A stretch of 64,000 nucleotides of DNA from assembly GCA_037447605.1 (NCBI GenBank), contig CM074820.1:868001-932000 (forward strand), in the 5' to 3' direction. The position numbers and the translations under genes are program-made. The notes under the pieces are model-generated. The model had not been told where the DNA came from. It ran no database searches and saw only the letters and a program-made list of their open reading frames with translations. Origin of the DNA: Zygnema circumcarinatum SAG 698-1b (Eukaryota; Plantae; Zygnematophyceae). Position 1 is the stretch's first letter. The number at the start of each line of letters is the position of its first letter. Below are positions 1-64,000 of this stretch, piece by piece.

Positions 1-3000
1 TGCTAATGAAGCCTGCTCTTCCTGCTCTTGTACCAAATACTTTCCTTCCTCCTTTGAATCGATACTATGAGATGCCACTAAAGATAACTCCACAAACTTG
101 GTCGATGACATTGCTTTTGTGGCATCCCCAACAGATGGTTTGTTCTCAGTATGACCTGATACTACCAGTTCCGATCCATCATTTTTTCTTGTCCTTTCAA
201 AGACTTCTCCGCTCGTTTTGGACCTTGATTCCTTCTGCATTTGCAATTTACGCTTTGCTACTGCTGCCATGGCTTTAGCACGTGCAAGGACTGCATAATG
301 ACGTGCCACCTCGCGGAATGTGTTGAAAACTATCTCTTGCTTGGTGAGAGGCAAGGGGCCGGCCCTTTCTAGAAAGAGAATTACTGAAGGCTTCTCTCCT
401 TCAAAGGCATGAGGATACTCCTCTGGAATAAGCTGCAAATTGAGAACATTCAGTGATGATAGAAGAACGAATGTCAAACTGCGAGCATTAAAGCTCAATG
501 CAAAAATCTTACACTGGCATGACGGCATTCGCATCAACTATTATCAAAAGGATGGAACAAAGACAAATTCCAAAGGTGTAAAGAAGAAAGAAACAAACAG
601 ATTAAGACCTTCCATTTGCAAAGAGTAATACAATCTAGACCCCATTTTGATCATCAGATTCGAAGAAGTATCGTGAGAGCAGCTCTCTTAAAGCATTCAA
701 AGATCCCCTCACATGCTTTCAGATGCTTTCAAACTCTTTTTCATTCCTTGTTTCAAGAAAAAGGAAGAGGTCCTATAGTGCCTGAACACGTATACTATGT
801 ATCCGGCTTATAATAGAGACTTACCAGTCCTAACGGCGGCCTTGGAAGTTTCAAACTCCACTCCCAAATGTCTGTTTTCCCTCCGGGAAGAACAAAAAAC
901 TCAGGTTCGATGTCCATTGAATGAACAAGAAAAGCCCACGGTAACTCACTCAGCCTTGCATCCAAGTGACTCAGAATGGAACCATTCTTAACCAGACCAT
1001 AGGCTGTAAGCCATGGTGTGAAAACACTGTTAGCCGCTTCTCCTCTCACAGACTGAAAGGCTTTCACAAAATTCTCTCTCTCTGCTAAAGTGCATTTAAT
1101 AGAACCGCTTTGGTCAGCCTCTGTGTTTTCCTGCGAGCTGCTCTGATCTTTCGCTGAAATTGTCTCAGAGACTCCATTATCTGCATCTTTCTTCTCTGAT
1201 TCACTACCTCCTTCTTTGATCTTGCTTGCTTCCAGTGACACATTGTCTTCATTGCTCTCTTCTAGCTTGTCCAATGTTTCTTTATCCTTTGAACAGCTTG
1301 CCCCCCCTTTATCTGAATCTCTCACAACCCACTCCAAATCGTCTGTTTCCCCATTCCTGAGGTTCACTCTACCTTCCATTTCACAACCCCGTTCTTGCTC
1401 CTTATTGGATAGATCAATCTTGAGGGATCCACTGCCATCCTCACTTCCTCCTCCGCTTACCGCATGTACACTGCCATCATTATCACAAATTTGATTCGAG
1501 CCTCCGTCTTCAAGGTTTAGACATGCATCTTTCCCTTCACTGCAATCTCCTCGTTTAGCGGTCAAGTCATTGTCTCCCTTCACACTATCCTTTTCTGCAT
1601 CTGCAATCAGATCCGTTGCAGATTCTGAAAGCCCTCCAATTCCACCTCCATCATGCTCCATGCTCTCATTGGTCATCAGGTAAGCTTTCTGCTGCAAACT
1701 TTTATGCCCCATAGTCTCCCGATCCAAGATTTCTTGTGACCACTTGCAATTATCCACAAGCACAATAGAACGAAGGGATGGCTCTGCCAAAGCATGCACT
1801 TCCCCCCAAGTTGATAACTGATGTAATGGAAGGTCTTTCCTCCTCAACTTGAACCAATATTTGGCTGCCTGAAGAATAGCTCTTGCTGACAGTACTCCTG
1901 AATACTTCGATTCGGAACCCTTTCCTACAAATGTCAGAACAGGCAGGGCTACATTTTCATACAGTTTCATGTGCTCCTTGTTTTTGTGAAGATCAATCCA
2001 CTGGATTTTAATATTCTCAATACCGTCCAACTCCGAGTTGAAGAGATTCTCTACTTCGCGCATAAGCTGTCGAGAGACACCACACCCTGTTGGAACATCG
2101 AAAGGTTTTTACGTTAAATTAAGCCTCACAAGTCTCTAATGCGAAACGTTGCACAGAGACTAAATGGCGAAGATAAAGAAATTCAGTAAATAAAGTTGCC
2201 GATAAGAAATTGTAGAGAAGACCTAGGCATCACTTCATTGCAATGACTTTATATTTCTTTTAGGGATCTAATAAGAACGAAAGATTAGATGTGCAATCAA
2301 ATGAACTGTAATAAGAACTGGCTGGGCCGATAGAGGAAAAGGTAGGAAGCAACAACAATTCGCTGCAAAACTCCGGAAATGACACATTTCACTGATATGC
2401 CGGACAACAATATCGATCTGATTGGAAGTGTCGATTATCAAAGCTCGGCCAGTAATGAAACAATGAATGAGACTAATGAAGGCAGACAGTTATAACTTGA
2501 GACAGAACATACGGAACACGAGCAAAAGTTTGGAACAACCGATAAACAAATGCGGATTCGGTGATGGACATGGAAAAACGTGAACATGGCACCAAAAAAC
2601 CAGTATAATGGATTGTTGAGCAACTTGCTTAATCAATTGAGAACTGTATTCATTTTTTATTTCCTTATTCTTTTTGGCAACAACACACGTAGAAGTTTTC
2701 CTAGCTCGGATAGTGTCTTCAAGGCTGTGCCTCAAATTTGGTAGAAGCGAGGGCGGAAGTATTCATTGCTTAAGCATGTGCATAATTGAACCAATAATTC
2801 ACATACAAGGTAATAAGTAATGAACGCCTCGGCCCTCTTCACTCTAGCAAGTCTCTCCACTGCACAAGGCATAGCCTTTCACATCATTATCCCGCGCATG
2901 TGAAAGCATAACAAGCATCCAGACATTCTCTAGGATCACAGTTATACTCCGCTTACTCCAATTCCAAAAAAAATCACTCCAAATAACATTCAAACCCCTA

Positions 3001-3257
3001 TCTCAAGACAGCCTGCACCGCTTTATCGCATGATGCCTGCATTTCCACTTCATAAGTTGAAAAAAATGCTCACATGGCACTGTGCTGAGACACAGAGTCA
3101 AGCTCCTCCTCCGCGAGCCTGCTCGGCACACCTCTGGCGCCACTTTCCGCCATGTCTGCTGCTCTTTCTGCTTGCCTAACGCCGCAGTCACAGCCGCCAT
3201 GGAAAGGAGCCACAGAAGGAACGCAGAGATGGCCCTGCGCTCCGCCATGGCCGCCAT
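1..3257 (-). CDS. Secretory-pathway thioredoxin-fold protein, At3g19780-like; 3' end runs off the window
   Basis: Exons 3257-3074, 2086-825 and 432-<1 join in phase through GT-AG introns. Signal-peptide-like N-terminus (MAAMAERRAISAFLLWLLSMAAVTAALG). A Trx-like TVPWCGVSRQLM motif spans the first junction. Later KPSVILFLER...FNTFREVARH resembles recalled At3g19780 sequence. Exon 2 carries a long acidic low-complexity insert. Confidence 0.8.
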
Positions 3258-3459
3258 GGCTGCCCCTCCCAGGCCCGCATACAGCTGGGACCCTTTCCTG
3301 CAGCTGCTCAGTTGCTCTCTTTTTTTTTCCGGCATCAGATAACAGGATTCTAACATTCAAGTACAATAGGTACCGTACCTTAATAGTACGAATTGTACCT
3401 TTTGTGTACGAAAAGTGGCGAGGTCTATTATCTAGTGGGAGCTTATTAGGGCTAAGCGC

Positions 3460-3477
3460 ACTCGCCACGTGGCGAGT
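3460..3477. promoter_or_regulatory. 18-bp perfect palindrome centred on a G-box in the divergent promoter of the Trx-like and FAR genes
   Basis: ACTCGCCACGTGGCGAGT. A second ACACGTGGC (ABRE-type) lies near 3550 and CCAAT near 3519. Confidence 0.4.
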
Positions 3478-3923
3478 CGCCAGACTTTAGGGCCTTACAA
3501 TCACAGCCAAGATTTCAGCCAATCGCAGAATGTCAGGTCAGAAATTTGTACACGTGGCAATTCGTGATTGGTTATTTCCTCAAAAAGGGAAACTGGTGAG
3601 CCACCCAAAGGCTCTGACCGTACTCGCTAGCCGTCCAAGAACCACCCGTACGGATTCCATCCGTACTGTACATTTCTGCACCGTACGGACCGACTGCTGG
3701 CGCTTAGCCTCGCCAGGGACAGGCCACGACATTCAGATCCAGGGCCGCAGTACCGCCTCCAGCAGCGTCCCCTGGTGGAAGAACGTTAGTCCGTATTGGT
3801 GTCTGACAGCGGATATCTGCGTCCCAAGAGCGTGTACCTGGAGCCGGGCGGGTATGAAGCAGGACCACCAACGTCAGCACAACGCCATTCAGGAGCGCGT
3901 CAGGATGAGAGGAGGCTGCGGTT

Positions 3924-4020
3924 CCCACTCCCACTCCCACTCCCACTCCCACTCCCTTTCCCTCTACCTCCCCCTCTCGCTCTCCCTCTCCCTCTCTCTC
4001 TCTCTCCCTCTCCCTCTCCA
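3924..4020 (+). repeat. (CCCACT)n and CT-rich microsatellite upstream of FAR
   Basis: Directly visible hexamer and CT tracts. Confidence 0.85.
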
Positions 4021-4244
4021 CTGGAGTTGGCAGGCATTGCGGCTTCAAGGAAGTCGCTCTGCATTTCAACTTGAAGGGAAAGGATTGGCAGACATAGTCC
4101 GTGGAGGCGCAGGGAGGAAGGGAAGGATGTGAGCAGGCGGGGAAGGGAAGGAGGAAGTACGGGATCGGGTCGGGCCTTATCGGACGAAAGCTCGCAGCTT
4201 GGAAGGTTCTAAGGCCTGTTGGTAGCTTCTTGCTCGCTTGATCC

Positions 4245-7200
4245 ATGGCTGCTGCTCTAGGGCTTTCAGGAGGTGTGAAGGCTGCAGGATGGGTGGCGTT
4301 GAGAGGGCGAGGTGCAGGAGAAGACTTGCAGAGAGGAGGAGCGGAGCAGTCGTGCGTGGGTGTGTTTAGGAGGAATGCAGGAGTGTGGGGAAGACAGCTG
4401 GAAGAAAGGGCGTCGGATAAGAAAAGGGAGAGAGGGAGGAGGCTGGCAGTGGTGGTAGAAGCGACTGCGGAGGTCGGTGAGAAGGAGAGCAGTGTGAAGA
4501 GCACTCCGGCGAGGACGCTAAGAAGCTTAGAAGAAGCTGTGACCAATGGAAAACCTTACTCAGAAATCAACGTGGATTGGGAAAGCAATGGTGATTCAAG
4601 GAGTGAGGGGCAGGAGGGATCTACTTCCACTGCTTCAAGCAGCAGCCAGTGCCATAGCCGGCTTGGTATCGCGGATTTCCTGCGGGGAAAGAACATTCTT
4701 ATCACAGGAGCCACGGGTTTTTTGGCGAAAGGTGAAGAAGCGGCTTAAGAGAGTACATTGCATCCACACTGATTGTGCACACATCAAATTTATGAGCATA
4801 TCTAAGAGGTTCTTGCTTGGTCATTCAGAGATACATATGCAATTAGGTGTATGTGAGCACTAGATTCCCTCCGTAGGATGACACAAGCTTGAATTGTTAT
4901 CCTGTGTAAGTGTTGTTTTCAGTGATTCTATCGTGAATGTGTGCATTGACAGTGTCTGGCGTACAATCGACTCAATTCAAAGCACAAGCTGTGCATCTGA
5001 ATAGAAGTCTTGAGCTAAACGCCAGCTGTTTCTTGGCATACTTCATCGTCATAGTGGAAATTTAACTGGAAGGGGATGATCTAATGTTGCATATGCAATC
5101 TTGTATTTCTCTTCTGCAGTTCTTGTCGAAAAAGTATTGCGCGAGCAGCCTGAGGTGGGGCATATTTACCTCGTTATCCAATCGAGGGCTGATGTGTCAG
5201 CACAGCAGAGGCTGGACGGACAGGTGGGCGCTCAATATGTTGTGGTTATGGTAAAGCTTATAGCTTCATGTCGTTAGCATTTGTTTTCCAGACCCAAATT
5301 CTCAGCTTGTGTAGGAAAGGTTCAGTTCTGCTTAGCATAGGAAGCCCTCAAGGGTTAAAGGTGGCTGTCCGTTGTATTTCAGCTCTTGTGCTTCGTTTAC
5401 CTGAATGCTAGTAGAAGAAGGCTCTCACATGGATTTTTTATTTTCAGGTTATTGGCTCACAAGTATTCAACTTATTGCGAGAAACCCATGCAGCTAGCTA
5501 TGGAGAATTTATGAGCAAAAAACTGACAGCAGTGGAGGGCAACATGGCCCAAGAAGAGCTTGGATTGACATCTTTTGTGGCCGAGGAGCTTATGGAGAAA
5601 GTTGACATCCTCATAAATTCTGCAGCAAATACAACATTTGATGAGAGGTACAACTCAAGGAGACAGATAGTAGTGGTTGAAAGATGCGACAAGATAGCCA
5701 GTCTTTGGGGATGCAAAATCACAGTTATGGGTGAACATAAACTCATCGAGGAGAGTGCTCGAGAAGACATTTCCTCATTGAACAGTTAGAAAGCAGGGTT
5801 TAAAAAAGATTGTAGGGTAGTCAAGCGCTTAAATTGCAGCCAGCTTTTGGCCTATTCATTTCTCCAGAGAACATTAGTAATTGTTACGTGCACAAAGCCA
5901 CAAATTGGAGTCCTGAAGAGCATTTGTTTGGGCTAGATACTAAGGTTATGGAGAAAGGAGCTAGCTCTTGGAAATCGTTTTGCAAAACAAGTTATCAAGT
6001 GAGTAGAAGCGTCAAACTGGATTCTTTTTATAAGATTTGTGAATTATGTTAATGTATCACTCTTGCATGTGTGCCGTAATGCAGGTATGATGTTGCACTC
6101 AATGTGAACACTTTAGGAGCACGTCGAGCAGTTCAGTTTGCGGCAAGGTGCAAAAAGCTCCAATTGCTTTTGCATGTTTCTACAGGTGAGTTGTGGGAAA
6201 AATGGCATATCCGAACGATTCTGAAGTATGTTACGTTTACTTTGTTTAGGAATTCAGTGCTATTCTTAAGGATGGTTATTGTGGAGAGTACCGTATTATG
6301 CATATGTTATGCACAGTATACACGAAGCCTATCTCATCCTCCTTCATCATTCGTATCCTAGATAAGCACCTTACACCCCTCATATCAGAACTTACGTCAC
6401 AGTCTTGTGCTGCTACGAGAATTGTACGAGCAACTTCAGTTAGGGCATTTTCTATCAGAAATGGACATTAAAAACATGTACCGCGGGATACGACCTTCGT
6501 CTATTTGCAGCTTTTGTGAATGGACGAAGAGTCGGCCGTACAGCGGAGCAGCCTTTTGCCATGGGAGATTCAATTGCAAAAGAACTTTCTGGTGGAGGAG
6601 ATGTGCCCCGACTTGATGTGGAAGGGGAGATTGCGCTTATGGAGAGAGAGTTGAGAGCTGCTCAAGCAGAGGCCGCAGCAATGGATGCAGAGAAAGGCCA
6701 AGCCTTTGTGCAGAAGAGAATGGTAGAGCTTGGATTGGAAAGGTGAGCGGTCTGACCCACACTGGTCCTTGGGGTATTCTGTGGAATGCTCGAAACCTAA
6801 GCAGAACACGATGATGATGTTCACATCCTTACAATATGTGCTGGCTATCAGGACTGACTCGCAATACATGCAATAGCTTAGGGGCTCTGCTAAAAAGTGC
6901 TGGCTTATTCGAGCTTATGCGATCAGTTCAGGGCCATGCACAAGTAGGCAACTGACTTTGCACAGTACATAAGACGGCGTAAAACAAAAAGACTAACTAG
7001 CAGTGAGGTGTTTTTATGGGAGCATTATTATGAGGTTGAAACAGAGTCTGAACACGCAAAGGACAGAATAATTACGCTGCAAGCTAACAGGGCAAGAGAT
7101 GCGGCTAATTTACTCATTCAAATAGAGCTGTGGGCAATCGGTCAACTGCTTATACACGCAGCGTCATGGTACTGGCAGGGCAAACCTATTTGGGTGGCAA

Positions 7201-9513
7201 GACACGTATGTCTTTTCAAAGGCAATGGGGGAGATGCTGTTATCGGAGTATAGCCACAAGCTCCCTATAGCCATTGCCCGACCCAGCATTGTGGAAAGCT
7301 CTCTTTCTGAGCCCATGCTTGGATGGATGGAGGGCATTCGGTAAGAGTTCGAACTTTTTGCGACATGGGGGCGGATTTCCTGTAGTGGGAGTTTGGAGCT
7401 ATTGCTTTCGACATATTCATGCTGTGATAAACTAGGAAAATTAGAAATGCTAGATTTGGAATGTGGGTTTGTTCTTACTTTTCATGTCCGCGCCATTTGA
7501 ATAGAACTGAGACTTATAGAGAAATTTTGTGAGAGTAAGGCCCTGTCACCTTGTAGTCAGGGTTTTGATGGGTTTTTAGAGTTTGATAGTATTTTCAGGG
7601 GATCTCTGACTTTCTCTTATTCAATTTGCCAGCATGGCAGACCCAATATTTTTGGCATATGGCAAAGGACAGATGGAGGGCTTCCTTGCTGATAAGGATG
7701 GGTCTTTGGACTTGGTAAGGTTCATTATTCAGCGCCTTTGTAGACGATAACAATGCAGGCTCCCCTTTATTTTCTCCCCGAATTCTTTATCCATAGTCTA
7801 TTGCAAAATCTTTTGTTTAGATGGCCTCATTTGGAAAGGCATGTCTTGAAAGTCTACCATGACTTATGACAGCGCAAGAATTGAGGGAATTTAATAAACT
7901 CGTCATCAGGATGGCCTAAGTATCAGGAAGAAAACTTATGGGTGGGATTATCAGAATGCATTGAAGTCATCCCTTATTGGTTTGACAAGTTAAGATTCTT
8001 CATTTCACAATCATCGACATAGGGCTGCCAATGCATTCTAAAATGTTCTCCCCACCCTTCACATAGTTCAATGGTCAACTTAAACATCGTTCGCCTATTG
8101 TTCCACATAACGGAAATGAATGCATCCGCTTATGTTCCTAAAGCACATCCCTCTCATTAATGGCATCATTCATGTGCTCCCTTTCTCTTTCCCCCTTTTC
8201 GCAGGTCCCTGTGGATATGGTGATCAATGCTATTCTGGCAATGCTGGTGAAGCATGCGAAACAGCCCGGCCTTACCGTGTATCATGTGGCCACGTCAGTA
8301 GTGAATCCGATTACTAATACTGAGCTTGCAAAGGCAGTTTCAGAGCACTTTACTGCCTCTCCGATGGTGGGAAAGGACGGGAAGAAGATCAGAGTGGAGC
8401 CCATGAAAGTGTATGGCGCCCTCTTCTGTTTCCAAGCTCACATGTGGTTCAAGTATCGCCTGCCTCTCCAGGTAAGGCCACCCCACAATACTAGGAACTG
8501 TTTGCTTTCAAAGTGTATATCTGCGGTTCGTTGAGAAACAGGATAAGGGGAAGAGGGTATTGGTTGTAAGTGGGAGAGAAGGCCACACTGTATTCATAAC
8601 AAAAGGCATGAAAAAAATCATGTTTAGTCCATAAGATAACGAAAAAGTTGACACATACCAGCATTGTAGAGAGTTCTATGAGGTTTCGACGATGGCAAAT
8701 TTTGTGAAGGCCAAACCTTTTGATCCACTGTTGGTAGTTGACATACATTAAACGTTCGATTTGTAACCAAGCCATTTGAGCATTACTAGGGCTTTTCTTT
8801 GCTCGACTATGCCCATGTTGCCTTTTTAGTAAAGCACTTGCATGTATATCTCCGTAAGGAATGGACGGATTCGATGTCATTTTTGTAAGCTGAGATTTTG
8901 AATGACTTCTTCAGATTGAGCAATTATTTACTGTCATCAAGGGATCAAGGCATGCGTCCAATTCACTCGCCCAGAAGCGGAATAGTATTAAACTGAAGAC
9001 TTTTGAGCAACTAAGTTATCTCGCGAAGCTCTACCAGCCATATACGTTCTACGCCTGCAGGTGAGAGTTACCTGTCACTTTTAAGTGACCCGTACTGAAA
9101 TAGTCCCATTATTATGTTATGAGGGGACAATTGGACGAGAAGACGGAGTGATGCTTGTAACACCTGGTTATCTCTTTATGTCCCAACCTTGGGGCATATT
9201 CAGAGTCAAAAACACACACTCCCTTAAAACCTGCAACTGTGCACTTTCTTTTGCTCAAATTTCTAGAGGCATCCGCAGTATTTTTATTCCAGTCTTGGTA
9301 GTTAGTTAGCGGTATGGTGACGTAACCAGTACAGTCTTTTCCTATGACAGATTTGATGCAACAAACACGCTGCAATTGTTTGCTGAGCTCTCTCCCGAAG
9401 AGCAAAAACGCTTCAACTTTGACTTGAAGAATATCAACTGGAGAGATTACATTGTCCAGGTCCATATGCCCGGCTTGCGCAAATATGTCCTCAAGGGGAG
9501 GGGCAGCCAGTAG
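4245..9513 (+). CDS. FAR: Alcohol-forming fatty acyl-CoA/ACP reductase, MS2/FAR2-like, with N-terminal extension
   Basis: Ten in-phase GT-AG exons: 4245-4731, 5120-5223, 5448-5647, 6085-6185, 6511-6742, 7179-7340, 7633-7714, 8205-8471, 8915-9060, 9351-9513. Motifs: [10 protein letters not shown] (NAD(P)H binding), [33 protein letters not shown] (YxxxK), RPSIVES, VPVDMV, and a sterile-domain end [14 protein letters not shown]. The start codon is less certain than the internal exons. Confidence 0.95.
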
Positions 9514-9811
9514 GAGAGAATCGTTACCTTTCAAATGTGCATATTGAGGGAATTTTTCTCTCACTTTCTGAGGGTCTGCTCGGGAGAATTTGTGGCTATG
9601 GAGCTGCCACGTTATGGGAAACTGAAGTGCTGCTGCTTAAGTTGGTTTGGAGAGCTCAACGGGCCACTACTACATTCTACGTTATTGTTTCTTTTCATGT
9701 TCAGCCAATGGGGTGCTTCTCGAAGATTAAGATAGATGCGTTGGCGGTCGCTGATCCTTTGACTTCCGGAGTCCGTCGCTCACTCTCTCTCGCCCTTTCG
9801 CTCACAATACG

Positions 9812-9846
<35 letters not shown>

Positions 9847-10219
9847 ACATACAACTCACAATTGACATTTTTCGGTTGTCAGGTGTTAGTTGGAGGTTGT
9901 AGGTGAATCGTAAGCTTCATACTTGCGAGTGCCACATTGATTCATGTGGAAGCGCTAGAAAGTAGAATTCAAATTTAACTCGTAATTTTTTTCGGTTTTT
10001 TCATTATGTTACACATGTTGAAGGCAGCACAGTTGTGCCTATCTGGCCGAACCTCAATGAAATGTACTCTGTTCTGGGAATGAATAGGATGAAACTACTT
10101 TCCCCCGGGTGTCCTCATAGTTTCACAATTGTCTACTCATAAGACAGTTCGTCCTGTTCCTGTGTTCTATGGTAGCTGTAGCTGGCTTTAACGTATCTTT
10201 TGGAAGGGGAGGCGATGGC

Positions 10220-10990
10220 GAGATGAGAGCGGGAGAGGGGAAAGGGGGGAGAACGGCAAGGAGAGATGAAAGAGGGGAAAGAGGAGAAACAGGAGTGAAG
10301 GGAGGGAGGAGGGAGGAGGGAGGAGACAGGAGGGGAGAGAGGAGAGAGGGGATAGGGGAGAGAGGGGAGCGGGGAGATAGGGACGAGGGCTGTAGGGGGA
10401 GACAGGAGGGAGGAGCGAGGGGGCAAAGTGGGGAGGCGACAGGTGGGAGGCAGAAAGATTTCGGGAGATGGGAGTGGGGACAGGTGAGAGACAGGAGGGA
10501 GGGGAGGTGGGGGACAGGAAGGCGGGGAGAGGGGAGAGGGGGAGGTGGGAGACTAGAGAGAGGACAGGTGGGAGCCAGGCGGGAGTAGGGAGAGGGAGAG
10601 GGATGGAGAGTTGAGAGACAGAAGGGAGGGGAGAGGGGGGAGTGGGGAGTGGTGGGAATCAGGAAGTCGGAGAGGGGGGAAGAGCGGGGAGAGGTGAATG
10701 GTCAGCGACATTAGGGAGGAAAAAGGTGGGAGACTGAAGGAAGAGGAATGGTGGGAAACAGGAGGAAATGGGGAGAGGGACAGGTGGGACACAGGAGGGA
10801 GGCGAGAGATGCGAGAGTGGACAGGTGGGAGACAGGATGGAGAGGTGGGAGACAGAAGAGAGTGGAGAAGGGGGAAAGGGGGAGGTGGGGGCTCAGGAAG
10901 GCGGGGAAAGAGGACAGGTTGGAGACAGGAGCGAGTAGGGAGATGGGGGAGAGGACAGGTCGGAGACCGGAGGGAGGGGAAAGGCGAGAT
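10220..10990 (+). repeat. Purine-rich (G/A) low-complexity tract between the FAR and TRS33 3' ends
   Basis: About 770 bp almost entirely G/A with recurring GGGAGACAGG-like words. Confidence 0.85.
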
Positions 10991-11191
10991 TTTGTGAGTC
11001 ATTTCTCTCTGATAAGATTGTATTGCATTGTACTGTGATATTGTACACTTTGGGGAGGAGAGGGGAGGGGAGGAGTGAGAGGTAGACACCTCGAAACAGG
11101 CGCAGGGTAAGACAAAAGGGAGACGGAGAGTGATACGCGCTACCTCATCTGATTGATTTACAAATACTCAGACAAAAACAATCAATTTGAA

Positions 11192-11266
11192 ATGTGGCCC
11201 ACTGAAAGGATTTGAGCCAATGATCTCCGCTATGACTACATCCCAGCTCCCACAACCTCCACAAAG
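11192..11266 (-). other. Possible degenerate tRNA-derived (SINE-head-like) fragment
   Basis: Minus strand GGAGATCATTGGCTCAAATCC resembles a variable loop plus B-box. No convincing A-box or cloverleaf. Confidence 0.2.
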
Positions 11267-11504
11267 CATTTCCTTCCGCATCCAAACTCTCCGTCCATCA
11301 CCATCAAACGTTACAATCCCTACAGATATAACCCTCTACTCTTCTCAGACGTACACTGAAACCCCTAAAATCTGCACCTGATTAAAACCTGCAGGTTCAG
11401 AAGACGGTAAATACACATGATTCAAGTTTTCCTGCTATGTTGTTTTTCTGCCTGTGATCTGTTGTTCACATCAACCTCGTCCATCGTTTAATCAAATTTC
11501 TTCG

Positions 11505-13502
11505 TTATTGCTTTATTCGAACTGTAAACGAGCCTGCGAAAGAACAAAAACATGGAACATTCAAGACTTGTTACCACCAAAAGTGATGCTTCCGTAACAA
11601 GCACGAACGGAAATACATGAAGACAAACTAACGCTTGGCATATAGCAGGCATAAAGGCACTTACAAGAAGGCAAAGTAGCCACTTCAGCGAGCACGGAAC
11701 ATGGAACTCCAAGATTAGTTAACGCTCCACGGATAAGGCCGCATGGAAAGAACAAATATTGGGCTGCTGCCACTACTGCGTTATTTGACCCCTTTTCTTG
11801 ATTCGAATTTGTAGGAGTTTCAAAGGAAGCTCCGGTGCCCATGTCCATTTCGGAGGGTCCCGCATCGCCGGAAATGCGAGTAAGCCAACAGAACTTTGTA
11901 TCTTGAAGAACAAAAATGCCCTGAGAAGAAAGGAAGGAAGCAGCAGCATGAGGGCAATGGGGGGATGAGTTAACGGTAAGGCAAGGATGAAGCAATAATT
12001 CAGCTTTTCCTTTCGGTGACAGGGAGGGGAAGTTGTAGTGTTAGTGAAATTTATAAATGTCTTCCAAACGACGGGAGAGAGAAAGTGGGGAGGAGGGAGG
12101 AGAGAGTGAGGGGGGGGGGGAAGAGAGACCCTATAAACGACGAGAGTGAGAGGGTGGAATGGGAGGAGAGAGTGAGGGAGACAGAGAGAGGTCGTCCAGA
12201 TGACGAGAGTGAGAAAGAGGGAGAAGGAAGATAACGAGAGGATTTCCCTGAAATGAACAAAGAGAGAGAGAGCAGACGAAAGATAGAAAGAAAGAGAGGG
12301 AGAGAGAGAGAGAGAGAGGGAGCACGGAGCGCCATGGCAGAGGCAGGGCAGGCAGTTAGCTCACTCGATGATTAGTCTTCAAGTTGTCGACCTGCTTCCG
12401 AAAAACCTCCGCCCAAAAGTCTTTGCAGATGAACTTGATGACGTCCAAATGGTCTGCAAACCGCGCTCGGTCCTTTGTGTACCTGCGGACCCCAACATCT
12501 CCCTCTCAAAGGCTTCAGCCAATCCAACGGCTCATGTCAACTGTGGGGGGGATGATCTTTACAGCAGAACTTCCGTCTCTTGCTCTCCCAATCATCTCAC
12601 ATACAACAAAACACATAAGATAAGTGCTTCCTGCTAACAACTGCTGGCGGAGGAAAAAAAAAAACAAAAAAAAAACATTTCAAAAAAGAAATCGAAATCA
12701 TTCAAATCAATCAAAAAAATCGAAACATTTCAAATATTTCGCCCTCATCAGCGCTTTCCACCAACAGAACAGAACAAAACCTCATCTTCGGCACTTCGCA
12801 ACAATGTTAGGGTTTCCACCGTCCATCACCCCCCATTCCCACCCTCCCCCCTCTCACTCCCACGCCTCTCACTATGAGGAATTTCCCCCAATGACCATCC
12901 CACCTACCCTCCCCTCTCCATGCTCAACCCTAAACACTCAAATCCTGAACTTTAACCCTAAATTTCGTCACCACTTCACGTCCACCCGGCTCCTCTCCTC
13001 TCCGCCCCCCCCCCCCACTCCTCACCTTCGCTCCCATGTTCAGCTATAAAATAACCAAATCCTAACAACCCCTCATTTAACCCTAATTCTCTTCTCCTTA
13101 ATCAACCTAATTTCCGCAAATTGCAATTTCAACCCTGCACCCCACCCCCCTCCCTCCTCCCCTTCTGCATTTCACTTTACATCGCAGCATATATTATCTG
13201 CTGTGATACTCATCTGTACCGAAATCAATTCAATTTGCCAATCCCCCCCCCCCCCAACCCCCTCTTCCCCCAAGAAAACAAACCTGAAATCCTGAAAAGT
13301 CCCCTCCTAACCCTAATTTTGGCCCCCTTTTCACGACCCACCTCTCCACGAGCTGCTGCCCCACTTGGAAGCCGATGGCCTCTATGCGCCGCCCAGCCAG
13401 GTCGGGCCGTAAGCTGAGTTGGCGCTGGTAAGAGGCGACGAGCTCCATACTGAGCAGGTCCAAACAGCTCTCCGCGATCTCCTTCTCAACCGGGTTCGGC
13501 AT
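11505..13502 (-). CDS. TRS33: Trafficking protein particle complex subunit 6 (TRAPPC6/Trs33)
   Basis: Exons 13502-13342, 12482-12365, 11920-11665 and 11533-11505 in phase: [10 protein letters not shown]...[17 protein letters not shown]|[39 protein letters not shown]|GIFVLQD...[14 protein letters not shown]...|CSFTVRIKQ*. Confidence 0.95.
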
Positions 13503-13523
13503 CGCGATGGTTCGGATCACGAA

Positions 13524-14150
13524 TTAGGGTTGAGGTCAGCGTTAGGGTTAGGGTTAGGGTTAGGGTTAGGGTTAGGGTTAGGGTTAGGGTTCAGGAGGTT
13601 GAGGGTTAGGGTTGGGTACTACAGAGTGAGGTTAGGGATAGGGTTAAGGTGAGGGTTAGGGTTAAGGAAATTAAGGATTGGGGTTAGGATAAGGTTTAAG
13701 GAACTTCAGAGTTGGGGTTGGGGTTGGGGTTAGGGTTAAGGGTTAAGGAACTTAAGGATTGGGGTAAGGATTAAGGTTAGGGTTAGGATTAGGGTAAAGG
13801 AACTTAAGAATTGGGGTTAGGATTAGGGTTAGGGTTAGGATTGAGGAACTTAAGGATAAGGGTTAGGGTTAGATAAAGGGTTAGGGTTAGATAAAGGGTT
13901 AGGGTTAGATAAAGGGTTAGGGTTAGGGTCAGGGTTAAGGACCTCAAGGATGGGGGTTAGGATTAGGGTTAGGTTAGGATTAGGGTAAAGGAACTTAAGA
14001 ATTGGGGTTAGGATTAGGGTTAGGGTTAGGATTGAGGAACTTAAGGATTAGGGTTAGGGTTAGATAAAGGGTTAGGTTTAGATAAAGGGCTAGGGTTAGA
14101 TAAAGAGTTAGGGTTAGGGTCAGGGTTAAGATTAGGGTTAAGAAATTTAA
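13524..14150 (+). repeat. Interstitial telomere-like TTAGGG array with degenerate units and a ~191-bp higher-order duplication
   Basis: Eight perfect TTAGGG at 13542-13589, then variants (TTAGGA, TTGGGG, ATAAAGGG, GGAACTTAAG). The block AGGGTAAAGGAACTTAAGAATTGGGG occurs at 13791 and 13982. Confidence 0.92.
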
Positions 14151-14317
14151 GGGGTAAACTCAGGGTTGATTCCTAAAGCGCTGCACGGAACTCGGCGTTC
14201 TTGGAGGGTGCGGAGGCCATGGGGGTACAGGGGTTTCGGGGCTCTCAGGGTTTAGGGCCTCCCTGGCGAGGCGGAGGTCCTAAGGGGAAAGAATGGCGAC
14301 CACTACCCGACAAGGCC

Positions 14318-14790
14318 GACACGTGCCGCAAAAAACTTTCTGAAAAACCGGCGGCTGCTGTCAAACTGAGGCAGGAATGATGACGCTTCATGGCGTCAGC
14401 ATAGCCAATCAAAAATTTTAGCTCACACATGTGACGAATCTCCATGGAGATGCCGTACAGTTATCCAGTCAAATCCCGTTGCGGATTACGGGATTCTCAC
14501 ATAAATTTTCCAGTCTCTGCGCTAATTACAGTCTTTTTTTACACGTGCAAACAGCCAATCATATTCTCCGCTTCCTAGTGATGACGACCTTCACACCGAC
14601 ATGGCGTCATCAAACTGTTATTCGTACTTTTTGAAGCTTCCGCGAAGGCATCAACCTCTTGCACTTGTCCTATCAAGGAACCTTCCCGGAAGCTGCCTCG
14701 TTCTATTTCAGGGCGGAACTTTCCTTGCCACCTGTACTTCGTCATATTCCAATGAAAACTTGCCACGTGTAAATAATGTTGACGTGGCGG
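14318..14790. promoter_or_regulatory. Cluster of ACGT-core (G-box/ABRE-like) and CCAAT motifs in the TRS33/FLA divergent intergenic region
   Basis: GACACGTGCC (~14318), ACACGTGC (~14541), GCCACGTGT (~14762), GACGTGGC (~14781), AGCCAATCA (~14403 and ~14553). Confidence 0.3.
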
Positions 14791-15107
14791 GCCCTCATTG
14801 GGCGGGAGGTCCCAAGAAGGCCCGCATCGCCCTCCCCCTTCCTCTTGGAGCCCTCCGCCTCCAAAGAGCGGGGCGGCCATGGCGGAAGTTACGTGCTCTC
14901 GGCCTCTCTCTCGCCTCTCTCCCACACCTTTAATACATCTCTCTCACTATCTCACTTTCTTTTCTCCATGGCTGCACGCCTCTCTCTCCCTCCTCTCCCA
15001 TGTGCTCTCCCGCCTATTGCATCTGATCTCCTGCGAGTTCTCCCCTCCTGGATGCCGCAGCAAGGAGTCGAAGCCCTCTCCTGCTTGAAATTTGATTTTA
15101 TAAAAAC

Positions 15108-15702
15108 ATGATATCGTCCTCTACCTCCTCCCACTTCCTCCCATCTTCCCTTCCCCTCCTTCTCCCCTCCCTCCTCCTCCTCCTCCTGCTCCCCTCCGCT
15201 TTCGCTGAAACCCTAAACTCTCCCCCTCCACCTTCCACTCCTGCTCTGACCTCTGAAGCCGGATATGAGATCCGAGAAGTGGAGCGGTCTCTGAGGAGCT
15301 ATGGAACTCAGAGCACGACCGCCACTCTCCTTTTCAATACGACAAATGTGGGAGCCGCCATGGCTGAGCTTCCAGGAGCGACTTTTCTCGCTCCCAAAAA
15401 CTCGGCATGGAGCAGTTTGGGGAGTCAGGAGGGAGGGCCGCAGCTGGAGCTGCTCCTTGCGGGGGCGATGGGGAACGTGGTTTTGATCAACCTTTTGAAG
15501 TATCACATCGTCACGGAGTATTTGCTGTACGTGGATCTGCAGGTGATGCTCTGAAGAGAAAGAAAAGAATTTAAGTGAAGGAGAGTTTCTGTGTTCTCTG
15601 TGTGATTTCTGCATCATGGAGTCGGGTGATTTGTCGATTTCTTTTCGATGATCATGTCTGAACTCCGTCTTCCTCCCGTTCTCTCTCTCCCTCTCTCGCC
15701 CC

Positions 15703-15734
<32 letters not shown>

Positions 15735-16282
15735 ACCTCTACCTCTCTCTCTCACTTCCCTCCTTCTATCCCTTTCTGTCTCTCTCCCCTCCCTCCTTGC
15801 TTTATTTATGTTATTTTGGCTCGCAGTTAACCGACAAGGGCGCAGGTCTTCCCACTCTCCTCAATCAGTCTGTGTACATATCACCCTATGACGGCCAGAA
15901 TTTCTTTTACACAAATTCATCCGAACCTGAGAAAAATTCGACGAGTGATGAGCCGGACATCCACCAGGACGGAGTCATCTCTGTTCAGGGCATATCGGAG
16001 GTCCTCATTCCGGACCTCTCTCTCCTTTGGTTTAGCGATTTTGAGGATGAGGGAGGAGGCCCGGGAGCCGCTCCTTCTCCCTCTCCCACTTTTCCGGTTT
16101 TCATTCCACAGTCAGTGGGCGAGCAGAGCCCTCCATCTCCGCAGTCTCTGGATTCGTTAAATATGATGTCAGGTGCTTACCGAATCTCACATTGTTTCAT
16201 TGGTAGAAGTAGGAGGGACCGGTGGGAGATGAAGGGGAAAATAAGGAAGTATTCGGAGGCTGTTTGCACGTGTGTGGGTTGA
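15108..16282 (+). CDS. FLA: Fasciclin-like arabinogalactan protein (single FAS1 domain); 3' end uncertain
   Basis: Exon 15108-15542 joins in phase 0 to an exon from 15827. Signal peptide LLLPSLLLLLLLPSAFA. FAS1 H1 TFLAPKNSAW, central LLKYHIV, H2 DIHQDGVISVQGISEVLIP, then Pro/Ser/Ala-rich GAAPSPSP...SPPSP. A possible donor at 16173 could add downstream exons. Confidence 0.85.
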
Positions 16283-17206
16283 AGGTGGGAGAGGAGGAGG
16301 ATAAAGGGAAGGGAAGGGAAGGGAAGGAAAGGGAAGGGAAGGAGAGGCTTGTCTTGGATTTTTTTTTTGTTTTTACTGCGGGCTTTGAGGAAGATTAGGT
16401 GACCGACTTGCTTAACATCTTGTGGTTGAATGAGGGGGGCCCCTACATGGGTCCGTAGTAGCCATTCATTTGGATGCAAGATAAATTTCTTTATGTAAAT
16501 AACTGTTATAAATTTCTGATAAATGTCGGCATGACTCCGTTGCAGGGGCGGTTCCTTTGGCTCCAAGCTTCACAAAATTCGACATTTTTTTCGTCCCGCT
16601 ACTGTTCGCCATGTTTCAATTATTTGTAGGAATTTGATCGCTTTCCCCTCTGCTGTTGCCGCATTGGAGGACGGACTTGGAAAAGAAAGGTGTATATGTT
16701 GTACTATATGATTTTGACTTACTTGATTTGTATCTGGTCTGAATTTATTTTTTTAAATAGATGGAGAGACATGGCTCGAATGAGGCATCCTTTGGTCTCT
16801 CACATTGCAATGTCTTTTTTTCAAAAATTAATCGTTTAAAGATTCAAAAGAGAGCTTTGTTGTTCCAATTTATCACAGACCAGAACTAAAACTTTATTCC
16901 CGCCTTCTGAGTTCTTAAATTTACAATGGCCCTCCTGACAAGCAGGTAGGCACCTCGTCTCCTTAAAACCCCTCGGATGCCTCCAATTCCTCGCGCATGC
17001 TAAAAATGGCCATGTTAAGCTTCCAAGCTCAACCCTAAAAACCCATCAAGCGAGGCCGAGGAAGTTAAAACTAACGCCTCTTTGCAATTGTGATTGCACC
17101 AAAAAACGCGCCCCACTAATAAATATAAATTTCCTGGAACCCTTCGAGAAATTAAATAGAAACCCTAATTTCAACCAAGCTCTGAGCATCGCAACGCTCC
17201 CACAAC

Positions 17207-20200
17207 CTAAAATCGGAGCTTTCTGGTCACACATTGTTCTAGAAAGGAGGTGGCTTCTTCCTCCCGGTACCGGTGACCCCGCCGCGGGAGACTGTCCAGC
17301 TGTCTGCTCACCCACGAGATCAAAGGGTCTACTCCTAAGTTGTTCCCCATCTGCAGGAGGTTTCAGAGCGAAGGGAAAACCTTTAGTTAGGAGATGGCGT
17401 CATGGGAGGTGGGTGATGGGTGATGGGTGATGGGTGATGGGTGATGGGTGATGGGTGATGGGTGATGGGTGATGGGTGATGGGTGATGGGTGATGGGTGA
17501 TGGGTGATGGGTGATGGTTGATGGGTGATGGGTGATGGGTGATGGGGGGATAGGAGATGAGAAATAATGATGGGAGATAGGAAATGGGGAATAGAGGATG
17601 GATGATGAGAGATGGGTGACGAAATATGGGAGGTGGGTGATGGATGCATGACGGGAGATGGGTGACATGCAGAATTTCAAAAAATAAAAAGAGGGAATTT
17701 TGCTAAAAGCGGGGGGCACTAGCATACTTCCACGTTTCATGGAGCATGCCAATCAGGCCAGCCAGGTGAAATAACCCGATTATGACTAAATTGGCCATGG
17801 ACAAACTTTACTGAGAGAGAAATGAGAGGAAGAGGGGGGCAGATGAAGAAAAGGGGCGGGAGAGAGAGAGTTTAGAGGACAGCAAAGGGAAACAGGAGAA
17901 ACACGGGAGAAGCACGAAGCAATGCCGAGACAGAGAGTGTGGAGAGAGAGGGTGGCCAGCTAAGATGGACGACAGAAAAACAACAGAAACATGCAAACGA
18001 GAAGAAAGGCCAAAAAAGGCATGCTGATTTAAACTTCAACCCCGCCATACTAAAGAATACCACTCTAAGTTTTGCTCCTTAACAACCCGATCTGACTCCA
18101 ATGGCCCTATCGTCTTGGCCTAAGCGCCTAAACAAAGACAGAGCAGAAGAGAAGAAGAACAAGAACAAGAAGAATAGAAAAATTGGTGATTCACTAGAAG
18201 GAAGAGAAGTGAACGAGGAAAGTGGAAAATTTCACCCACCTGGTCATATTTCAAGCTCAAGCAGTTCATCTCTTTTGCTGCGAGTTTTTTGTCATCTTCG
18301 TGCACATTGGGAGGCATCAACTCCAACACTGCCGTTCCGGGTTTCAGAAAAACGACATTGTCCATAGAATGGTCCATCCACGGCCCTATCATTAAATCCG
18401 CACGGCTCAGCCCTAATACCTGCCCCTCCCCGAGAAAGAGAAAAGAAAGGGCAGGGAAGGGGGGGGGAGAGAGGGGGGGCAGAGAGGGGGGGAGAGAGGG
18501 GGGGAGAGAGGGGGGGGGAGAGGGGGGGAGAGAGGGGGGAGAGGGGGGGGAGAGAGGGGGAGAGAGGGGGAGAGAAGGGGGGAGAGAGGGGGGGGAGAGG
18601 GGGAGAGAGAGGGGGGAGAGGGGAGAGAGAGGGGGGGAGAGAGGAGGGGGAGAGGGGGGGAGAGAGGGGGGGAGAGAGGGGGAGAGAGAGAAAAGCCGCA
18701 TCATTCAGCTACCAGTGTGTATTATCAGGATTCCTTGAAGGTTCAGTTCTCCAAGCATCTTGCAGTTCTAGGCTTTTAAGGGTTTAAGGTACATAGGCTC
18801 TACGAAATGTAATCGTTTGACAGGTGGATTACAAAGGTCCAAAGAGTAGGGCTAAATACAGTAACCCCCCTCTGAAGGACCCCTCTCTGAATGATAAAAC
18901 TGTAAACGTATCTTCATGCCCTCTGATTGGCCCTCGATAAAATCGACCGTGCGATAGAACGGACAAAAATACGGACACGAGGCTTCAGATCTCGTGCGGC
19001 TTTACATGAAAATCAGTTCGCCGACCGATGAACTAATTAATCTAATCTTTGGGCTAATCTGCTCTCCACAGTTCAGTGAACTGAAGCACGTGTTTAACAT
19101 CGCATGCGATGTACGAATTTAGCGCATGCGCTGTACATATTTCTGCACGTGTGGACTTGCTTCCCCCCCTAAACTAAATGCCTCTATAAAAACCCTAAAA
19201 AACCCAAAAAACAAATAAACCTTAACCTTAATGTAACCCCACAGTCGGCCCCATTTCGAGAAAGAGTATAGTGGGGTTTTCAGGATTAGGAGTAGGAGAA
19301 AAAAAGTTGAAGCTTGCGAGTTTGTGGGCTTTTACCTTGACAGAGCAGAACTCTCCTCGGGGAACAAGCGCTATTTGGCAGCTAAGTCCCGTGTCGGCAC
19401 ACTCTTGAGCTATAAGACTCTCCACTTCCGTATAGTTGAACCACTCCATTTTTGCCCAATTGGGTTGGTCTCCCACAAACGCAACTCTCACATTGGCATC
19501 AGTGTCGTCGAGAACACTCATTGTGCCCTTTCTTGGAAAACTCCTGCAACAAGCAGGGGAAAGCAATCAGATGCGAATAGGAGAGAATGAGAAGAGGGGG
19601 GGAAGAGGAGGAAGGAGGGAGGGAGGAGGGGGGGGANNNNNNNNNNGGGGGGAAGGGGAGGAGAGGTGTGGAAGAGAGAGGAAGAGTGGCAAGAGAGGGA
19701 AAGTGCGGGAGGGCAGGAGAGGGGTGAGAAAAGAAGATGCCGAGTAGTATGAATGGGGATCGATGAATTTGAACGAACAACAAGGGGGGATATTATGATA
19801 TCTTTGAAATTTGAACAGCATCCACAAACTTTTGGCTCCCTAAACCTCTGCTGACCAGCCCCACTCTCTCCCTCACTCTCACCTGCAAAACGCATGAACT
19901 GTTCTCCTCATAATATGCAGATCCTTATTGCACTCGTCTGAATTCATAGTATCCCGCTGCCTTGCAACCACTGAATAATCGAAACATTCGGGAGTTTTTC
20001 CATCTGCTGGCATGTAAGGTATTGCATTATGGCCCAAAAGTGCTCTCATAACCATTCCTGCCCAGGGGCTAAGCTGAGTTCTAAGCAGGCCATCATGGTA
20101 TAAGAGAACACGTGCAGGGCCAAAACACCCATGCTCTTCTCTCCAAGATAAGAAACTTGAAACAAGATTAAGCATAGTGAACCGGCCCTCAAATCCTTGC

Positions 20201-23200
20201 GGAGAATGAATCACAAAAGTAGTCCCCGATATTTGAGTTGCATCGTTAGGGATTGCTCCATAGGTGAGGAGAGCATAGCGGTTTGTGGTGACGTCAGATG
20301 GTTTTTGATCATTATCACCCTGCATATGAAAAGCGCCATTTCATGCTTTAAGGCGAACTGACGGTAGGGGTGGAAATGTGAAACATTGAACTCAGCCGAT
20401 ATGGAAAAGTTAGACATATGCGAAAAATCGTCATTTGAATTTGGATTTAGAAAATGTTTTTAAGGTTTGATACCTTACCTGGATGCAAAGCACTGCCCCT
20501 CGCACATTCTCTGACGGAATGATTGCCAAGTCTGCAAAAAATTGCCTCTCGAGAAATGGGGTTCTGCCCATGAATTGGAGGCTGGTTTGATGCTCTGAAG
20601 GATTGAAAATGGGACGGAACGATCCCGCCATCGCGGTGCCGAGTCTCCTTCTTCGAGAAAGCACAATGGCCTTATTTCGTTCAAAGTAAGTGACTGTTTC
20701 AGAGGTATTTCGGAGAGGCATGTATCCAAGAAAGCCCTCGATGTCATTCATGCACACACTCCTGAAGAAGGAGAAACAGAAAGCAAAAGTTCAATGAAGA
20801 ACGTTGAGTGAAGAAGAAGAAGAAGAAGAATCCCTCTTTGGAATAACATATAACAAAATGTAACAGATTGTAGTTTTAAGAATGCAGAATGACCTATGAA
20901 GTTTCCATGCCTAAGATGATATCACGCCCCACTGCTTTGCTGCATGAAGGTATATCAGTTAAGGAAGCATAATGGAAATAAAAAGAGAGAAAAAATGTAC
21001 CTTGACACATCATGGCTTCCACGGGAAGAGAGACCCGACGTTGTTCCATAGTCGAGCTTTGAAGGGTCTTCCATTAGAAGAGGAGGAAGACCTGACAACT
21101 GAGTTACTAGAAAGTTCATTGTGATATCTTCACAATTCTTATGAAAGTCAATGTAGTCTCGAGCAGCTTGTGGGGTGTTGCATGTGTAGGCTCTCAAGTA
21201 GTCTCCATGCATGATGAACATTTTTGTGAGAACCATGGAGTATTCCTGCTTAGGTCTCAACACATAGGCCAACTGCCTTGTTTCCGGAACTCTGAAATGG
21301 GCTCGTGGGAAAAACCCCACAAGTCTGTACGGACTTTCCATCCACCTTTCAAAAGCTATTCTTAAAGCATTAACGCTGACCTCAATGTCGTCATCACATA
21401 ACAAAATTGCTTCCGTTTCAAGGGACTTGATGGGTTTGAACCGATCGTTCAGACTATCGATTCCCGAGTACAGAATCTCTACAGGTTTTGAGACATTGAA
21501 GTAGGAAGGCTTGAACGGTTCCACCTTGGTGTTTCCCCAAACGATGTAAATTTTATGGACAAAATCTAACGATGCATATCTTCGAATCATATACATTAAC
21601 AGGTCGAATCGATCGAAGCAGTTCATCACCACACTTATTTTGTCCTTCACCAGATGACCCCTGCATTACTCCAACCAACCCACCATACTCAGTGCCTCTT
21701 ATAACCATACAGAGAAGAAACAAACAGTACAGTACGAAAACTAGTAAAACAAAGCAGGACAGCAAGCATATGTAGCCATATAGCCACCGCTTTCGCACTC
21801 AACTTCCGGCAAAATTCCCCTAGCTCTATCCAGCTTTATGATAACCTCTCCATTGAAAAAAAAACTGGACAATGTAGCTCCCCATTTAAAGAGACTTTCT
21901 CTAAAAATCAAGAGGGAGAGACGACGGGAGGGCGAGAGTTGGGGAATCAGAGTGACTAGAAGATGATGAAGGTCAAATGAAATGATTTTAACTGGTGTAT
22001 GACCTCATAATGGGGATGGTTTCAGTCTACCTTGCATAAGCCATGTAGTCTCTCTGACATTCCTCTGCAAGCTGAGGTGGCATTTTTGTCGAATCATTAT
22101 GGTACCGAATCATGGCTGTTCTTCCAATCGTATAGTACACGTCATCATACACTTGCCACCACATCCAATCGAACTGCCGAGTTGTTGGAAACTGCAACAT
22201 TCTCATCAACACAGATCTTCATTAATTTTATTAAGTCTTTCCCATCTCTACTGCATAGGGATCGATCACATCTGACCTAAAGGAGGCAGTAAAAACCACC
22301 ACCGCTTTCTAATAGACCGGGGACCATAATGAGCATTTGGTTCTATACCGGATGCAGGGGGGTTGCTCGTATTACAGTGACTTTTGACAAGTAATACTAC
22401 ATTGAAAAAGTGAAAGCAAGATCTTTGCATTACCTGCTTGTCCATCATCATATTCCAAGGCTTGGTGTTCCCCGAGAAATGCAAAACTTTGAGTCCAGGT
22501 GCAATGAACTGCTTCCAGGCTGGAGACACTGAGATTCGAACCAATGCATTGTATGTGTAGTTCAGATGATGCTCAGGTCCTTGTCTATACCAATTGGCAA
22601 AGTAGCTATTCAGAAAGCCCTGGTCTCCCACGTTGGGAGAGATTGTTGTAGCAACCTGAGGGACGAGGTTCGCAGAAAAAAAACGGAAAATGTCACAATG
22701 TTTAGTTTATACAAATATTCTTCATACCAGTTAAAAGGTACTTTTTTGACCTTTCAGGCCAGACCACAAATGAGGTTAGCCAAGAACCTAATTTTCCTCC
22801 TGATCAGCTGGTCAGTTTTGAAATCTCAAGTTCAGACAGCTTGTGCTTTGCCCAACTTCTGAAGGTTACAGAGATTGAAGACTAAGATTACTCAAAAAAA
22901 GCAAAGCAACGCCCACTTGTTGCTGTGAGCTGCTAGCTAACTAAAGCTTTGAAAGATTATAACATTTCATCTGCATGATTGCATTGCACATTTTTCTTGT
23001 TGAGCCACCTGGCCTTCATTAATAATTTGAGACAAGGTTCAACATTTTCTTATAGAATTTAGTGAAGATATTCAACAGCTGCCATCCAGTTAGGTGTTTC
23101 ATCTGTCTCCGTACATACTAAATTGTTTCATCTATTAGCTTACTAAAAAATACTAGTGGCACTCCTCCTTTTGCCCTTTAAATAGGCTCTTTCTGAACCC

Positions 23201-25011
23201 ATGTTTTTATTGAAGCAAGTAAACGTCATGCAAAACCAATTCTCCCTCAACTTCTAACCATGAGAATTTCCTATGCTTAGGAAAGTTTTCAGGGAAAAGA
23301 GGCTCTCGCTCAGCGAATCGTTTGAGAAAGAAAAATTTCCAGTCTACGCCAAACTCAGAGCTTCTTCTCTGCCCATTCTCTTCACAGAAGCCAATGGGAA
23401 AATCTACAGATCTGACAGCTTTTCAAACAGGAACTCAGAAAGCACAAGCCATGAGTTATCTGTACAGATAATCCCTTGCCATTGGCTAATCTTCTTTAAT
23501 TCGCTGCTGCAGAATTCAAGAGTGTTTTCCAAAGTAAAGATACAGAAAATTACCTTTGTAATCATGTCTTTGAAAACTGCACGGTTTGGCTCCAAGACCA
23601 TAAAGCCACTGTTGAACTTGTCTGGGGGGAGCGTGTCTGGGACAGCAGCCATCTCCGGGCGGGAAAAGACATCGTCAACATTATCGATTACAAGAAGATC
23701 GCTGTCCAAGTAGATAATTTTCTTGTATTGTATCATATTCCACATGAGGAGTTTTGAGTACCTGCTCCCAACCATGGCAAAAACCAATCTGTTGCAATGC
23801 ATGGCACTAAGCCCACAAATGCCTGGAAACTCCACTCTCCGCCACACGCTTTCAAATACAGTTTTTTATCATCTTCTTCACTTTGGCTGAATAAGGTCAA
23901 TTCGACAACGACAGAAGTTTAAATTCAACAAGAAGGGATAGGCTAGTATGTAAGGGGTAAGTGATAGACTTCAACTTCGACATCAAACTCTTTAAATGTG
24001 TTAGGGCAGGACTAGTCATGATTGCGATTTGTAAGCATTCATTCGGAAATGAAGTAAACAATTGATTAATGATATTGTCCAGACTACACTGTACATCTTA
24101 ATCCATCCAAATTCAACTCTCAAAAAACTTAAACGGTCGATACATTCGAGCTAATTGATGGTCTACACTACACACATTGTATGCTTAGGTCGATCCTAAT
24201 TCCAGCCCAAACTTCACTACGATGGAAAAGATTTGGGAAAGGTATGCATTCAAAAAATTGAGCTTTTAGGAATTTTAGACTTTTGCGCAACTGGACGACT
24301 GAAAATAATAGTGAGTGGACCTATTTTTGGAGCAAATTTGGGAGCTGAAGGGAGTATCCTTCAGTAAAGACTTTTGAGCCACAAATAATACGCATTTACG
24401 CAATCGTAGACCCCTCAAACGTTAAGAAAACCACTTAATGACTGTAGATCGTGATAGAATGTGAAGCATTCTTGCTGACAATGACAATGTACGTACCGGC
24501 AGGGTTTGTTGATTGCGAGACGATCTGCTGTGACTGCAAATGGATACTTCACTGGATTTGTGATGGGTTCAATGATTGCCCCCAGCACCTTCAAGGCATC
24601 CAGAGTGCGGTTTGAAACGTTGAGAGCGAGCACTACCACGTCGTGCGGAGTGCCTGTCCTCTTTACAGAATGCACCAAAACTGCCGTTGCCTCCGCCATG
24701 ACATCGTCGCAGAGAAGGGTTACATAGGCGTACTTTGCATGGGAATTGCCATCAAGAGATGGTTCTCCGAGGGAAGGAGAGGAGATGAGAGCGGGGCCAA
24801 GAGAAAGGTGCCACAGACCGGCGAGAAAAAGGACCAAGGAGAGCCGGGAAACCATCTTTCTCCACTGTATGAAGCCCTTTGCAGGCTGCAGAGGCGATTT
24901 TCCTGGTGTCTTGCTCGCAGATTGCAGAGTGCTGAGGCCATTTCTGGAGGGAGACCTCTGAACCGCGGCGCTGCCATTGCGGATCGGAGTTTTGGAGCCA
25001 ACTCCCGCCAT
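17207..25011 (-). CDS. Type II membrane three-domain glycosyltransferase: GT8 (glycogenin/IPUT1-like) + GT64 (EXTL/GMT1/GINT1-like) + GT61-like domain, ~1005 aa
   Basis: Exons 25011-24497, 23761-23554, 22655-22434, 22191-22031, 21660-21001, 20761-20479, 20319-19883, 19543-19336, 18419-18240 and (less certain) 17350-17207. All are GT-AG and phase-compatible, 3018 nt in total. GT8: AYVTLL, YSKL, YLDSD, FNSG, GDQGFLN, HFSGNTKPW, WWQVYD. GT64: SLNDRF, CDDD, LVGFFPR, YSMVLT, NCEDI, GYMPL. Third domain: LLYHDGLLR, PECFDYSVV, VFLKPGTAVLELMP. Confidence 0.8.
17411..17543 (+). repeat. (GGGTGAT)19 heptamer tandem repeat
   Basis: 19 units with one GGTTGAT variant. It lies in the putative last intron of the glycosyltransferase gene. 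Confidence 0.95.
18452..18692 (+). repeat. G/A-only low-complexity tract in glycosyltransferase intron 8
   Basis: Repeats of GGGGGGAGAGA; pyrimidine-rich on the sense strand just upstream of the acceptor. Confidence 0.9.
19637..19646. other. Assembly gap (10 N); further 10-N gaps at 26428, 31763, 36970, 38835 and 60057
   Basis: Runs of exactly ten N, i.e. placeholder gaps of unknown true size. Confidence 0.98.
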
Positions 25012-25654
25012 GCAGCTGCTCCAATCAGGGCAAGCTCGCTACGCAAGAAGGAGAGCCGAAGTCTGCTGCTCAATAGGCATGCACAGTGCTGACTAGAAGG
25101 TGGCGCCGGGGGCATGCCCTGCTGCGGATGTGTTCATGGACAGGTGTGGGATGAGATTTTGACAAGCTGTTTCTACGCGAGCAGAAGCAAGCAGGCAATG
25201 CATGCATGCTGGAATGCCTTGCTGTAGCGCCACCACCTCCATGGCCTGCTCACCCCCCCATTGCAGCGAGACGCATCATCTCCTGCAACCATAATCCATC
25301 TCAAAATAACATCATGCGATGAGATGATATATAATATATGCGATCGCCGCCAGCCACCTGCTGGAAGGCAAGTGTTTCCCAGTCCGAAAGGAAAGCCTGC
25401 CCTGCCCTGCCCTGCCCTGCCTTGCCCTGCCCCGCCTTGCCCTGCCCTGCCCTCAGTGCAGAGCCAACTGGCAGAGGGGGAGGCAGCCAGGAGGGGAGGG
25501 AGCTTGCCTGCCCTAAAGTGAAGGCGAGGTGGAATGCGCGTCCACCGGCGGAGGTGCGGATCAACTCAACGCACCTTTCACAGGTCTAATGGAGAGTCAC
25601 AGTACAGATTCGTACGGTCTGTACGTGAGGAGAGAGAGTTGAGAATTTCGAGTT

Positions 25655-26725
25655 AAATTTTGGAAAATGATACAGCGGCCCCACCTTTTGGATATCGGCG
25701 CCCCCTTTTGGAAAAAAAATGTACTTTTTTTTTGGCTAATCAGCCCCCCCCCTTGGATCTTTCGGGAGGAGAGATCTTGTAGACAATCGGACCCCGCGCC
25801 TCGCGCGCAGGATCCGACCGTGCACCGACGTACGGCACCGCGCATCGCGGCGTGGCCCGCGAGATGCGGCGAGCCTACGGAAACGTTGTCCTCACCTGAC
25901 CCGTTTGGGTCAGAGGTTGCCACGTGGCAGTCTGCCATTGGAAAGCCCTGCTGCCGGTCCCCCATGCCGATACAGTGGACACCCATAATATTTTCGCCAT
26001 GGTTTCGGCAAATACTGGGCAAAAATATTGTAATTTGCAAATATAAGGTCCGTGTTACCAATAGGCGAGCGGTATTATGTTAGAGTTCATGTCTGTTCGT
26101 ATGGTTCGTATCGTATCGTATCGTACCGTGATTTAGATACACGAGCTCCTATTGGTGCCGTACGTATATCGTATGACTCAGAGATTTTATTCGTACTTAC
26201 CGTACAGCGTAAAAGCGTGACCCATGTTTGAAATCCGTTTCGATTAACAGATTTTGTATTGGAGAAAAGGTCAGGTTAGGTTAACACCCCTAATACGTTA
26301 ACATTGAGTTACCGTACAAAAAGGTGGTTTCGGCAAAATCGGGGCAAATTTCTTGGGGACGCACTGTACAAGGTGGAAAATATTATGGGTGTCCACTGTA
26401 TCGGCATGGGGGACCGGCAGCAGGGCTNNNNNNNNNNTCCAATGGCAGACTGCCACGTGGCAACCTCTGACCCAAACGGGTCAGGTGAGGACAACGTTTC
26501 CGTAGGCTCGCCGCATCTCGCGGGCCACGCCGCGATGCGCGGTGCCGTACGTCGGTGCACGGTCGGATCCTGCGCGCGAGGCGCGGGGTCCGATTGTCTA
26601 CAAGATCTCTCCTCCCGAAAGATCCAAGGGGGGGGGCTGATTAGCCAAAAAAAAAGTACATTTTTTTTCCAAAAGGGGGCGCCGATATCCAAAAAGTGGG
26701 GCCGCTGTATCATTTTCCAAAATTT
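25655..26725. repeat. ~340-bp near-perfect inverted repeat (foldback-like structure)
   Basis: 25655-25995 is the reverse complement of 26376-26725 (one clear substitution; 10-N gap at 26428-26437 in the right arm). Inner boundaries TA|CAGCGGCCCC at 25673 and GGGGCCGCTG|TA at 26707. Confidence 0.85.
25973..26398. mobile_element. Tc1/mariner-type MITE, copy 1
   Basis: TA|CAGTGGACACCCATAATATTTTC ... GAAAATATTATGGGTGTCCACTG|TA. Subterminal sequence is shared in inverted orientation with 27499-27976. Confidence 0.65.
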
Positions 26726-26747
26726 TGAGTTAGATTTCAAGTTCAAA

Positions 26748-26943
26748 GTTCAATATGGAATCTGGCTTTGAGCCTGTTCAACATGTGGAAAAAAGGCAAA
26801 TTCCCTGTTCCGTACAGATTCGACAAGTTGCCTAAAACCTCCTAAAAAAGGTAGAATCAACGAATGAACGAATCTATACGGACAAAGTACTTTGTCTTTT
26901 TCCAAATGTTGAAACAGGCTCGGAGCCAGATTCCACCTTGAAC
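26748..26943. mobile_element. Small hairpin-type MITE with ~75-bp imperfect terminal inverted repeats
   Basis: GTTCAATATGGAATCTGGCTTTGAGCCTGTT...CCGTACAGATTCG pairs with CGAATCTATACGG...AACAGGCTCGGAGCCAGATTCCACCTTGAAC. Confidence 0.6.
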
Positions 26944-27498
26944 ATGTCCACGAAAAACAAATTTTCTTATTTTGAAAAAAACAAAATTAAAAGCCAAAAA
27001 TCACAGTCCATTTCACTTGGGTGTGAGATTTTCAATTTTTAATTGTTTTTATTTTGAGCTTCTGGGACATCTAATTTCTCTTTGTCCGAAACACCTCGGA
27101 CACGTGTCAGTCCGTAATGTAATGATTGATGGTCTACGTCAACTCTGTCGGGTGACACGTGACAGGCTTCCAATGGTTGCACTTAAGGACCTGCTCGTAC
27201 CTGACACGTGCCACGGACGTTTTGTCCATTTCTGTGCGTGGGAGTACGGATGGCGGTTGGACGGAATTCTACTTTACGAGCGAGTAAAAAGTTACTGGGA
27301 ACAAAAATTTACAGACCTTCTAAGGTGCGAACCTAACCAAAAAAAGTGTGTAAATAGTAAATCCCTAACCAAAAAGGTTCTGGCCAAAAACCAGTTCTGG
27401 TTCTGGTTCTGATCACGGAACTGTCGACTGGGCGGGCCGCTGGACGTGGCCAAGAGCATGGAGCGGCCGTACGCCTGTACAAAAACCGCGTTACTGTA

Positions 27499-27976
27499 CA
27501 GTCAGCAGTCCTCATATTTTCCACCCTGTACAGTGCGTCCCCAAGAAATTCGCCCCGATTTTGCCGAAACCAACTTTTTGTACGGTAACTCTGTGTTATC
27601 CGTATTACCCGTACTATCAGTACCCCTAAAACCCTTCAACCCTAGAAACCCTAAAAACCGTACTAGCCGTACTAGCCGTACTTGCTGTACTAGCCGTTAC
27701 GGGCTTCAGCAGAACTTACCGAATCTTCCCGCACGTGCCGCCGTAAGAGGCGCTCGCTCGTCTTTCCTCCTTTATGAATCCGATACGACACGATAAGATA
27801 CGCTACTGAACGACACAATACGATACGGTACGATATGATGTGGTACGATACGTACGGTCCAACATGAACTCTAACAATACCGCCCGTCTATTGGTAACAC
27901 GAACCTTCTATTTGCAAAAATCAATATTTTCGCCTCATATTTGCCAAAACCATGGCGAAAATATGACTGTTGACTG
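27499..27976. mobile_element. Tc1/mariner-type MITE, copy 2 (related to copy 1, opposite orientation)
   Basis: TA|CAGTCAGCAGTCCTCATATTTTC ... GAAAATATGACTGTTGACTG|TA. 27513-27592 matches the reverse complement of ~26305-26381 and 27860-27962 matches that of ~25988-26092. Internal CGATA/CGTAC short repeats. Confidence 0.65.
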
Positions 27977-28133
27977 TACTGTACCGTACACCGACGCGGT
28001 TCCTTCCAAGTGTACGGTGAAGGGCGCAGAGCCACTGTCGATCCGCCACGTGTGTGCTCCGTCCGCCGTGGAGCGCTATCATTGGCACGTCGCGCCAAAC
28101 CGGCGCCGGAGATAAGACTCTTTTTCTCCACTC

Positions 28134-28173
<40 letters not shown>

Positions 28174-28185
28174 CAACCTGTGGCC

Positions 28186-30402
28186 ATGGTGGCGGCGGCT
28201 CTCATTCTCTGCATCCTGCTCTTGAATCTCTGCAGCAGCTCTGCAGATGTGGTGGTCTCCAGCGCTGTGCTGGCCGCCGCTCTCTTTCTGACGCTGTGTA
28301 GCTCGCGTCTCGATTCCGTGAAAAAGGGGAAAACTTTCAAGCAGTGGATGGAAGATAGCGCTTCAAAACTTGTGAAGAAGACTTTCGGAGGCCTGTTCTT
28401 CATATTCATGAATCTGGCCGCAGTTTCTCTTTACCATGCGACCATGGCGGCTTTCCTCCTATCTTTCCTCTTAGTCGGACTAAGTATGGCGGGGTCTGGC
28501 GATGCCTCCCTCGCGATCCATATTCCGATTGTCCTATGGTTGTATTTCCTTTGTTTCCGCACAGCATGGGCTCTGCTCGCTGCGGCTCGTAAGGTTTTGG
28601 TTTCCGTAGTTTCAGTTTGTCACGTGTTTGATCGACTCCTTTGCTTCGGAGAAGCACTCCTGAAGAAAGCGACGGCCTTGGTGATTCTGATTGCGAGGCT
28701 CTTCATCACCGCTTCTTTTCTGGAGATGATGATGCTGGTGGCAACATCCTTTGGAATCCTCGTGATATCGGTGGCGTGGGCCTCTTGGACCGCCCCTTTT
28801 TTGGCATATGTTTGGGTGTTCACGATCCTCGTCCTTGCTTTGAGAATTTTATGGAGATTATGCGCTGCCGCGGTTCGCCTTTACATGGGATTATCCTTCA
28901 TCGCGCTCCGGTTTATTGGCTACGCTGGAAGTTCATTGACTGCAACTGCAGTTTTTCTCGGAGTATGCATGAAGAAATCTTCAAGCGGGCTTACCCGGCT
29001 CGTCCAAGCACTTGCCAAGGTGGAGCTGAACTCTGTGATGAGGGCGGTTATCATCATCTGTTGTCTTGTAGAGCTTCTCGATTTGGGCCGCCTTGCAGTA
29101 GTGTCTCTAGTAGTGTCTCTGTTGGTGCTCGGTCTTGCACGTGTATGCAGTGTAGTTACAGGGAGGGGCTTTATTTGGGCATCATTCGTTCTCAAAGCGA
29201 CTACTACTTTTTGTTCCCGGGTCATGCAAAGTTTACTGGTCATCGCGCGTTCCATATTGGAGACCACCACGTCGCCTCATGGAATAGTTGTCACAGGTGG
29301 CGTTTTTTTCTTAATAGACCTCAAGAATGGGAGGCTCGAGCTTCCTGATCAATATTTTATCGCCACATCGCTCGTTTTTGGTCTGCCCTTACTTAATTAT
29401 TTTATCCATACGTTTCTGAAGACTGCAAGCAAAGTAGAGGCATCAACTGAGATGCCCTCAAAGTCGAAAAAAGGCTATGGTTCAAGAAGCTCAACGGAAG
29501 ACTTCATTAAAAAGATGCGCGAACCCTATGGTTATAGAAGCTCAAACGACGAATTCATTGAAAAGATGAGCAAACGCTATGGTTATGGAAGCCCAACGGA
29601 CGACTCCTTTGAAAAGATGTGGGAACGCTATGGTTTAAGAAGCTCAACAGACTACGTTGAACAGGTGTTGGGAAAAAATTGGAGAAGTGATTTCGAAAAG
29701 TCGCAGGTGAGCCATGCCAGACAATTCATCTTATGTTTGTTGATACTTTGTTGCTTTCACTTACTTTGCCGTTTGCAGATGCTCGAGAATAATTGTCTTG
29801 CTGTGCGGATGCAATCCTTTGTATTCTTCTGACGATGCTTGAAGTCTTGTTTTGCGGGAACAGGAGGTGCTGCGCAGTCGAGGTTTCAGTGAGAAAGTTT
29901 TGGAGATAGAGGTGAGTCACGCACCTCTCCTTTCCTCATGTCAGCTTGCGACTGTCCCTTTTCATCTCTTTGCGATATTCCTTGTAGCTATACGAGGCCT
30001 AAAGCATCTTTTGCCGAAAGTTTCTACATTGGAGTCATGCTGATTTGCTTTCCCGGAATGTGCTAAAAAAAAATGCAGAATTTGCAAAGGCCCTGGGCGA
30101 AGGGAGTATGCAGCAAACGGTGGCAAGCCATGAGGATTGCAGAGCTTCAAGTGAGTCGAACAAGCCCTTTTTTATTTCTCCCACCCCCCCTCTCTCTCTC
30201 CACCCTGACTCTCCGTGGGCTTGTACGCTTAGAAATATGACATTCACGAGGAGTTTCCTGTCAGTTTTGGGGTCCGGTTTCTCTGATTTCTTACCTTCTT
30301 GCAAGTACTCATTTTCGCTGTTCTGGGGGGCAGGCGGAAGTGCAGGACATTATGGCAAGCGCATTTCAACTCAAGTGTGTCCCCAAGATGAGCGGCCGCT
30401 GA
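28186..30402 (+). CDS. Uncharacterised polytopic membrane protein with 17-aa tandem repeats near the C-terminus (~569 aa)
   Basis: GCCATGG start after a (CT)n tract. A 1521-nt open exon 28186-29706 with many hydrophobic segments, then phase-0 GT-AG exons 29864-29911, 30079-30150 and 30334-30402. No family recognised. Confidence 0.6.
29475..29655 (+). repeat. 51-bp coding tandem repeat (~3.5 copies; YG(S/Y/L)RSS(T/N)(D/E)xFI(E/K)KM)
   Basis: CTATGG unit starts at 29475, 29526, 29577 and 29628. Confidence 0.9.
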
Positions 30403-31928
30403 GAAAAACGAGGGCGATGAAGAAACAGCTTCACTGTGCTCTTGCTTAGTGCCAGCTTTCATTTTTTTTGTTTTATTGCAGTCAGTCCGAGGATTCTTGC
30501 TCAGTTTTTGGGCTAGATGAATCTAGAGTTATGTTTGTCGTTTTCTGTAGAGGAGAATTGAGGTCCGTTCACTCACACAAAAGGAGAGGCGTTTCAACAC
30601 CTCCTTAGGGTCAGATTTGGAAGAGGAAAAACAATACAGAAAACTGTGTGAGGAGAAATGCTACTTCCACTTCTTTTTGTTTCCTATTTTTGGTTTTTTG
30701 AAGGAAGCACGTGTGCATAAAAGAAGGTGATTTGTCAAGACCGGCTACCAGTGTTTCCTGTTGATTGGTAATAAATTTCCAATTCAAATCAAATTTCTTT
30801 AGGCTGTTTTTTTTAAGGTAGGACACGCGAACCAGCAGCATGGAAATGGTTAGTGGAGCCGTAGGGCAAGTAGCAACGTTGGGCAAGGCTACATGGCGTT
30901 GGGCAAGGATACATGGGATTAGGCCTTCTGGGAGTGGATTTACAGGCAACTGAGTAGCGTGGCCATGACTCTTTTTGTAAAGAGAGAGAGAGAGGAAGGC
31001 GGAAGTCCACCGTGCGTGTGTGCGTGTCAGTGTGTGTGCGTTCGATTCAATGTGCTTGCTTGCTTGCTTGCATACATAGATAGAACAAACAGAGTTAGAG
31101 TTTGAAATAATAGAGTGAATGAGTGAGTGAGTCAAGGAGCATTGCATTGGCGCTGGGCCCGTTTGAAGGAAGGTGCACCGCTTTAGGACCAAACCAAAGC
31201 AAACCAAAGCACAGCAGACCGGAAAGATTCCTTCAAAATCGATTATTCAAAAACTAGAATTTTATTCTCGCACATGTGATCATCCCTACGTGGGAGCCAT
31301 GTCCTCGGGCCATTGACGTCAGCACGCGTCATCTGGTTACAAACTTGCCACAAAAAACCTCCTCTGCCAGACAGCCCTTGGTTTGGTCCCGCTGGGAGTC
31401 CTAGTCCCTTGCAAACACAGTGGGCAGTTGTTAGTTGAACGGTAACAGCACCTCGTTCTATTGCATGTAGGTGCATGGAACGCCGCACTGACCCTCGCCT
31501 CCACAGCACGCTTGCTTCAAGCCTCCTCTCTACCCCCCCTCCTCCCAATATCTTATTCCTAATAAAAACTACGTCAAAAATCTGTACACAGCGAGCTACC
31601 CGCCAGCCTTTCGATCCAAATCTCCCCCCCAGCAACACTGCAAATGGGCCAAAATTTGGGCCCAACAGTCACTAGAAGGAGCACGCCAATTTGCCAAAGC
31701 TTGGACCAACCGACCGATCAGAAGGATGTCTACGGGGAGGGGGGAGGGGGGAGGGGGGAGGGNNNNNNNNNNGGGGGAGGGGGGAGGGGGAAATGGGGAG
31801 GGGGGGAGAGGAAGTGGCAGCGAGACAGTGAGAGGAGTAGCCAACGTAAGGTAGCCACATCTATCTCAATTCCCACAGTAACCAACTCCATTTTCCCTCT
31901 CCTTAAATGAATGAATTTGCTCCACTCC

Positions 31929-34900
31929 TTACTCCTCAGACTTCGGCCCTTTCAAAGCAAGCCTCGTATCAGAGCTTGGCGGCTCCAATTTCAGCTGTTT
32001 TGATCCGAGCAATGGAGGGATTCCGAACACCCAATCGAGTACGTTCAAATACTTTGACCGGAAAACGTCCCTCTCGTTGTTGTAGCAGTGCATGATGACA
32101 GAGGTGGCGAGGGAGAAGAGGAGAACATCGAACCGTTTTGGGACGCTCTGAAGGCTTTTAAGCCATCCCCACTCGCCAGCACAGATTCCAAAACTTTCGA
32201 TGGCCCGGGAAAGGCAGTAAAGGGCCAACTCCATTCTCCGTGATTTCTTCTCAAACAGCACTGCTAGACCTGCTGGAAACTGCAGAAGGAATGAAAAAGC
32301 GGAAAGAATTGAGAAAAAAGAGATGAGTTTAGAAGGGTACAAAGAGCTCCAAGAACGGTATGATTAACGAGTCTCTCTCTTCTCAAACGGGAGGTGAAGA
32401 GGATACAAAACAGGAAGGAAATGTTGCGTTTGAAAAGCATTAATGAATGATAGTTCTTTATGGAGGAACAGTGAGGGGGAAGTTGTTTTGAGTGCCATAC
32501 AGTTCCCATAGCAAGGATTGGTCCGTTGCAGCGCTGAAAAAGTTGATGAAGAGTGCAAGTCCACAGCCTGCGGCAGCGCATCAAAACATTAGCAAGTACT
32601 GGGAAGCTTCTCCGCCTCCCCTCCTCCCTCTCTCTCTCTCTCTCTCTCCCTCCTCCTCCCTCCCCCCCACCCCTAACCAAACTCCCTCCACCTCCTTATC
32701 CTCCTTTCCTTTCTCTACAGCACTCCTGGCCACTCCATTGTCATTCTCCTGTTTCCTCCTTCACTCTCTCTCCACCCTCCCTCTCACTCTCCATTTCTCA
32801 ACCATTATCGCTTACCTCTTTTGCCCTCGCCAGCTTCTCTGTTTCTTCCCCACTTCCACGCAATCTCCAATTCTGTTCATCTCCCATTGCTTCTCCCACT
32901 CCCTCTTCCTCCCCTCTTCCTACCCTCGTCCAAGCTTTTCCCACTCAGTTTCTAATTTGCTTCTCACTTAGACTCTCGTCCCTCCTTCGTCCCGACTTTT
33001 TTCTTCCACTCACTCTTCCTCCCCCCCTCCCCTCCCTCCTCCCACCCCGAAGAAAAACCCAATACTGCTGCCTCTCACCATGCAGAGGAGCAGTAGAAAG
33101 CAAGAAAGAAACTCGATCGAGCTGCTCCCAACGCTGTTTTGGCCAAAATGGGAAGCGGCCTGCAGTAAAATTATTCGTACGCTGCAATGTTAATTTATGG
33201 TACAGTTCGAAAGATGTTGACTTCCCCCCTCATCCTTGAAAGTGCCTAGACTGCAGCTCACTTTCAACACCCAATGATGATGCCAACCCTAATTTAAGAT
33301 TGTAACCCACAGAAGATTCAAGAAAAGTCGGAAGCTAAAACTATGGAAGGAAGGCGGAGATAGCTACCTGTGAAGCAGCGCTTTTCTATGGACGAGAAGG
33401 GCAGGAACAACATAGACTGGCAGATACACCGGGATGGATCGTAAATATGCTCGCTGCAAAAAAGAAATAAAATGCGACGCACACCATTGCTTGGGGTGGA
33501 GCATCTGTTCCCACACAATGAAATCCCAGTCTCAAATTTAGACTGGAAATGAACGTAAATAAAAATGAATTACGCTTGCTTCCTGCATCCATTCCTGCAT
33601 GCAGATGTGCAGCCCAACAGCAAACCTACGTAAACACACAAAGGGGCATTGCTTATTTAGAATTTCTGCCATTATTCTGAAGTGACTTTTGATTGTCTTT
33701 TTGGGCTTTGTTTTTCGACTACATACAGCGCAGGGAATCCTCATGTACGGGTTCAAGTCGAGTTCCATTCCTTGTCCTTGATAAGCTGCTTTCACCGCAC
33801 TAATGCTCGGAATCGGCCTATCGCAGGATGCCACATCCTTGACTGCATTTATAATTCTTGTATCTTTCCCTCCGTGTTTGTTCAAAAACGATACATATGA
33901 GGGCGGCAGACTATGGGGCTCCAAAATCCAAGCATATCTGCAGAGAGCTCGAATTGAAAAATAAGCTCTTGCAAATGTATGCAAAAACGCGCTTTGCTTC
34001 TCGATATAGCGAGACAATGACTCCGGAAAGTCAGCAATGAAGCCAATTCCAAGGATAAAGAGCCTGCCTACACGTTTATTCAAAACCTAACCATGAAATT
34101 TGCGAAGTTATGATCAGGTTTTCCAGATTTGTTCGAGTTATGGTTTCTCGGAACATTGTTGACTGCTTACAATATCTGTGCCGAAGAGATACACATGAGA
34201 AGGACGTCCCCATGTTGCCATGTGAAGGGCCGGAACAGCCAACCCCAATATGAGCTTTTGATCCCACACCGAACCCCCAAAACTGCAGACCTAAGAAGAA
34301 TATAAAGGGCCATAGAAGTGTGCTGTGTGCCTCTCCCGGTAAGAAGGAGAGCAGGTCCAGCAGCTGCTCCTGCAACCAGAGGGCGCCACTTGGCAGTCCT
34401 GAAACACTCCGGACAGAGTGTGAGCACAGCTCAGTATGTATGTGAGTTTGTTCGATTGAGAGACTAATGGAGGATGAAGAGACTTATGCAGCCTATCAAC
34501 TACAGCACTTGAAGCATGAACACAGCAATAGTTCTTTTCGTCTCAACCTTTCTAAGTTCATGAGTGCATTTTATCTTGACGTGCTATCAATCGATTCTCC
34601 ATCCGTGACTTAAATGAAACGACTGCAAGCACATGCACTCAAAGACTTGGAGAAGTGCATCCATTGTTGATCAATCGAAGTGCACTCAGCCTTTTGCTCT
34701 ATTTACTCTGCATAGAGTATGCTAAGACTGTCGAGAATAAGGACTCGTGAGTAAGATTCCAAGCCCCCTCCATCCCCTTACTTCAGTTCTTCCCCAAACT
34801 GCAGAGCGTTTGTAAGAGCTTCCATGCAGTGTTTCCTTCACCTTCTTCCTTCACCTTGTTTCGACATCCCAACACATGACCATACTGCACTTAACTGTAG

Positions 34901-36093
34901 TATTTTCTTTATTAGACACAAGTGAGGTCTTAGGGCAGCTCACCTCGAAAGACCTCCCCAGGCTGCTATACATTCATCAACAATACAATAGCCGCCTGCG
35001 TAGGCTCCTAAGAAATATCCATAACGAAGAGTCTCATTGAGAGCCATCGAAACGACCGCTCTTGTGCTCCTCGCAGATCCTTTATTCTGTGATCTGAAAG
35101 ATGCCCTCTCAAGTAATAATGAGCCAACGAAATGACTACGAAGATAACAAAGACGGATATTCTTGGAAATTTAGACAAAAGAATTTGTTTCCTACTACGG
35201 AAAGTATGCGCACTACACAAGAGGACGTTGGGCACGGTCTCAAGAAGAAAAGGATGTTGGATGTAACTTCAGGCCATAGAGAAAGGAATGAAATTCAAGA
35301 GAGGTATCAAAGCAAGTTACTTCTGCTCCACGTTTTTCTCATCCTGCTAAAAGAGGGTACTGACTTGAAGTCCCAGTATATCCGATAGTGACCATGTAAA
35401 ACGCACTTTGAAAATTTCCAATTGCGCGGACTCGAAGAGTTTGTGCGCTATTTTCGACATATGGCCAGTTATACACGGTTCATCATTTTTTCATCATTTA
35501 AGAAATGAACCAAGTGTGGTTCACTTCATGCAACGATGCTTTCTTGAAAATCACACATTGACCTGAGTCCTTCATTGCTACCATTTCATTCTAAAGAAAA
35601 GCAGCGAACAAGGAGGCCTCAATTCAGTTCCAGTAAAGCTTGAAGTGCGAATGCACCTAGCAGCAAGTTGCTTCCTCAATTTTCCGATCATACTAAACAG
35701 CGTTAAGCCTCCTTTAAGCCCCGCGCCGATCACAAAGCCTTTCAATGCAGCCGCTATGCAGCGCTCTGCCGGACTCAGCGCGTCTCCTGCACCTGCATTG
35801 CTATTCCAGTTCCGTGCAATAGCTCCGCTTCCTGTGCCTGTTCCTGCTCCATTTTCTGCTACAACTGACTTCCTTCTCTCCTGCTCCGCCTCCTTTTCCG
35901 CCTCTCTCTCGTCCTCCTCCTCAGTTCTGCTGCTCTGACCTCCTAATCCCTTCACTGCACAATTTTCCTCTACCTTTCCTTCGCAACTGCAGTCCCTTCC
36001 ATGGGGCTGACAAGCTGGAACAAGGGAGAGGTCATCTGCATGCGCTGAGGTTTGAAGGGAGGATTGCGGGAGGCTGCTTGCCTCGCTGGCCAT
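31929..36093 (-). CDS. TMEM135: TMEM135/PMP52-family (Tim17-like) membrane protein
   Basis: Exons 36093-35657, 35093-34944, 34398-34171, 33937-33727, 33504-33368, 33159-33079, 32567-32501 and 32279-31929 in phase. Motifs KGFVIGAGLKGGL, ETLRYGYFLG, HTSMALYILLR, LPPSYVSFLNKHGG, PVYLPVYVVP, ARSSFFL, EKKSRRMELALYCLSRAIES, FRSKYLNVLDWVFG. Confidence 0.92.
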
Positions 36094-36819
36094 CTCCGAC
36101 GCAATCAAGGTTCTATCGAGTTTTTCTTTCTTTTTCAAGAAAGCAAGAAAAGAATAAAGCGGAGAAAGGAATTTCCCTTTGAAAAGGGCTTGCGCAGCAG
36201 CACGAGTCCGTATGGCATGCCTTGAATATCTGCACTTTTGTGCATGCGTTCACCATGCATGCATGTATGCACAGCTGCAGCACCACTTTACCCTGACAGC
36301 TTAAAGAGGAAGCTCTCTTCTCTCTTCCCACTTAACACTACCTCTGCTCGTCCATTAGTCTCTCCTTTCTCGCCTCGTCCCGCTCTCTCTCCCTCCCCCT
36401 CTCCCTCTCCCTTTCTCTCCCCCACTCTCCCACCCCCTGCCGCCTATTACCCTACTACCACTACTTTGAACAGTTCAACAAAATTAAAGATTTTGGCTGT
36501 TCTTAAAAAACAACAGGTGGCTCAATATCCATGTGCGTTGCCTGGTCGGTGGTTTGGGTTCGGACTACTGTACGAATGGCGTTGGACGCTGGCCCGTCAA
36601 AAGAGTCTGCCGAGTGACCGTACACATACGCGACCCGCGCTATTACTGCATACGACCGATGGGCAGGCCTCTTCAAATGGAGGAAAAGGATGTTTGATTG
36701 AACTCACGATGGCAAGGCCATCAAATGTACAAGGAGAAAGTCGACATAAGGAACCAAAAGAAGCGGTCACGACGGACATAAGGACAGAGAGAAAGCTTGG
36801 AAACGGAAATCAACTTCTA

Positions 36820-38170
36820 GGCGCAACAACACGGCACTAGAAGCAGCCGCGAAGGTCGCCAATGTGGGGCGCAGTACGCGCGGGAAGGGGCGGAAGACCA
36901 CCGGGACGGGTCCCAACAACTGCGGCACGTCGAAGGATCGTGGAAGCAAGACACCGCTGTAAGGCGACGNNNNNNNNNNTCACGGACAACATTGTGGGCC
37001 AAAATGCGCTCGCCACCGCGTACACACCGAAGAAGATGCACACCCTGCGCATCAATCGAACGACCACAACCACAACGGGGAGAACCCTGCAAAGGGGGGT
37101 GGGGGAGCCCAAGACGAAGACGCGCAGCAAGCTGAAACTGGCTCGGAGAGAGTCGAAGGGTGGAAAAAATCGGGGTAGCAGCCAGCCACGCCCCTGCACC
37201 AGGACCAGCACAAGATCGCAATCGAGCACGCGCAACATCGGAAGGGAGAGCCGCAATAAGGGTAGAAAACTCAGCAGCAACAACCTCCTCTGTCACAATA
37301 GTCTGGACGCGCGAAACAGACTCAACAGCCAGGGAAGCAAAAGGGGGAACACGGGCTTGGGCACTAGAAGGGAGCAAACCATGAGCAGCGCGCAAAGCAA
37401 TCTGGAAGGGAAGATGACCATCATCAACATGAGCAACAACAGACTGGAGCAACGGACGATCATCCACAAGGAAACGTGAAGCTAGAACCGGAGCAACAAG
37501 AGCCCAACTACCCAAAAAGGCAGGGGATGCAATACGTGCAGTTGGGACAAGCCCCAAACCGCCTGCAGAAATAGGGAGCGAGGCTTGCAAACGAGCAAGT
37601 GGGCCTTCCGACCGATCAAAAATACCCGCACCCAAGAGGCGATGACACACAAAAAATAAACGCTCATCAAAAGATCGCAAGGAAATAAGAAAAGCATCGG
37701 TAGGAGGGAGGGTCCGTAAGAGGTAAGAGGGACGTAAGGCAAAACAACAAGTAAGTAAGGAAAAAGCCACTTGAGGATCAGAAAGGTGAGGCAACTCATC
37801 AACCTGAGACACATCCTCAACCAAAGCATCCTCCACAATACGATCAACATATGATGCAGCTCCAAAAGGGCAACCAAGAACGCGGATACCAAGCGCGTCT
37901 GAGCAAGTCTGTATACCCGACGGTAGCGAAAGGGAAGCGGGGAGACCAACTGGAGACCAAGCAAAACATTTGGACAAATTAACAGTAAGCTGCAAAGCTG
38001 CCAGTCGAGTACTGAAATCAGTAAAAGCAGCAACAACCTGGTTAGCGGGGCCAAGAATGTGAGTATCGTCAGCAATGGAAGGGAAAAGGCACCCTGGAAA
38101 GGCCTGGGCAGACGCTCGAAGCGCACGAAGGTGTGCCAAAGCAAACAAAGGACCCCCCAAAGGGTCGCCA
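36820..38170 (-). mobile_element. 5'-truncated non-LTR retrotransposon, CRE-like (RLE-type) clade
   Basis: RT C-terminal half GDPLGGPLF...PSIADDTHI...NLSKC, LPISAGGLGL, GAWL...LRLGL, zinc motif CGC...H...C...AHNVVR, and terminal VALQR...ILRRA*. The endonuclease region falls in the N gap 36970-36979. Confidence 0.8.
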
Positions 38171-38197
38171 AGAAGAAGCGAAGAAGAAGCGAAGAAG

Positions 38198-41100
38198 AAG
38201 CGAGGTCACAAGAGCACCGAGTGCAGAGGGTCGAATGAGACCAATCTGATGATGGCTGAAAGGCCTGAAAATTTTGATTTTGTTGGGAAGATCCAGGTTC
38301 AGGATCTGAAGCGGCCGTGGTTGATCGACTCAGGCGCTTCCACACACATGTGTGGCGACAAGCAAATGTTCTCCACGCTGGACACGCTGGAGAGGACCCG
38401 ATCTGTTCACTCGGCAACCGGAGAGGGAGTGACAATCACGAAGGGAGGAGTAGTCAAGATGATTCTCGGAGACGGCTCTGTCATCTCCGAAGAGGAGAGG
38501 GAGGAGCGTCTGTGTATCGGTGATGTCCTTCACACCCCCGAGCTGAAACAGAACTTCATGTCTGTTAGCCAGGTGTGTAAAAGGGGGTACGAGATCACGT
38601 TCAAGGAAAAATCTTGTGTAGCTACTCACGCAGTGACGGGGAAGCGGCTGTTTGAGGGGTATGAGAAAGGAGGCCTGTATTATCTTCATTATAGAAAGAC
38701 AGAGGATGAAGATGTGATGGCTATAGCTGAAACTGCCATAAATCTCTGGCATCGTAGACTTGGACATCTTAACCATCGGGGACTGCAACAGCTTGCTGCT
38801 AAGGGGCTAGTCCGTGGGTTAGACGTAGATGTCGNNNNNNNNNNGGAGAAGGAGCTCGGTTTTTGCAAGGAGTGTGTAGAGGGGAAGGCGCATCGGAAAC
38901 CATTCGCGAGGAGCGGAGAGGAGGCGTACCACGCGCAGAAGAAACTAGAGTTAGTTCACACCGACCTTTGTGGCCCCGTGACACCGGCAACGAGTGGAGG
39001 AGCTCGGTACTTTATCACTTTTCTCGATGATTTTTCGAGGAAAATTTGGGTGAAAATTCTCAAGAACAAGTCTGAGGCTTTCGGAGCCTTCAGAGATTGG
39101 CAGACTCAGATGGAGCGAGAGAGCGGACAGAAACTGAAGACTCTGCGCTCAGACAACGGAGGGGAGTTCAAGTCGAAGGAGTTCGGCGAGTACCTCAAGA
39201 CTCGTGGAATTAGGCATGAATTTTCTGCTCCCTACTCCCCTCAAAGTAATGGAGCTGCTGAAAGGGTAAATAGGACGTTGGGGGACATGGCGCGGACCAT
39301 GCTGATAGATTCCCCCTTCCCGGCTTCTTTCTGGGGAGAGGCGGTGATGACCGCAGCTTACCTTAGGAATAGATGCCCATCTTCTGTGCTCAAGGACCAG
39401 GTTCCTGAGGAGGTGTGGAGTGGGAGAAAACCCACGGTTTCCCACCTGAAGGCTTTCGGAGCGCGCTGCTGGTCGACGGTGCCGAAGGCGAGACAGAAGA
39501 GGAAGTTCGACTCGCGAGCCGTTGAAGGGTAGGAGATTCCAGCTTTGACTTCTAACAAGAGCAGACTACAACATTGATAGTCGCACCTACAGGATTTGGA
39601 ACCCGCGAGCGAAAGAAGTGCAGAGCTCGAGGGACATCACGGTGGACGAGAAAGGGGCGGTGGCACGGCTAGGTGAGACCCAGCCCCAAAAGGCAGGATT
39701 GGAGATTGTGTATGAGGACGTGGAGACCAGCGGAGAAGGCGTTGAAGCCTCTCAGGTCCCGGCTTTGGAGGAGATCAGCATGCCGGAGAGCGAAGGAGCT
39801 GACTCAGGAGCAATGCCGAACGTCGAGGCGGAGGCGGGAGTCGAACCCGAAGTGCCGCAAGCAGGGGAGCCGGAGAAATCGACGGAGACGGCCCCACTAC
39901 ACACTCACCTGTCAGATGAGGAAGACTCGGTCGAAACTGTACCTTTGCACGGACAGGAGTCTGAGGACTTGGATATGGCCGAGAGAGACGCGATGAGGGC
40001 AAGGATGCCTCCGGGATTTGTTCCCGGAATTTTCTTCAACTCGAGGAGTGGGAGAACGCAAGGACCGCGGAGGAGCACCCGTGTGGTGAGGAGGCCTGAA
40101 CGATACAGGCCGTCGCAGACTAACCTGATGCAGGAGAGAGTGCCTACGGACTCTGCTGACCTCGCAGGAGTTGCCCACTGCTACATGATCACTGAGCCGC
40201 AAACCTTCGAGGAGGCTCACGATGGGGTCGATGGAGCGAAGTGGCGAGCAGCGATCGATAGCGAGTGGAATAGTCTGATAGAGAACGGGACGTGGCGACT
40301 GGAGAAGCTGCCGAAGGGAAGGAGAGCCATTGGATGCAAGTGGGTGTTCAAGGTGAAGCGAAAGGCGGACGGGAGTGTCGACCGTTACAAGGCGCGGCTG
40401 GTGGCGAAGGGCTACAGCCAGAAGTACGGAATCGACTACACGGAGACTTTCGCCCCGGTGGTGAAGTTTAACTCCCTCCGTGCCCTAATCTCGATCGCAG
40501 CTGCTGAGGGGATGCATGTCCATCAGTTAGATATCAAGACCGCGTTTCTGTACGGAGATCTCGCTGAGGAGATCTACATGGAGCAGCCCGAAGGGAAAGT
40601 TGTCCCGGGGCAGGAGCATCTCGTCTGTCGCCTAGTGAAGAGTCTGTACGGACTGAAGCAGGCACCCAGGATCTGGTACGAGAAGATTGACGATCTTCTG
40701 AGGAGAAACGGATTTGCGCGCTTTGAGACGGATCATTCCGTCTACCGACAAGGAGAGGAGGGAGATCTCATGTACGTTGGGATCTACGTGGATGACCTCA
40801 TTATGGTGAGTCTCTCACTTGAGAGAATCAATGATCTGAAGAAGCTTTTGCAAGCTAACTTCCAGATGTCGGATCTAGGGGAGGCGCAGTATCTCCTGGG
40901 GATACAGCTGAAGAGGGGGCAGGACGGAAGTCTGTTCCTAAGTCAGAAGAAGTACGCCGCGGATGTACTTGCGAGATTCAATATGGAGGAGTGCAGACCG
41001 TGCACCAGCCCGATGGAGATCGGCGCGAGATTGTCGAAAGATATGGAGCCCGCGACGGACGCGGAGGTTCAGCGCATGTACGGAGTGCCGTACAGATCTG

Positions 41101-41870
41101 CTATCGGAAGTTTAATGTACCTAATGATTGGTACCCGACCGGACTTGGCGAAAGCTGTGAGCGCCGCGAGTCGGTTCATGGAGAATCCCGGCCCTGAGCA
41201 TTGGGAGGCCGTAAAGCGAATCTTTCGGTTCGTACGGGGGACCTTGGAGTACGGACTCCGTTACGAGAGAGGGCCGAACAGAGTCATCGGATACACCGAC
41301 TCTGACTGGGGAGGTGACGTGGACACATCGCGATCGACCTCCGGATTTGTTTACCTGAACGCAGGTGGAGCGATCTCATGGAGCTCGAAGCTACAGGATT
41401 CGGTTGCGTTGTCTAGCACCGAAGGCGAGTACATGGGAGCATGTCACGCAGCGAAGGAGGGAGTTTGGTTCCAACATTTCTTTGATGAGTGTAAGAGGCC
41501 ACAACGTCCTTTGACTTTGTTCACGGATAACCAGTCGTCCATTGCTCTTGTTGAAAACCCTGTGTTTCATAAGAGAACAAAGCACATCAGAGTGCAATAC
41601 CATTTTGTGCGAGAATTGGTAGAGGAGGGGACGATTGTTGCGAAGTTCATGGGGACGAAGGAGCAGGCTGCGGATATGTTGACTAAGGGAGTTAACGGGG
41701 AGACACAACTAGTGAATAGCAGACTCATTGGGCTAGGGCCCATGAGGAACTGAGTCCCAAGAGGGGGATTGTTAGTGTTAGTGTGCTATAGTTAGACATT
41801 GTATGGGTTCGCTAGCTTAACGTTGTTGTGGTCTTTCGATTGGGAAACATGAGATCAGTAAGTAGTCACA
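38198..41870 (+). mobile_element. Ty1/copia element A: 5'-truncated, pol largely intact, start of 3' LTR
   Basis: Half zinc knuckle GHKSTEC, protease WLIDSGASTHM, LWHRRLGH/CKEC, integrase HTDLCGP/SDNGGEF/NGAAER (to 39532), RT YVDD and RNase H DNQS/ADMLTK (39618-41753), PPT GAGGGGGAT, LTR start TGTTAGTGTTAGTG at 41770. Frame broken near 39530. Confidence 0.95.
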
Positions 41871-41874
41871 GGAA

Positions 41875-42387
41875 ATACGTACGATTACGAGACCCAAATG
41901 TCGGTGGCCCGATATACCGGCTGCCGAGGCGTAGGAGAATAGCCGGTGATGTCGGACGTGTCCGGACCCTTGAATGCTTGATCAGCCCGGTGGCCAGGCC
42001 CGAGGTCAGCTACGGGAGGAAGACGGCCAGCGGCCATGGACAAGTGTGGCAGCCCGGAAATGCGGCGGCGGAGGCCCTGAGTAGGTGGGCCCGGCCTTGA
42101 ATGTATGCGGCGTCGCGCCAAATGGCAGCGCATCGCCAACAAACCCGCGCACTCGGCGGGGATTCGAACTCAGGAGACCTCAGTATTCACCTAAGTCTTT
42201 TACCATTAAAAGGCAACGCGGATGTAAAAATGCTGCGGCCGCACAACCCGTAGCCATAGCGTTTAAGCTACATTCCTCCCCACCTAAACTGGGCTCGTCC
42301 TCGAGCGCAGTCAAGGTTTTTCACGAGCAGCGTTCAAGCTCCTTCAACACATGGACTACGGCCTCAGTCCCGAAGGCCACTGAGGAA
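41875..42387 (-). mobile_element. Ty3/gypsy-like 3' end fragment (PPT plus LTR start)
   Basis: Minus strand GGTGGGGAGGAA followed by TGTAGCTTAAACGCTA at 42272, resembling the chromovirus LTR start TGTAGCGTAACGCTA at 62336. Left boundary approximate. Confidence 0.5.
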
Positions 42388-45300
42388 TGTTGATGTATAG
42401 GTACATCAAGGTGTTGGTACTTAGTTCCTCGCATGAATGTTGTCCGGGAGATCATGTGTTGATGTAGGGACAATGTCATGCTTGAATGGTCATGTTTGGT
42501 GTAGGTCCCGAGCATGGGGGTACTTAAAGTGCTGCAGGGCATGAATGCGAAGGTGGGAAGGTCTAGGGTGCATTGGAATTTGCGGCGAGCTGACGTGCCA
42601 AAAGGGGTGTGGCCGGATCGCGCGTGGTGGTTGGAGGCCCAGGCGATGCAGGGCGGCCCAGCATTTATCACGACGGCAGCGGAAATGTTGGGGCCCAGGC
42701 GGAGTCTTCCCTGATGCGAAAGCCGGATCTGTAAAATGTATGATTGGTCGGCGCCCGGAGGTAGCGGCGCATGGCTCTGTGTGTGTATCAACCCCACATT
42801 GTGTATTATTGATGTGTGTACTAGCGACGCAATCTATAAAGCGGAACATAACTCATGATTAGGTATGTACACTTTTCGAGTGCGGACATTGGTGATCTTT
42901 GAGGCCCAGTAGCCGGCCAGTCGAGAAAGTGACGTGGCCAGCGACCGCGGCCAATTCGAAAGTGACGCAAGGCGGCGTCCGGAGAATGTCGGCGCTGATC
43001 GGGGAGTGAGGGCTATTTTGCATGGCCGGTGTGTCTTATGTGTGGAGGGCGATGGCAGTGGAAGCACAGCGATGTGATTCAGGGTAAGGCTTTGTAGGGC
43101 CTAGATGCGATCGTGAGCTTCACGGGGGTCCAGCATCTTGGTGAGTTAGTGAGAGTCGGATCGTCGCGGTGGGGCAGGATCAAGGCGAGGCGAGTTTGGA
43201 TCCGGCTTGGTGAGGGCTGGATCATAAATGGCCAGGAAGATCGACGAACCTGATTAGATGGGATAAGGCCCTTATAGCGCTGCATGGGTGGCCGTGACAT
43301 GGCGGCGTCACGTGACCAAAAGGCACGCCACCATGGTATATTAGGGAGCAAGCTTGGCTTCCTGCTACTCGCACTCACTTTCGAGCGTTATCTTTTGCTC
43401 AACCGTGTTAGGAAGAAGTGAAAGCGAGGAGCCTTGAGGAGTCGGCCTTGTGTAGGAGGTCGTGAAAGAACTATCTCTCATCATGGTTAACTCTAGTGAA
43501 GAGTTAGAGATGTGTCCCTCTCGTGTTGAGGTAGAGGAGAAGTTCAAGCAAGCATATAGTGCTTAGCTACTGCAGTTGGGGTGTAAGCTGCCTATCAGTG
43601 GATAGGACAGTGCTCATTGTTGATGTATGAGGTACATCAAGTTGTTGGTACTTAGTTCCTAGCATGAATGTTGTCGGGGACATCAATGTTTTGGTGTAGG
43701 GACAATGTCATGCATAGTGTTCGGTAATGGACCCGGTTTTATGGGTGAATGCGATATGGATTAGGAGCCGCGATGCAGTCCCCAAGGAATAAGTGTCCCC
43801 AGAATTAAAACAGGTTTCGCGACCTTGACTTAGTGACAAAGGGGCGGAGTGCGCACAGATACGGAGCAGATGTGGCCGTCTGGGGCGTAGCCCGAATATC
43901 TGGGAGCGGCGGAAGTTGGCGGGCCGGAGATTTGGAAGCCTTGGCGGATTCGCGTGGCGACATGATTAGTCGCTGGCAACCGCGAATCGCCCAGCGGCGT
44001 CTCTATGCAATGACAATGACGCGCATGGATTCGGCAATGTCGATTAGAGGAAATATGTGTGAGATAATGAGTCTCGCGGCGTTAGTCGTAGCGAAGCGGA
44101 TATCGGCCAGCGCGACATGGCACAACTAGAAGGACTTTTGGCTGATGCTTGGCAGCGAGGTGAAGCGTCGATGGAAGCGCCCGAGGGAAGTGGTGGCCGG
44201 TCGAGCGGCGCCGCGTGGACCCTTTCGGTAGTGGGTCAGCGAGGTGCGAGCGTCGCGGAAGAAAGGTGAGCTAGCAGGAAAAGTGAGAAGGGACAAAAGA
44301 GGACCCGGCAGCGAGTTAGCTATGCGGTGGGCAAAGCGTGAGTCGGTGCGAGAGGCTATGGGTTCTGGGACCACTATACGTGGAATTAAGCTAATTGGGT
44401 CGCCCGCTTTGCCGGATGCTGGGAAGCGACGCATTGACGTGACAACTTGTGTCGATCACACATATATGTTGTTCAAGGGAGCAAACTCACTGTCAACTTA
44501 CTCTCTCAAAGATATTTATCACTGCTTCGACCTTACGTGTTAGGAAGAGTAAAGCCGAGGCTGAGCCTAGAAGTCGACGCCCATTGTATGAAGGTCGTCA
44601 GAAGGAACTTAGCTCTCATCATGCTAAGCTTTAGTGAAGAAGTTAGATGATGTATTGCCCTCATGTGTTGAGGTAGAGGAGGAGTTCATGGAGGCAGTTA
44701 GTGCTTGGCTACTGCAGTTGGGGTGTAGGCTGTCTATCAGAGGATAGGATAACGCTCATGTGAGGAGGAGAATCTAGCATAAGGGATTATGTAGATTACT
44801 TAGAAACTTGTATTACACTCATGAAGTTTAAGGAGTTTTGGGGCCGTGGGCTTTTCTCGCCTCACTGTAAATCATTGTCGTGTGAGTCCTGTGTTGGATA
44901 GCGTGGTGGATGAGTGGAGGAGACCATTGTATGGGCGGTGTGTTGCTCCACACGAGGAGATCATTGGACGAGCGTGGACTTGAGGAGCCGAGACCATGGA
45001 GGAGTTGAAGTGTTCTTGTAGGTGGCGCTTTTAGTTTCCGCTGTGCGCACCCGGCAAGGGGTGGATGGAAGGCAGATCGTGGAGGAAGCGGTATGTGGCC
45101 CAAGTGGAAGATGAAGAAAGTTTTGAGCTTCATCCGGGCATGTATTTATCCCTTCCTTGAAGTCTGCCCTCTGGCCCCTTGCACCAACACTCATGAGAGG
45201 AGGAGAATCAAGCATAAGGTTATATGTAGATTTCCTAAGAGAGCTTGTATTACACCTATGAATGTTAAGGAGTTTTAGGGCCGAGGGCTTTCTCCTTATA

Positions 45301-46119
45301 CTTGTGTCATTCGTCACATGTGAGTCCTTGTGTTGGATTGGAGTGATGAATGGGTGGGAAGCGACCATTGTATGGGCGGTGTGTGTGCATCACACGTGGA
45401 GACCATTGGGCGTGTAATTTGAAGAGCCGAGACCATGGAGGGAGATGAAGAAGTGTTCTTGCTTGACAGGTGGCAGCGTTTTTGAACCCATTTGTCTTTG
45501 GTGAGGGAGGAAGAAGGCATATCATGGCCGGACGGTATGTGGCCTAAGCCAGAAGTGGAAAAGTTTTGGAGTGTTCACTCAAGCATGTTTGCTCCTTCCC
45601 ATGAGTCTCTCCTTACGCCCCCTCGCACCAACAGAGTGAGTATCGAGCTTATGGTTGAAGTCTTGGAGCATTTGGTGCTTAAGGTTGATCCTAGCTTATG
45701 GGTGAAACCCTGAAGAGTGCCAAGTGATAGTGAGGGTCTGGGAGCATGCGAAGTGAGGATCACTGATTCGCGAGAGTATGAGTTCCAAAGGAGAGAGATC
45801 CTTGGTAGAGAAAAGAGCTAAAGGATAGTTCTTTAGAAGAGCTAATGGTTGGCTCAAAAGGTACTCAAGAGGATAGATATGGTCAAACTCCTAGTCACGT
45901 TGATGGTTTCGTTTGTAGCAAGCAAGTTGCTGAAATAGTCAGCTTGGAGAAGCTACAGGAAGGAGAGAATGCGTTTAGAGTTCTAGTCTTGACAGCTCGA
46001 TGGAAAGAGTGCGAAAGAAGGCTAGATTAACGACATTGGAATTGGTGTTGTTTTGAGAGACTTGGCTCAAGGGAGTCAAGGTCCGGCGGCGTGGAGGTGG
46101 TGCATTGAGTTGCACATAT
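42388..46119 (+). mobile_element. Copia-type 5' LTR (42388-45633, interrupted by a sister solo LTR) plus degenerate PBS and leader/gag remnant
   Basis: Starts TGTTGATGTATAGG and ends GCACCAACA at 45633, followed by GAGTGAGTATCGAGC (tRNA-Met PBS-like). Cut off at 46120 by a gypsy LTR. Confidence 0.7.
43618..45189 (+). mobile_element. Solo LTR (1572 bp) inserted in an LTR of the same family
   Basis: TG...CA termini (TGTTGATG...CACCAACA) with a 5-bp target-site duplication CTCAT at 43613-43617 and 45190-45194. Colinear similarity to both halves of the host LTR. Confidence 0.8.
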
Positions 46120-47581
46120 TGTAACGACCGCGGGGCTAATCCCTCCTCGGTCTTGCGCGGAATACGCTCGATCGCACTCAACTTGGGGCAAATCAAAGAA
46201 AGCGGGAGAAAGAGGGAGGGAAAGCGAGGAGAGGCGCGTACTGAAGTGCAACGAAGATAAATTTCGTTGGCACCGATAACCTACAACCTATACTTCCCGT
46301 TGAACCTCTGCAATGGAGGGATTGGAAGCTTAGAGTACATCCAGGTGGTAGGTTGCCACGTGTCCGGGCTGAATATAGGTGAAGGAAGTCTAGCAATCTG
46401 AAAACGCTTCCTTGGTCCGATATAGGCGCCACTTGTGCCAGTAGCGCCGCCTCTGTCAGTGCAGCGGATCCCCTACAGCAGCCTTGGCGATCCCGGCCGT
46501 CGTGCATGCAGCGGCAACCAGCGGTATGGGCGGCGAGTTACGTTAGCGATTGCAACCACTGCGACTTTCGCGGATTCGATCTAAGACTACGAGGTCTAGG
46601 TAGTCCCGGCGCCCTGACAACCACTTTCGGCCCCGCGCAGGTGAAATACTAGGGCCAGTCGCTTCAGTACTCCAGAGCTGGCCCCATGGCGTTTAACTTC
46701 CTTTCTTCCCAGCGAGAATGTAGGCGCCCTCGTTCACGTGTGTAGAATTAGTAAAAGGCGTGGCGGTTTCCCAGCGGCAGCGTCGAACTCCTACGTGGTG
46801 GCTTGGGGAGGCACCAGCTGATAATCGGTCAAGTCCCTTTCAGGAGTTAGCGGGGCGGCTCGGAACCCCGGCGCCTGGCGCTCTACCGGCTGCTTTCCCG
46901 ATTACAAGTTGATGAGCTCCTGGCAATTGGTTAAGTTGCCTCGGCTTCCCATGTGCTATGTTCAACCCCATAGCCCAACCATTTCACGAGGTATTCGTGA
47001 CGGGAAGATCGACCCTTTCTCACAATACGGTGGGCTTGAATGGTTTCAACTTCATACTCAAGTTCACCTTCAAGTTCCACTGGTGGGGGAGGTGGCTGGA
47101 TCCTCCCATCGCTACGGTAGACCTTTAGCAAACCCACATGAAAGACCGGATGCACCTTCATGTGGGATGGTAAATCCAACCTCGTAAGCGACATCGAGGT
47201 TGGATCTCGCCGCTTCACGCACTCGAAAAGGTCCGATGATGGGCCACGCCTACGCGGTTCCGGCCATAGTTGTGCCCTGTGCCCGCCGTACTTAGCACAT
47301 CCCCTACTTCCTTCCCTGGCTGAAGGGGTGAGTTGGGTACGGCACTACAAGATAAGGGCCTTCTCGGTCGTTGACTGAGCCGCCAAAGTGGTCTGGCCGT
47401 GGCTCCCTCTCGGGACCGGCATTAGTCGGACAAAAAGCCTTGACTCCATGGAGGTTGAGTCCCATCAGCTTCCAAGGATCGGGGTTCTCGACTCCTGCGT
47501 TCCATGTGTCAGGCTGATCCTCGTTGCAGGATTTAGAGGATGCCGGCCAAAGTTCGAAGAAAGGGGTGGTACCAATGGATT
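46120..47581 (-). mobile_element. Ty3/gypsy chromovirus 3' fragment (integrase end, chromodomain, 3' LTR 46619-46120)
   Basis: SIGTTPFF, VHPVFHVGLLK, chromodomain EYEVETIQAHR...YLVKWLGYGVEHSTWE. LTR TGTCAG...GTCGTTACA. Confidence 0.85.
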
Positions 47582-50500
47582 TGCTGAAGCGGGTCTGCTC
47601 CCACTTCCGCGCCACTGGTGTTGCCTCATTGAACTTGAGTTCTACCTGATGAAGACATTCAAACACTCAAAGCTCTAACTTACTTCACTCATCGCCCATA
47701 ACAACAGAATGAAGCTACAAGACAAGCACAGCGGAAATCACAATGAGAGAGTGTTAGAGAAAGCTCACTACTTCTAAAACTCCTTATAATAAAAACTGCC
47801 TTCCCAATGAAGTTCTCCCACCACTTCGAAGGTCCCTCTTACTCACTACCCTACCTAATAATGTCAGAGGCGTGTTTCCCCAACAGCTGACGAAAGCGTG
47901 CTCAGTAAGACCGGTGACTATGACAGAGTAAATAGGTGGATTACTCCATAGTAAAACTACGCGACTATATAGTCCGTGGACGGACACACACATGTCACGG
48001 GCCGCTGGCCCGCCTATCGCAGAAACCGGTTTGATCGAAGTCCGGTTCGGCGCACTCGAATAACGCATCAAATTAGCCGCCAGAACCTACTTCGCCGGCG
48101 CCACCTTAAGTTCCCCTGCCTGATCGCACATCCGTCTCGCATAGCTGCTGCTGGCCGCTTCCTTCTCGCCTTCGCCACGTATTATCTCGTCAGTATTATC
48201 AACTCGCGACCTACATCGCTAGTGGTCCACGCTAAGACCCGTCACGCCAACATTCATGTCAAGCTCAAGGCCAAGTAACTTTGCGGCCCGCTGCTACGCT
48301 TCTCAAGCCGCGACCAATCGAAGTCGCCCAACTGCGATTGGCAACGCCACGCCGACCAATCAAAGTTGGCGCATTCGCATCTGAATTTACTCTGTGTCAC
48401 CGCCGTAATTAATCAAATACCGCCGCTCAGACTACAAGACTACGCTGCGACTCACCAAAGTCGAAAGACCGACATCACTTCAAATCTAAGAGCACTAATA
48501 CTTAGCGTGATCTCATGCTCTACAAACCGAAAGACTACAAATAAGCAGTGTGTGCCATACAATGTCTAACTATCATACACTAACACTAACAATCCCCATC
48601 TTGGGACTCAGTTCCTCATGGGCCCTAGCCCAATCAACCTGCTGTTCACTAGTAGTGTCTCCCCGCTGACCCCTTTAGTCAACATGTCTGCAGCCTGCTC
48701 TTTTGTTCCTACAAACTTCACCACTATCATCTCTTCCTCTACCAACTCCCGCACATAATGATATTGCACCCTAATGTGCTTGGTTCTTTGGCGGAACAAT
48801 GTGGTTTCCATAAGAGCTATGATGACTGGTTGTCCCAGAAAAGAGTCAATGGTGTTTGTGGTCGCCACATTCATCAAAGAAATGTTGGAACCACATCCCT
48901 CCTTTTCGCCGCGCGCGGCACGCCCCATGTACTCCTTCCTGCTTCGGACGCTTCAATCGTAATCTTGTAACTCGGCCCAGAGATCACCGCTCAGAACACA
49001 AATCCCGACGCCGCATCGCGTGACGGTCCACGCCACCTCCCCAACTGAAATTGGTGTATCCGGACAATTTAGTCGCCCCTCTCAAAACCTGGAGGCCGTA
49101 ATCCGTCCTCAATTTAATCTCGAAGATCCGCTTCACTACCCCCAATGTTCGGGACCGATTCTCCATGAACCGGACGCAGCTGAGCTCACGGGCTTTCGCC
49201 AAGTCGTGACGCAGTACCTATTTCCGTCAGATACATTAAACTCCCCGATGTTTAACTGCACGCATCTGCATATTCTCTCAGACCGCGAGACTGGCCGCAG
49301 TATCATATCTTTCTATTAACGCGTTCGACTTCCATCTGGAACACTCTCAGCAAGGACGCACTCCTCCATTTTGAACCTGGCAGTACATTCAAGGGCGTGA
49401 CACTTCTTCCCCGACAAAAGAAATAAGCCGCTGTCCCCGCCTCTTCACCGCATTCCTAGAGATACCGTAAGGCTCCCCCCCAGATCCGACATTTTGAAGT
49501 TAGCTTCCAAAAGCTGTTTCAAATCATTGATTCTCTCCAATGAGAGGCTCACCATTATGAGGTCGTCCACGTAGATCCCAACGTACATGAGATCTGCCTC
49601 TTCCCCTTGTCGGTAGACGGAATGATCCGTCTCGAATCGCGCAAATCCGTTACTCCTCAAGAGGTCATCAATTTTCGTACAAAACCTGGCCAAGGCTTCA
49701 AACCGCATGCATTCTTCGCACAAGACTCCACAAACCAGATGCTCTTGCCCCTCGGGACAACTTTCCCTTCGGCTGCCCACGTAGATCTCCTCGGTGATCT
49801 CCGCGACAAACGCCGGTTCGACATCGAAGCTGATGTATCGCATCCCCTACCGCCGCAGAATCGATATTAGGGCACCCGGAGAGTTGAACTTCACCACGGG
49901 CCGGTCTCCGTGTAGTCGACCCCGCACGCTTGCTGAAGCCCTTGCCACCAGACGCCAGCCTTTGTAATCTGGCCGACGCCCCCGCCCTTTCGCCACCTTG
50001 AACACCCACTCAATCCAATGGCCCTCCTTCCTGCAGCTCGTCGCCACGCCGCTCTCCAAATAAATCGTCTCCACTGCCGCCGACGCTGCTCGCCACTTTC
50101 CATCGACCCTCGGCTGCAGGCCTCCTCAAAGGTTTAAGGCTCGGGTGATCATGTGTCAGTGGGCAGCCCCCGCAGGTCCGGCCGAGTGCACTCTTTCCCT
50201 GCATTTGTGTTAGCCCCGCTGGCACCGTAGTGATCAGGCCTTCCTCACCACATACCTGCTCCTCCTCGGTGTCCTTTTGGCGCCCCGCTCCTCGTGTCAG
50301 CAAGAAAATCCCGGGATAAAACCCGGGAGGCATGCTCACAACATAGCTCCTTTCTCAGCTCGCCTCCAAATCCTCGCACTCCCCCATGCAAAGGTAGCTG
50401 CCGCTGCCGAAGCCCCTCCCTCGCTCTACGTGTGAGTGTGTAGTGGTGCCGCCTCCGCTGACGGTTGCGGCTCCCCCGGGCTATGCTCCCTCGGGTTCAA

Positions 50501-53500
50501 CTCCCCACTCCGCCTCCATCACTGCTCGGGCTGCCGCCTTCCCGGCCGCCCCCTCGCTTCCTCTCGGCGTGGGCCGATCTCCCTCCTCAAGCCGGGACCT
50601 CGAGCCCATGCCCTTCGCTGGTCTCCACATCCTCGCATACAATTCCTTAAATTCGGCTTTGGGGTGCGGGTCTCACTCTAGCCGAAGCCTCTCATCCATC
50701 AGAACGCTCGAGCTCGTGACTGTTTGCTCGAGGGTTCCACAACGGGTAAAAGGACGTTCATGTTTGTAGCCGCCGGTAAGGTACCCTTCCACCGCTCGGG
50801 GTCGAACTTTCTCGCCGCTCTCAAGATCACGCACCGCCAGCCGCTGGCCCAAAGGTCTTCATGTGGACAATCGCGGGTTTCCTCCCACTCCACACCTCTT
50901 CGTGAACCTGATCCTTGCTAATGGCATGGCATCTATTTCTAAGGTAAGTCATGGCCATCACCGCCTCCCCAAAGGATGCCCGAAGGAATTCCTATCACAT
51001 GGTCCTGCTGGCGTCCCCAGCGGCCCCAGTATTGACCCTCTCAAAGAGCTCCATTACTTTGAGGGGAGTAGCGATGCAAAAATCATGCCTTATTCGCCGT
51101 AGCCTTCAAGTACCGTAACCTCTTTTCCATGGACTTGAATTCCTCCTCCTGTCCGGAAAGCGCAGCCGCCAGTTTCTCGACCGCTCTCTCTCTCGCCCAT
51201 CTGAGTTCGCCAATCTCAAAAGCCACCCCAAAGCTCGTGACTTGGTAAGTTACGAGAATTTTCACCCAAATTTTCCTCGAAAATCATCATGAAGGTGATG
51301 AAGTAGCGAAGCTCCTCCACTTGCCGGTGTCACAAAATACCAATAAACGGTATGTACCAATTCCAGTTTCCGCTACAGTAAATGGATTCTCTCCACTCCT
51401 CGAAAAAGGGTCTCCGGCGCGCTTTTCCCTCTACACACTCTTGCAACAGCTCCTTCTCAACTATGTCAATGCTCCAACTCCAAGGACTCAGCCTCCCCCT
51501 TTTGCAGCAAGCTGTTGCGGGGCCCCCTATGGTTTAGGGATAGCGCGATCAAGTCTACGATGCCAGAGATTTACTGCACCCTCAGTTACGGCCATCACAC
51601 CCTCATCTTCTTCTCTCCTATAATGAAGGTAATATAGGCCTCCCTTCTCGTACCCCTCAAACAGCCGCTTCCCCGACTCCAAGTGAGTAGCTACGCAAGA
51701 CTTCTCCTTAAAGGTGACTTCGTACCCCCTCTTACATACTTGACTGACTCCATTACGAAGTTCTGCTTCAGATCGTGGGGTGTGAAGTACTGCGTCACCA
51801 TGCACAACCGCTTCTTCTTTCTTCTTCGTGAGATGACGAGCCGCCTCGTGCGAGATCATCTTTACTACCTCCTTTTGTAACGCCACTCCCTCCTGCCGCC
51901 GGTTTACAGATCCGTCCCTTCCAAGGTGTCCAAAGCCGCAGGAGAACATTCAAGCTATCGCCACACATGTGCGTAAGTTTAGCTCCATCAGCTATGGGCC
52001 GCTTCAGATCCTACAACCGATCTTCCCAACAAAATCAATACCACCGCCAGCGAGATATCTTGTCTCCCCACCGCCACTCCACTGCGTTTTGTGGCCTCGC
52101 TTGCATTTGAAGTGTATTCCCCTTGAATCCCTTCTTGACTAAGACCATGCTCCCTCCCACCCCCGCATCTTGGCAGGTGTTCTTGTTCTTGCAATGTTTC
52201 TACCGGTAGCGGCCCGCCTGCCGCGACGCAACACGCCTCCAGGGCGCTCACGGTTCCGCCTCTTTAATCTCCTCTTCAACTTGTCGAGCGGCAACGCCAA
52301 CACCTTCCCGGTGCCCAACGCCTTGGACAAGCAGTTCTCTCCTGGATCCTCCGTTTCACTTTGCTCAAGGGTCATCACGGTGTTTGTTGCATCAGCCCCA
52401 AGAGCCGCAACTGCTACAGCATCGGACCCGGGCCAGGCAGTCCCCCTCAGAAACTGGCTTTCGATTCTTCAATATGGTCTCCTCTACCCCGCTTTTGCAC
52501 GCTATAAATCCTCCATTAGAGTATCAAATCTCAATTCTCATATATTCAACACCTCTTCCCGACATCTTCATTTTCCCAAGCTGCGCGGTAAAGGCTTTCG
52601 ACTATCGCTACGCTATATATCCTTTACGGGCCACAGTATTATACCTTCAAGCACCCCTACATAAAGCTAAGCGAAGTCTTAAGGCTTTTCCAAGGCCATG
52701 GAAGAGGGACTTCCCTCACGCCATGACGACGGGGTGAGGGCCTTGTTGTCCTTGGTCCTCCATCCGGGCGAGCGCCGTGTCGAACTCCGACTGCCGCCCG
52801 CCGGCGCAGTGGTGGCTCCCCGCTGCACCGCGCCTTGATGGTGCCGCCAACGCACTCCCCAACAGCCCCTGCCCATGTGCTAAAGCGAACCAGCCGGCCA
52901 TCTCCACCCCTCCCTGTAGTCCGAATCCATCGAACGCCGGATGTTGAACTTCACGTGGTCCTCCTCGCCACCTTGGGCTCGATACTCACTTGTTGAAGCA
53001 GGGTCTGCTCACCTCCGGCGCCACTGGTGTCGCCTCCATTGGAACTTGAGTTCTTAATGATGAAGACATGTTCCAAACACTCAAAGCTCTATCTTACTTC
53101 ACTCATCGCCTATAACAAATGTAATGAAGCTACAAGACAAGCACAAATGGAAATCAAAGCAATGAGAGAGTGTTAGAGAAAGCTCACGGCTCTAAAACTC
53201 CTTTTTTATAATAAAATCGCCTTTCCCACAATGAAGTTCTCCCACTAATTTCATGTCCCTCTTACCACTACCTCATCACCTAATACAAGTGTAGGCGCCT
53301 CTAAAGAAGACGAAAGGTGTTCTGAGTAAGACCCGAGACTATGACAGAGTAGTGTAGGTGGATTACTTCCCATAGTAAAACTACGCACTATATAATATGG
53401 CGTCCGTGACGTGACACACATGTCACGCCGCTGGCCCGCCATTGCAAAACTCCATGCACCAGTCCGGAAAGTGGGCGACTCGTAAATACATCAGCTAGTT

Positions 53501-54038
53501 GCCTCAGAACCTACGGGCGGCGCCACCTAAGTTCTTGGTTTGACCGCATATCCGTCTGCATAGTGCTTCTCGGCTGCTTCGCTAAATAGCTTCCTTCGGG
53601 CAGCTTCGCCGTATTATCTCGGCCAGAGCACTCAATCCTCGCTGACCCATCATGAAGTGGTCCACGGGCGCATTCTGCCCGGGCCGCCAAATACTTCCAT
53701 GTCGCTTCCTCAAGGCCGGCAACTTTGGCGCCCTCGCTAAGCTTTCGCCCGCTGCCGCCATCAATCAGAGTCGCCAAGGTCTCAGACAAGGACCATCTAC
53801 GCTACCGACCAATCAAAGTTGGCGATTCGCATCTACACTTACTTGTGTCACCGCCGCGACCAATCAGCGTCGCTCGTTCGTACTCCGCGCACTCGCGGCG
53901 CACTCACCAAAGTCAGAGCACCGACATTACTAGATCTAAGAGCACTACGCCTAGTAGATCTCATGTTCTACAAACAGAGTACCCCAACAAGTTAGTGTGT
54001 GCCATACAATGTCTAACTATCATACACTAACACTAACA
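47582..54038 (-). mobile_element. Ty1/copia element B, full-length but heavily frameshifted; same family as element A
   Basis: LTRs 54038-52991 and 48591-47582 (both TGTTAGTGTTAGTG...CA), PBS-like AGTGAGTATCGAGC, PPT GATGGGGAT. Fragments are near-identical to A (SQVCKRGYEVTFKEKSC, YVGIYVDDLIMV, ADMLTKGVSGE...GLGPMRN). No matching TSD. Confidence 0.9.
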
Positions 54039-57000
54039 CATACCCCTCCTGGATCATCCGTCTGAGATCAGAGAGAGCAGGAGGGCCGACTGCGTCGCTG
54101 GTGCAGGGATCTATGACAAAGCTGTTAGTGTAAAGTAGTTAGGGACTTGTTGTACACTAAGTTGTTGGTACTAAGTTCTAAGGAGGGGTGTGCTCATTAT
54201 GTCTACATTGTAACGGCTTAACCGCCTAAGTGACCGCATAAGTCTTGGGTGGTGTGCGTGAGCAAAGGCAGAGCCTCGACGGCAAGGCAAGGCATCAATG
54301 TCGGGTGCGGCCAATCGCTGGTAATGATTTGGAAGGCCAAGACCATGGGTGTAACGCGACATTGGTCGGTGATGAGAAGAGCCGCGCTGGGCGGAGTCAG
54401 ATGACGCAAGCGCCGACGCGACAAATCGAGAAGTGACGCAGGGCGAATCAAATAAGGCCGGAGCGTAACCGACGCAGGTACGGAGCTCTGCCAATGTCTT
54501 CATTTGGGAGGACAGCGGGCGAATCTGGCGCGCCACGCGGTCGGGTGAAAAGCGGAAGGCCTGTACCGCCTAGGTCGGTGGCGCCAGAGGCTTACGGGGT
54601 CCCACATGACGCCAAGTAATGAGGAGTCGATCCTACGGTGGAGGACTCTAATGGAGATAAGGTCAGGCGGATCTCGACTTCAACGATGTGCCGACCCGTA
54701 GCTTTCCACGAGGATCCAACGGCGAGATTAGGGGATCGATAAGGGTCTTGGTAAGGTGCGTTGCATGTGCGCCGTGACGTGACAATGTCACTAATGGCGC
54801 CATATCAGATTTAAGGGTTAGATTGTTTGGTAGAAAGTTAACCTTCCTCGTGACTCACATTGGGGAGGAGGCTATCTTGCTTAGGCCTAGGAGATAAGTG
54901 GGAAGAGTTCAGCTTGTAGTGGGTGAAGGTTTATTCAATGAAAGTTTGGAGAGAGGTGCTTGAAGCTTGGCTCTAGTGTTGTCAAGTTGTATTTCATCTT
55001 TTATCTTAAGGAGTTTTTAGGCTGGTGGCTTTCTCCTTACATTTTCATATTTCCGCTGAGTTAAAGTTCGTTTCGCATTTAGTGTGCTTGCGGTGATTGA
55101 GCACTATCAAGATGTCGAAGCCCTACCTGTAGAGAAGTGGCGTACCACCAAGGGAGTGGCGCCGCATCAAGTGGTATCGTGAGCCTACAGGGAAGACGTG
55201 AAGTTTACCATTCCAACTTTCGATGGGAAGAACTACAAGCTGTGGAAGTTTCGCATGCTCACGGTGCTGGAGAACAAGCGGCTGTTGGGGTATGTGAATG
55301 GCTCCATTGTGGCCCCCGATTCAGTGATTAATCCTCTTGAGTTTGAGAAGTGGAGGGTTAAGGATTGCAAGGTTAGGGACCCCTGCTTTGTGCCGGGCGT
55401 TAGTGAGGAACCCACAGTAATCTGATTTCAGAGTTAAAGACAGCTCTGGAGATGCGGGATACTCTAGAGAAGATTTGCGATGTGGTAGATAATGCCATCA
55501 GAAGTTTATCTCTACACCCGAGCTTGAAAACTCAGCTTGGATTCAGGGAGGAGCTTTAAAGACTATGTGATCAAGTTTGGATAATCGATGCAAAGTTTGA
55601 TGGAAGCTGAAACAGCCCCTTCACTTGGATCACAAGATTAGTCTATTCCTTGGAGGCTTGCCGGATAGATTTGACCCTGCTTGCACTGCTCTACGAACTC
55701 AGCTTTCTACGACTAAGATGACCTTTGAGCAGGTCAAGAGGAGAGTGGTAGAGGAGGATGGTCTTCAGGACAAGAAGCAGTACAGGTCAAGTTCGGAGAA
55801 GCTGTATGCTGCAACTGCTCGCCCATACAGGAACGGCAAAGGACCAAACGCAGCCAAAGTTGGTGGAGTATTGAAGACCTCAGAGGACTTGCTACCTTTT
55901 GTGGAAGACCGGGTGGTGTAGCGCCGTGAACGCTTACAAATAAGCGACTCGAGGCGCATCATAGTGACATACTATGATCATCCCTTCATCTCAGCGCGCC
56001 TAGCCGGATAGGTTAGACGCCGCCAAGACCAAGTATAGGAGGTGTTCTGGGCTCATCCTTCTGGGCGGCAAAGGATTCTTTGATCGCATCGTCGCCCATT
56101 GCATATGCGTAACGGACGCACTGACATAGTGGATCCCGCGCCGGCCGCTACGCCGCCAAGATAGCCGCAGCATCGCAGCGGCAGCGGTAATCTACCTAGA
56201 TGCGGTATCTTTTTGATAAGTACCGCCCTGCATCGCACGGACGGGCCGACAGTTCCGACTGCCGTGACTTCTTAGCCGCGGCGCCGCTGCATCGCCGGGC
56301 GCTGGCCACGCTGCCTCACGCGCCCCTCGGGTGAGATGCGGGCGCAGACCATCGGCTTGTCCTGGGGCCGCATAATCCTCGTTAAGGACCATGCCTAATG
56401 GGCGGTTTCCGATTGGGCAGTCCTGCTCCCGTCCCCATGCCGGTAGGGGTCTAACGTGGGGAGCTTTGTGGGGCTGCTCTCGTGGATGGTAGAGAGAGAC
56501 CATCCAGCTCTTTGTACTGTGCTATCAGCCCACGCCTCTCTTCTTCCTCTCTTGACACTTAGACTTTCAGAGCAGCCTGCCGGGGGGCAGGTTGTTACAT
56601 TGGTATCAGAGCCGAGTTTAGAAACTCGGGACTTTCCTTTGGGTGGGGCCAGCAAGCTCTGCTAGGCGATGCCGAGGGCGCCGTCGAACAAATGGCGCCG
56701 CCATTCACCTCCCTCCCGACCCGGAGGAGGACGCGGGACATGGGCGCCAACCAGTGGGCGCCGACTCTCGCTGCAATCTCCCCATGGACACGGGCCCTCG
56801 GCCGCCGCCCCACTCCCTCCGCCGCCCCTTCTTCTTCAACGGGCCGAATCCCCGCCGGTCAGCCGCTGCCGAGTAGCGCCGGGCCGTGCCTCGCAGGAGC
56901 GGCAGCGCCTCCACCTGAGGCGCCCCGACAGAGGTCGGGAGGGGCTACTCCCCTCGGCGGGCAGAGCACCCGACCACCCCCAGTGAGTATGGGGGTGCCC

Positions 57001-58312
57001 ATCCCCGTGGATGGGGATGAAGTCCTCCGCCGAGCGGAGGCCAGCGCGGATAAGCGCTTTTCCGCGCTGGAGGAGGCGCTGGCTCGGATGGCGAGCCAGC
57101 AAGACGCGTTCCAGCAGAACGTGGGGCGCCTCCTGGGGAGATCTTCGAGCAGGGTCGGCAGAACCGTGGGGACCCTCCCCCTCCAGCCACTGGTAAGCCC
57201 ACTGCCCCTCCTCCTGTGGTCTTAGCTGATACAGTAGGAGAGGCGGCAGCTCCTAGGGGGGGAAATAGAGGAGCTGCAAATACCAGAGGGCTTTAAAATG
57301 TACCACCTGCTCGGCCCGCTGCTCGCAGACGGGATCCATGTAGTGGCGCCCCACCGTAGGGGAGGCCAGTTCTCGGCGCCGCTGCTGTTTCCTCTTCCGG
57401 CAGAGCGCCCGCGTCAGGCCCCTTTGGGTGAGGGGAGGGAGGCGATCACAAAGCAATCCACCTTCGCTGGTGTTGCCGGGTGACGGGCTTAATTACACAT
57501 TGGTGGGTCTTCGCCCCGCGGATCCTTCCCAGAAACGGGCGAAGATCCCTCCGACTCTTATGGGGAGATCGGCCAAATTCCGATTGCCCAATTGATCATT
57601 GGCTGGGGCAGATGCGTGGGTACCTGTGTGCCACCCAATGCCCTCCCGATCAATGGGTGAACTTTGCTTCACCCGCTTTGAGGGGCGGCATGGAGTGTTC
57701 ATGCCGCCGCAAAGCGTTTTAATCGAAAAGACTTTGAGAAGCCCTGAAATGGAAATTTCAAACATTTTGCATCTCGATCCCCGCTAAGCCAAGCAGACGG
57801 GATGTGTTCCAGCCGCCATGCAGACTGGAAGCGGGGCTTGAATTCTACGGAATTATGTAAGTGGCTTGGGCTTCACTACTGTTCTACACCGACCCGAAGA
57901 ATTTTCTTCCGGTTCACATGGATTAAAATGGCATCGCTCGAAACAGCCTTCGGCCGTAATCCTCGCACTTGGAACCTTAAATTCCATATGGATGATGAGT
58001 CGATGTTTGCAACCGCAGCCCAAACCGACAAGCAGCTCTACGATGGTGCAGGCCTTCCTGGCCCCCGCTGCAGGACATAGTGGACCAACCGCGGAAGCCT
58101 GGCGGGCCGAGCGGTCGTCCAAAGGGGAACGGCAAGAGGAAGGCAACTTCCTCTCATCCTCAGCAGTTTCAACGGCCTCCTACGCCGAAACTGGCTCCAC
58201 AGGAGATGGAGGCTTTGAAAGCGGAGAACAAGTGTTTCCGCTGCAGGAAGGTGGGGCATCGGTCTTACGATTGCCCATCTTTCAAGAAGGATCGCAAGGG
58301 GAAGGGGCCGGC

Positions 58313-58357
58313 GGAAAACGGCTCCCCACCAGCAGCTTAGGAGTCTCTGCTGGTGGG
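58313..58357 (+). promoter_or_regulatory. Putative -1 programmed ribosomal frameshift signal at the gag/pol overlap
   Basis: Heptamer G_GAA_AAC in the gag frame, 5-nt spacer, then an 11-bp perfect stem CCCACCAGCAG/CTGCTGGTGGG. The pol ORF is -1 relative to gag, and the gag stop TAG lies in the loop. Confidence 0.75.
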
Positions 58358-61300
58358 CTTGACAGTAGAGGGGGCAGCTTGTTAGCTGCTATCACTAGTG
58401 TAGAATGTTGTATCCCAAAGACAAATGACATTCTAAAAGTGGTTGGGGGAGTTTTCAGCGGGAATCTGTTGTTTGTGTGCGATGCATTCCCTGCTGATTA
58501 TTCATTGCTACCTTCAATGTCGGTGACTCCAACAGCATTTCCGAATGCTGTCTTGCTGAATGAATGGCATGTGGTTATCTTGAATGCCATGGGCAGTGCT
58601 GCCTTAGTGCAATGTGCATTTGATGCCTTGCGCTTGCTGCGGTCGAAGGACCATGTGCTCAGTCTGCGAGTCTTACTTCCACAACATGTGGCAATAAGGG
58701 CTTATCCACAGACTGAGTGGAGAATGGTAAAGCTATGGAAGAAGGGCTTCTCCCTTCTTAGGTGGATGCCGGGATCCCCCACCAGTGCGCTGGTGAAGTC
58801 CCCTCATTCCCTTGTGTGGAGGACTGCGCGTCCTCACGCACCAAATGTGCTACGGTCCATTTTCCACGTGGCCCATCGTGCAATGACCTTCCAAGGTTCA
58901 GCCGATGGGCACTCAGCAGTCATTCTGCTGGACACTGGCGCGGACGCTAACTTTGTTAGCGCAGCCTTTGTCAGGACTGCAGGGTTTGCAGTCCAGCCTC
59001 ATTCCGATAGTGTAACTTTCGGGGATGGACGCACTGGCCAGATTTCTGGTAGCGCCGTACAAGTGGAATGAAGATTCAGTCTTTACTCCGCACAACGCTT
59101 GTTGACGTTTATTAGCCCCCTGTGAACAGACTTGATCTTTGGGAAGCAAATGGCCGACGCTTTATGGGCGCCAGTTGATTTGTTGTCCCACTGCGCCCTC
59201 CCGCTAGTTGAAGCGAAGACGATGACTCTCGCGAACTGTGCACTCCTTCGGTGACCAGCCTCGCGGCGGTCATCCTGTCAAGCTTCGCGTTCACATGCAA
59301 TTGGGCAGAGCACTAAAAACGAGTAGCATCTTGTTTATGGTGCAAGTCATGACGGCAACCGAGGACGCTCATGACGAGGATCAAGAGTGGCAGCCCACTG
59401 CGGGTGAGGCAATGCCAACTGTTCCAGCTTTGTTTCAACCGTTGTTGAAAGCGTTTGAGGATGTTTTCCCAGACGATCTGCCAAGAGGTCTGCCTCCGGC
59501 ACGCGGGGTGGGTCATACCATTCCCCTTGAGCCAGAACAGAAACCTCCTTGGAGGCCTATCTATCGGCTTAGCCCAAAGGAGACCGAGGAGATGCGAAAG
59601 CAACTCGCTAACCTGCGTGATAAGGGCTGGATTGAACCCAGCCAGAGCCCCTTTGGGGCCCCTATCCTTTTCGTTGGAAAGAAGGATGGGTCTTTGCGAA
59701 TGTGCATCGATTATCGAGCACTCAATAAGATCACGGTAAAGAACAGGTTTGCTTTACCGCGCATAGATGATCTTCTGGACCGTCTGCAAGGGGCGAAGGT
59801 GTTCACCTCGCTCGACCTTGCGCAGGGGTACCATCAGATTCGTGTCACGGATGCTGATGTTCCTAAGACGGCATTTCGGACGCCGATTGGTCACTTCCAG
59901 TACAAGGTGCTACCTTTTGGACTGACCAACGCTCCGGCTACATTCCAAGCTGTGATGAACGAAATGTTCGTCGGCATGGATGAGTTTGTCCTTGTCTACC
60001 TGGATGATATCCTGGTATTCAGCAAGACGGACGCTGAACATCTTGTGCATGTACGCNNNNNNNNNNTATGCATGGACACCAGAGTGCCAGGCGGCATTTG
60101 ATGGTGTTAGACATGCGCTTGTGACAGCACCTACGTTGAGGTTGGCTGATCCGCGGTTACCATATGAAGTGGTATGTGACGCTTCTGGGTTCGCTTTGGG
60201 TGCGGTCTTGTTCCAAGACGACCAACCTCTTGCTTACGAAAGTCGCAAGATGAACCCAGCTGAGCGAAACTACTCCGCCACAGAGCAGGAGCTCTTGGCC
60301 GTTGTTCACGCCCTGAGGACATGGCGTTGCTATTTGGAGGGGGCGGTGGCAGTCACGCCGTTAATGACCAATCGCCCACTGACGCCTTCCACTCAGCAGA
60401 CTCTAGGCGCGCACCGGGTTCGAGTTCCTCCAACCGCTCGAACGGCAAGTGGGTATACAAAACCGGGAGGCCAATGTAGCGACCCACCGAAAGGTGCAAA
60501 CTCCATTCATCTAGCCCTGATGATGCCGACTCGTAGTGTTGGTGGTAATGAGATGGTGGAGACGGGCGGGCCGCCAACCCAGCGCTATATCTCCAGTATG
60601 TTTTGTCATAAACCCTCCACTGCTGACGTTAGCCAACCCTCCCGCTTCTCTCTCGATTTCGCATAGATGATTCAGAGGGTACAATCGGGTGATCCATTGT
60701 TCCCTGGACGGCAGCTGCAATGGTTGGTAAGGATTGTAAGCTCGCGGCTTCAAGACGGTTTTTGGTACCACGCATAAGCAGTTAGTCGCACCTGCTACCG
60801 GACTGCACGCAGCTCATACCGAAAGTGAGACGACATCTATCCTCCGCATGCAGGCCATATGGGAGCTGCTAAAACCCGCGGAAGCACTGCTCGAGAATTC
60901 TGGTAGGCCCGGAATTACAGCGGACGCGGAGGCGATGTACCGCATTCAACTTGTCGATAAGCCTCGCGACGTGACCTCGCGGCCCGCTTGCTCTTGCCCC
61001 TCGCCCCTCCTTACCGGAAGTGGGGAGAGTGTGGGTATGGATTTGATCACAGATTTACCTGTGACAGCTAGGGGTTTTGACTCCATCCTCGTGTTCGTCG
61101 ACCGGCTCAGCAAGATGGTGCACTTTGCACCCACTGCTAAGACAGCTGGAGCCGATGAAATCGCACGACTCTACGTTGACAAGGTCTGGAGTCAACATGG
61201 ACTTCAATCTGAGATCATCTCAGATCGTGATACCCGATTCACAGGGCATTTCTGGAAAGAAATCCTCCGGATTATCGGGACTAAGCAGGCTATGAGTACA

Positions 61301-62403
61301 GCCTTCCACCCTCAGACAGATGGCCAAACTGAGCGGGTGAACCGGATTCTGGAAGACTATTTGAGGCATTATGTGGGACCCATCCCGGATGGATGGGATG
61401 AACTGCTCCCGGTGGCTGAGTATGCCATTAACAATGCATTCCAGGAATCAATCGGTACCACTCCTTTCTTCTTGAACTTTGGTCAGCATCCTCTAAATCC
61501 CCTGCAGCCAAGAGATCAGCAGCCAGATGTGTGGAACATGGATGTTCACAAAGCCCCTGTGATCCTGGGGCATGAGAGAGCTGGCGGAGTCAACCCGCCG
61601 CAGTGCTTCACTCGGAAATGTCCGGAGGCGTTACGTAGGGCAAGGCGCATCCCCGCAGCGTTCCAGTCGCAGCGTAAAAGCCTATGCCGATCGCCGCCGC
61701 GGCTGCATTAACCTTCGCCGTAGGGCCATCAGTCCTCGCCGAAAGCACGCCGAACTTACAGGCTCAAGACTTCACGGCGGAACCCGTGAAGTTGTGGCCT
61801 CCGCTCATGGACCTTTTCGGCCGTAGCTTAATCGAAGTCGCCATCGCTGGCTTTACCGCCTATATGAAAGTGCATCCGTCTTTCACGGGTCTTCTTAAGG
61901 CATACCGCAGCGATGGGAGAGTCCAGCCACCTCCCCCTCCTGTGGAAGTTGAAGGTGATCTCGAGTATGAGGTTGAAGCCATTCAGACACACAGGACAGT
62001 GAGTCGTGGTCAGACTTCCCGCCATGAATATCTCGTGAAATGGTTGGGCTATGGGGTTAAACATAGCACGTGGGAACGTGAGAGCAATCTGACAAATTGC
62101 AAGGAGCTCTTGAGATTGTACCGGGAGGCGAGACCGCTGGTGAGCTGGGCGAAGCGTTAGGGGTTTCAACCGCCCACGCAAAGCATTTCGAAAGCGGGAG
62201 CCTTGACCGGATTAACGCCGAAGCCTTGCATACCCCGCATGCAGACGCACAATACCTCTTAAAATCAAGGGCTTCGCTGCCAAGATTATTTTCCCCAGTG
62301 AACGAGGGCGTTAACGTACTCACAGGGGGGAGTAATGTAGCGTAACGCTACAGCGTGACCCTGGAGGCGTACTCATAGTGATACTATGACTATCCCTTCA
62401 TCT

Positions 62404-62475
62404 CAGCGCCTAGCGGATAGGTTAGGACGCTGCCAAGACCGCAGGAGGTCTTGGGCTCGATCCTTGTGGCGTGCA
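62404..62475 (+). other. tRNA-like module inside the chromovirus LTR (noisy copy at ~55992-56080)
   Basis: Acceptor-like CA(G)CGCC/GGCGTG, D-arm TAGCGGATAGGTTAGGACGC, stem CTGC-7 nt-GCAG, variable loop GAGGTC, T-arm GGGCTCGATCC. Confidence 0.5.
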
Positions 62476-64000
62476 AAGGATCTCTTTTGGATCGTACTGG
62501 TCGTCCGTACAGTTGTACGGACGCACCGACATACGGATCCCGCCGCCAGAGACCTGGTCAAGCAAGGCCGCCAAGATAGCCGATACGCGACGGGCGGCAA
62601 TACTCCACGGTAGATGCGCGCGGTGGCATTTTGATGGGGTACCGTCTGCATCGGTGACGGACGGGTGCCGGCTGTGTCCACTCGCCGCATTTCTAGCCGC
62701 GGCGCCACGATGGCCGCGCGCCGCTCGACAGCGCCTGAGCGCGGGCGAGACCACGGGCTTGTCCTTAGCCGATAACTCGGTTAAGGATCTCCGCCACGCG
62801 GCGGGCTCTGATTGGGCAGTCCCGCTCCCGGTCCTCCATGCTGGTAGGGGGTTCAACGGGGGGAGCTTAAGGGGGCTGCGCCCGGATGGGAGACCATCCG
62901 AGCTCTTTGTACCAGCATTGAGCTCACGCTCCTCTCTCTCTCTTCCGCTCTTGACACTTAGACTTTCAGAACAGCCTGCTAGGGGGCAGGTTGTTACAAC
63001 CGGTCACTTCAAGAGGAACTGCCCCAACGTTCAGAATGGCGGTTCATCCTCGAATGCAGATGCTCTAAACGAGCAAGAAGGGAGGAGGGGTGATGGCAGG
63101 TATCCCAGAGATGAACGCAAGAGGATTCACGAGACGAACTTGATGTTCTCAGATTGGGGACCTAATGATGAGTTTGTCGGATGTCTTAGAGTTGAAAATT
63201 CAGCTAAACCTTGGGTGATCGATTCCTGCTTCAAGGCACATGTGCGGATGACTCCACTCTTTGCGCAGAAGGAGATTCTTGGAGGAACCCGCCGGCCCAC
63301 TCAGCAACTGGAGAAGTGAGTCTCGTGACGCAAGGCGAAATGTAAATTTCAAGCAGGTGCTCGGGAGGGAAGCACGCAGAGGGTTGTCCAAGTTGGTAAC
63401 GTACTGCATACTCCCGGACTACAGATTAATTTCCTCTCTGTTAGTCAGCTGTGTGAGAAGGACTATGGAGTATGGTTTGAGAAGGGTAGTTGTGAGGTCA
63501 TTCACAAGGAGACAGTAAGTAAGTCTTGTGCAAGGGGAATCCAAGGTGGGCTTTACTTTCTAGAGTGGAAGGAGGCTCAAGGCCCCACATCCCCGCCAAG
63601 GACCCTGTGGAGGGAACCCATTCTACCTCATAAGATAGATCCAGACCTGCTTGAGGTGGAGGGAAAGGGGATGCTAGAGTAAGCATTGAGGCTCAAAAGG
63701 GAGCAGGGATTATTTCGCCAACGACATTTCAGATAGCCGGGCTAAGGGGGTTGAAAGACCCATCACCGAAAGGGTGGACATTAGTGGTGGTGAGAATGTG
63801 TGCGAATTCCAGGATCACTCAGAGTTAGTGAGCTCCAGGGAGGCCGGAAACACGGGCTTGTTGCATCCAAACAAGGATGGAGTTGAAGTGGAGGAGTCCT
63901 TTCAACCCAGGGTAGTTGAGCAGCCTGAGCATAAGGTTGCGGCTACAAAAGGAATACCCGCTACGTTGACCTATGAGGAGTTCACGGAAGCGCCCAGGAT

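What the first reader, a model, noticed from the sequence alone, without database searches (positions are those of the whole stretch)
17207..25011. GT8-GT64-GT61-like triple glycosyltransferase fusion: a possible single-polypeptide glycan (GIPC head-group) assembly line
Seen: ten phase-compatible GT-AG exons give one ~1005-aa protein with a single N-terminal membrane anchor, a GT8 domain with intact DxD (YLDSD), a GT64 domain with intact CDDD and NCEDI, and a third domain. The GT64 exon has an in-frame stop just upstream and no anchor of its own, so it needs the GT8 exons. GT64 runs on into the linker toward the third domain inside one exon (20761-20479) with no stop. Established: in Arabidopsis, GIPC sphingolipid head groups are built by IPUT1 (GT8, GlcA onto IPC) and then GMT1 or GINT1 (GT64, Man or GlcN(Ac) onto GlcA), as separate genes; GT61 enzymes add pentoses. 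The third domain resembles the uncharacterised At4g33590/At4g33600-type GT61-like proteins as I recall them. Inference: domain order mirrors reaction order, so this may be a channelling multi-step enzyme, and a Rosetta-stone hint that the orphan family acts on GIPC-type glycans. I do not know of this architecture being described.
Basis: partly seen in the sequence, partly recalled or inferred. Interest (0 to 1): 0.9.

Follow-up and report, generated by a model that had tools for sequence, protein, structure and literature searches.

The report
Algal triple sugar-transferase, third module dead
A green alga close to land plants makes one spliced mRNA for a membrane-anchored protein with three sugar-transferase modules, of which the first two look active and the third has lost its catalytic residues, so it is more likely a two-step glycan builder with a scaffold than the proposed three-step sphingolipid assembly line.

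Summary
The fusion gene is real. Ten GT-AG exons give 1005 aa. Three intron-less runs from three studies show introns 1-7 spliced exactly, and one 3.7-kb contig runs from exon 1 into exon 9. The N gap lies inside intron 7 and is spliced out. Full-length orthologs exist in Closterium and in another transcriptome.

GT8 and GT64 keep their catalytic motifs. The third module folds like GT61 (POMGNT2) but has lost all three GT61 catalytic motifs, here and in its orthologs, so it is probably a conserved pseudo-enzyme.

The GIPC reading is weak. The GT8 belongs to a glycogenin-like subfamily and lacks IPUT1's multi-membrane tail. The GT64 groups apart from GMT1. The GT8-GT64 core also occurs in red algae, where it is already named, and in Mucorales, which lack IPC.

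Best reading: a Golgi two-step alpha-glycosyltransferase for an unknown acidic wall or glycoprotein glycan, with a non-catalytic third module. Paralogs in related algae have lost other modules, which suggests an EXT1/EXT2-like complex (inferred). The scan noted the same architecture at two other loci of this genome, with degenerate GT64. I found no paper on the triple form.

The parts
24497..25011 (-). Exon 1: start codon, cytosolic tail, single membrane anchor (aa 58-76), stem, start of GT8 (TLLCDD, NKPC)
23554..23761 (-). Exon 2: GT8, RYSKL and DxD (YLDSD, 23712-23698)
22434..22655 (-). Exon 3: GT8, NVGDQG and HFSGNTKPW motifs intact
22031..22191 (-). Exon 4: end of GT8 and linker
21001..21660 (-). 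Exon 5: GT64 domain with intact F-D-R, NDRF, CDDD, GFFPRAH and NCEDI
20479..20761 (-). Exon 6: end of GT64, linker and start of the GT61-like module in one open exon
19883..20319 (-). Exon 7: GT61-like N-lobe; NxxH replaced by GRFT (FEGRFT, 20193-20176)
19637..19646 (.). Assembly gap (10 N) inside intron 7, in a C/T-rich tract; spliced out of the transcripts
19336..19543 (-). Exon 8: GT61-like C-lobe; both arginines of RxxxRxxxN missing (19473-19435)
18240..18419 (-). Exon 9: GT61-like C-lobe; HGAxxT replaced (GPWMDHSMDN, 18386-18357)
   Evidence: (loose end)
25012..25200 (-). 5' untranslated region, covered by the spliced contigs at least to 25200 (contig length suggests about 25384)

Best explanation
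A type II Golgi membrane protein with two working glycosyltransferase modules and one dead one. Shown: one spliced, conserved 1005-aa frame; intact GT8 and GT64 motifs; a GT61 fold without GT61 catalytic residues. Inferred: the glycogenin-like GT8 and the exostosin-like GT64, both retaining GT-A enzymes, add two different sugars in alpha linkage in turn to the same acceptor. Probably GT8 adds a uronic acid or hexose and GT64 adds a hexosamine or hexose from a UDP-sugar onto glucuronic acid. The product is most likely an acidic wall, mucilage or glycoprotein glycan, not the GIPC head group. The pseudo-GT61 module is kept as an acceptor-binding or docking part. It may pair this protein with its paralogs, which have lost GT64 (and in one type GT8 too), as EXT1 pairs with EXT2.
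For: Splicing and frame. Orthologs colinear over all ten exons at 58-86% (P0093) and 38-81% (Closterium). GT8 motifs match glycogenin (E 1e-37) and a family signature shared with red algae and Mucorales. GT64 keeps counterparts of EXTL3 Tyr670 (as Phe), Arg672, Asn723 and Asp745/746 (PMC9178029). Third module of ortholog P0093: pLDDT 89, best PDB match POMGNT2 (E 1.5e-8), Atlas plant GT61 TM 0.77, yet all three motifs of 10.1101/2025.07.18.665579 and the N-R-R triad of PMC13123520 are gone in every ortholog seen. It is still under constraint: pN 0.23-0.30 against pS 0.59-0.85. Three paralog types with different dead modules. Known bi-domain Golgi fusions make alternating polysaccharides (PMC9178029).
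Against: No activity, donor or acceptor was measured. Motif loss predicts inactivity but does not prove it; the replacement residues are themselves conserved. GT64 enzymes of plants with known activity (GMT1, GINT1) act on GIPC. Hetero-complex formation is only an analogy. I could not read the two paralogs of this genome myself. Trees were quick searches with SH-aLRT support only.
Confidence: 0.5

Rival explanations
1. Two-step GIPC enzyme: GT8 puts glucuronic acid on IPC (or on a longer GIPC) and GT64 adds the next hexose or hexosamine, with a dead GT61 module as scaffold.
For: Both GIPC steps are alpha-linked and are made by a GT8 and a GT64 in Arabidopsis (established knowledge; PMC9113257). 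Both modules are intact here. The top Atlas feature hit for the GT8 part carries an automatic PGSIP6 name, though it is a mostly bacterial cluster.
Against: No IPUT1-type multi-membrane tail. Green and red algae have their own PGSIP6 orthologs (PMC3797821), and an unchecked note places an IPUT1 gene elsewhere in this genome (s1-387250). GT64 clade is apart from GMT1. Mucorales keep the same GT8 with intact motifs but lack IPC (PMC11595932).
Confidence: 0.2
2. Three-step assembly line: the third module is an active transferase with a rewired site, for example for a non-UDP donor or another chemistry.
For: The GT61 fold is complete and confidently modelled. The substitute motifs (FEGRF, GPWxDxxxDN) are conserved across orthologs. 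Variant triads (F/Y-R-R, G-R-R) exist in GT61 (PMC13123520).
Against: Both proposed catalytic histidines, the asparagine and both phosphate-binding arginines are lost together; the described variants keep both arginines.
Confidence: 0.1
3. Only one of the two intact modules matters in vivo, or they act on different acceptors; the fusion serves co-localisation and dosage, not sequential transfer.
For: GT64 is degenerate in Mucorales and in several algal paralogs while GT8 is kept, so GT8 can work without an active GT64 in the same chain. In EXTL3 the two sites are far apart and one is inactive (PMC9178029).
Against: Both modules are intact and the best-conserved parts of this ortholog group (72-86% identity), and both are intact in red algal and other two-domain forms.
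Confidence: 0.2

Closest known systems
GT8-GT64 double-module enzymes of red algae (named in the Delisea pulchra genome preprint, 10.64898/2026.03.31.715562)
   Same: Same two domains in the same order, same GT8 signature (LLC, NKPCRYSKL, NxGDQGFLN), GT64 in the same clade; found in Galdieria, Cyanidium, Mucorales and unassigned eukaryote contigs.
   Different: This protein adds a C-terminal pseudo-GT61 module, seen only in zygnematophyte-type proteins. The red algal proteins are uncharacterised; the sulfated-galactan role given in the preprint is a suggestion.
Bi-domain exostosins EXT1/EXT2/EXTL3 (GT47-GT64) and LARGE (GT8-GT49)
   Same: Type II Golgi fusion of transferases, GT64 site like EXTL3, dead modules kept in paralogs.
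   Different: Partner domain is GT8, not GT47; both intact modules are retaining; product unknown; no complex shown.
Arabidopsis GIPC enzymes IPUT1 (GT8) and GMT1/GINT1 (GT64)
   Same: Same two CAZy families.
   Different: Not the IPUT1 architecture, GT64 outside the GMT1 branch (34% identity), and the core is present in fungi without IPC.
GT61 family (POMGNT2, EOGT, XAT) and the free-standing uncharacterised land-plant GT61-like proteins (e.g. Amborella XP_020529036)
   Same: Same GT-B fold and detectable homology.
   Different: The fused modules form their own branch (SH 100). This one lacks all catalytic motifs, which the free-standing proteins keep.

Membership tests
GT8 (glycogenin-like branch) | PF01501 match with DxD, GDQG and HxxGxxKPW motifs | tested here: met
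IPUT1/PGSIP6 | GT8 followed by several C-terminal membrane helices (own knowledge; TM5 and TM6 are named in PMC12971971) | tested here: not met
   One membrane segment only; GT64 follows GT8
IPUT1/PGSIP6 | Groups with PGSIP6 in a GT8 tree | not testable with these tools
   No IPUT1 sequence was returned by any search; the tree lacks it
IPUT1/PGSIP6 | Transfers GlcA to IPC | not testable with these tools
   Needs an assay
GT64 | PF09258 match with DDD and NCED motifs and nucleotide-binding residues | tested here: met
GMT1/EPC1 clade of GT64 | Groups with GMT1; single GT64 domain | tested here: not met
   Fusion GT64s form a separate branch (SH 93, quick tree, one GMT1 row) and differ at the nucleotide pocket (F-D-R, W-G-N against W-K-Q, W-S-E)
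GINT1 clade of GT64 | Groups with GINT1 | not testable with these tools
GT61 | GT-B fold and homology to POMGNT2/EOGT | tested here: met
   Ortholog model matches POMGNT2; family profile hits EOGT and POMGNT2 at about 1e-8; 26 of 46 homologs hit PF04577
GT61 (active enzymes) | NxxHxxxD, RxxxRxxxN and HGAxxT motifs (N-R-R triad, catalytic His) | tested here: not met
   All replaced in the window protein and its orthologs
GT8-GT64 double-module family | GT8 with the NK(P/A)CRYSKL signature fused N-terminal to a GT64 of the fusion clade | tested here: met
   (signature defined here from the homologs, not from a paper)
EXT1/EXT2-like hetero-complex | Paralogs with complementary dead modules bind each other and work together | tested here: inconclusive
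   Complementary motif loss seen; binding not testable
At4g33590/At4g33600 family | Homology to these Arabidopsis proteins | not testable with these tools
   Homologs from Amborella, Bauhinia, Psilotum and Diphasiastrum were found, but not the Arabidopsis sequences

The most novel reading that the evidence does not exclude
Zygnematophyte algae build an undescribed glycan with a three-subunit complex of GT8-GT64-GT61 paralogs, each with different dead modules. This gene supplies the active GT8 and GT64, a second paralog supplies a partly intact GT61, and a third is a scaffold. That would tie the orphan land-plant GT61-like family to the product of an ancient eukaryotic GT8-GT64 enzyme.
Probability: 0.25. 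Interest if true: 0.78.

Novelty: new variant of a known kind. Interest (0 to 1): 0.52.

Why it matters
The GT8-GT64 pair is spread over red algae, Mucorales and streptophyte algae and has no known activity. This copy has both modules intact and is expressed, so it is the natural one to assay. [quoted passage not shown] The fused GT61-like module links that product to an uncharacterised GT61-like family that land plants keep as free-standing, motif-intact proteins. The complementary loss of active sites among paralogs gives a direct, testable prediction of a hetero-complex.

Tried and rejected
Artefact of the N gap: rejected; the gap is intronic and spliced over.

Two separate neighbouring genes: rejected; the 22031/21660 junction is spliced in three runs and orthologs are single proteins.

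A third GT77 module in red algal and Mucorales homologs: I first noted this from precomputed Pfam labels, then rejected it because PF03407 overlaps the GT8 domain.

GT61-like tails in other long GT8-GT64 proteins (L014, L017): not found by profile comparison; those tails are unrelated to each other.

Exon 7 against metagenome contigs: nothing. Viral and prokaryote collections gave only distant GT8s at 22-28%. NCBIfam: no hits.

Papers: ten searches; only one text names GT8-GT64 and none names the triple form. The GINT1 paper was not held. The careful GT64 tree did not finish, so the quick tree is used. The whole-protein model was poor (pLDDT 62, pTM 0.38), so no claim is made about domain packing.
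Full report
Observation. Every intron is GT-AG, the phases fit, and the sum is 3018 nt, or 1005 aa plus a stop. An in-frame stop sits two codons before the GT64 exon. The only hydrophobic segment is residues 58-76.

The gap. The ten Ns at 19637-19646 are in intron 7. Contigs of the DNA run X5 break on both sides of this low-complexity tract, so genomic continuity is not shown by DNA. Three other runs from three studies (X8, X7, X13) carry contigs that skip introns 1-7 at GT-AG ends, including the intron with the gap, while X5 shows no joints. These runs are not on record as RNA, but exact intron loss absent from the DNA run marks them as transcripts. In X8 one 3700-nt contig covers exons 1-8 and continues into the start of exon 9. 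A contig is not a single molecule, and the exon 9-10 junction was outside the stretch laid.

Method note. Whole-protein scans and folding used P0093, a database ortholog of the same length.

Conservation. P0093, a complete ORF from a transcriptome assembly, matches all ten exons in order at 58-86%, and Closterium proteins of about 940-957 aa match at 38-81%. More distant three-module proteins occur in Mesotaenium endlicherianum (P0040) and in other transcriptomes (P0028, P0044). Two-module GT8-GT64 proteins occur in Galdieria, Cyanidium, several Mucorales and unassigned eukaryote contigs. No land-plant protein with this fusion appeared, but the word-based searches are not exhaustive. Prokaryote and viral collections gave only distant GT8s.

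Module 1, GT8. The closest solved structures are glycogenins (E 1e-37) and the Skp1 galactosyltransferase GAT1. DxD, GDQG and HxxGxxKPW are intact. The fusion GT8s share a signature (LLC, NK(P/A)CRYSKL, NxGDQGFLN) and fall on one side of a quick tree, apart from glycogenins. No IPUT1 sequence was available for the tree. IPUT1 has several C-terminal membrane helices (own knowledge; PMC12971971 names TM5 and TM6); this protein has none.

Module 2, GT64. It matches EXTL3 at 1e-30. Counterparts of the EXTL3 UDP- and Mn-binding residues Tyr670 (Phe here), Arg672, Asn723 and Asp745/746 (PMC9178029) are present, as is NCED; the Asn697 position reads Gly-Asn. The fusion GT64s form one branch (SH 93) apart from a Rhododendron GMT1-like protein and from animal exostosins (quick tree, one GMT1 row, no GINT1). 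The pocket resembles UDP-using exostosins more than GMT1, which is a weak inference.

Module 3. Exon 7 finds a family of free-standing land-plant proteins from Amborella, Bauhinia, Psilotum and Diphasiastrum. Of 46 aligned members, 26 hit PF04577, and the profile hits EOGT and POMGNT2 at about 1e-8. The ortholog's module folds with pLDDT 89; its best PDB match is POMGNT2 and its best Atlas match a plant GT61 at TM 0.77. Active GT61 enzymes need NxxHxxxD, RxxxRxxxN and HGAxxT (10.1101/2025.07.18.665579; PMC13123520). The free-standing homologs have them. The window protein has GRFT, a stretch without either arginine, and PWMDHS, and its orthologs have equivalent losses. The module is still constrained (pN 0.23-0.30, pS 0.59-0.85 against L001). 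It is best read as a conserved pseudo-enzyme.

Paralogs. The fused third modules form one branch (SH 100) with three types. Type A (this gene, P0093, Closterium) has GT8 and GT64 intact and GT61 dead. Type B (P0040, P0044) has GT64 dead, a GT61 that keeps the HG histidine and some arginines, and in P0040 a GT8 with its DxD but one change in GDQG. Type C (P0028) is degenerate in all three. Earlier scan notes describe two more such genes in this genome whose descriptions fit types B and C (s1-332367, s1-378333). I could not read those loci, so I checked the pattern only in other species. They are leads, not support.

GIPC or not. In favour: GIPC cores are built by a GT8 and then a GT64. Against: the architecture and clade results above; separate PGSIP6 orthologs in green and red algae (PMC3797821); an unchecked note of an IPUT1 gene elsewhere in this genome (s1-387250); and Mucorales, which keep this GT8 intact yet lack IPC (PMC11595932). 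I put the two-step GIPC reading at 0.2 and the three-step reading at 0.1.

Mechanism. Shown: one expressed, conserved, single-anchor protein with two intact GT-A modules and one motif-less GT-B module. Inferred from family knowledge: both intact modules are retaining and would make alpha linkages; characterised GT64 enzymes add a sugar onto glucuronic acid; bi-domain Golgi fusions make alternating glycans, and EXTL3 keeps a dead module (PMC9178029). The most likely function is two-step or alternating synthesis of an acidic wall, mucilage or glycoprotein glycan, with module 3 binding acceptor or partner (0.5). A complex with the complementary paralogs is plausible but untested.

Novelty. The GT8-GT64 double module is already named in red algae, without a tested function (10.64898/2026.03.31.715562). 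Ten paper searches and the Zygnema genome paper's text and supplements gave no mention of the triple form; the library lacks most subscription papers. The proteins are in public databases as unnamed products. The scan has already noted the architecture twice in this genome. What this locus adds is the copy with both GT8 and GT64 intact and the complementary pattern of dead modules. Verdict: new variant of a known kind, interest 0.52.

Noticed in passing
window 15108-16282 (+): A convergent neighbour gene with a signal peptide and a fasciclin domain (PF02469, E 7e-5), like a fasciclin-type wall protein. No such neighbour was called beside the Closterium ortholog.
   Followed up: partly
window 25655-25995 and 26376-26725: A perfect inverted repeat of about 340 nt just upstream of the gene; the second arm contains the N gap at 26428-26437. 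Further 79-88% inverted pairs reach to 27964. It may be a fold-back element or an assembly artefact.
   Followed up: partly
window 17413-17539: A 7-nt tandem repeat in intron 9, and a long purine tract in intron 8 (18430-18720).
   Followed up: no
L008 6515-7771 and L011 2683-4143: A two-domain GT8-GT64 gene has a sulfotransferase-like gene directly downstream. The two loci look like the same organism, so this is one case.
   Followed up: partly
L014 2260-3327 and L017 4890-5822: Two other eukaryotic GT8-GT64 proteins carry 310-360 aa C-terminal tails with no Pfam, PDB or GT61 match and no likeness to each other.
   Followed up: partly
P0131, P0134, P0136, P0145 (Mucorales proteins): Mucorales keep an intact GT8 fused to a GT64 that has lost its DDD and NCED motifs, a parallel to the algal paralogs.
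   Followed up: partly
L001, L002, L051: One sequencing run (SRR9302961) holds an ortholog of this gene, a two-domain GT8-GT64 gene with no GT61-like part, and a degenerate-type paralog; whether they come from one organism is not known.
   Followed up: partly
P0140: A protein with the reverse order, GT64 then GT8, probably the other fusion family noted in s1-411227 and s1-319551.
   Followed up: no
whole window: About 1177 windows on 71 pieces imply a genome near 75 Mb. With the closest homologs in Closterium and Mesotaenium this fits Zygnema circumcarinatum (71 Mb, PMC11096116). This is an inference; the organism was not identified.
   Followed up: partly
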